Assembly (NCBI GenBank): GCA_965644495.1
Contig: CBFFSA010000055.1
Coordinates: 1-52,280 of the forward strand
Source: Perkinsela sp. CCAP 1560/9
Lineage: Eukaryota; Protista; Euglenozoa: Kinetoplastea
Direction: 5' to 3'
DNA: 52,280 nt
The translations under genes and the position numbers were made by a program. Below the pieces are notes generated by a model that was not told the origin of the DNA, did no database searches, and saw nothing but the letters and a program-made list of their open reading frames with translations. Shown here in pieces: positions 1 through 52,280 of this stretch (the stretch's first letter is position 1; every line of letters starts with the position of its first letter).

Positions 1-1599
1 TGTACCATTATCATTATTATTATTAATGACCTAGTGTAGCTTCTGTCTGCCACAGTCCGCTTGGAAGAAGGTCGTCCACCAAAGCTTGTAAATTTTTCAA
101 TGGAGCCCGATTCATCTAATGGGCGCTTCTTTTTCAATGATCGAGAAGTCATGGAAAAATAAATACGAAAATATGGCCCAAAACATGAAAATAAGTTGAT
201 CATTTTTTAGTTCAAAAAACGTACTTTTTAAGACACAAAACCTTTTGTATGAAAATTCTGTATGAAAATAAGTTGATAATTTTTTAAGAGTTTTCACCAC
301 ATAGAATGATAATTTTTTTAAGCTTATCATTATTAATGACAGGGGGAGTATATTTTCCGTGCGGATATGTAGCTAGGGCGTTTAAGGGACAAAACATCAA
401 CATTCATCACGTCAATAGATTCAGGAATATTTTTTCGGTTCAATGTAGCTTGAAAACAAAAAAGTCTGTAAAAATGGGAGGAAGGCATTGGTACCAAAAG
501 TTGGATTATTCTGGACCTTCGCAAATTCTTCATTTTTAGTCGCTTCGTTCGAAACGCGTTCGAAAAGCGGCAGTTTTCAACACGAAGGCAGTGGTGGCTT
601 CAAAGAGGGTTCAAAAAGGTCGGAAGCCCTTGGCGGCACACCTTAGTTATTTTTTACAGGTCAGTCACTATGATGTGGAGTAGAAATACACCCCTGTCCA
701 GCTTCATTTACCCACCCTCCTTACAGGTCTTGTATTTTGTTCGATTTTAGAAATATTTGATATGGGGCTGTTTTTCGACCCAATCGTCTCGAATCCGATG
801 TCCTCTTCAATCGAGCGACCTTTTTTTCTTCCGAAACCTTAAAATTTTTGTCGAAACCCCCGATTTTGTTTTGCCCACCCTAAAAAAATCATTATTTTCA
901 GTTTTTTCCTTAAGAGTTTTCAGTTTTCTCCTTTCAGTTTTTAGTTTTTTCCTTTAGCCAAGAGATAACTGACTTCCTCTTCTCCCGAATCAGCGTAATC
1001 CACCGGAAAGTCGAACCTTGCTCATAGCACGGTACTAGGAACTATAATCCTTGTGTGCTTTAGCTAGAAGGAATAGACACGAAATATAAGACGCTATGTT
1101 TCAAACATCCTTTAACAGTAGAACATGTTGACAAATTAAGAAATTCATTCAAAAACTATCGCAAATGACTTCAATTTGTGGTAAAAAAGAAAGGTTATCA
1201 TATTGGATATTGAATACGTATCTAGTGTCATTTTTGCGTTCTCTAAGCACGATTTTTTCCAAATGCATAAACTTTTTCCCGAAAGCATGAAAAAAATTAC
1301 CGTATACCCCCCCCCCAGTAATAGACTGTGGGTGATGCACACCCGCAGCGCCTCACGTAATATTACTGTGGCTTCCGCTTTATTATGGACATTTTTTTCC
1401 GCTTTTGTCCATAATAAAGGAGGGGGGTGATGGAAAGGGTGTGAAAAAAAGAAGCGGCGCCATGTTTTCTCATACTACGGCAAAAAAAATCTAAACTGTA
1501 AAATGCATTGCCACGAGGGCGGGCGAGGATCTTTGCTTTTCTTTTTTTAAACATGCTCATTGTTCTTTGTTTTATCCAGTTCCTGGGCACAAAATTCTC

Positions 1600-2443
1600 T
1601 TGATGAGATCTGCAAAATGCAACAAAGTGGGGGGTCACATTTCGTGAGCCGGGGTTCATTAAGCTCGGTTCGTCCCCTTTTCTCGTTTGTGTGATGTGAA
1701 AGCTCGCGAAATTACCGCGCATCAAAACTTCTCCTCTCATGAGAAATTCATTTTTTTAATATTTTTTTGCTTATTTTTATTGAAAACGAGAGGTCTCGTT
1801 CCCCTAGCAACGAGCTTCGCCGCTATTTTTTAATATTTTTTAATATTGGCCCACTTGTGGCCCTTGGCCGCGGAGTGTTTGTTTTTTAAAGTTGGTGTGG
1901 TATGATGATGCACAAAAATAAAGCAGATTTTTTTTTCGTTTTTTAAAATGATCTAAAAATGGTGGGAAAGTGTAGATCCCATGATTTTGAACGAGAAAGT
2001 GATATCCTAACCCCCTTAGACCCCTTCAAGAGGAAAATAAAGGGAATTGCTTAAAAAAGTTGAATTTTCACCGTTTCAAGAAAAAATCAATCAAAGTCAA
2101 ATATTCCACCACGTGAAAAATTCAATGTTTGTTATCTGTTTTTGCTCATTTTTGTTGCAAACCAAAGATCTCGTTCCCCTAGCGAAGAGCTGTGACGCCA
2201 TTTTCATATTGCCCCCCTTCTCCCCCCCTGGCCGCTGAACATGTAATTTTTCTGCTAATATTAGTATGACTCTGTAAAAAAAATATTGAAAAAGTGTGGT
2301 TTTATTTTTTATTCGTGAAGAGGTCTAAAAACAGCGGGAACGTGCAGATCTCAAAATTTTACACGATAAGATGGTGCTATAACCTATCCACGTCGCGCTG
2401 TGCCAAAAATAAGGTGGGGTGCCTTATTGATGAAGGGGGGTTT
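1600..2443. mobile_element. Degenerate non-autonomous Tc1/IS630-type ends, related to the 8400-9738 element
   Basis: 2320-2443 aligns with the right end of 8400-9738 (AAAAACAGCGGGAACGT.CAGATCTCAAAATTTT...GGGGTT TA). The TTTTTGTTGCAAA..AGATCTCG motif is at ~2150. Left boundary is approximate. Confidence 0.5.
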
Positions 2444-2764
2444 ATATTCATTATACCAAATGAGTCATTTCGCAGCTTAGGCACCACCACCAGTGCATCA
2501 CACAAATGGGAAAAACGTAGGTGCCGCGAAGCGTCGCCGAAATTGTTTTGCCTTTCACTTTCGAATTCTTCCATATTCTGTCAATCACCACAGATGCGTT
2601 GCCCCCTTCTAAGTAGCGGGCTTTGCGAATTTTGGAGAAAAGTGAGGAGAAAAAGGCTGTGAGGCGAAGCGTACAGCATGCGTGACTTCTATTCCGAAAA
2701 CAACCATCGCGCTTATCGAATCGATTTTTTTTAAATATTAATCTAGTAGTATAAATTAGTTAGT

Positions 2765-3520
2765 TTATTGATCTACGACTACAAGTTTGGTATTCGAAGA
2801 ACATCTCAATAATTGAATACTTTTTTTTAATCGCGGGTGGAGCTTGCTTGCGACTATTGTACCTTCCAGAAGCGGATTTTTATCTAAAGTAAGGGTATCT
2901 AGCTTCTCCGGAAGGATTAATAAATCTATCATTCCTTCGAATTCGTTTCCAGACAAGTATAAAGCTTCCAGAGTGTCCGGGAGTGCCCCGAAATCTAATT
3001 TTCCAGTCAAGAAATTATCACTAACGTCAAGATGTACCAGATCGACGGGCAACTGTGTAAGGCATATATCACCAGACAATTCGTTTGTTTCCATCCATGC
3101 GCCGGTAGAAAGCTTCGGGAGTCTTGTCAGATCCGGATTGCCTGTAAATTTGTTTCCTCCCAGAAAGAAATGCCTTAACTTTACTAATGGGAAAAGGTCA
3201 CATGGGACGTTTTCCCCTGATATGCTGTTGTATTCAATATCGAACGTCTCAACGGACATTAAAATACATGCAAACTTCATGGATCCACTCAACTTTTGAC
3301 GGCTCCACCTTATTTCAGTAACTTTCTCCTCTGAATTACACTTGATGCCTTTCCATTTGCAAGCAGAAATGTCAGAATTCCAGCTCTCATGACGAGTGTG
3401 CAAACCACTAATGAGCCGCTCAAGATCCATTTCTTGTGGTAAATTCAATGCACCAACCTTCGACGGGAGCGTGGATGGCGCTTGGGAATCCATTGCACAT
3501 AAATTAGATAAAATATTCAA
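2765..3520 (-). CDS. Leucine-rich repeat protein (LRR-only, LRRNT_2-like cap); paralog of 25035-25748
   Basis: W..DISACKWKGIKC cap followed by LxxLPxxLxxLxLxxNxLxGxLD repeats; intronless. The likely ATG start is MDSQAP. Confidence 0.85.
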   Translation of the reverse strand: MNILSNLCAMDSQAPSTLPSKVGALNLPQEMDLERLISGLHTRHESWNSDISACKWKGIKCNSEEKVTEIRWSRQKLSGSMKFACILMSVETFDIEYNSISGENVPCDLFPLVKLRHFFLGGNKFTGNPDLTRLPKLSTGAWMETNELSGDICLTQLPVDLVHLDVSDNFLTGKLDFGALPDTLEALYLSGNEFEGMIDLLILPEKLDTLTLDKNPLLEGTIVASKLHPRLKKSIQLLRCSSNTKLVVVDQ

Positions 3521-4078
3521 GGTATTAATTTGCTTTAATGGGTATTAAAGTTATGCAGGGGGAATCAGCTCATATGCAGGGGGGATCAGCTAATGCTGGG
3601 GAATCTAAATTTCGTAAAACTTGGCCTACAAAATTAACGGGGTTCCGGTTTAGCATACCTGTGACCTGTACCATACCGGGGGGTATGGTATCGACCCAGG
3701 GCCGATAGCATACCCCCAACCCCTATGGCAACATATGTTGTGTCAACAAAGGTCGTGTTAATCCCAGAAATTAACACGATTCTTTTTTGACACAACATAA
3801 TTTCTTCCCTGTAATCAGACTTTCAAATGTACGCATTTGGGATTTTGTTGTTCCGTTTCTTAACGCGCAAACTCTTTGTGTTGAGATCTATAACATGCTA
3901 CAAAAATTAGCTCAAACGAGCGAAGCATTGAGATTTTGGAGGGAGTGCCTTATTTTGCTCAGGGGTTTATGTAAATTGTCCTATGTAAAGAATGGGGGAT
4001 TACTGATACAAGCTCATAAAGTTGTTGAGGTTTATGAAGCTGTGACAATCAAAGCTTGGGCAATATATTTTTTGTATC

Positions 4079-4639
4079 TTACTTCTGAATCCAATCAGCC
4101 GGAATGCCCCACCAAACAGTTTTAGGTTGAATGCCTTCCGGAATTGATCCTTGGAGATTTGTATTCCCCGTTATATCGAATCCAGTAATTTTTGAATCCT
4201 TCAGAAAAGAAAGATCAACAAAGCCAGTGAACTGATTTCGAGAGATGTTCAAAATTAGCATGGTAGGCGGCAGGTCCTCAAGGTGAAGCTCACCTGTAAA
4301 CCTGTTGCCTTGGAGCCACATTCTTTCAAGTACAGGAGGAAGCAACGCGAAACTTACGCACCCGCTCAATTGGTTGCCGCTCAGTTCGAGGTATGTTACA
4401 GAACGTGGTATCGAACCCCAGTGCAATGTACCGGACAGCCCTCGACCACTCCAAGCAATGCGGCTAACTTCACCCTGCTCACTACACGTCACACCAATCC
4501 ACTCACATGCTGGTGTAGTCGTATTCCATGACTCATGCAGATGTTGAACATCACTAATAAACTTTGTGAGTTCGTATTCCGGAGGGAGAAACATGCCCCT
4601 GACCTTACCTACACGTGTTGTGCTCTTAGGAATATTCAT
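4079..4639 (-). CDS. Leucine-rich repeat protein
   Basis: SWNTTTPACEWIGVTC cap and about 4 LRRs (LELSGNQLSG, LQGNRFTG, ISRNQFTG). Confidence 0.85.
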   Translation of the reverse strand: MNIPKSTTRVGKVRGMFLPPEYELTKFISDVQHLHESWNTTTPACEWIGVTCSEQGEVSRIAWSGRGLSGTLHWGSIPRSVTYLELSGNQLSGCVSFALLPPVLERMWLQGNRFTGELHLEDLPPTMLILNISRNQFTGFVDLSFLKDSKITGFDITGNTNLQGSIPEGIQPKTVWWGIPADWIQK

Positions 4640-4981
4640 GACTTTGTAAATCGAATGTAGCCGTAATAAAAATCGAACATAGCGTATAAAAACAAACTAA
4701 TGGATCTCAACAGAGAGAATGCACAATGCATTGAATTATAAGGTTCGTACACTACCGGCTCCCGTTTAAGCACACCCGGGAAGACCCCTTTTAAGCGCAC
4801 ACTGAGCTAAGGTGTAGTTGTTTTTATGTAGGCGCACTTTTCAACAACAAAAAACGAGGTGCGCAAAAACGGGTGGGGACAGCAATTATCACCCGTTCTT
4901 TTGAAAGAATAACTCAGCATTTGAATACAACTTCTTTAGTACAACTACATTACAACTAGGTATGTACAACTTCACGCAACA

Positions 4982-5761
4982 CTACACCGTTAATAGTGTG
5001 ATATTAGTGCCGAAAATCATGAATCCGAGGCGCAGGTTTTTAGGAAGATGGTGTTCCTCTATCTCGCCGCACAACTTAGCGTTCGATGACAAATCGAGGT
5101 CCTCTAACGTACCCGGAAGGCTTTTTAAATTAACGTTTCCGGAAAATTTATTATCGTGAAGACGCAGAATATTCAGATTTGGGAGTGCACTGAAACAAAG
5201 TTCACCTGATAATTGATTCCTGTCAAGACAGAGACTGGTTAACCCTAAGGGTAATTTAATTAAACAAACTTCTCCTGTAAATTGGTTACCTGAAAGCATC
5301 AAAGTCTTCAAATTCAGCGGGAGAGCGGTCAAGTCCAATGGCCCGCTAAATTTATTATTCCGAAGACTGAAAGTGCGCAAAGTGGAGGGAAGAGTACCCA
5401 GTGGTACTTCCCCAGAAAGTTGGTTATTATAGACATAAAAGTTGTATAATGTTTTGGGAAGGTAATCAAACGTGAACGAACCTGTCAGTTTTTTCGTGAT
5501 CCAATTTATGGCCAATATCTCATCATCTTTGTTACAGGACACGCCATCCCACTCACAAGCCGGGGTTGATGTACTCCACGAGGGATGCGTATTTTCAATT
5601 TCATGTATAAGTCGCTTAAGACTATATTCTTGTGGAAGATTAGTTGTGCTCACTTTAGCTGCACGTCGCGTCATGCGTGGGTCTTCAATATCCGCAACAG
5701 AAACCGTGTGCAACATCAGAGAAAAACGTTTAATTTCTTTATCTAGAAATTTCATGGACAT
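4982..5761 (-). CDS. Leucine-rich repeat protein; paralog of 23719-24582 and 44600-45334
   Basis: RRAAKVSTTNLPQEY N-terminus, SWSTSTPACEWDGVSC cap and about 6 LRRs. Confidence 0.88.
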   Translation of the reverse strand: MSMKFLDKEIKRFSLMLHTVSVADIEDPRMTRRAAKVSTTNLPQEYSLKRLIHEIENTHPSWSTSTPACEWDGVSCNKDDEILAINWITKKLTGSFTFDYLPKTLYNFYVYNNQLSGEVPLGTLPSTLRTFSLRNNKFSGPLDLTALPLNLKTLMLSGNQFTGEVCLIKLPLGLTSLCLDRNQLSGELCFSALPNLNILRLHDNKFSGNVNLKSLPGTLEDLDLSSNAKLCGEIEEHHLPKNLRLGFMIFGTNITLLTV

Positions 5762-5818
5762 TTTACTTTTGATGCATTGAAATTCGAAGGTGTTCTCTCC
5801 CTCTCATTAATTTTTAGT

Positions 5819-6290
5819 GCGGTGGTTGTATAACTACCGCTCTACCCCCGATTATTGAAAAAAAAATGAACAAAAACAGTGAAAATATAAAGAGAAACAC
5901 ACAAATATAATAGAAGAAAAAAATATAAGAGTGGGCTCCGGTGGTCCAAAACTGAAAAAAAAAATGAAAAAAATGGGGGGTCCAGGGGGGGGTCCAGGGG
6001 GGGTCCAGGGGGGGGTCCAGGGGGGGTCCAGGGGGGGGGCATACGTCGCGAAATATTTTTTCGAATTTTTTACTTTTCAAAATCGAGCGCAGGGAAGTGG
6101 TAGAGTATGCCGCGGCGATATTTTTCGACCCCCGCCCATGGGGGTACCCCCCCTGGTACGCGCAGGAGGGGTCTGACAAGGTCAAAAATTCCGAAATTTT
6201 TGGGGTGACCAAAAACAAATTGACCCAAAAAAAGTAAAAATATTATTTTTCAAGAACCCTAAAACGTGTTTTAGGAGTTTGGAACCCCAG
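5819..6290 (+). repeat. G-run minisatellite-bearing interspersed repeat (Helitron/Helentron-like), copy 1
   Basis: Starts with the hairpin GCGGTGGTTGTATAACTACCGC, followed by an A-rich tract and (G-run TCCA)n. Near-identical heads at 27982, 51662 and 51877. Confidence 0.7.
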
Positions 6291-6299
6291 CTACCATTC

Positions 6300-6903
6300 T
6301 ACGACATTTGTTTCGTCATATTCGCCTCCTATCCCTACTGGTACACAACACCTGTTGCCTGGGAGCCTAACATATGAATTTCGTGGAACCAAGCGCGTCA
6401 AGATATGTACAACTGGAAAAGAGCGTAACATCACAACTTGTTGGATGTGGTGTCGTTCTTCGAAAAATTGTGATGACACCTGGTCGCACCTGATGAACCC
6501 ACCTCACCTGATTTGGAGCACGCAATCAGAAGTTGGACCCATTGCACAAGAAACCAAGCGAGCCAGCGTGAAATATAAATGTACCAGCACTACGTCGAAA
6601 TCTGGTTGGACGACTGGCGTAACATTTTTACAGTGGGCCAAATTTGAGTTTTGCGACCGATCAAAGTACCCACCTTACAAGACTTTGTTTGTCCTAGATC
6701 TTTACGCAGCACATCGCACTAAGGAACTTCTTCTATACTTGAAGGAAATGCATATCGATATTTTGTTTATTCCTGGCGGATGTACCCCATTAGTACAACT
6801 TATGGACACAAGCGTTAACAAAACTTTTAAGAAAAACTATATGGACAAGTGCAGCACGCAAGTGCAGCACAAAAACTATATGGCGTGCAGCACGCAGCTT
6901 TAA
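6300..6903 (+). pseudogene. pogo-like DDE_1 transposase fragment
   Basis: KSGW, LFVLDLYAAH and FIPGGCTPLVQLMD motifs; truncated at both ends. Confidence 0.8.
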
Positions 6904-7409
6904 GGGACCGGAACGCATGCTAATTACTACGTTGTATGCTTCATTAAAGATCAGAAACTGTTTTATTAAAAATGATAGCTGTATTATAATAAAGCAGAAT
7001 AAATCTAAAGTGTATTTTCTGTTTATATTGTTTTTCCCTTGTAAACAACATTTGTATTCATATACAATGTATTTAATCTATTGGTACGTGGGCTCATGTT
7101 ATCTCTATCGTTCACGGTATATTCGGAAAGCTGCTCAAACGATAGTTACCGTTTCTGTAAAAATCCCAACTTCCTCTGAAAGTTGGGCACAAAACCGAAA
7201 TGGGGAAGTAAGGTCGGGACCTCCTCGTGGTCTTCCCTGGCACTGCCATCTCGCTGATGGCACTGAAGCCGACCTAATAAGTTCGAAAAAGGGTTTTTTC
7301 ATTTATACGGATGTATACAAAAATGTGTCATACAATTCCTCTTGATGCTACGTGACTTGTCCTACCACGCGACTTATCCGCCTTTTCCGCTTTTTTGGCC
7401 TTTTCGTCG

Positions 7410-7960
7410 GGACAAGTGAGGGGGGGGTGACGGTACGCGGGGGGGTCACCCCCGGGTAGGGGGGTAGAAAATGCGCGCCAACACCCCGGCTACCCCTTCT
7501 GAGGGTTTTTTTCGAAAAATAGTTTTTTTTACAAAAATTCGTGCGGTATGCGCCCCATAGACCCCCCCATGGACCGGTCATTTTTTTCAATTTTTTTTTC
7601 AATTTTGGACCACCGGAGCCCCCTTTTATATTTTTTTCTTCTAAGTAATAAACCCCCAGAAGGGGTAGCCGAGGCATTGGCGCACATTTTCCACCCCTGT
7701 ACTCGGGGACGACTCCCCCTGGTATCAACAGGCCGGGGCCACCAAGTTCGGTTTTTTCTGAAAAAAACTCAACTTGGCGAAAAATACAGCTTAAAAAATC
7801 GTTCTTCAAAATAGTTACACCTATTGCATTTTGAGAGTTTGGGTCCTATCCTAGCTTTCTAGACCGTTGTTTTCACAAGATATCCCTTCTTGAAGCCGTG
7901 ACATGCCTCCCAAAATGACGCCCCAAAAAATCGGTGTCCTGGCAAAACTCGGCAAAACTT
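7410..7960. repeat. Rearranged (fold-back) copy of the G-run repeat family
   Basis: 7430-7640 is an inverted copy and 7657-7860 a direct copy of segments found in 28070-28480. Confidence 0.65.
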
Positions 7961-8399
7961 AACAGGTTTCAACCCTCTAAGTTTCGATTTTGTTTTTGCC
8001 TTCTACTTCAAGTAACTAGGCTCCTGTGATGCCGAAAATCAAGGATGGCGATATGCTCATGGAGTGGTGGTTTCTTTGCCACTCGGAAAACATGTTTTGA
8101 TTGTGTATGAGGTATCAGAAGGCAAACGAACCCTACGGTTTCAAGCAGATAAAAAAGTCCGCCGAACAATCCCACTCTGTCCTAATGGAATATGTACAAT
8201 GTAAGGCATTGGAGATGTAAAGGCATGGAGACTGGAAATAGGCGGTGGGCAATTCGTCTCACAAAGAAGCATATATTGCCTTCAAAGACATTAGAAAGTT
8301 ACATGAGCAACATATCGGGAGCAAACGCGCGCTTGCCCAAACACATGTAGTCGAACCTGTCGTGATTGTCGAACCTGCTTAATTATAATTATAATTATA

Positions 8400-9738
8400 A
8401 ACCCCGCGTCATGGAAAGTGATCCCCCACTTTTTTTTCGTACAAATGTCCGTTTGAGCTGATTTTTGTTGCGTTTTGCAGATCTCAACACAAGGACTTTG
8501 CGCGTGAAGAAATGAAACAAAAAGAAGCGAATGCGTATATTTTATTGAGGAATTACCATTTTTTCACTTTTTCGCCTTTCAATCTTATACACTCCTTAAG
8601 GCGTGAGTCAAAGCTTAAGACCGTTTTGTCGATCACATTTTGAGACAAGCGAGACCACGCTTTGCGTACACATCGGATGAGTGAAGGCTTATCCGATGGG
8701 GTCTGTTCGTCCACCGCCCCTTGGACCATAGACCAGACGTTTTCTATTGGGGAAAGATCTGGTGAGTTGGGGGGCCAATTTTTCAGAAGTTCACTCATTG
8801 CGCTTTCAATGTACTCCTTTGAGGCACGAGCAGTGTGAGCCGTTGCCCCATCTTGCTGAAAAATACGATTAGGGGGAAAATCTACCTCTTTTAATGTTTC
8901 TATGTACGTCTCACTTGTAATAGATGTGTCATTTTGTAGAATTACCGAGTACCTCCACCCCACCCCTACAGCACCCCAAACTTGGCATCTTGGTGCCCAA
9001 CGTACTTTTTGACGCGGGGCTGCTTTTTGACCGCGCCTTTCCCACATTTTTCTTCTGCCATCATTCGTATCAAATATTTTTTCGTCTGTAAAGATGACAC
9101 GGGAAATATCCATATTGTAATTCAACGCAAATTGAACTCTTTTTACTTTTCGTCGTTCGGTAAGCCCTTGGCATAGCGGTCGAGCGGCATAACTGTAATC
9201 CAGGGATGATAAGTCTCTCTGTACAGTTCTTTTTGAAACTTGTATATTCTTTTTCTTCAATTGGGCTGCTATGCGCCTTGATGAATTGAGTCTCGGTACT
9301 CCAGCGGGGTCAAGAGGGGTTATATCTTCTCAATTTTCGTTTTACGAGTTTTCATTATTTTTTTTCGCTCAGGACTCAAAGTGTATACTGGGGTAGTTTT
9401 TTTTTCGTTCAAATATTTTTTAACTATCCTTCTAGAAACGTTGAAATCACGGGCTATCTCTTTTATTGATACTCCTTGTCCGTGCCTCATCTTTAAAAGA
9501 ACCTTTCCACTAGAAGTCAGCCCCCCTCTTGGGAGTCGATATGGTGATTTTGGCATTTTTGAAAAAAGGTTGAAAAAATTAAATTTTTTTTTTACTGAAT
9601 TTTAAAGTTTTAAAATGAGCTAAAAACAGCGGGAACGTACAGATCTCAAAATTTTGAACGACAACGTGGTATGATAACCCCCCCACGACCCCCTGTGCTA
9701 AAAATAAGGGGGGGGTCACTTATTGGTGACGCGGGGTT
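8400..9738 (-). mobile_element. IS630/Tc1 element (DD35E) with TA TSD and frameshifted transposase
   Basis: TIR AACCCCGCGTCA..AAGTGA.CCCCC at both ends, each flanked by TA. ORFs 9320-9556 (HTH) and 8553-9260 (FTDEK, QQDGATAH-35aa-E, WPPNSPDLSPIE) are in different frames. Confidence 0.9.
8553..9556 (-). pseudogene. Tc1-like transposase with one frameshift near 9315
   Basis: N-terminal HTH ORF and DDE_3 ORF are out of frame with each other. Confidence 0.85.
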
Positions 9739-9748
9739 TATTATAATT

Positions 9749-10639
9749 GAGGGTCTGCGGGTCGTGGCACACGAGACCGCGCGAGACCGCGGTTTGGTTT
9801 TGGCATGGAGAGACAAAAAAATGCTAGTTTTTGGATGGAGAGTAGAGCATAATTTGAATAAAAAAGAACTTTCACTTCATATACAGGGGGGGCCACGAAA
9901 ACTGACTAGCTTCGCATTTTAGCCTCGTGAGGCCGTTTGAGCTAATTTTTGTTGCAAACGAGAGATCTCGTTCTGAATATCGTGTCTACGCTATTTAGAA
10001 TACAAAAACTGAAGAAAGCAAGCCTTTCCCATGGGTCGAAAAACTGAAATTTTTGAGACTTTGCAAATTGAAAAAAGAGCGCAAAATAGCAATTTTTGGC
10101 CTTTCGCGGTAGAAACTAAGTCTTAATATCCAGTATTCCCACCTCCACGCTCACGTAGAGTAGCGAGGCGTGTGGGAAGACTCTGTAACGTGTTCACATA
10201 CGCCTCGTGACACTCTGCCAACAAGTAGTCCTTCGCCTTAGGAATAGCAGCTTGCAATTCCGTTCGATTTTTCGGACGAAGATGGGTGTGGATGTACTTA
10301 TCCATCATAAATGCGTGGAAACACGCATCGGGTACTTGCTCAAGGAACACATAAATTATGTGCCCTACGAACCTAGGAAACCGCGGAAGCGAAAGAAGTA
10401 AATTGGTTTAGTTTTATTGATCTTTTAATATCAGTCTTGGTCTGTGTTCAACCTCGCTCTATTTATTCCAATTGAAATTGCGTAGACGAAATTGCGATTG
10501 AAATTGCTTAGACGTATACTATAAACGAAAACTATTTGACAATCTCTAAAATATCATTATACCCTTTTACGAATATGAGACCGCGCGAGACCGCGCCGAG
10601 ACCGTGCGAGACCGCGGTTAACGTCACCCGCAGCCCCTC
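9749..10639. mobile_element. Non-autonomous Sola-like element (GAG...CTC termini, 4-bp TSD AATT) containing a Tc1 fragment
   Basis: GAGGGTCTGCGGGT / ACCCGCAGCCCCTC termini, AATT on both sides, and GAGACCGCG subterminal repeats. Confidence 0.75.
9884..10310 (-). pseudogene. C-terminal fragment and one end of a Tc1 element of the 47419 family
   Basis: PKNRTELQAAI...NTLQSLPTRL...GGGNTGY* matches the C-termini of the 47617 and 33798 ORFs; TA CAGGGGG end near 9884. Confidence 0.7.
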
Positions 10640-10941
10640 AATTATATTGTAACTTTTATATGTAACTGACAGAATTACGTCGACTATCTTTAGATCAACT
10701 ACAGTACTAGGATTCGTACATCTTTCTAGTTTTTACTTGAAATAGGATTCGTACGTCTTTCTAGTTTTTACTTGAAATTGTATGCACACAATCGGACACC
10801 TTCCGGTCGGCCACCTGCCGAATATTGTGTCAGTCCGTAAGAAAGAGAAATTTGTTCCGTTTAGATTCATTTTTTCCCGAAGAAGGCCGCAAATTTGAGC
10901 TTTTTAAGTACCACTTTTTGCTTATACGGCTAAAGAGCGTA

Positions 10942-11735
10942 CATTATCACGCCTTCCTAAACACGCTAGGAACCGGTCCTAAGACGGCGTCGTCCTCATG
11001 TACATGAGCGACGAAGTGTGAGGGAGAAGGAAGTAGAGGTACGTGTGAGGGAGAAAGGATATGCCTTTTTCTTTGCTTTTTGTTATTATATGCTTTTAAT
11101 TTAATTTAATTTAGTACATGTGAGGGAGAACCAGAGGGAAGAGGGGTGCTTTAACTAATAATCCACTTGATTTTCATTTCATTAATTATTTTTGCAAATT
11201 GTATTTACAATGTTTATTGTCGTATCGTACTTGTAATTTGGGGGTTGGGATTATTACTATACTATTAATTTTCAGTGATACTTGGATGAGCAGCTTTCAT
11301 GCGTTTTGGCTTCTAGTATCACTGATCCCCTACAGCCGGTCAAGCTGTAGGGTTGCAACTTGTATCTCGTGCATCGTCTGGCATACAATCTTGGAACTGT
11401 ACGATGACCGTTCAGGTCAATCGGCCCTTCGATCCCCTATTGACCGTAGGGTTTGAGAACAGTTCGAGTATCACTGATCCGCCAGTAGGGCGTTTGAAGG
11501 GTGCATCGATGGAGGTATGTGCTTGACAGAGACCAGAGTAGTGATTCTAGCCCTTTTTCAACTGAATAAGGCAGTCAATCCATGTACACGTACAATGACA
11601 AAATGTACATGAAGGAACCAAGCTGTTTCGTCGGAAAACAAAAGGAAAAAAGGAGAAAAGGTACGCTACGGCACTTGCATGCCTGGCACTGTGCTTGGGA
11701 ACCGGTTCCTCGGTGCTTAGGAAGGCGTGATAATG
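10942..11735. mobile_element. Non-coding inverted-repeat element (CATTATCACGCCTTCCTAA termini)
   Basis: ~38-bp imperfect IR at 10942 and 11735; no clear TSD; internal GTGAGGGAGAA repeats. Confidence 0.55.
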
Positions 11736-11741
11736 AGGTCG

Positions 11742-12666
11742 TTGCCCCACTGGCCAGAATACCTGTCCAGTAAGGTCAACGACCCATTATCTCAGCGCAC
11801 GAAACGCGCCAATGCTTGCCTGGCACCGTGACTGCATGCAGAAAAAAAACTAACTTTTTACACTACCTTTGACGTAGTGAAGCTTTTTGTGACTCGGCTG
11901 TGTGTCATGAACCGACGCTTTTGGGGCTCAGCGTCTCAGTGACGATTTCCACTACTTGTTGCGCAGTGAGGTCTTTCGGACTTCGTTGTTTCCCGGATTT
12001 TATGATCCGAGACCTTTATGGCTCAGCGTCTGAGTGACGCGTTTTCACTACGTGTTGCGTAGTGGGAGGTTTTACACTCTGTTGTTCTTCTGGATTTTAT
12101 GATTCGAAGCCTTTGCGGCTCAGCGTCTGAGTGACGCTTTCCACTACGTGGTGTGTAGTGAGGTCCTTTGGACTCTTTTGCTTTACGGATATTTTGGTCC
12201 GTGGAATTTATGATATTTGTTCGGCTGCCATTGACTTTAGATTACCCACAGCACACAGAAAAAAAAACATAGCATTAGTATGTTTTTTGAATTAATAAGA
12301 ACTTTTGAATAAGTTGCATAAGAATAATAGACTGTTTTGTCGGATGTAATACATGCATATATCGCCAAAAATAAGGTACGCATAACATAATATACCTTTT
12401 AAAGAGAAGATCATTTTCATCTGTATTTAATTTTCGCGACTACAAACCAGCCTTCTCGACGCACTTCGGTGCTGCCGGGAAGATCACTCGCTTGTAGGTG
12501 CGGCCCCATGGCTAATTTACTATTGCCAAATGGGATGAACCTGGTGTCAGTGACTTCATTTTTTTTCTGCATGCAGTCACGGTGCCAGGCAAGCATTGGC
12601 GCGTTTCGTGCGCTGAGATAATGGGTCGCTGACCTTACTGGACAGGTATCCTGGCCAGTGGGGCAA
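11742..12666. mobile_element. Element with 108-bp terminal inverted repeats enclosing a structured tandem array
   Basis: 11742-11849 versus the reverse complement of 12559-12666 shows 2 mismatches; no ORF; no obvious TSD. Confidence 0.7.
11925..12205 (+). ncRNA. Putative structured RNA tandem array (3 x ~96 nt, four hairpins each)
   Basis: Units start at 11925, 12020 and 12117. Stem pairing is largely retained despite substitutions, with G-U pairs valid on the + strand. Confidence 0.45.
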
Positions 12667-12879
12667 AGAGAGCAGCGTCACACGGGATACTCTCGAAGGC
12701 GAATTCCATTGCTTGATTGGCGATTCAGGACGGCAAGTCCAAGAAGTTTACCGGAAGGCTAGTAGAATTTCTAAAAGTACAAGTACATCCGTTTGTTTCG
12801 TCAGGCCATCAATCGTATTCATTTTTCAGACTCTTCACGTGATGACTTGAAAGCTGCAGATTGCTCCGTGGTGGGAGGA

Positions 12880-13747
12880 TAGAAATCATGTATTAAAAAC
12901 ACTGACTTCAAAAGAAAGGAAAAGTTATTGAAGTACTAAAAATCATAAGAAACTTGGACCTAGTGGGAAGCACGTGGTTGTGCACAAAGCACTGCAGAAG
13001 AAGGTACAGCTCTATGGGGCCCTTGTTGCCGGGTAGAAGCCAACGAAGCGCGAAGCAGACCCTGATTTACATTGTGTTGTACGCCCGGGGTGGCCGCTAC
13101 GCATCATCAGTAGAGGAGACAGAGCTGAGCGAGCGAACCGTTATTAAATTGCGCTAATGGTTGGACTCCATTATGGCTACAGCTCATGTGCGTCGACGAA
13201 TTAGACTGCGCGCGCGAGTAAACTCTACGCAATGCGACGAGACTTTTTTTTCTGTCCGAAAGAGGGGCGGATGTCATACCGCAAGGCGGGTTCGCCAAGC
13301 CGAGAGCCAAACAGTGCAGACAATAGCGGTTACGACTAGAGATAATAAATTGACTGAGATCCTCATGGAACCTGCGGAGAATCGTACGGCCGATACCCTC
13401 ATCCCGAATATCACGGAATTGGCTTCAGGAAGTCGTACCAAAATATGGACAGATGGAGCTCGACATAACTTTTCCTTTCGAGGTAAATACAAGTGGGAGA
13501 ACGTGAACACAAACGACAGTGGGTTACAGCTCAAGGAGTTCGCACGAACACTGTAGAATGCGCTAATTCCATGGTTAACAAGCGTTTAAAGCGTGAAGGC
13601 AACGTTCTAGGTCACAAATCTGGAAACAGGGGGGACAGAATCCAAGCATTCACAGAGATTTGTACAAGAAGCTTGAAGCGAAATGGGGGCGATATATTGC
13701 TCCAATTATTGCAAAATATGGAGTATTGTATTTGCGTCCATTTGTAA
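12880..13747 (+). pseudogene. Merlin (IS1016/IS1595-like) transposase pseudogene
   Basis: QCDETFF, NRTADTLIPNI, IWTDG and TNTVE motifs spread across frameshifted ORFs. Confidence 0.8.
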
Positions 13748-14114
13748 GAAGTTGTAAGCAAGTTGAAAGGCTCAAAGTTGATGAAGTATGAAAAAATTTT
13801 AGAAAAAAAGAAAAAGTGCGGAATTTGGTTCAGTTTAACCAAGAAATCTTAGGTCGTGTGATAATATATAAGAAAAGAAAGGCACCACAAAGCCCCCTTT
13901 ACCCACGCCGCCCACCGTCCTGCTCCCCTGAGGCCGCTCTCAGCATCTGAGCGTTGCCGCGTTGGATGGCGACGCCAGTGGCCGTAATCTCAAGCGGGTA
14001 GAGGACCATCCCTCTCTCGTTTGCCATCTCCCCGTATCAGAAATGAATCGAACTCTATTTCTTAATATATTTTTTCAAAATCAAAGAATTTTTTCCTTTA
14101 CTCTATTTATACCT

Positions 14115-14590
14115 ATGGATTATTTTGTGAACGTGGATGGATGTCTTTCGAAGAAGTTTCTTATAGAAAAGCGCAAACGGTTGATTTCTACGTTGAAAGC
14201 AGATGGTGAGAAAATACAAACTTTATTTAGCAATTTATGGGAAGATTATCTCCGTTCAACACGGACTGTCATGTTTAATGCAGGAGAAAGTATGATAGAG
14301 GGGATACAATGATACATGGCCAATGCTTTATCGAACAAAGAGAAGCGTTTTGCTCATTGCAGTACAGCGTATATGCCACTGCATTGTTTGCTAAGGGGGC
14401 TGAAGGAGTTCCTGTCTTCTGGGATAAGCACAACAGTCGACTTATGTGGTTTTGCGATGCCAATGGGGCCATTCAATGGCATAAACCCACAAAACAATTT
14501 CAAATTTTGAGTCCTGATAGCGCAGAGTTAGGTAACGAAGAAGAATCGGACTCCAGCGAAGAGGGGTCGACCCTGTCGTTAAAAAAACAG
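14115..14590 (+). pseudogene. Disrupted ORF of an unknown repeated family (MDYFVNVDG...)
   Basis: N-terminus and upstream DNA are homologous to 26635 (MNYFMGVDG.....FLSEKRKWLIS); frameshift near 14310. Confidence 0.4.
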
Positions 14591-14676
14591 TTATCAGTTT
14601 CAATTAAACCGGTTTCAATCAAAACAGTTTCAATTAACCGGTACCTTCGCAAAATAATTTGTATAAATTATAAATA

Positions 14677-14995
14677 CTGTGACCCCCCCCTTTATACTTC
14701 GCCCATTTTGAGCAGTAACGAAGTATAAAGGGGGGTCTGAAATTTTGTCCCCGCTGCAAAAAAAATAGCGCGCCGCTTCGCGGCGCAGCTCATCCAGTTT
14801 TCCTGTCTTTCCTTTTATATCACCTTCCATTTCTAGAAGGGAAGGCTTAGAATGTTCTTGTTTTTTTTTAAACTTTTAAAAAAACTACAAAAAATTAAAA
14901 AAAAATCGTCCCCCCTTCGGGGGGGCGCACAAAAAACGAAGTACAAAGTATAAAGGGGGGGTCTGACCAGCGAAGTATAAAGGGGGGGGTCACAG
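14677..14995. mobile_element. pogo-type MITE with TA TSD
   Basis: TA CTGTGACCCCCCCCTTTATACTTCG ... CGAAGTATAAAGGGGGGGGTCACAG TA; internal GCGCCGCTTCGCGGCGC hairpin. Confidence 0.85.
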
Positions 14996-15049
14996 TATAA
15001 ATATAAATGCAAAAGTTTTATAATTTATATTTATAAAAATTAATTAGCG

Positions 15050-15866
15050 GGGGTGTAATTGGGCGAAGGGGGACAGACGGAGTGCAACTTTAGTTGCGTC
15101 AATTTCATTGGACGGTAATCTTCTTGTTCCATTTATTATATGGAATAGAAAAGAGTCACACCACGGGGCCAAGGTGCAAACTTGTACTCAAGGGGTTCAG
15201 TACCAGACAGAAAACCACTACGTTTCAACCAATGCTCTTTTGGAATATATTGATCGTGTTGTTCAGCCTTACTACATTAAAGTCACTGAAGAGCTGAAAA
15301 TTAGCGGGAAACCCTTAATTCTTCTCTTAGATTGCTGCAGTGTACATGTTTCTCGCACGACCAACGAACAGATAATTTCTCAGTGTTGCTCAGGGGGGAA
15401 GTATTTTTGGTTGCGATTGGTTTATGTTCCAGCGGGGTGCACTTCGCTTTATCAACCTTGTGATGTTGGGTTTTTTAATCGACTGAAACCAAAGATCGTG
15501 AAGCATCGCACGATGTTAATACTGCAGTATTCCAGACAGCAACGCCAAAAAAGAGAACGCATAGGCACTTCTAAGGCCTTGGGCGCTAAAATTGCGAAAG
15601 GGCAACTATTAGAATGTGTCGAGAAGGCATACAAGGATATGGATGATCCGCTTTCCAAAAACGCAACCACATCTGCACGGGCTAAATGCGGAATCACGAC
15701 CGAAACTCTTAAAGATTTAACAAATTCTTTCGAAGCCCAGACTCGTCGACGTGATATATTTTCCTATGTGGTGGAAGATGCAGATCAGTCAGAGCATGAG
15801 GATGCTCTGACTATGCCTGAAGAACTTGACTCACAGCTTCAGATAGGTATTGGTATTCGTTTATAG
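15050..15866 (+). pseudogene. pogo-like DDE_1 transposase, 5'-truncated
   Basis: LLLDCCSVH and VPAGCTSLYQPCD motifs. Confidence 0.82.
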
Positions 15867-17583
15867 TACATTACCTCTATGTGATTTCTTTTGGTCTAAA
15901 AAAAACTGTTAGAAAAAAAACGTTTGCAAACTTTTTTGCATACATACTGTACGTACTATGACCTCGGAGAGTCAATTAAATCAAGTAAACAGCATTGCGG
16001 ACAAGGAAATGGATGCGAAACGCAAACGATACGACTGGGGTTAGCTCAACATGTTAGCTGTCACGCGTTAGCTGAACGTGTTAGCTAAGAGTTGTTAGCT
16101 CAACTCTACGCGTAAGGAGCCTGATAAACGCTCAATCACCATTGAATCACCATTGAACCACCTTCCTTCGTCGGTGACCAAAGAAGACATAACAAAATAT
16201 TACTCTCTGTATGGGACTATTGATTTTTTAACAATCGCATCGAAGAAAAGCGCGCATCCAGCGTTTACTGTAAGGAAATAAAGAACAGAAACTAGAATTT
16301 CGCATGAAGTGTGTGAGAATACGTTTTGAAGTGCAAGTTAGCTTTGAATTTTTCCCAGTATAGTTTACAGATAATACCTGAGCCCACGGCCACAAAGGTT
16401 GTCTTCCGATCTCTTAGGAACAGAGAAATAGGTCCTCACCTATTTGGAGAACCATATTTATAGCGCTCTGCCGATTAAAATCACCAATGTCCCGCCAGAT
16501 ATGGTGCTTCACTTATTGTCTCTTATACCGGAGGGAACATGCACCCTTAAAACGCATAAACCTCGGACCCTTGTATACATGCAAAAGGTATTATAATGTA
16601 ATGCATATTTTAGCCTGATGACGCATCATGTAAAATATTTACGTGGATAATAAAATACTTCTGCCCTTCTTTCACCATGTTTCAAACACCTAGAATTTCT
16701 AGGTAGGTTAATACGTTTCTTAGAAGAAAAAGAAACGTATGACTTCGGAAGACCGCAAACTGATCGGAGTTCTCCACAATCAATAAAATTTTCCCAAGCA
16801 TTGTTGTGTTGCTGTTGTCTTGTTGCAGTTATCCAAGCCAACATGGAATTGCCTCAAAGTTGAAAGCAAATGCCTAAAACAATCGTGCATTGCGGGCCAG
16901 GAGGGTCGCTCCCAAACCATTGTTTCAGACAGAGGTCGTTTTCAAATCGATTCCCACTCTCTATATTTTAAACTATTCAATGTAGCTCTATAATGTTTTT
17001 CTTTTGTTCATAGCAACGTATTGGGCTATTTGGAATGTGTTTTTCACCGTTTCAGCATTCGTACGGTAGCGCTGCTACCATGGTAGCAATAATGTGTCCC
17101 TCCGCCGGTTTACTCCACATTGCTCAATACATATTTTTACTTGCACTTATTACTAAGGAAAATAACATAGCAACGCTACACGTTTGCGAACGTTACATGT
17201 CTATGTATATCGGTATCCTCAATCAGGAGTCCCAAACGCAGTTTTTGAGAAAGAACATGGCTTTCCACCACTCCGCATAGCTTGAAATTCTTGGACAAAT
17301 TAAGGTCTTCTAGTGTATTTGGGAGGCTTCTTAGAGTTAGAGTAGTTTGAAAAATTTACTACAATGTATCAATATTTCAAATTCGTCAAATAATTCAAAT
17401 AACATAGTAAAGAATCGTAATTATAATGTTGAACAAAACTTTTAAATCGAGGTGGTGCGTCAGGGAAAAGAGAAGGTGGTTTTAACGCAGAGCGCCAGGG
17501 TGTTATGGCGTTAGTTCATAGGGATTTGCTGGCGTTGCAGAACGGTATGTTTCATATTTCGTAAAATTGTGTCTTTGATATAA

Positions 17584-19915
17584 CATACCCTGGACGGTAA
17601 TAGGTGGTAATTACCACATGCGTGGTAATAGGTGGTAATTACCACTTTTCTATTACCCAATTACCATGACAGAACGTGGGCTGAAATTTACATTCAGGAA
17701 AAAACCATATGTTTACAGAAACGGTATCTTTAGCTTTAGAGATCGCTTGCCTCTTTTCTCCATAATGCCCCCTTATGCTGTACTTTGACAAGTCTTGTAA
17801 CAAGCAACACCTACAGGTATTGTATGGAATGCGATGCAGTGACAAATAGCAAGTACTAATTTAAAAATTTACATGTATGAGTTTACAAAAGAAAAACAAT
17901 AAGAAAATTATAGACTGACGGAAAAAAAACTAGGTAAACCTACATGTATTTATTATTTATGTATTTATTATGTATGTATGTATTATTATGTATGTATTTA
18001 TTATGTGGTTATTGAATGTATTGAATACAACTTTGCTAAATATAATGTGTACGCTTCGACAAATTATTATCACGATCATAACATGACACGCCATCATGCT
18101 CGTCTGAAAAATCGAATTTCAAATATAAATAAACTATGAATCGAACAAACAAAAAAGGGATAACTATCAGGGATATTTTAATTCATATGCTCAGCTCTGA
18201 TTCGCTCGTATCTGTATCACTAGGCGAACCATCTAAATCTGGTACTGTTTCGACCCTGCTGGGACCAACATAATCCAATTTATTTAAATTACCGCGAATA
18301 AACATCTGCGTGGCGATTACATCGCTGTCCAGAGAAGCCTGACGTGGGTTGTATTTCCATCCCATTATGGAAAGAAGAGAATCGCACGCGGTGACTATGG
18401 GTGGGACCCACAAATAGTGCTGAGCGGCACAAAAAATTGAAGGAAACTGGACGGTGCCAACGTCTTCCCACCACTTCTACACCGAGGTATGCAACAAAGG
18501 TTTCCAGTGAAAAATTTTGCAACATACATGTGTATATACGAACTCCACTCTTCCTCTGTAATGTGAAAAAGAGGTTGACCGCTTTGAAAAAGGTCGTTAG
18601 CAACTTCGACAGTGATAATTGGCCGTTCTTCCACGCGGATACGTCGACTTGACAATATATGTTTCGGAGAAAAACTCATTACACCTTTCCAATAATACAT
18701 GTAGGCTTTGTTTTCAAGTCGTTGTTTGTGCTTCTTCAGTGATTCCAATAGCGTTGTATTGCCATCCGTATTCTCTCCTTCTGCTATTAATCCCTGTATT
18801 ATGGGGTAGGGAATTAAGGCCATTGGTTCATCTGGCATGTCAGACAATTGTTTTAGTGAATTATGAACAATATTCAAAATGTGTTAATATTTCATGCGCT
18901 TGGTTCATGAGCTCTTGAGTATCATGATCCCTTATAATTTCGGCACATTTCTTGACTGATTCAGATGCACATCCCGAGTTGACTTCATCGGCAACAAAAC
19001 GTACGATCGTTGGTAAATTTTCTTCGATGTACTTCAAACTTTCAAAATGTCCAATGCACCATCTTGTAGCCCCTCCCAATTTAGGGGCTGGAATTTTGTT
19101 CATACGTTTGGCGTGCTCAAGTGCTTCCAGAACTAGCGGACCCTTTTCGACTAATTCAAGATGCTTTTCGTGGAGAGAGTCAGTTCCACGCAACGTCAAA
19201 AGCAGCGATCCCACGGGCTGCAAAGAAAGCGAAGAAAGTTTCTCTAGGGAACGGCAACAAAAAGGATGCAGATCCCTGACGATGATCCATTTCCTTAAAG
19301 CACAATTTCGAAGAAGTACTGTTAGTATTCTTGAAATCACACAAGACATAATAAAAATAACAGGATAAATCTCCGAATTTAAGCGGGTCCTCAACGTTCC
19401 CAGACTGAACTTTCTTCGTATTGTTTGAAATATCAGTGACCTGTCTCAGTGTGGTCAAGCTTAATTGGCTTGGTCCATCAGCCACCCGCCGATTAACAGC
19501 ATCGCGCTGTTCGTTGCTAATACGACGCGCTGCTCGCTTCCGAGACCTTGGAGTATTATCTGCCTCTTCTATGGTCATATCAGGATAGTAACTTGATTAA
19601 TGAACAGTCTAAAGTAACTAACAGTTATGACTTTGATTAAAAGTATACGAGCGTGGGAAAAAGTATGGGGAATAGTAAGAAGTTGGATAAAAGGTACGAA
19701 CGCCCTTACGTAGGTCCCAGAGGCACAATAACATCGTATTTTGCGCCACAAGAAAGCAGAAACTCTGTATTAGTAGCGAAAAAAGCCCCCTGTATCACTT
19801 AGAACACAATTAGATAGGATAACGTAGGACTTTTTAGAAGTCACTCTGTAGACTAAAATATGTGGTAATAGGAGGTAATAGGAGGTAATTACCTCCTATT
19901 ACCGTCCAGGGTATG
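17584..19915 (-). mobile_element. hAT-like element with 32-bp TIRs and 6-bp TSD (ATATAA)
   Basis: CATACCCTGGACGGTAATAGG(T/A)GGTAATTACC at both ends, ATATAA on both flanks, and GGTAATAGG subterminal repeats. Confidence 0.85.
18183..19578 (-). pseudogene. Frameshifted hAT-like transposase
   Basis: GGATRW motif and a C-terminal segment resembling the hAT dimerisation domain (..RFS.. / RQASLDSDVIATQMFIRGN), split over several frames. Confidence 0.6.
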
Positions 19916-20312
19916 ATATAATGAACACACACTGTTTTTCTTGAAAAGAAGTGACGGAACGGAGACGTGAACGTGTCTTCCAACACTTCGGATATGTGCT
20001 CCAATGGGCTTGGCAGAGTGAATTTGGCGGGACGCATTACGTTGCGCCAACAGACACTTCTCTGCATATACTTCTGCCTATACTTCTGCGCGTACTTCTC
20101 TGCGCATACATGGATGGTTCCGTCAGCTCTTTGCACAACATAGCATTCGCAAATACTCTTATGTCTTCTTTGGAGATGAAACTGCAGTACTTGTGGATGG
20201 CGAAATACGTGTTAGTACGCTTGCGCAATTTGGAACGAAAACTACGAAAATTGCTGAAAACAACGGGCAAGAAACCGTAACTATTCTCTTGGCAGGATTA
20301 CTTATAGGATTA

Positions 20313-22301
20313 CACCCCCGCCAAAAAGTATTGTCCACAAAAATGGCCGACACAAAAAGTATTGTATTTATTAGTATCGACCATTTTTTTGAGTTTTGAC
20401 CAGAATTTTAGTTTTTTTCTCGAATTTTCCAGAAATTTACATAATGAGTTCTGATATACGCGGCCACTTGATCGTGGAGAGCGTCGTTTCAGAGCTTATC
20501 CAAGACGCAACTTCATCTCGAGGGCAGCTGAGTGATGATCACCGCGAATGGTTGTTCGCGCAGACCCGTGGAAACTTCAACCGCGACAACGTGAAGGTTA
20601 CGTTCGAGAAAAAATTCAAGCGCAACGTTTCTGCCTCAACAATAAGTTTCTACAAAGGCTTGGACTCATTAAATAAAGTTGGAAATCGAGGTCGTGTCCC
20701 TATGCTTTCTCCATCTGAAAATGAACTTTTACTCAGTGCTTTTCTAAAGCTTCGAGAAACTGGAACTGCCGTACGTGCATCTTTAGTGGCGGGCGCCGCG
20801 CGTGGCATCAAAGAAAAGAGCACCCCAGGCTCTACTACAATCGACGGTGGAAGGCTGAAATTTTCTGTCTCGTGGGCTAAGGAATGGATGCAGCAGAATG
20901 GAATACGTATTCTTCATGCTACTACTGATCGAACGGTCACCCCAAAGCAGGTAGTGGACTCATCGGTTGGTTTTTTTTCTGACCTAGAAAAGTACAAAGG
21001 GCAAGTTTCTAAACCGTTTACATACAATGCTGATGAATTTTTTGTCTGTCTCTCTCTTTCGGACAACGGTAGTTCTCAGAAATGGACTTGGGAAAGAATT
21101 CAAAAAGGAGAAAACCGAACTGTTGCGGTACGTTCTGATCGTGAGGGGTTCACTTGCACTGTTCTAACTAATGCTTCCGGTGATGTAAAGCTCATGCAAT
21201 TCATCCACAAGGGCACTCAAAAGAAATTTGTTAACGTAGGAGACGACCCTCGAGTGCTCCAATGTTCTCGTAAGGAGACGCACTTTCAAAGCCAGGAAAC
21301 GTGGAAAGAATTTATGGACAAATTCATAGGTATTTTGCAGGATGACCGAGAGTCGTCTAATCAATACAATGCCAAGGCTCTTTTAATCATTGATGAAGCT
21401 TCCCAGCACTCAAAAACAACGGAATGGCTCACTGAAAAAAATTGTGGTGTTCTCTTTATCCCTCCAAAAATGACGCACGTTTACCAACCTGCAGACCAAT
21501 TTGTCATTTCCGGACTAAAGCAAAGAGCAAAGGCTCTGTACAATGACTATGTGTCTCGTCTGTTCGCCCGTAATTCTATTGATACTGCTGTCAAAAAGGC
21601 GACCGCCGTGTCGAAGCGTGTTTGTCGTGAAAACAAGGTACTTTTTATTATCCAGGCAATGAATGAACTCCGTGCGCGTCAAGTAACTGCATCTTGGGAT
21701 GTGACGGAAATTCCTCGTGTCCTCTTTGGAGAAATTTGTACTCGCACGACGCGATTGGGTTCCTTCAAATCTCTGCTAGAGTCCTCTGATGCAAGCGAAA
21801 TTGTTGTTACCGTATCTGAAAGCGAAGAAGAAAACAATTCCCCAAACCTCAATGAAGGAACCTCAGTCGAAAAGAAACGCGGAAGGCCGCGGAAGCTTTC
21901 TGCGCAGGAAATTGAGGCACGCAGGGAAGCCATCGAAAAATCAGAAGCCCGCCGTAAAGAGACACTTGGAATGTCGCGGAAGGCTAAGGCAAGATTTGAA
22001 CAGGCTCGGAATATGGTTCCTCTCTCTCACTACTTTAGCGTTGAGCAGTCAAAATCATTAAATTACTAATTCCATGGTGCTATTTTCATTGTGCTAATTT
22101 GTGCTATTTCTATGGTGCTAATTTCCATTCGACCTGTTTTTGTGCTTCACTATACGTTTACAAGGATCCCATATGATAAAGTCCAACTTTTTGGAAGCCA
22201 GTAGCAACTCGTGGAAATCGACAAAAAGTATTGTATTTATTAGTATCGACCAAATATTCGTGGTCGATACTAATAAATTACAATACTTTTTGGCGGGGGT
22301 G
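20313..22301 (+). mobile_element. Intact pogo-family element with TA TSD
   Basis: Perfect TIR CACCCCCGCCAAAAAGTATTGT flanked by TA on both sides; internal AAAAAGTATTGTATTTATTAGTATCGACC repeats. Confidence 0.92.
20444..22069 (+). CDS. pogo/DDE_1 transposase (DD33D) with CENP-B-like HTH and C-terminal AT-hook/NLS
   Basis: GRVPMLS..FSVSW, YNADE, LIIDEASQH-33aa-QPAD and KKRGRPRK; uninterrupted ORF; first ATG at 20444. Confidence 0.9.
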   Translation: MSSDIRGHLIVESVVSELIQDATSSRGQLSDDHREWLFAQTRGNFNRDNVKVTFEKKFKRNVSASTISFYKGLDSLNKVGNRGRVPMLSPSENELLLSAFLKLRETGTAVRASLVAGAARGIKEKSTPGSTTIDGGRLKFSVSWAKEWMQQNGIRILHATTDRTVTPKQVVDSSVGFFSDLEKYKGQVSKPFTYNADEFFVCLSLSDNGSSQKWTWERIQKGENRTVAVRSDREGFTCTVLTNASGDVKLMQFIHKGTQKKFVNVGDDPRVLQCSRKETHFQSQETWKEFMDKFIGILQDDRESSNQYNAKALLIIDEASQHSKTTEWLTEKNCGVLFIPPKMTHVYQPADQFVISGLKQRAKALYNDYVSRLFARNSIDTAVKKATAVSKRVCRENKVLFIIQAMNELRARQVTASWDVTEIPRVLFGEICTRTTRLGSFKSLLESSDASEIVVTVSESEEENNSPNLNEGTSVEKKRGRPRKLSAQEIEARREAIEKSEARRKETLGMSRKAKARFEQARNMVPLSHYFSVEQSKSLNY

Positions 22302-23718
22302 TATTTATGTTTATTCCAAATACGTGCCACTACCACCCGCGATTGTCTTCGAATGTCAAGTTGTGCTCCAATTGTCAAGTCAATTGTGTCCAATCGTCAA
22401 GTTGTGCTTCCACTGGATTATCGAATGCAGTTATAGTCTTTGTATCGTCGTTATTAGGATGGGTCAAAAAGGACATTTTTTCTGAAACACATTCTGTCAA
22501 ATTCTACAACGGTAGATGGGAATTTTTAAGGACTCCTGATTACCTACCGCTATCGTAGTCGATGATTTTACAGCTCATCAGTGATTTACCGACGAATTGA
22601 GATATGCACGGCGTTCCAGGTGGGTGCACTTATTTGATTCAACTGCATGATCTGTGCATTAGTCTACACTTCAAAGATGTTAAAAGCATCTTCTCAGTGC
22701 GTGGTGCTCTAATGCTCAGATACACCACCCCCTCCCCTTATTTACTATTTAGTACTTTGCCCCCCCTATTTAGAGTTTAATTTCAAATCTTCGTAAAGAT
22801 TGGCGCCGCGAAGCGGTGCCTATTTTTCTTTTACTGTAATATTGAGTACCGGGGGATAACGATTGTGGGTTTCACGTCGTAAACAAGTTGTATTGTCAAC
22901 TGTTTTGCGGTAAGCGGAAGCATCAGTACTCGTAAACAACTTCTTGAGGGCTGGGAACCTTGTCTACGAGCAGAAAGAATCTCCAATGAAAAGATGTAAG
23001 AGCTACTAGACATGTTGGTAACCATAAATACAATTTTATTGATTCGTACTTGTTTTCGTGTACTTGGGCTCTTGTGCGTGCATTCAGTTGACTTTATTTT
23101 TCCCTTGTAAATATTATTCCTCTTCAATCATTTTTCCCCTTCTTTTTTTCAATTTTTACCAGTTTTTCACGTATTTTTCATTCATATTCCGCTCCCCTAC
23201 TTTAAGTCCCATACTTTAAGTTTTAATTAGTGTTTAATTTTGCTCAATTCTACTAAACACCTGTAGTTATTTATACTTGTAGTTATTTTGCCCCATTTCA
23301 AATGGTATGACCGCAACCCCATATTGTCTCTTAAATGCCCATCCCGTAATAACACCAGGGACTCTAACAGCGTCAGATACCCACTTTTTTTTGCTTATGA
23401 TGCCCCTAGTTGTCTGTCACCTTTTTTCTTCACCTTTTGCCAAAAAGGTCTTGAAACGATGCTTGTACTTTTTCAGTTTGAAAGTGAGCGGTCCTCGGCA
23501 GAATGGAATCTTCACAGGCGATAATGATGTCGTTTTTGTAACTTTTGCTTTTTCTAGTTTTTGGTAACAGAACCCCCTAGGTGAGGGTGTCCTCTTCGTA
23601 CCCACACATTCTCCTACCCGTACATTCTCCTTTCATCTTGCCACTAGGGGTGACAGATTATCAGAAGATAGGAGGTAGTCTAGTTTTTATATTGGTGTCG
23701 GTCTTTAAAAAGACTACA

Positions 23719-24582
23719 CTATGTTGTTAACAGTGTAATGTTGGTGTTCTCTATCACAAACTCATCGCGCAGAATTTTGGGAAGAAGACTCTCTTTTATC
23801 TTTCCGGATAGGTTTACGTTGTGTGACAGATCAATATGTTCTAGTGTATGGGGAAGGCGTCTCACATTAAGCTCCCCAGAAAAATTGTTGCCGTCAAGTC
23901 GGACAAATGATAATTTAGAAAGTTCGCTGAAACAAAGCTCTCCGAATAACTGGTTCCCATCGAGACAAACACTTGTCAATGTTAACGGCAATTTCTTTAA
24001 GCATATTTCACCAGTAAATCGGTTACGAGAAAGCGTTAGAGTTTCCAATTTAGGAGGGAGAGCTGTCAAGTCCAATGTTCCGCTCAACTGATTCTCACGT
24101 AGACTCAACGTACGCAAATGGGACGGGAAAGTGTTAAGAGGCACTTTTCCTGAAAGCTTGTTCTCGCACACGTAAAGGGTGTATAGCGTTTTGGGTAAAT
24201 AACCAAAATTCAACGAACCTGTTAGCTTTACACGTATCATAGAGAGTGATAATTGTACATTTATCATAGACCAACTAATAGACGTTACCTCATTCGCTTC
24301 GTTACAACACACGCCATACCACTTACAAGCAGGGAGAGATACATTCCACGAGGGATGCCGATATTCAAGATTGTGTACAAGTTCTGCAAGTTCATATTCT
24401 TGTGGGAGATTCTTCATGCTTACTTTTCCTAGACGTACTCCGTGCACGGACTTTGGTATTTCTTGAACTAAAGCAGAATCAGAAGTATGATTCGTCTTGC
24501 GACGCTTCGAGAGCGGTTCCAACGTGTCACGCAAGAATACTGCAGTAAACATCATTGAAAACGTAAATTGAATAAATAACAA
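23719..24582 (-). CDS. Leucine-rich repeat protein
   Basis: NLPQEYEL, SWNVSLPACKWYGVCC cap and about 6 LRRs; start codon uncertain. Confidence 0.88.
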   Translation of the reverse strand: MLFIQFTFSMMFTAVFLRDTLEPLSKRRKTNHTSDSALVQEIPKSVHGVRLGKVSMKNLPQEYELAELVHNLEYRHPSWNVSLPACKWYGVCCNEANEVTSISWSMINVQLSLSMIRVKLTGSLNFGYLPKTLYTLYVCENKLSGKVPLNTFPSHLRTLSLRENQLSGTLDLTALPPKLETLTLSRNRFTGEICLKKLPLTLTSVCLDGNQLFGELCFSELSKLSFVRLDGNNFSGELNVRRLPHTLEHIDLSHNVNLSGKIKESLLPKILRDEFVIENTNITLLTT

Positions 24583-25034
24583 AAGAAAATGATCGAACGC
24601 TAATTCATCAAAACAGTTATACTGGACCCCCTTAGTTATCTGACATTACTTTTCGTGAAAAGATGACAAACATACTCATAAATTATATTGAGATATATAA
24701 ATTATATTGAGTGAGTTAGGTGGTTACTTCTATTCAGTAAGTTAAGTACGTTTTAAGTTCAACCTATGAATTTCAAGAACATTTATAGAACGATAAGCAG
24801 CAAATCCAATGACTGCAGCGAATATTATTTATTACAAAACATTTTCAGAAACAAACAGCTTCAAAGTAATCTTAACTCCATGCTTCATGCATGTATTTTC
24901 TCATTGCTTCATACATGTACTTTCTCTACCATGATCAAAAAAAGGAAACTGAAAATCAAAAATGAGAATGAAAATTTAAATTTTAATTTTCTGGATTTTC
25001 ATTTTTGACCTGGGAAGTAGTGCTTCCTAAATCA

Positions 25035-25748
25035 TTATCTTAATATCACGAGCTTGGTATTCGATACATCAATGCGTTTCTTTAACCGCGGATGGAGCTC
25101 ACTCGCAACTACTGTACCTTCCAGAAGCGCATTGTTATCTAATGCAAGGGCATCTAGATTCTCTGGAAGGAGCGATAGGTCCACCATTCCTTCGAATTCG
25201 TTTCCAGACAAGTACAAGGATTCAAGAGTGCGCGGGAGTGCTCCCAAATCTAATTTTCCTGTTAAGAAATTATCACTAACGTCAAGATGTACCAGATCGA
25301 CGGGCAATTGTGTAAGGCATATATCACCAGACAATTCGTTTCTTTCCATCCATACGGCATCCGAGAGCTTCGGCAGTCTGGTAAGATCCGGATTGCCTGT
25401 AAATTTGTTCACACCTAGATAGAAAGCAGACAAATTTACTAATGGGAAAAGGTCACATGGGAGGAGTTCCCCAGATATACTGTTGCGTTCAATATTGAGT
25501 TCCACAATGGACATTGGAAGGTATGCAAACTTCATGGATCCACTCAATTTTTGACGGTTCCACCTTATTTCAGTAACTTTCTCCTCTGAATTGCACTTGA
25601 TGCCTTTCCATTTGCAAGCGGAAATGTCTGAACTCCAGCTCTCATGACGTGAGTGCAAACCACTAATGAGCCGCTCAAGATCCATTTCTTGCGGTACATT
25701 TACTGCACGAACTTTCGATGGGCGCGTGGATGGCGCTTGAGAATCCAT
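25035..25748 (-). CDS. Leucine-rich repeat protein; close paralog of 2765-3520
   Basis: Long stretches of protein and DNA identity with 2765-3520. Confidence 0.88.
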   Translation of the reverse strand: MDSQAPSTRPSKVRAVNVPQEMDLERLISGLHSRHESWSSDISACKWKGIKCNSEEKVTEIRWNRQKLSGSMKFAYLPMSIVELNIERNSISGELLPCDLFPLVNLSAFYLGVNKFTGNPDLTRLPKLSDAVWMERNELSGDICLTQLPVDLVHLDVSDNFLTGKLDLGALPRTLESLYLSGNEFEGMVDLSLLPENLDALALDNNALLEGTVVASELHPRLKKRIDVSNTKLVILR

Positions 25749-25888
25749 TGCACGTAAGTTAGATAAAATGCTAAGGGTAGTTTTTGGCAGTATAAACCAA
25801 CTTCGAACGAAATTTGTTCTCTTTCGTTTTACAACGGAATAGATTCTTTATTATTTTTGTGATTCTAGGAATAGCAAATTATGGAGTA

Positions 25889-26476
25889 AAGGTGAGGTAC
25901 GTCTATTGTTGGCAATCATATATTGTTGACATTTGATCAATCTTGATTTTTTTTACCCAAAGCCATGTATGATGAATAAACTCCTGGAATCTGCTAAGGT
26001 CAAAATTGAAGAATGATTTCTCAAGTTATGGTGTCTCACGCAGCAAACTGCATATTTCAGGAAAACTTGGTATAACACTATCCGTAGCACCACTATCCGG
26101 GGTGTGACCGGGGAAAAAAGTGTACCTTTGTGCTCGAAAGCCCGAAAGATAAAATCGCTTTAAATTAAGTGTAATAGAAAAAAATCACACTCGAAGTTGG
26201 TACTAAGTGATCTACAGTACATGTATCTACAGTACATGTATTCGCTCGTGAGTTACATGTAACTCACATGTATCCGCTTGTGACCGTTTTTTTCGACTTT
26301 TTCGAGTTTTTTCGAGTGAGTCATAAAAGTAGTCTAAGTTGTTTTGATTGCCAACAATAGATGATTTTATTGCCGTTCCATCTATTGTTGATTAAGGGGG
26401 ATATTGTATCATCTATTGTTGGCAATCGGCTATTGTTGGCCAAAAAAAGTTGCCAACAATAGACGAGCCCCCCCTT
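25889..26476. mobile_element. Non-autonomous TIR element with CTATTGTTG subterminal repeats
   Basis: AAGGTGAGGTACGTCTATTGTTGGCAA versus the reverse complement of the right end, AAGGGGGGGCTCGTCTATTGTTGGCAA; TA flanks. Confidence 0.6.
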
Positions 26477-27149
26477 TATGTACTCCCCCTCTCATTAATT
26501 TTTATAAATGGATTTCGAGTCATAAAAATTCGTTTTATGCGCTCTCATTAATTTTTATAAATCAAACAAATTCAACTATTCTTTTTAAATTTTATTTCGA
26601 AGCAAACAAAAATCACTCTTTTGTTCTACTGAAAATGAATTACTTCATGGGCGTAGATGGTCGTCCTTCACAGCGGTTTCTTTCAGAGAAGAGAAAGTGG
26701 TTGATTTCTGTGGTGGACAATAACGGTAGGAAAATTACGATAAATATATCGTTTTCGTGCATGTATGGGCGTTCTCATCGCAACATGCTTGGAGTACCAA
26801 GGATGTTTCAAATAAGCCATGAAAAGTATCATGATAATATCGTTTTTGTAAAGAAGCAACTTTCTCTAAAAGTCGGATGCAAACTCGATACCGAGAAGTA
26901 AGGTCAGAACCTCCTCGTAGTCTTCCCTGGAATTACCATCTCACCCCATCAGCACATTTATAATGCATATTAAGGCACATTTATAATGCATATAGCACAT
27001 TCATAATGCATATTGCACAAAAAAATTCCAACAGGCGAACTAACCGAAAAATTCATTTAGCCAGGGATGCAAAGGGGTTTCACCTTTGCTCCCGGTGAGG
27101 CCCCGGAGTTGCGAGAGGCCTCCATACCCCACAACTACCACCTTCCCCC

Positions 27150-27700
27150 CTATTTAGCGGGGGTCGCGTGAGCATTGAACAATCGGTTCAATGTGAAATC
27201 CAGTCTTAACATCCCAGACGGGAGAGCAGTAAGGTCCGGCGTCCCCGTGAGTTCATTTTGGTAAATCCTAAGCTCTTCAACGTGGAGCGGAAATGCAGTA
27301 AGGCATACCTCAAGGAAAACTGATTTCGGGTGAGATTTACTATTTTCAGTGTTCTGGGAAGCGATTCCAATTCTACGGGGGCGAAAACGTGGTTGTTTTC
27401 TAAGATCTAGGTGTGTAGTTTAGGGATCAATGCATGCAAAGGTAATTTTTGTTGTACGTTATTGAAATTTAAGTCAAGCAATTGTAGACTACAGGGAAAG
27501 TAAGAAAAATCTAATTTCCCATGCAGATTCAGTTCGTCCCAATCAAAAGACTAATCTATTTTGCATATATGATGGTGTGCATCATATTTGACACCATGCC
27601 AAGTACACTAGTGCTGCGACAGGCTCCAGGACGAATGCTAACATTCGACGTTTTCTAAGACTTTCTCTAATTTGTAGTCTTGTGGAAGAACAGCATGACT
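27150..27700 (-). pseudogene. LRR gene remnant
   Basis: Minus strand reads ...IYQNELTGTPDLTALPSGMLRLDFTLNRL..., with stops and frameshifts upstream. Confidence 0.6.
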
Positions 27701-27981
27701 TACTTTAGCGGGCCGAGACCTGCTAATCATTCCCAAGGAATCTGTCAAAGAAAGTTAGCCTTATTTGAAAGATCGTTGAGTTCTATACAGCTTATAGTAG
27801 AGTTGGGAAATTATAGTCTGATTCGCGTTTGGCGAGTGTGCGAACAGAAAATAGCTGCTCAAAGGTACTCCTGTAAAAGACTTTGACTTTGTAAAATAGT
27901 TAGTAAAAAAAACTAGCAACTAAATTCGGTCACTTTGAAGGCTACAGCATAAATACGCTACTTCTCCCTCTATCGCTAATT

Positions 27982-28620
27982 GCGGTGGTTGTAAAACTAC
28001 CGCTCTACACTCGATTATTGAAAAAAAAGTGAACAAAAACAGTGAAAATATAAAGGGGAACACAGTAATATAATAGAAGAAAAAAATATAAAAGGGGGCT
28101 CCGGTGGTCCAAAACTGAAAAAAAAAATTGAAAAAAATGGGGGGTCCATGGGGGGGTCCAGGGGGGGGGTCCAGGGGGGGGGTCCAGGGGGGGGGGGCAT
28201 GGTCGAGCAAATTTTTTCGAAAAAATTAGTTTTCAAAAAAAAACCGCAGAAAGGGTAGCCGGGGTCTTGGCGCGCATTTTCCACCCCCCTACCCGGGGGT
28301 GACCCCCCCGCGTATCCGCAGGACGGGTCCGCCAAGTTCGGATTTTTTCGGAAAAAAATTTTTGAAAAAAATTTCAACTTGGCGAAAAAAATGACAAAAA
28401 AAATATTTTTCCAAAATCGTTTCCCCTATTGTATTTTGATAGTTTGGGACCTACACTAGCTTTCTACGCAGTTGTTTTCGCAAGGTATCACTTCTTCGAA
28501 CCGTGGTGCGCCCCTCGAAATGACCCATTTTTGACTAAAAAAGGTGAAAAAGTATTTTTCGGACCTAAAGGGGCATTTTTGTGTCGAAAGAATGGTATGG
28601 TTGGAGTCGCATTCTCTACC
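27982..28620 (+). repeat. G-run minisatellite repeat family, copy 3
   Basis: Same hairpin head, A-tract, GGGGCTCCGGTGGTCC and G-runs as the 5819 and 51877 copies. Confidence 0.72.
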
Positions 28621-28789
28621 CAATACGTTCGGTAGGCTTTCATTCATGCCTGCGAGTGATTTCCCACGCGCAAATGTCGGATTTAGTGCTCTGAGAGCAA
28701 AAATATGCGAAAATGACCCCATTTGTACCCGAAATTCGGCTATTTTTGGCTATAATCTTTCCGTTTTCCATGCTAAATTTTCTTTTTTA

Positions 28790-28884
28790 GGCTCTTCGTT
28801 AAACGCGGCGGTAGTTTTCAACGCGAAGCGCGCAGCATGAGTGACTTCTAAGTTGAAAGCAACCACCGCGTTTAACGAAGAGCC
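28790..28884. mobile_element. ~95-bp MITE (GGCTCTTCGTTAAACGCGG TIR, TA flanks); relatives at 32673-32760, ~43760-43848, ~535-600, ~2660-2725 and ~45480
   Basis: Perfect TIR; shared CGCGAAGCGCGCAGC..GTGACTTCTA core. Confidence 0.75.
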
Positions 28885-28997
28885 TAAAAAAGAAAATTTT
28901 AATAATCATCTAAAAAAATATTATTGTGCATGGTGAAAACTCTAAATTATCGAAAACTCTAAATTGTCAGCCTGTTTTCACGTAGGCAATATTTTCT

Positions 28998-29343
28998 AAA
29001 ATTTTCTTGAGGCGAAAGCGACTTTTTCGCCAAAAGCAATCTATTTAAGCAAAGATAAAGAATAAATAACAAAAGTAAATAAATAAGGTTCTAAGATGTT
29101 TTTAAAGACCATTAACAATGATAATGATATTGAGACTCAGAAAATTATTATCATTCTTGAAGTTTATGGCAATTTTCTTGAGACGAAAGCGACTTTTTCG
29201 CCAAAAGCAATCTATTTTTAAACAAAGATAAAGAATAAATGACAAAGGTAAATAAATAAAGTTCTAAGATGTTTTTAAAGACCATTAACAATGATAATGA
29301 TAATGATAATCAGAAAATTATTATCGTTCTCGAAGTTTATGGC
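28998..29343 (+). repeat. Tandem duplication (~173-bp unit x2)
   Basis: AATTTTCTTGAG.CGAAAGCGACTTTTTCGCC...GAAGTTTATGGC occurs twice in tandem. Confidence 0.8.
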
Positions 29344-29439
29344 ATTGAAGTTTATGACATAGATCTCTTGAACGGAGGCTTGTATCTGCCGGGAAATGTT
29401 GTGTAAGATCATCAACAATCGTTTACAATAGTAGCAATA

Positions 29440-30129
29440 TTAATAACCCCACCCAAGGTTCATCAAGTTTTCTATATCACATCGACTTAACGGGCCATTG
29501 CTAACAATGATTTGAGTTCCGTTAACGTCATAAAATATGTCTTTCGGCAAATCTATGACATCCAGTTTTCCTTGCAACATTTCATTACCACTTATATACG
29601 CAAACCTCAACGAGGCTGGAAGGGCAAAGAAGTCAACGTATCCTGAAAATCGGTTTTTCTCAATGTTCAAAACTTCCAACAACGGAGGCAAATCGTAAGA
29701 ATTGAAGGTTCCATGAAAGTTGTTCTCCTGTATTAATAGCGTCTCTAACGTTTTAGGCAAAACGTCGAACGGAAAATCTCCGGAAAGCTTGTTGTGGAAA
29801 GCGCGAAATGCTTTTAACTGAGAAGGAAGATATCCGAGGTCTAATGAGCCGCAAAGAGTGTTATACGTCCACCTGATATCTGTCACAGTTTCATTCTTGT
29901 CACACTTAACTCCTTCCCACAGACATCCAGGACACTCTGTCGTCCAGGATTTACGAGGGTTTTCTATGCCTCTGACAAGCCGCGCTAAATCATACTCGAT
30001 GGGAAGATCGGTGCCGCGTATCTTAGACCCGGGATAGAGTGCACTCTTTTTTGTACCGTTTTCCTTCAAATCCTGGTCAGCACAGTGCAAAAGACCCATT
30101 ACATGAGACATCATGTGTAAAATCAGCAT
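29440..30129 (-). CDS. Leucine-rich repeat protein; intact paralog of the interrupted 35534-36782 copy
   Basis: SWTTECPGCLWEGVKC cap and LRRs. Confidence 0.88.
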   Translation of the reverse strand: MLILHMMSHVMGLLHCADQDLKENGTKKSALYPGSKIRGTDLPIEYDLARLVRGIENPRKSWTTECPGCLWEGVKCDKNETVTDIRWTYNTLCGSLDLGYLPSQLKAFRAFHNKLSGDFPFDVLPKTLETLLIQENNFHGTFNSYDLPPLLEVLNIEKNRFSGYVDFFALPASLRFAYISGNEMLQGKLDVIDLPKDIFYDVNGTQIIVSNGPLSRCDIENLMNLGWGY

Positions 30130-30139
30130 TCTTAGATGT

Positions 30140-30142
<3 letters not shown>

Positions 30143-30222
<80 letters not shown>
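30143..30222 (-). promoter_or_regulatory. (CT)40 microsatellite acting as a putative trans-splicing polypyrimidine tract
   Basis: On the minus strand (CT)40 is followed by TGTACATCTAAG|AATG, the start of the LRR ORF. The paralog has only (CT)5 at 36804-36813. Confidence 0.55.
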
Positions 30223-30225
<3 letters not shown>

Positions 30226-30452
30226 GCGATACTCCGTTTGAGAAAAAAGCTATTATGCGTAACAAACTAGTATCCAAGAATCAAACTTAGACGTAAGAAT
30301 CACTTTAAAATTGGCTCAACGGGGAAATCTACACGCAAAAGCCCAAAGCATACGTAAATAATGTCACGTATGGAAATAAAAAGTATAAACGCGTTGCGCC
30401 AGTGAAACGAGTCAATTTTATAATACTTTTGGAATTACCAAAACTAGAATTA

Positions 30453-30804
30453 CTGTCAAAGTACTTATTAACGGAATAAAAATTATTGGAATAAAAATTA
30501 ACGGAATAATAATTAACAGAATACTTTTTCGTTTTTTTGATTTTCACCAAACTCTTCCCAAAAATAGTCAGTGGTTAATCTTTTCATCAAAATTCAAAAC
30601 ATTTCTCCTGAGAAAGAAAAACGACGTCACCGCGAAAGGATGAATCGATTAAGACGTATCCGCAGAAGTTACAAGATAGATCTCTTGACGCTTAAATTTT
30701 GTTAGGAATTTAGTAAAAATCATTGGAATAATAATTAACGGAATAATTTCGGTCCAAAAAAACATTCCGTTAATCATTATTATTGTTAATAAGTACTTTG
30801 ACGG
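30453..30804. mobile_element. pogo-type MITE with TA TSD
   Basis: TA CTGTCAAAGTACTTATTAAC ... GTTAATAAGTACTTTGACGG TA; TTAACGGAATAA repeats. Confidence 0.82.
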
Positions 30805-32043
30805 TAGTCACTATTCTGACACCCACCGTCACTATTCTCGTTATGCCTTTACTTTGACAAAGAAACAGTGTTTTAGTCCTTCTGAATCGCTATTCCCAGA
30901 ATTAGGTATCGAACGTTGACCCATCTAACGTTGAGAAAATGGCTGCTTAAAGATACTCCTGTAAAAGATTGCTGAGAATCTCGAACGACTTTGTAAAATA
31001 GTTAGTAACTACATTCCGCCACTTTGAACGCTATTATAAATACGCTATTATATTAATACGCTACTATTATACTCCTGGCATCACAACTGCTATTGTGATT
31101 TAAGGAATACACACACCCTGGAGTAAGTGGCTTGTAAGTTACAACAGCCCGTTTACAAGGCTGTAAGTTACAATTTTAACCTACAACTTACAAGTAACCT
31201 TCAGGGGGTGGTAGGGATATGTAACTTTCGTAAAACTCCAATATTGGAAATTAATAGCGCATTCGAAAGCTCTCGCAATGCCATAAACCAATGCAAACCA
31301 TGTTCATAGAAAATCAAAAAGAAGTGATGCACACAACAGATGTGATGCATACATACACCATTATTTTGTTTTATCCAGTCTTTTGTTCTTGCAAATATCT
31401 CCCCATGGAGCGGCACAGAATCCAAGTTCCTGCGAGATCTATTTCAACTAGTGTCCCTGTGGTCGGTGAACTTGCGCTCGAGGAACGTGGAAAGGCTGAA
31501 AATGGAACCCGTCATCTTTACATCGCAGAAGAAATTTTCTTCATCCTTGACAGAGCTTGTCAGCATCAATTGACTACAGAACAAGAAGATTTCGAGCAAC
31601 GATATTGTCATAACCAACGTCATAACCAATCTATCCTCATCATACCGCTGTCAAAAAAGAAGTCTTCAACGTGCTCTGGTAAAGATTCTCCGAAACGAAG
31701 TAAATCACATCCCTGCGTCAGCGGGCCAAAAACCCCTCTGAAGGGCCCGCTGGAACGGTCCCTTCGAAAAAAAGAGGTCTCCACCGTACTTCATTATAAG
31801 TTTCGGAAACAAAGTAAAGCACATGCCCGCGTCAGCGTGTCTCGAAGTTCGAACATCGAAGTTGCAAAATTGTAGAATCTGATTCACTTTTATTCACCTC
31901 ATCTCTTTTACTCTTCATCGCACCTACTTTGTTTACCTACTCATTTAGTATACCTACTAGGTATACATGTACTATCCTGGAACATGGTTTAGTATCTGAT
32001 TCAGTTTTTTAATCACCTTATCTTTTTCACCCTTCCTCCCAAT

Positions 32044-32346
32044 ATGTCTACTCTTCCGGAGAATGTCTCCACCGAAGAATACGATATATCGCTTAAGATT
32101 AGTGATGCTAAGCGCAAGCGGGATGACTTGCACGAACCAGAGATGAACTTGAGTTCAGCTCTGGGCGAGCGTGACGAGCGCTCGATCACTGTGGAGCATA
32201 TTCCGCCGGAAATGACAAAGGAAAATTTAAGTGAGTATTATGCTTTCTTCGGTGACGTAAAACTTGTCACAATACAAAATAATCAAAAAGTACAAACGTG
32301 CGTATATTTGTTTTGCCACGACAGAACAAGCGAAACATGCATGTAG
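32044..32346 (+). pseudogene. RRM-domain gene fragment (second, inverted copy at ~44050-44203)
   Basis: RSITVEHIPPEMTKENLSEYYAFFGDVKLVTI fits the RNP2/helix part of an RRM. Homologous DNA plus downstream flank lies inverted at 43760-44203. Confidence 0.55.
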
Positions 32347-32880
32347 CACGTATCGTAAGAGCAAGGGAATGCGAAAGGAACAGCCAACAAAGCAGACGAA
32401 AAAGAAGTTTTGAAAGGCGAAGAATTACTGACAAAGAAAAGTGATTACAGGACAAAGAAAGTGTTTTTGCTTGTCGAAGAAGTTAATTTTTAGAACGTAG
32501 TTTTCCGGGGCTTTTTCAGTGCACGTTTTCATGTTTTTCTTCTCCAATTTTTCTCCTCTAAAAGCCTATACTGTTCTGTTTAGCAAGTAAAGTACTACTT
32601 AACACGCAAAGTTGATATACACGATTGTATGCGATCATTGTCCCTTTAGTATCTCCAATTTTTTCTTTTCTAGGCTCTTCATTCAGGTAGTTTTTAACGC
32701 GAAGCGCGCAGCTTGAGTGACTTCTATGTTGAAAACAACCACCTCGTTTAACGAAGAGCCTAGATTAGTTACAGGGGGGATCAGCTACATCTGGGGGGGT
32801 CTAAAATTCGTATAACTTGGCCGATTTTAGAAAATAATAGCGCACTCGAGAGCTCTCACATAGCCCTCTGGTGGAATATA

Positions 32881-34464
32881 CAGGGGTGCAAATCAGATGC
32901 TGGGGGGGTCTAAAATTAGCAATGTTTGCGCAATTTTGGAAAATAATAGCGCATTCAAGAGCTCTCGCAGAGATCTATGTTTGGGCGCTATTATCACGTT
33001 AAAAGAAAACAAATTTGAAAAAGATAATTTTTTTAAAGGTTTTTTACCCCCCTAAAAGTTGCAGATTTTTCAATTTTTGCAGTTTTTTCCGTGTTTTTTT
33101 TGTTTTCCAGCTCACTATTATGCCGCAAAAGCGATCCCTCTCTAAGCAAAACAGTAAAAGCTTATCTGATAGATCACATGAACCCCCGGGGCACACAAAA
33201 TATTCACACAGGATGCTTCTCGTTAAAGATTACGAGAATACAAACTCCTACAGTGCCACTTGCCAAAGACAAGGCGTCCACGACAGCACTGTTAAGTTGT
33301 GGGTTAAGCGATTTGAGGAAACCGGGGATGTTGAACGTGCTACGCCTCCTCGCGAACGCACTGTAACAACGCCGGAACTTCTTGAGGCATGCCGCGAAAT
33401 TATTGACGCGTCCAACGCGACAAGTGCGCGAGGTTGTCCCTCGTGGAGTTTTATTCTTCGAGAGGTTAGGAAAAGGAGTTTCTCCTGCAGCAGGCCGACC
33501 CTAGTAAATTTTTTGAAGGACGAAGGGATGATCCAACGATCTTTTTCTAAAGGCCTGTTCTTAACTGAAGTTCACAAGGCCAAGCGACTAACATTTGCAC
33601 TGAAAATGCAGAAGTGGTCCGTCGCACAGCTCCGTCACATTATTTGGTGTGACGAAAAAAAGTTTACTTGTCAACTTGGGCGCGAAAGCCGTTCTTACAT
33701 TTGCCGAGCGAGTGACCCCCCCAAGCCACCCCTAAAAGCTGCGCAAAAATGGTTTGGAGGGGATGGAGTAAACGTTTGGATGGGTATTTTATAACGTTTG
33801 CGGTTTTTTTATTTTATAACGTTTGGAGTTTTTTATCACGTCTTTCCCGACAGGGACAGAAATGGGAAAGTTACGATTACTTCAAATGTTTTTAAAGCAG
33901 CTTTGACAAAAAGGGGGGGTTTCTTAAGTTACTTGAAGCGTCATAGCGATACTAGAGTTGCAATGGATAATGCTCCTGGTCACAATGGCACCTTTAAAAC
34001 CTTTCGAGAAAACCAAGTCTTTGTTTTAGACTTTCCCCCAAAATCCCCAGATCTTAACCCTATTGAAAACATTTGGGACATCATGGACACCTTTATTAAA
34101 GACGGTACAAACCCAGAAAATAGGACTGAACTTTTGTATTCTATTGAAAAGGCGGTTGATTACATTAAAACAGATGGTCATGACATGCTCATAAACACTT
34201 TAAGCAGCATGCCGCGGCGTTTCGACATAGTAGTAGAAAAAAAAGGGGAAAGTTGTAATTATTGAACGTACAAAATTTTTCTTTCACTTTTTGCATTTTG
34301 ACGTTTTTGGGCTTCTCCTCAGTTGATCACCCCCTTACACCCCGGGAAACCGCCTATCCAAATACATAGATCTCTGCGAGAGCTCTGGAATGCGCTATTA
34401 TTTTCCAAAATTGCGCAAACATTGCTAATTTTAGACCCCCCCCAGCATCTGATTTGCACCCCTG
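32881..34464 (+). mobile_element. Tc1/IS630 element (DD32E) with ~100-bp TIRs and TA TSD; transposase has an in-frame stop
   Basis: TA CAGGGGTGCAAATCAGATGCTGGGGGGG...; ORF 33120-34265 (WCDEKKF, MDNAPGH-32aa-E) is interrupted by a ~25-bp tandem duplication containing TAA at 33792. Confidence 0.9.
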
Positions 34465-34840
34465 TATATTGTTTCCCGCATTTTTACTTCAAACGCATTT
34501 TGTCAAAAAAATATTTTTTTTGTGTATAAACCTAGGGACACGATAAGTTACCCCCCTCTAAAATTTGTGTAAAGTCTTCGTTTGGGCTAATTTTTGTTGT
34601 ATTTTGCAGATCTCGGTGACGCTTGTTTGCGCATATCATATAGAGAATAATACTGGGAACCAATAAAATATGAATTTAGTATTACCATTTTTTCACTTTT
34701 TCGCCACCAATTTTTTTTGATTTTCGATTTTCCGAAAACAATAATTTTGGTATAAAAAATATGAAAAATTCACCCCCAAAAAATGCAAAAATACAAGAAA
34801 AGGTCCCTTTTTTGTCTTTTTGATCTGTTTTTTGTCGAAA

Positions 34841-35250
34841 ATGGGGAAAAGATCCCGTCTAAATCGTCGCCAGCTTTCGCCGGAGCAAACATCTTATGCC
34901 ACTAGGGTGGTTTGCGCTCACGAGGTGGACCAAGGGGCCTCTTTGCGCGAGAAAGCTCAAATGCTGAACTGTTCACACACTTCTGTATCGCGCTACATTA
35001 AGCGTTTTGAAGAAACGGGTGATGTAGAGCGAAGGAAGTACACACGCGAAAACATCTGTGATACTGACGAGTTTCGACAGATGCTTGCTTGCCTCGTGGA
35101 CGAAAAGAATTTGGTTGCCCGGGGTTTAAATGGGTGTTCCGAACCATTGATAAAAATGTATTCCCGTGCAGCTTGAAGACTGTAAGAAAGATTTTAAAAA
35201 GTATGGGATACATTACTAAAGTATTCAGCCGCAAACCAATATCAACTCCA
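34841..35250 (+). pseudogene. Tc1 transposase N-terminal fragment (DD32E-family relative)
   Basis: RYIKRFEETGDVER matches the 33120 and 47617 proteins; frameshifted and truncated. Confidence 0.7.
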
Positions 35251-35888
35251 TATACAGCATGTATAACAGGATACCTACTACATACATGTATTATACCCCC
35301 CCCCCAATTATTTGCAAAACAAATCGGTACTCTTTTTGGTTGTAAGTTGTAACTTACAATTGTAACGTACAAGTCACTTACTCCAGGGTGTGAATACATT
35401 TCACACATCTACATAGTACGGTATGATGTACTATATCTAGTACGTACTAACTACCGTACTATCCGTACTAGGATAGTAAAGTCCCAAAAAAGCCCATCGA
35501 AACCTAGCCCCTAACCCCTAAATAGTAAACGTATTAAGTATAAGGTACGAACTCGAATGTTTTATATCGACATAACGGGCCATTGCTAACAATGACTTGA
35601 GTTCCACTAGCGGAGTAAAATATGTCTTTCGGCAAATCCATAACATTTAGCTTTCCTTGCAACATTTCATTACCACTTAGAAACGCAAACCTCAACGAGG
35701 CTGGAAGGGCAGAGAAGTCAACGTATCCTGAAAATTGGTTATCCTCAATGTTCAAAACTTCCAATAACGGAGGCAAATCGTAAAAATTGAAGGTTCCACG
35801 AAAGTTGTTCTCCTTTATTAATAGCGCCTCTAAAGTTTTAGGCAAAACGTCGAACGGAAAATCTCCAGAGAGCTTGTTGCGGAAAGCG

Positions 35889-36471
35889 AGTGTTTTATCA
35901 TGCACTTATAGTGCAGAGATTTGCTCACCATGTCCTTATCCCGCATACGACGGGTGGATCATGTGAGGTTTCGTCCTCGCCGGAGGTGTGCGGGTGCGGA
36001 GAGCTGGCGTCCCAGGTGCAGAGAGCTCGGTTGTCATGTGCAGGTGCAGAGAGCCGGATGCGTAATCCCCATATTACAGTTTCGGGGGCAATCCGGGTGC
36101 AGAGAGCTGCGACAGAGCCGAGATGCGGAGAGCTGGGCGACCGCCAGGTGCAGAGAGCCGATTCTCGTCGGCGGAGGACACGTCTAGTGGTCCTCAAGGG
36201 AGGCCACCGTGACGCATGGCCCTCTCGGAGAGGAAAAAGACAAGCCGAAAAAAAGCCGAGAGGGGGAAGCACACTCACTCCAGGGGAGTGAGTCGGGGAG
36301 GGGTGAAGTGGTGAAAGCGCGTCCCCTGCTTCAGCGACAAGAGGGACAGTTCCGACCTTAGTGCCGGCCGGCAACGGGCATGAAAATACAGTAAGGGTAT
36401 GCCCGTTGCCGGGGAAAGAAAGGATGAACTAAGGAAAAAGTACCAACAAGGTACAGAAACTGTATCTTTAT
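35889..36471. mobile_element. SL-terminated, highly structured non-coding insertion with no TSD, TIR or poly(A)
   Basis: Boundaries are defined by the paralog. It is GC-rich, has six GTGCRGAGAG-type motifs, and has an SL-like terminus. Confidence 0.8.
36440..36471 (-). ncRNA. Spliced-leader RNA-like segment (exon nt 12-39 plus donor GTAC)
   Basis: ATAAAGATACAGTTTCTGTACCTTGTTG|GTAC has an exact 16-mer, GATACAGTTTCTGTAC, of the trypanosomatid/bodonid SL exon, correctly spaced from TTG|GTA. Confidence 0.75.
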
Positions 36472-37342
36472 CGAAATGCTTTTAACTGAGAAGGAAGATA
36501 TCCGAGGTCTAATGAGCCGCAAAGAGTGTTATACGTCCACCTGATATCTGTCACAGTTCCATTCTTGTCACACTTAACTCCTTCCCACAGACATCCAGGA
36601 CACTCTGTCGTCCAGGATTTACGAGGGTTGTCTATGCCTCTGACAAGCCGCGCTAAATCATACTCGATGGGAAGATCGGTGCCGCGTATCTTAGACCCGG
36701 GATAGAGTGCACTCTGTTTTGTACCGTTTTCCTTCAAATCCTGGTCAGCACAGTGCAAAAGACCCATTACATGAGACGTCATGTGTAAAAGCTTTTATTT
36801 GCAAGAGAGAGAGTATGCGATACTCCGTAACCTTTGAAAGCAAGCTAATATTCGTAATATTTTAATATCCTCGGAATTAAACGTAAACGTAAGGGAATAT
36901 CCGCCATGGGTTCGGCAAATACTTTCACAAATCATATGTCAATGAATCAACGCATAATTTTTTATAGAACAGTGCTATAAATTTCTGTCAAAAAACACGT
37001 GGAACGCGAAGCTAAAAGTAAGCACATAAAAAATCACTTTAAAATTGGCTCAACGGGGAAAACTACACGAAAAAGCCCAAACCACACGTAAATAATTTCT
37101 CATACGGAAATAAAAATATCAACGCGTTGGGTCAGTGAAAAAAATCAATTTCATAATACTTTCGCAACTACCAAAACTAGAATCCATCACTTGAAATGTA
37201 TCTTTTTGACTGCTACGAACCTGTTCCATGTCCATTCAAAATCATTTTCTCCTCTCACCACACCATAATCTTCCATGAAAAACCTAAACGAACCTATAAA
37301 ATCGGTCAAAAAAAACGTGCCACGCCATAAAAACCCCCGCCC

Positions 37343-38308
37343 CTACATCTCAAAAATCACCTTAATCCGGTCATACGCCACCACCACCAGCGACCCCCCG
37401 ATCCCGCGAAACAGCTCCGGGACCATCCCCTTGTACATCCCCCGCACCCCCTCCCTCCTCACCACCTCCCGCGCACACCCCCACGCCCCCCCATACCGCC
37501 TCATCCCCTTCGGTTTCTCACTCTCCAGCATCATACGACGCCGGATCGTGTCAAACGGGTAGTTCAGCGGCATCACCACGGTCCGGGCCACCGTGACCGC
37601 CGCGAACGCGCTCACCGCCCCCCTCGTCCCCTTGTCCCCGGCCCACGGGTTACTCTCCTGGATCTGCTTGAAGCAGCCCAGCTGGCCGGCGCGGTACACG
37701 AACGCCCCCGCGACCGTCACCCCCCAGCCCGTGTAGAGCCCCCGCAGCCCCTGAGCCCTCACCGTTTGGCTCAGGCAATCCGCAATCCCCCCAAACTGCG
37801 GCCTCCCCGCTTTGACATCACTCGCCAGCCGGGTACGGGCAAAGTCGAAGGGGTAGCAGATCGTGTTCGCGACCCCCCCGGCCAGGCCCCCGGCGGTGAG
37901 TTTCACCGCGAAGCTTTTCCAAAATTCTTTTTTGGAATCCACATGGGGGAACAAATGGGAATTGATCCAATCGTTGAATGCGAGCGCGCTGCCCTGCTGG
38001 GGGGCGTAGCGCAGGCAGTTGACGAGATTGCCCCGCCAGAAGGCTTTGGGGCCCTGCTCGGTGTAGACCCGAGTGGCGCAGTCGACGATCCCGTTGTAGG
38101 GTCTCTGGGACCCGTTGAGGATGTCGGGGTGGCTCTGCATGGTTTGGAGGAGGAGTTTGATGCGCTCGATGGGGGCCATGAGGGTTTTGGAGAGGGTGCC
38201 GACGAGACCGCCGAGGAGGAGGTCGGAGAGGAGCTGGGTGAGGCGGGAGGGTGGGGGAGAGGGGGGTGTGGGGGTTGTGGATTCTGAGGGAGACGTTGTG
38301 GAGGTCAT
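37343..38308 (-). CDS. AAC: Mitochondrial ADP/ATP carrier (SLC25), divergent type
   Basis: Three carrier repeats (APIERIKLLLQ, YPFDFARTRLA, YPFDTIRRRMML), FWRGNLVNCLRY, and the AAC signature variant RRRMML. Confidence 0.92.
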   Translation of the reverse strand: MTSTTSPSESTTPTPPSPPPSRLTQLLSDLLLGGLVGTLSKTLMAPIERIKLLLQTMQSHPDILNGSQRPYNGIVDCATRVYTEQGPKAFWRGNLVNCLRYAPQQGSALAFNDWINSHLFPHVDSKKEFWKSFAVKLTAGGLAGGVANTICYPFDFARTRLASDVKAGRPQFGGIADCLSQTVRAQGLRGLYTGWGVTVAGAFVYRAGQLGCFKQIQESNPWAGDKGTRGAVSAFAAVTVARTVVMPLNYPFDTIRRRMMLESEKPKGMRRYGGAWGCAREVVRREGVRGMYKGMVPELFRGIGGSLVVVAYDRIKVIFEM

Positions 38309-39945
38309 GGAAAGGGGAGAAATAGAGGGAGATGAATCCGAGATTAGGTTTATTTTTAAATACAGGTACGTAGATTTTCTTGGGAAAAAAAAATATTTTT
38401 TTTGCGAATTTTTTTTCTTAACGATAATACCACCCTTATTACAAGTCTCACGCCCCCAAAAAAATGAATTTCTTTTTTATCCGTTTTTGCTCATTTTTGT
38501 TGCAAACAAGAGATCTCGTTTCCCCAGTCGCCGTTCTCTCATAGTGATTTCTGGATACCCGTAGTGTCCCGTCCCACAGGTGTATACTCGAGTAGCGCAG
38601 TCGACAATCCCGTTGTAGGGTTTCTGGGACCCGTTGAGGATGTCGGGGTGGCTGTGCATGGTTTGGAGGAGGAGTTTGACGCGCTCGATGGGGGCCATGA
38701 GGGTTTTGGAGAGGGTGCCGACGAGACCGCCGAGGAGCAGGTCGGAGAGGAGCTGGGTGAGGCGGGAGGCTGGGGGGGATGTGGGGGTTGTGGGGGATGT
38801 GGATTCTGAGGGAGACATTGTGGAGGTCATGGAAAGGGGGGTAGGGAAATGGAGAGAGGGTGAGGAAGGGAGGAAATAGAGGGAGATGAATCCGAGATTA
38901 GGTTTATTTTTAAATACAGGTACGTAGATTTTCTTGGGAAAAAAATATTTTTTTTTGCTAATTTTTTTTCTTAACGATAATACAACCCTTATTACAACTC
39001 TCACTCCCCAAAAAAAAATGAATTTCCTTTTTATCCGTTTTTGCTCATTTTTGTTGCAAACAAGAGATCTCGTTTCCCCAGTCGCCTTTCTCTCATAGTG
39101 ATTTCTGGATACCCGTAGTGTCCCGTCCCACAGGTGTATACTCGAGTGGCGCAGTCCATGATCCCGTTGTAGGGTCTATGGGACCCGTTGAGGATGTCGG
39201 GGTGGCTGTGCATGGTTTGGAGGAGGAGTTTGACGCGCTCGATGGGGGCCATGAGGGTTTTGGAGAGGGTGCCGACGAGACCGCCGAGGAGGAGGTCGGA
39301 GAGGAGCTGGGTGAGGCGGGAGGGTGGGGGAGAGGGGGGTGTGGGGGTTGTGGATTCTGAGGGAGACGTTGTGGAGGTCATGGAAAGGGGAGAAATAGAG
39401 GGAGATGAATCCGAGATTAGGTTTATTTTTAAATACAGGTGGGTAGATTTTCTTGGGAAAAAAATATTTTTTTTGCGAATTTTTTTTCTTAACGATAATA
39501 CCACCCTTATTACAAGTCTCACGCCCCCAAAAAAATGAATTTCCTTTTTATCCGTTTTTGCTCATTTTTGTTGCAAACAAGAGATCTCGTTTCCCCAGTC
39601 GCCGTTCTCTCATAGTGATTTCTGGATACCCGTAGTGTCCCGTCCCACAGGTGTATACTCGAGTAGCGCAGTCCATGATCTCGTTGTAGGGTTTCTGGGA
39701 CCCGTTGAGGATGTCGGGGTGGCTGTGCATGGTTTGGAGGAGGAGTTTGATGCGCTCGATGGGGGCCATGAGGGTTTTGGAAAGGGTGCCGACGAGACCG
39801 CCGAGGAGGAGGTCGGAGAGGGGGGTGGGTGGGTTGTGAGGGAGACGTTGTGGAGGTCATGGAAAGGGGAGAGAGGGTGAGGAAGGGAGGAAATAGAGGG
39901 AGATGAATCCGACATTAGGTTGTTCTAAATACAGGTGGGTTGATT
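38309..39945 (-). repeat. Tandem array (517-554-bp period) of AAC 5' fragments plus a transposon-end-like spacer
   Basis: Partial AAC copies at 38579-38830, 39133-39381 and 39650-39860 (last has an internal deletion). All break at ...RVYT and continue into the same ~220-bp spacer. Confidence 0.9.
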
Positions 39946-40109
39946 TTCTTGTAAAATTTGATCTTAACGAGCATACAACCCTTCTCGTAAGCCTTCGCCC
40001 CCCCCCCGGCCCGACTTTGTTCTTTTTCATAAGGGGTAAAATAACTTACACTGTAAAACTTTATAATGATATACTGCTCTATAGTATTTCAAAATACATT
40101 TTGTTATAC

Positions 40110-40859
40110 TGTACCCCCCCTAGTTATCTGTCACACGTCACCCCCACTAGTTATCTGTCACTTTTTGGGACTTGGATTTTTTTTCGTCGACTATGCCCCC
40201 AGTTAACTGTCACCTTTTAAAAATAGGTACAAAGCGTCACTTCCAAGGCGTCGATACATTCAATACATGGATACAACGTTTTTTATCAACCCCTCTCTCC
40301 CGTCGGACTGGTCAAGATCCCATATGTCTCATTTTGGATGCCTCTACACAGTACCGATTAAGTGAATCTGTACATTCCTCGGTCCGAAGCAGCAATGTAC
40401 ACATTCCTCGCCTACCTCCAAAGATGACTCATGTGTTTCAGCCTGCTGACCAGCACGTACTACGTTCAATTCGTCAGTTCAGTGTTACTGCAGGAGCTCG
40501 CTGCTAATAAGGGGACTGAGGATGTGCTTAAAAATTTGTTCCTAGGGGGCAAGTACGTAGTCCGACAGCGAAAGTATAAATTTCTTTCCGAAGCTATTGG
40601 CAACACTCCGCCACGCGTAATTACGAAATCATGGGATGTTACGGGCATTTCTAAATATGTCTACTCGGACGTGATAGAGGCGGAGGTCAAAAGAACTTTC
40701 GACAAAATGAAAGAAGAGGCAGGTAGTACAGCTCAAATCCTTATTCGAATCGAAGTCTTTTCCCCGAAAGAAGTAAACGAAATCAGCCCGAACGAAATCA
40801 AGCGTCGTAACACAGGAAGTTCTTCGAGTTCTTTCAAAAACTGTAACGCTTATTGTTAG
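40110..40859 (+). pseudogene. pogo transposase fragment related to the 20444 transposase
   Basis: LILDASTQY, PPKMTHVFQPADQ and SWDVTGI motifs; preceded by a TA CTGTACCCCCC end. Confidence 0.75.
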
Positions 40860-41553
40860 TTTGTATTTACTACTCTAAGTTTTTTACCTCATCACACGGT
40901 AGCTTCGAATGTTCGTTTGTTATTTATGCTACTCTAAATTTTTCACCTCACGGTAGCTGAATACATTTTCATCGGTTTTTAGAACTTTTCATTTTTCGGC
41001 TCTCCGAGAAAGGAGTCGACAAAGGGCAGGCATGGTCCCTTATTATTCCTCCCACCCTTCTCTATCCGACACGCTCTCTAAAAAAGGTTGAATACAACCC
41101 TTTGTAGAGTATCCCCGCTCAGAACAGAACTCCGCTTATCTCTGTCTCATCCTACCGACGGCCATTCTCCCCCACAACGTGAAGCTTATGAAATAAGAAA
41201 GGCTACGTGCCCCCAGTAAAGACTCGTGAAAATACTTGCGCGACTCATGTCGTACACAATATGTATCGTCCTCCGTTTAATGCATATCGAAAGGATGTTT
41301 TACTTCGTTTGAACCTCAGCAAACAAGAGATTCTCACCGAGACGTGAAAAATAATGATGATTCAGAGAGTCGACTCCTATCCAGGCGATTCTAGTCGCTT
41401 TCTGTGAACCTCTATAGAGTTCGGACTTGTTAATTTGAAGACACACAACATAAACCCCCTATAGGGGACATGGAGGGTCTAGGGGCACACACTTTTTTAC
41501 AGGGTTCGCACAAACTATAATATAGTAAAATATAGTTTTTTCCATTGAATATA

Positions 41554-42302
41554 CAGTCCAGCTCTTGGCTTCCCCCCAGGCTCCAGAGCGTACCGTAAGA
41601 GCTTTTGGCCTAATTCCTTCGGCATTCAACAGATCTCAAAAAACTAGTGCGTTCCCCACCGTTGCTTTGCCTAGGACTCCCCCTGGGTCCTAGGTGGGCG
41701 TGGTGAAAGTTGGGAAATTTTCCCCAATTTGGTTTTTTGAAGGGGGTAAAAACATAAGAAATGTGTATAAATTCCTATGCACTAGTACCCACAATGGTCT
41801 CCTTTAACGCGCTGCACAATGCGCAGGCGTTTAGGAACAGAATTTATACAATCACTTTTTTAATTTCCATCTAGACAAGATATTACGTATAGTTTTTCTG
41901 TCTCTGCCAAAATTTTTGGCCAACGCATGAACACTAAGCCCCTTTTTACATTGGAGGACAAGTTCAAGGCGCTCTGGGAGGGTACATCGCACTATTTTAT
42001 GAGTGATTGGGGGTGTTTTGTTTTTGGGAGAGTTGGCATATTGTCCTTGTGTAGATTTAACGGGAGTATCCCGCAAATACATTGAATGAGAAACCATTTA
42101 TGAAGAAAAAAAACTCTGAAAAAATGGAAAAATTGGATTTTGTTTGTAAATTATGAAAAAACACCTATTTTTTCGTTTATTTTTTAGCTATGATGCGCAT
42201 AGGGGTCGGTATGGTCAAAAAGACGGCGGTAAACGCTCCAGTTTTTCGAGATCTGTTGAATGCCGAAGGAAATAGGTCAAAAGCTCTTACGGTGCTGGAC
42301 TG
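41554..42302 (-). mobile_element. Internally deleted Tc1 element with an HTH fragment (41852-42097)
   Basis: TA CAGTCCAGC ... GCTGGACTG TA; long IR (CCGTAAGAGCTTTTG..CCTTCGGCATTCAACAGATCTC); GLSVHALAKNFGRDRKTIRNILSRW. Confidence 0.78.
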
Positions 42303-42596
42303 TAGTTACTATAAACCTAGGGACACGATAAGTCACCCCCCTCTAAAATTTGTGTAAAGTCTTCGCTTGGACTAATTTTTGTTGCATTTTGCAAATCTCG
42401 GTGACGCTTGTTTGCGCATATTTATAGTACTATTTACTATATTTTACTATAAAACTATAAGAAAACTATAAAGTTTTTTTTCACTTTACAAGTGATATTT
42501 TTTGAGTCCTCTCCGCTTGTGAGGACGTACACATGCCTCTACACGCTTTCTTACACGCTTACATACGTATGATATGACAAGAAATTATGAAAAAAA

Positions 42597-42792
42597 TGTA
42601 ACCCAAGCTAAAGTGGACGAGGGAGCTAGTAAAAGCACCTTTGGCAAACCACCACAAAAATGGAAGGGCATGTCCCTTAAAGATTCTTTTGTCGCATCGG
42701 AATCCTTTACAAACCGGAAGAGACCATTCCATTTTTGGGGTTGTTTAAAGATGCTTTTAGAACCTCTCTTGTCCACTTTAGCCTGGGTTACA
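42597..42792. mobile_element. Fold-back MITE
   Basis: TGTAACCCAAGCTAAAGTGGAC ... GTCCACTTTAGCCTGGGTTACA; near-palindromic throughout. Confidence 0.75.
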
Positions 42793-43542
42793 TAGCTATC
42801 GAAACATGCTTCCTCTTCCCCGAGGTTTCACCGCCGAAAAAAATCATCGACTAGTGCGTTATCTCCTCGGAAATAGCAATGAAAAATAGAAATCTGAAAT
42901 AGCAGTGAAGCGCATGCGAAAGGAGTGACGATAGTAAACACACACTTTCCACCGGACAACACACCGCGTAATTTATTCAAACTCATAAGATTATATTTAT
43001 TCAAATTCATAAAATTGTGAGCCGCGGTTATTCAGTCCCAAGACATAACGTCGGTGGCTCCAGCCAATGCACGGCGACAGTAATGTAGTGAGATTCGCAT
43101 AAGGCCATCTGTCAAGGCCACACGATGGGACTGGGGTACGTCCCCTCCTGACATAAGTTACATTCAACCGCTTCTTTACTTCCCTCCGTGCGCAACACTT
43201 CAATAAAATAATCTTTGCAGAAACTAGCCCTCGTACCTTTTATATCGGGCATCAATTTTCGGGTTTAAAAATAGAAAAATCGTACACAAATGAATTCTCT
43301 GTGTATTTATGGCGTGTTGGTGTGCTTCGGAGTGCTTAAAATGTGAAACAAAAAATATAGTTTCTTATAGTTTTTAAAAAAAAAGTTTATAGTAACTATA
43401 TAGTACTATATTGATAGTTTTATAGTTTCTGCGAACCCTGCCTTTTTATATTTTTGTACTTTTTTAAAATCTTGTCCAAGGAAGTGGCAGATTGTGCCGC
43501 AGCTATATCATTTGAGTAGGGTACAACAAGTTGGGTACACAT

Positions 43543-43736
43543 GAGGGGCTGCGGGTCGTGGCATACAAGACCGCGCCTTGTTTTTGGCTTTGAGGGACAA
43601 CATAATTCACGTTTCGTGTCCCTGGGTAGAGAGTAGGGCATAATTTGGTAAAAAAAGAATTTTTACTTCGTATACGGGGGTCAACAATTTCCGGCGGGCC
43701 CAAAGAGACCACGGCTAACGTCATCCGCAACCGCTC
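43543..43736. mobile_element. Sola-like MITE with 4-bp TSD ACAT
   Basis: ACAT GAGGGGCTGCGGGTCGTGGCA...CCGCAACCGCTC ACAT; same family as 9749-10639. Further ends at ~1355, 47036, 47308, 51502 and 51649. Confidence 0.75.
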
Positions 43737-44599
43737 ACATGTGTAGTGTAATTTCTTTTTCAGTCGCTTTTATGTTTTCAACTTAGAAATCACTGCTGCT
43801 GCGCGCTTCGCGTTGAAAACTACCTCCGCGTTTGATGAAGCGACTAAAAATATTTGGAGACGAAAACGATCATACAACTGATGTGGAATCATACAACTTA
43901 TGATATATCAACTTTGCTTGTTAAGTAATACTTTACTTGGTAAACGGAGCAGTATGGGTTTTGTGAGGGGAAAAGGTAGAGAAGAAAATTATGAAAACGT
44001 TTTGCGTCACCAAAGAAGGCGTCAGTTAAATCAGTTAAATGATTTTTCTTCATTTCTCACGGAAGATGTTCCACACTGATGAAGCGCTTGTCAGGATCGC
44101 CCGGAGCTGAACTCAAATTCATCTCTGATTCGTGCAAGTGCTTCCGCTTCTTTAGCGAGGTATCACATTCTTCGGTGAGGTCATTTTCCAGAAGAGTGGA
44201 CATTGTATATTGAGACATTGCGTATTATCGTTAGCAAATATTTAAACCGATCGACACGAATAAGTCACCCCCCTTGGGAGCTCCGGTGGTCCAGAGTTGG
44301 AAAAAAAACGATAGTTCTGTAGGCTAAAAATGTGCAATGAAAAACATGATTGCCGCATCCTCTAACTTAAGCAGAAAAGATTAACGAAAAAAACAATAAA
44401 CAACAATATAATAATTGTATTTCGGTGTGTTAATAAGCGAAATGTGCTATATTAACGAAGCGTAGAACGAAAATTTAAGACAAAGGTCCTTGGCGCTTCT
44501 AGGCGCTACCAGGAGCTCCCCCCCAGAGTCACCCTTCTCAGTACTACTACTCTAATCTTTAAAAGAAATTGAGATTTTGTCCACAAAATAAAAGAAACG

Positions 44600-45334
44600 C
44601 TACTTTAATAAACGTGCAATCCTTGTGTTCTCAATCTTCAGACCTGCGCGCAGCAGTAGGGGAATATGATATTCTTTCACCTTACCGCAAAGATTAATGT
44701 TGTTTGCTAAATTTAACTCTTCCAATGAACATGGAATGCTACGAAGATCAATTTTTCCAGAAAAATTATTTTCTTCAAGCCGGAGTATAACCATATTAGG
44801 CAGTTTTCTGAAGCAAAGGTCTCCGGATAGCATATTTCTGCCAAGATAAAGGTATCGAAGCTGCGACGGCAATTTGGTCAGGCAAACTTCTCCTGTAAAT
44901 TGGTTACCAGAGAGAACCAAAGTCTTTAAATCAGGAGGGAGAGCTGTCAAGTCCAATGTTCCGCTGAGCTGATTGTTGCGAAGGCTTAACGTACGCAGCT
45001 TCGGAGGAAACGTTTCAAGTGACACTTCGCCGAAGAGTTGGTTAACGTTGGCGTAAAAGATGTGAATCGTTTCGGGCAGATGGCTGTAGTTTAACGAACC
45101 CTTCAATTCCCTCGACCACCACGATATGGACATTACACTATTGGTGTTGTTGCAATCGACACCACTCCACTTACAGGCCGGAGTAGATGTAGTCCATGAT
45201 GAATTCGGATTTTCAACATCGTGTACAACTTGCTCAAGTTGAAATTCTTGTGGAAGATTTGTTATACTCACCTTTGCTGCACGTCTTGCTATTTGCGGCG
45301 CTGGAATATCCGCGGCATGAATGGGCCGAAACAT
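44600..45334 (-). CDS. Leucine-rich repeat protein
   Basis: RRAAKVSITNLPQEF, SWTTSTPACKWSGVDC cap and about 6 LRRs. Confidence 0.88.
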   Translation of the reverse strand: MFRPIHAADIPAPQIARRAAKVSITNLPQEFQLEQVVHDVENPNSSWTTSTPACKWSGVDCNNTNSVMSISWWSRELKGSLNYSHLPETIHIFYANVNQLFGEVSLETFPPKLRTLSLRNNQLSGTLDLTALPPDLKTLVLSGNQFTGEVCLTKLPSQLRYLYLGRNMLSGDLCFRKLPNMVILRLEENNFSGKIDLRSIPCSLEELNLANNINLCGKVKEYHIPLLLRAGLKIENTRIARLLK

Positions 45335-45631
45335 GAAACCAAAAATTATATGTATTTTTTTATGGAATCTTCAATTTGTTGGTCACATTAATTATTTTAC
45401 CCTATTTTTCGTTAAAAACATTGGCTATATTGGTACTAATCCTTCCGCTTTCTTCCGCTTTCTTAGCCAATTTTTCATTTTTAGTCGCTTCGTTAAACGC
45501 AGTGGAAGTTTTTAACTTCTGTAGAAGTTGAACGACCTTCTCAACGGGGGGTATGGTAAGCTGGACAGTGGTTTACTTCGATGAGAAGTTAGATTATATG
45601 TTATTAAGCGCTCTTTTAGCTTTCCGTAAAA

Positions 45632-46540
45632 ATGAACAGCAATACTCCGTCACACCGTGAAAGCGAACACATTTCCTTACGTTTCGAGGTAGCATTTGAG
45701 GCTGAAGCATCACGTGAATTAAACACTGCACCGGAAACGTGGCACAATGCTGAGGTCAGGCCAGTATGCACAGGTTGCCCTGGGTTCTCTTGCGTCCGAT
45801 ACTGGCGAAGTCTCGGGGAGATCGCGCAAGGGGAGAACGCAGTACACTGTGGAGAGCCACGGCCTTTTGCGTCTTCCCGCTTGATGTGGCCATAGAATTT
45901 TGTACATGGAGGATGTGCCCGGAAAAAGCCACGTGTCGGTTTGTACTTTCGAGGTAATGGAGAGCCGAATCGATTAAAATTTAGTCATTAAATGTTCGAA
46001 GTACGAACCATACATCAGCGCCCGGACCCATTTAACACCCGGAAATCTCTTACCTCTGCGAGGGGATATAAATAACAATTTGTGTATGGGTCAAATCGCA
46101 AAGGAATCATGGAATACGGCGCAAGACAGTTGAAAAGATACTAAGCCATTTGGGTAATGCGGCTCTTTTCCAAGAAGAAACGAGTACGTACAATTTTTCA
46201 AAGGTGCAAGCAGACGAGACCTTTATTGGCACAAGGAAATATCATCGGGGGAAACGGACCCGTAAATTTGGATGGTGGTTCGCCCCTGTGACGGAAGTAA
46301 AAGGTCACGACATGGGGCGCACCCACTGGAAACTAGCCAAGTGTCGCGACGCTAAAAATTTCATTCCCCCACACCTCACAAGTGCAGAGGAACGTTGCGC
46401 CCCAGTGTGTTAAGTTTGGCGAGGTACACAGCAACCGAGAGCAATCTTGGCAGACAAGATTTGTGAACGTGATGGATTGCGTTGTTCAATGGATGTACTG
46501 CAGAAGTGTATGGTTTTGCCTGCCACCATTTGCCACCGTC
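45632..46540 (+). pseudogene. Merlin transposase pseudogene
   Basis: VQADETFIGTRKYHRGKR motif typical of Merlin/IS1595 transposases; fragmented. Confidence 0.78.
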
Positions 46541-47418
46541 TGCCACTATTTTGCAAAATTTATGCTTTTGTTCATGAGTCTAAATCAGTTGCTTTACAAA
46601 TTTCCTCAATCATACTTCAATCAATATACAGGGGTGGGCACGAAAATGTGGGGGGGGAGTCAAATTCGTAGCACGTGGCCAATTTTGGAAAATAACACCA
46701 CATTGGAGAGCTCTCGCAGAGTTACGTGTCATGTGATAATGCGTTTCCCGTATCCAGGGGGTAGGTCTCTATGCCAAAGGGGGTAAAAGTGACGACTGCA
46801 ACTTCAAAAAATGTTAAAAAACTACGGGTACGGGGGGTGAAAAATACGCGCCAAGACCCCGGCTACCCCTTCTGCGCTTTTTTCCTAAGCATACAATATG
46901 TATATGCGTACAAACCGCATTATCAAATTCAAAAAATGAACCTGAATATTGAATTTTAGACCTTCAACCGGCTTAATAGACCAAAAAACAAACCGCTGTT
47001 TCGCGCTGTTTCACAAATCTAACCCGCAGCCCCTCACATATTGTATGCTTAGGAATAGCATGTATGAGATTGATAACCTCGATAAATGATATTTTCTTGA
47101 CACTTCCCTGTTCATATATCTTTCTTTCGCCTTTTATTGATGTACGGAATAACACATCAACAGGTTAATCAAGTATTTTCTGAGTTATAGCGCGTTCACG
47201 GCCCGTACGTGTAGGAGAAACAGACATTCTGTGCAATATTATCACACAAGCTTAATATTCAACGCGAATACACGCAGGTATCGATTCAAATACTTCCTTA
47301 TACATTCGAGGGGCTGCGGGTGGGTGTGTGAAACCGCACCGAAACCGCGGTTTCTTTTAGTAATTAGTCTTGGGGCACTTTGCGGTGGCACTTCGATTCA
47401 TTTTATAGATACTACATA

Positions 47419-48990
47419 CAGGGGGTGGCACGAAAATATGGGGGGGTCAAATTTTTTCTAACTTGTCCAATTTTGGAAAGTAGCACCGCATTCGAGAGCT
47501 CTCGTAGAGATACGTGTCACCTGATATTGCGTTTCCCGTATACAGGGGGGTAGGTCCCTATGCCAAAGGGGCTGAAAACAGCAATTGCAAGTTTGAAATT
47601 TTGAAAAATGTGTCATTTAATATCCATAGTGACCTCCATTTTTTTGGAATGTAATCTTAATACGAGTTGGAACAGTCTTCAAAGTGTTTAAAAATGTTTT
47701 GTTCTGTTCTCCTTTCAACAATTCAATCCCAGATGCGATCGCCAATCGCAATTCTGACCGATTTGTGGGGCATAATGAGCTTTTGTGGGCATCAATTATC
47801 CCCCAAATATTTTCTATGGGAGTCAAATCGGGGGACTTTGCAGGCCAAGGTAGCACCTTAACGTCGTTATCCTGAAAAAAACGACGAGTAGTATTGTGAA
47901 TGGTGCAATTGTCCATTACAACAACAGCACCAGGGTGTCTTCGTAAATAACTATTGAACTCCCCACGCTTGAGCATGGCCTCTTTGAAGACTTGCCCATT
48001 TACTGAAACTTTGTTGTTGCTACTATCACGGTTAGGAAACTCGTGAACCAAAAAACCGTGTTTTATACTCACACCCATCCACATCATTATTCCATCACCC
48101 CCCAGCCATTTCTCTCGCTCTCCGGCGTGCTCCTTCACGGGGTCCGTACGGCGACAAAGGTAAGTGGCATTCTTGCTCCCCCCGCAAGTGAACTTCTTTT
48201 CGTCTGTCCATACGATGTTCTCAAGTTCACGGGGAGTCCACTTTTCGAGCTCCTTGCAAAACTCCACCCGCTTGCGTTTGTGTTCTGGAGTGAGAGAAGG
48301 TGTGCGGCGGACGGTGCGACACATGATGCCTTCTTTTCGGAGGGTGCGTGTCAATGAACGCCGAGAGAAAGTGAAACCTTCCCCCCGAAGGAGAAAAACA
48401 AGTTTTTCCCAAGAGGGAATTCCACAAGTCTGGACTTTGACCGCATCATCGATTAGATGTAATGCGCGAGTGATGAGCTCGGGGGTCATTGTCGGGGATT
48501 GGCGGTCTTGATAGGGTGACCTCTCAACATCACCAGTCTCTTGATAGCGACTCACCCAGCGTTTCACAGTGTCTTCGTGACAGTCAAATTCTCTCGCAAC
48601 GGCAGAAAAGGACCCAGTTTCTTCATACTTCTTTACTAAAAGTATGCGGTGGGTGACTTTAAGCTGTCCACGAGGACTGTAACAATGCCGATCACGGTGC
48701 TGTACACCCTTGTTATTTGAATAAGCCCGTTTCTGTGGCATAACGCGGTGTAAAGATAAAAAAATAGAAGGAAAATACCTAAAATTTCGAAAAAATCGGT
48801 GAAATTGAAGAAAATTGCAAGTTCCGAAAACGTATTCTTTCGTCCAAAATAAAAAAAAAATAAAAACGCGGGAAACGCAATATCAGGTGACACGTATCTC
48901 TGCGAGAGCTCTCGAATGCGGTGCTACTTTCCAAAATTGGGCAAGTTATACGATTTTTGACCCCCCCCCATATTTTCGTGCCACCCCCTG
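47419..48990 (-). mobile_element. Intact Tc1/IS630 element (DD32E) with ~120-bp TIRs and TA TSD
   Basis: TA CAGGGGGTGGCACGAAAATATGGGG... and its inverse ending at 48990, followed by TA. A solo TIR copy lies at ~46629-46750. Confidence 0.92.
47617..48741 (-). CDS. Tc1-like transposase, DD32E, 374 aa, uninterrupted
   Basis: Paired HTH region, IVWTDEKKF, VVMDNCTIH-32aa-E and WPAKSPDLTPIENIW. Confidence 0.9.
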   Translation of the reverse strand: MPQKRAYSNNKGVQHRDRHCYSPRGQLKVTHRILLVKKYEETGSFSAVAREFDCHEDTVKRWVSRYQETGDVERSPYQDRQSPTMTPELITRALHLIDDAVKVQTCGIPSWEKLVFLLRGEGFTFSRRSLTRTLRKEGIMCRTVRRTPSLTPEHKRKRVEFCKELEKWTPRELENIVWTDEKKFTCGGSKNATYLCRRTDPVKEHAGEREKWLGGDGIMMWMGVSIKHGFLVHEFPNRDSSNNKVSVNGQVFKEAMLKRGEFNSYLRRHPGAVVVMDNCTIHNTTRRFFQDNDVKVLPWPAKSPDLTPIENIWGIIDAHKSSLCPTNRSELRLAIASGIELLKGEQNKTFLNTLKTVPTRIKITFQKNGGHYGY

Positions 48991-49329
48991 TATAACAAAA
49001 TAGTAAAGTCTTGCGCGTAATAATCATATTTTTGTTTCGTAATAATTGAACACGTTGGTATACAGCTGTTTATAGATGTTTACAACTCTTTATCGCATGA
49101 ACCATTGTGTGTATATAAACTTGCTAATTGGACTGACGAAAGGGACGTCCGCATTTGATTGAGGGGAGGCGGGTGGGAAAAAAAAGTACACAGGTAAGGG
49201 GATATCTGTTCTGGTGTTGTTCATTGGAGGATAAGTCGGGTGTGTGCATCCATGCAATCTCCTCGTTGAGCACGTATCTTGTAGGCCATGAGAACTGCCA
49301 GGATATTATCCCCAACAGCGAGATTCGAA

Positions 49330-49821
49330 TCATCCCCATTTCATAGAATTTCGCGACCGCGCGAGGAAAGCCACTAGGAGATCATTTTTTCTATGTTTGT
49401 CTTGATGGAAACGAGGGGCATTCCGTTCCGCCGCACCGATACCAAAATAGCGGCGTAGATGCAAATCTAGCTCCACGAAACTTCGATCACGTGGATCGGG
49501 TGGGCAATCAAATAACATCCCATGGGTCATCAGTTCCAGCGGTTCAAATGTGCCCGTCTCGCGCCCTTCCACTCTCTCCATCGCAGCGGAGTACGAATCT
49601 CCGGGAAGCTTGTCAACAGCGTGTACACTTGCGTTGGTAGGGGGGAAAATGAGATCTCCGAATTTTCCGTAGTCTACGGTCATCGTAGTCTCGTCTCCGA
49701 TCGTTTTCACTGTCCCTTTCCACAATTCTCCCCGGGGAACCTTATCAGAGGACCAGGCCACCGCTATTATGTCCCCGACCTTACACTCAGCTACGAAAGC
49801 GGAGACGGCAGATCAGTCATA
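49330..49821 (-). pseudogene. Unknown protein with Tudor/SH3-like N-terminal motif
   Basis: Extending upstream gives ..ECKVGDIIAVAWSS....LWKGTVKTI....MTVDY....FPP; the frame is broken near the start and at the end. Confidence 0.35.
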
Positions 49822-49957
49822 GTGCGATAATTTTTGCCTTGAAATTTACGGCTAGGATTATTTAAAATGTACGTATTTATCCAACATTATGTTTATAATA
49901 CCCCCGTCCACAAAATAAGAACTTCAATTATCGTTCTTGCATGAAAATAACGACTTA

Positions 49958-51433
49958 CTGTACCCCCCCTACTTAATTGTCATCGCTTTTCGGGAAAAAG
50001 GACAATTAAATAGGGGGGGTGCAAAATTTGAAGAAAGTAGGGGAAAAAAAGTTGCGCCGCTTCGCGGCGCACGTTTTGCTCTCTTCTAAACTATCTAAAC
50101 TTTACTATCTGCTATCTTTGTTCTTGTGTAAGCGTAAGTCTAACGGAGACACTAACATGCAAACGTAAGCCTGTGATTACAGAAACAGTATCGTTATCGT
50201 TCGTGGGGTATTGTTTTCCCCCGTTTCGACAGACGCACATGATGTATGTATTTTTAACACCTACAGGTATCGTATTAAAAATGTAGACTAGTTTCGTAAC
50301 GTTGTTAAAGTGTTATTTGAGAGGAGCAATAGGTGTCCAATCCTCACAAAGATCTCTACGGGTTTGGATTAGTCTCCGCAATTTTCATATTGCTCAGCCC
50401 CTTGGGAGCCAGTGATTTAGAGTGAGACTCATTATCTACGATCAATGAAGTTTCATCCCCAAACAGCACATAGGCATAATTTCGAACCGAATTCTGGACG
50501 TAAAGGCCCCGTGACCAATTTCGAATCCGTTGTTCTATGTCTGATGGGGTAAAACACCTGGTCTTACCAAGAGTTCGCCAGGACCAGCCAAAGAAAGATT
50601 TAAATTTCTTGTAAATTCGTTCCTTTCCTTTTTCGGACAAATTATCATTAAATGCCCCGTGTTGTTCCATCAGCTGTAGAACCATTTCCTTTGTAATGAC
50701 CTTGTGATTTTCTACATGCTCAAAAAGTTTCTCGTCAACTTTTTGCATGCAGAGTTGCCTCTCACTGTTAAAACCCCTCTCTCGCTTTTTGTCTTGGCCA
50801 CCATTATTTTATTTGTTGACCTGTTAATTGCGTATGGCATCGTTTATTGGTGTGAGAAGCAATGGGGAAAATAGTGTTCACGATGGGCCCCACTAGAGGA
50901 TTTTCTAGAGGCCCTACCCGAGGGACAGGAGGCCGTATCGTCACCCAACGCCCCAGAGGACCAGTAACACGTTGTTCATTCGAGGTCGTTCCCGTGTCTG
51001 ATGAATGGGGCTCAGATGGAAGGTTACCATTTCCAAGAAGGGGGAGAGATGAAGGGTAATCATCGGGAGCGTTGCGTTTTCCGGAAGAGAGAAATATGAA
51101 TGGAAGTCAACGGAAGGGTTACCATTTTCCGGGGGAAGAGATGAAAGGGATTGGCTGGGCGGGTTAGTCATCATACCAGCCCGCAATCGGCTCCTACCTC
51201 GGAGAACCATCAGTGGAAAAGAGTAAAAAATGAGTCAAATATTGTGTAACAAGATGTAATAAGGTGCTCGTAGGACATACACATTACACTAGACATATCA
51301 CATTACACTAGAAAATGAAAAAATGAAAAAAAAAACCGGCGCCGCTTCGCGGCGCCTCGTGCCCATGGCTCTGTCAAAAACGACAATTAAATAGGGGGGG
51401 TAGAGGGGTGACAATTAAGTAGGGGGGGTACAG
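49958..51433 (-). mobile_element. pogo-type element with TA TSD and truncated transposase (50356-50748)
   Basis: TA CTGTACCCCCCCTACTTAATTGTCA ... TGACAATTAAGTAGGGGGGGTACAG TA; YVLFGDETS motif. Confidence 0.85.
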
Positions 51434-51661
51434 TACTTCCTTTGTGCCTCGCACAGTGTTGAAACACCGTGAAACAGCGCTTTACGACATTCGCAGCCCC
51501 TCATGTATATGCGTACAAACCGCATTATCAAATTCAAAAATGAACCTGAATATTGAATTTTAGACCTTCAACCGGCTTAATAGACCAAAAAACAAACCGC
51601 TGTTGCGCGGTGTTTCGCGCTGTTTCACAAATCTAACCCGCAGCCCCTCATATAACATATT

Positions 51662-52280
51662 GCGGTGATTGTATAACTACCGCTCCACACTCGATTATTG
51701 AAAAAAAAGTAAACAAAAACAGTGAAAATATAAAGAGGAACACAGTAATATAATAGAAGAAAATAATATAAAAGGGGGCTCCGGTGGTCCAAAACTGAAA
51801 AAGAAAATTCAAAAAATGGGGGTCCAGGGGGGGGGGGGCCAGGGGGGGTATAACTACCGCTCTACACTCGATTATTGCGGTGGTTGTATAACTACCGCTC
51901 TACCCTCGATTATTGCAAAAAAAGTGAACAAAAACAGTGAAAATATAAAGAGGAACACAGTAATATAATAAAGGAAAAAAATATAAAAGGGGGCTCCGGT
52001 GGTCCAAAACTGAAAAAAAAAATTCAAAAAAATGGGGGGTCCATGGGGGGAGTCTAGGGGGGGGTCTAGGGGGGGTCTAGGGGGGGGTCTAGGGGGGGTC
52101 TAGGGGGGGGTCTAGGGGGGGGGCATACCGCACGAAATTTTTTTGAAAAAATTATTTTTCGAAAAAAAAGCGCAGAAGGGGTAGCCGGGGTCTCGGCGCA
52201 CATTTTCCACCCCCCTACCCGGGGGTGACCCCCCCGCGTATCCGCAGGACGGGTCCGCCAAGCATAGCTGTATTTCTAGG
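51662..52280 (+). repeat. Head-to-tail copies of the G-run repeat family, with (G-run TCTA)n
   Basis: Heads at 51662, ~51850 (partial) and 51877; the last copy ends ...TTTCTAG at the window edge. Confidence 0.72.

Follow-up and report, generated by a model that had tools for sequence, protein, structure and literature searches.

A predicted rod-shaped RNA domain with six repeated motifs in the central body of a spliced-leader-headed retroposon of Perkinsela

The window, that is, the whole stretch of 52,280 nt that was analysed (Perkinsela sp. CCAP 1560/9, contig CBFFSA010000055.1), carries on its minus strand a gene split by a copy of a retroposon that we call SINE-A. An earlier note on this DNA had singled out 207 nt in the middle of this copy (35973-36179). 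They make up the central body, specific to its family, of a non-coding SINE-like (or internally deleted LINE-like) retroposon of a kinetoplastid-type protist; they are part of a mobile element, and are neither a host RNA gene, nor a ribozyme, nor a new class of RNA. The features of the locus, all on the minus strand, are the following:

35534..35888, minus strand: downstream half of the interrupted gene, with repeats of the NKLSG, NNFRG and NQFSG type
35889..36471, minus strand: complete copy (583 nt) of the non-coding retroposon 'SINE-A', from its young subfamily T1
35889..35972, minus strand: 3' tail, of an architecture common to families B and C
35897..35920, minus strand: terminal hairpin AUC-UC-UGCACU / AGUGCA-U-GAU, whose 5' half, UCUCUGCAC, is the body motif
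35973..36179, minus strand: family-specific body, predicted to form a rod-shaped RNA domain, absent from families B and C
36180..36443, minus strand: head, ~265 nt, with a 12-bp hairpin and an internal CCTTAG, the putative splice acceptor
36444..36471, minus strand: DNA-encoded 3'-terminal 28 nt of the spliced leader, starting ATAAAGATACAG and ending CCTTGTTG
36472..36782, minus strand: upstream half of the split gene, whose translation looks LRR-like to the eye

The ~580-nt minus-strand RNA of the element would be expected to have GAUAAAAC as its 3' end.

Contigs of four public runs (X1-X4) represent the empty site: in them position 35888 is joined straight to 36472, with 0 bases shared or lost at the joint, so the insert is exactly 583 bp long and has no target-site duplication. 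R2-type insertion need not duplicate its target, and the missing duplication is compatible with it. Across the empty-site joint the two gene halves form one continuous reading frame; to judge by the translations the gene looks LRR-like, and a Pfam search with the two halves gave no match. Over 35566-35888 and 36472-36810, the empty-site contigs X1-X4 differ from the window by ~10% in the left flank and by ~1% in the right, and their source may be a paralogous gene or a recombinant allele instead of this same locus.

The element is repeated throughout the genome. Searched with a 401-nt query taken around the flagged stretch, the 21-Mb assembly gave at least 40 copies (88-99% identity). In total the dispersed SINE-A family has at least 60 copies there, on many contigs; 49 SINE-A tails were counted in the genome. 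A covariance model of the body (R1) found 74 places, mostly copies of the family, and a few weak matches (C1:2634099 and C7:523313, for instance). Metagenome contigs scanned with a pattern of two motifs yielded 119 loci, all of them attributable to chance, as BLAST found none that resembled the element. By comparison of the copies the repeat unit spans about 35889 to 36470, its 3' end being constant within 4 nt and its leader end variably truncated. The open reading frames at 35925-36374 (minus strand) and 35890-36291 (plus strand) were rejected as coding: since the spacings between motifs are not multiples of 3, and subfamilies differ by 2-nt and 28-nt indels that are out of frame, we regard the element as non-coding. 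It is not a classical SINE either, because its head, which derives from neither tRNA, 7SL RNA nor 5S RNA, is not of the Pol III type; a tRNA scan of the window found none.

The 5' end of SINE-A is a relic of the spliced leader. Its 28 nt, from a leader of the euglenozoan type, show no difference from the 3' part of the exon in the SL RNA genes, two of which lie 297 bp apart on the minus strand of L023 (G000:C1:660316-662635), with another in L032. In these genes the full leader has 38 nt, starts AACTTTAACG, ends CCTTGTTG and is followed by GTATGAGAAGC; the element and the SL RNA gene have in common the leader exon plus GTA and nothing further. The 279 leader-plus-GTA sites are mostly retroposon heads, distinct from the true SL RNA genes. 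We also considered the element as an SL RNA gene or a derivative of SL RNA and rejected this reading, as GTATGAGAAGC does not follow the exon and many copies join the leader at other positions. The length of leader kept ranges across copies from 19 to 38 nt, with a mode of 28. In three copies (L003, L016, L017), and in those members of subfamily T3 that were examined, the leader is joined directly after the internal CCTTAG, a pyrimidine tract plus AG that, from its sequence, is a putative trans-splice acceptor. L007, L005, L009 and L021 carry older, incomplete leader copies stacked immediately 5' of the present leader, and in L007 the leader is joined after an ACAG inside the older leader; such relics would indicate repeated rounds of trans-splicing and retroposition. 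From the position of the leader, the polarity of truncation, the variable leader length, the use of the acceptor and the stacked relics, we infer a minus-strand RNA intermediate that would be trans-spliced and then reverse-transcribed. All runs were searched as contigs, and the sole run guessed to be RNA holds just the empty site, so transcription is read from the DNA pattern. A full-text literature search found no description of spliced-leader-headed retroposons in kinetoplastids and no match to the leader sequence itself.

SINE-A belongs to a set of at least three families of ~580-600 nt that have in common the first ~300 nt (leader plus head) and the architecture of a ~85-nt tail. The SINE-A head shows 75-83% identity with those of sister families B and C; the middles of A, B and C are completely different, and B and C, which lack the flagged body, diverge from SINE-A exactly there. 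Every tail closes with AUC-UC-[stem]-loop-[stem]-U-GAU, with stems that vary yet stay complementary (GCAC/GUGC, GCGC/GCGC, GCAGG/CCUGU, AGUGAU/AUCACU). The same flanks, AUCUCU ... AUGAU, enclose other complementary stems in SINE B, in SINE C and at three LINE 3' ends (L096, L098, L099). The SINE-A tail thus has an architecture common to three LINE 3' ends, and its exact GCAC/GUGC stem is found in none of the LINEs examined. Nor did the LINEs examined give any match to the motif array or the body, and the likeness of the SINE-A head to a LINE 5' region covers ~60 nt only. Three candidate 'LINE tails' that matched the SINE-A tail proved to be truncated SINE copies or a chimera. The L096 LINE has the leader at its start and contains a 1358-aa frame in which Pfam identifies RVT_1 and zf-RVT and no AP endonuclease; among proteins of solved structure its best relatives are those of R2 (E 2e-34), with an alignment that extends from the RT as far as the C-terminus, so that by its sequence it appears R2-like. 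For the L098 and L099 LINEs the Pfam scan, the single analysis applied to them, gave RVT_1 only.

Several further observations concern these elements. LINE 3' ends lie head-to-tail against a SINE leader, directly in L098 (4283-4400) and via (TG)n in L099 (4024-4200), an arrangement that R2-type template jumping, or repeated use of one target, would give. On the minus strand of L101 (G000:C1:2019900-2026400; ~6330-6450), a 35-nt family-A tail directly follows an inverted LINE 5' end, of which an inverted leader is part, so that the whole is an unusual chimera. On the minus strand of L097 (G000:C25:16500-24300), the leader is followed by a ~2094-aa frame with AP endonuclease, RT and RNase H, and the same element has an 825-aa frame with WKTW repeats; as this element too is leader-headed, leader heads are not limited to the R2-like lineage. 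The body of family B (L041:380-560) is likewise an internal duplication, of a ~78-nt unit; both units form a hairpin, and comparison of the two shows one compensatory change. It may be general in these families that the body is duplicated and structured.

The body itself is built from a motif, GTGCRGAGAG on the plus strand and GCUCUCYGCACC in the RNA sense, and from the spacers between its copies. In the order in which the RNA would be read, its parts are:

36169..36179, minus strand: closing stem P1, 5' strand, pairing with 35973-35982
36147..36157, minus strand: motif m1 (CUCUCUGCACC), facing m6 in the first internal loop
36136..36147, minus strand: long-range helix P2, 5' strand (CUGGCG-G-UC-G-CC), pairing with 36004-36013
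36122..36132, minus strand: motif m2, facing m5, with the private change at 36123
36107..36122, minus strand: helices P3, P3b and P3c, 5' strands (CUCGG, UGUC, GCAG), from the minimum-energy folds
36096..36106, minus strand: motif m3, facing m4
36054..36096, minus strand: apical hairpin (CCGGAU/AUCCGG plus CCCC/GGGG), from the minimum-energy fold
36043..36053, minus strand: motif m4, facing m3
36026..36043, minus strand: helices P3c, P3b and P3, 3' strands, pairing with 36107-36122
36015..36025, minus strand: motif m5, facing m2
36004..36013, minus strand: long-range helix P2, 3' strand, from RNAalifold and covariation counts
35993..36003, minus strand: motif m6, facing m1
35973..35982, minus strand: closing stem P1, 3' strand, pairing with 36169-36179

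The earlier note had listed six motifs on the plus strand; five are exact (35994, 36016, 36044, 36097 and 36148) and the copy at 36123 carries one mismatch. The A at this position is private to the window copy, the other copies and all the public contigs having G, so the family consensus has six perfect motifs. That the motif is over-represented, as had been noticed, is borne out by the counts: at one mismatch or fewer there are 11 in the window against 2.6 expected, a number that 0 of 100 shuffles reach. The view that this is no simple tandem repeat also holds, since TRF finds no array at 35973-36179 even at score 30, and the spacers differ and pair with each other. The motif number varies at separate loci, where variants with 7, 5 or 3 motifs occur, and 28-nt duplications or deletions between motifs recur (L086; L024, L091 and L092); given the 5-, 7- and 3-motif variants, neither six copies nor an intact CUCGG/CCGAG helix can be strictly needed. 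Within GCUCUCYGCACC lies UCUCUGCAC, the sequence that makes up the conserved 5' flank and the 5' arm of the terminal hairpin of SINE-A itself; this hairpin includes a seventh, partial motif at 35911-35920. A likeness between the motif and AGCTCTCTGG in the target gene was judged coincidental, because the flanks of other copies are without AGCTCTCTGG.

The fold of the body was modelled from an alignment of 52 copies in the RNA sense. In these models it takes the form of a rod, which runs from P1 through the loop m1/m6, P2, the loop m2/m5, P3 and the loop m3/m4 to the apical hairpin, and in which each of three large symmetric internal loops would hold two copies of GCUCUCYGCACC. P1 exists in four compensatory versions (GUCCUC/GAGGAC, CCCUCGCUG/CAGCGAGGG, CCUUCGC/GCGAAGG and GUCUUC/GAAGAC, the fourth found in the 3-motif variant) and pairs in all four subfamily consensuses, although the sequence changes by 22-31% between T2 and T3 and from either of these to T1 or T1b; in the closing-stem segments of T1 and T1b, which have the same stem, the difference is only 3.8%. 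For P2, the RNAalifold model joins the sequence that follows m1 to the one that precedes m6, in place of two local hairpins: 97.8% of the alignment cells are paired, and two compensatory pairs, one changing from G-C to A-U (7 distinct rows) and the other from C-G to G-C (6), speak for the long-range helix, whereas the same changes under the local-hairpin model leave 8 broken cells and no compensatory pair. These counts have as their basis few independent events, in four to five subfamilies, and since the inner helices are invariant among subfamilies covariation is silent on them. The apical loop (36071-36083, minus strand) contains GAAACUGUA, which is perfectly complementary over 9 nt to UACAGUUUC of the leader that heads the element, and AACUGU stretches in the head are conserved in all families, one of them pairing with the leader in the minimum-energy fold, which suggests a possible contact between the 5' end and the body.

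These results redraw much of the structure first proposed from the letters. The closing stem and the nested helices named there recur in the minimum-energy folds of both strands; the local CTGG/CCAG pairing does not, as these stretches pair with each other across the domain. The four-way junction gives way to the rod, which is 6-10 kcal/mol better in all four subfamily consensuses (4/4) and has more changes on both sides of a pair (3 pairs in 25 cells versus 1 pair in 10 cells). G-U pairs had been taken to favour the plus strand, and with it an RNA ending in anti-SL sequence. In fact, wobbles are commoner in the minus sense (37 versus 15 in the closing stem, 8 versus 0 in the long-range helix), the other directional features are also minus, and the RNA of the minus-strand element would start with the spliced leader. 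Stability above dinucleotide shuffles is a property of the whole element only (581-583 nt; z -4.8 on the minus and -3.4 on the plus strand): the 207 nt alone, a self-contained domain within the fold of the whole, are not exceptional on either strand (z -0.31 on plus, -1.12 on minus). Covariation among the genomic copies, by contrast, yielded the compensatory changes in the closing stem and the long-range helix. A ribozyme-like motif finds no counterpart in Rfam 15, where the whole window has 0 matches at the gathering score and 35700-36700 has chance-level matches only at E<=10. The idea of a selected RNA architecture survives through the compensatory changes in two helices and the slow rate described below, and its reading as a host RNA is given up.

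Rates were compared between the consensuses of four subfamilies (T1, T1b, T2, T3), each with at least 3 copies in the body alignment; consensuses were used because changes after insertion are neutral. Between them the interior, from m1 to m6 (155 nt), diverges by 1.3-3.2%, the head by 10-15%, the tail by 8-16% and the closing-stem segments by 4-31%. Thus, among the subfamily master copies the interior has evolved ~5-fold more slowly than head and tail, a contrast found in each of the six comparisons between subfamilies (Fisher p 8e-4 to 5e-6). Moreover, all eight fixed differences in the interior (8/8) spare the structure: they comprise the 2 compensatory pairs in P2, 1 bulged base and 3 C/U exchanges at the Y of the motif. 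Purifying selection on the master copies would give this pattern. The flanks of the interior differ sharply between subfamilies, and exchange of bodies between lineages by template switching could partly add to the uniformity of the interior. We hold it very probable that the flagged stretch is the body of a minus-strand retroposon, structured and selected; and since it is the body of a retroposon with at least 60 copies, selection would act on retrotransposition and not on a host RNA gene.

Among other explanations, the one that survives best, which we nonetheless consider unlikely, is that the body is a neutral by-product: a filler grown by slippage or unequal recombination between short direct repeats, seeded perhaps by a partial copy of the 3' hairpin, with pairing as a side effect of palindromic spacers (CUGG...CCAG) and uniformity due to the recent spread or exchange of one cassette. 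Several observations fit such an origin, as the two halves of the body are 72% alike in direct orientation, 28-nt duplications and deletions recur and a 3-motif form exists, the body alone is no stabler than shuffles, and the interior flanks diverge by as much as 31% from one subfamily to another, which is what one would expect of the borders of a cassette. However, a filler of this kind would not be expected to diverge ~5-fold less than head and tail in 6/6 comparisons, to accept only structure-sparing fixed changes, 4 of the 8 making up two Watson-Crick compensatory pairs, or to rebuild its closing stem in four sequence versions.

The conserved display of unpaired tracts could instead serve a protein of the host, an alternative to which we give still less credence. 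Polypyrimidine-tract binders prefer UCUU or CUCUCU in loops and act in kinetoplastid trans-splicing. A protein of this kind, and not a LINE protein, would bind the six unpaired CUCUCU tracts and so affect the stability, export or trans-splicing of the retroposon RNA, or it would be soaked up by it. The motifs are indeed predicted to be unpaired, and they are pyrimidine-rich, regularly displayed and conserved, in line with the loop preference of such binders; yet conservation reaches past the pyrimidines to GCAC, the 5' arm of the SINE-A 3' hairpin, and sister families B and C have spread equally well without such tracts in their bodies. Least credible of all, and in our view very improbable, is a host RNA gene on the plus strand, with a four-way junction and purine-rich linkers forming a new ribozyme-like motif or scaffold: its helices can be drawn on either strand and the whole plus strand folds better than its shuffles, but leader, splice-acceptor use and truncation polarity all point to the minus strand, as do the wobble pairs, covariation and energy favour the rod, Rfam has no matching family or ribozyme, and the sequence is a multicopy mobile element and no gene.

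The explanation that we prefer, and believe to be probably right, is that of a selected cis-acting rod domain of a minus-strand retroposon, with a multivalent bait as its likeliest mechanism. The element would be made as a minus-strand RNA and given the spliced leader by trans-splicing, and the leader-headed RNA would be copied back into DNA, here into the LRR-like gene without target duplication. The RNA of the body would be a rod that displays the motifs unpaired in internal loops, a cis-acting domain selected for the efficiency of retrotransposition; its six unpaired half-sites would raise the local concentration of the LINE protein on the passenger RNA, and reverse transcription would start from the true hairpin at the 3' end. 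That the body helps the element to get copied is probable. A multivalent protein-binding scaffold, a candidate function that the earlier note had also raised, stays our best guess, as the domain is structured, with unpaired motifs and signs of selection; a bait is the likeliest form of it because the motif is the 5' half of the element's own 3' hairpin, whose architecture closes three LINE 3' ends. We can propose only tentatively that the LINE protein is the specific ligand of the body motifs, and it is a rather speculative step beyond this that, through a dedicated 'bait' domain, the passenger wins the LINE protein in competition with the RNA of the R2-like LINE itself. If true, this would give a non-autonomous element a new means, readable from the sequence, of parasitising its partner. 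Because the design of the body is readable and the constraint on it measurable, a passenger that recruits the LINE enzyme through multivalent decoy sites is a directly testable idea. The new points are the rod topology, the contrast in rate between the interior and the rest, and the structure-sparing nature of the fixed changes.

The bodies of SINE-like elements are usually regarded as filler. In the CORE-, V- and Deu-SINEs, the central domains are more constant than head and tail and are presumed to serve retrotransposition; to our knowledge they are still without a known function. As in these elements, the central body of SINE-A is far more constant than head and tail across subfamilies. Unlike them, it is conserved within one family of one genome, and it has a covarying fold and a six-fold motif that copies its own 3' signal. 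This conserved, covarying, six-motif body is a variation on the theme of the conserved SINE core.

SINE-A also resembles the non-autonomous R2 derivatives ('SIDEs') and the tail-sharing LINE/SINE pairs: (i) it is short, non-coding, dispersed and 5' truncated, and has no poly(A); (ii) the architecture of its 3' hairpin is common to three LINE 3' ends, one of which (L096) is R2-related; and (iii) like the SIDEs, it is inserted into one gene family, although its targets are LRR-like genes and not rDNA. It departs from the SIDEs in that its 5' end is a trans-spliced leader, and not a ribozyme-processed or Pol III start, and in that its middle is not LINE-derived and forms a separate, conserved six-motif domain.

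With regard to the leader, DinoSL relics have been described in dinoflagellates, where leaders tag the retrogenes of ordinary mRNAs (PMC6050394, PMC5585692). Like these DinoSL retrocopies, SINE-A has a DNA-encoded 5' leader relic and stacked relics (PMC6050394, PMC5585692); in contrast to them, it forms a mobile family of its own, which is non-coding, belongs to a euglenozoan and has a 3' signal of the LINE type. With the trypanosomatid RIME, NARTc and SIDER, SINE-A shares the condition of a kinetoplastid non-autonomous retroposon whose families have a common 5' head, in their case Pr77, which is also present in their LINEs (PMC8190864, PMC3383444). The Pr77 elements produce unspliced transcripts from an internal promoter, with a poly(A) end, whereas the head of SINE-A begins with the leader, poly(A) is missing, and the partner is R2-like and not of the ingi/L1Tc type (PMC8190864, PMC3383444). 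With the body of SINE-A, the spliced-leader-headed retroposons of the Perkinsela genome gain an explicit RNA domain.
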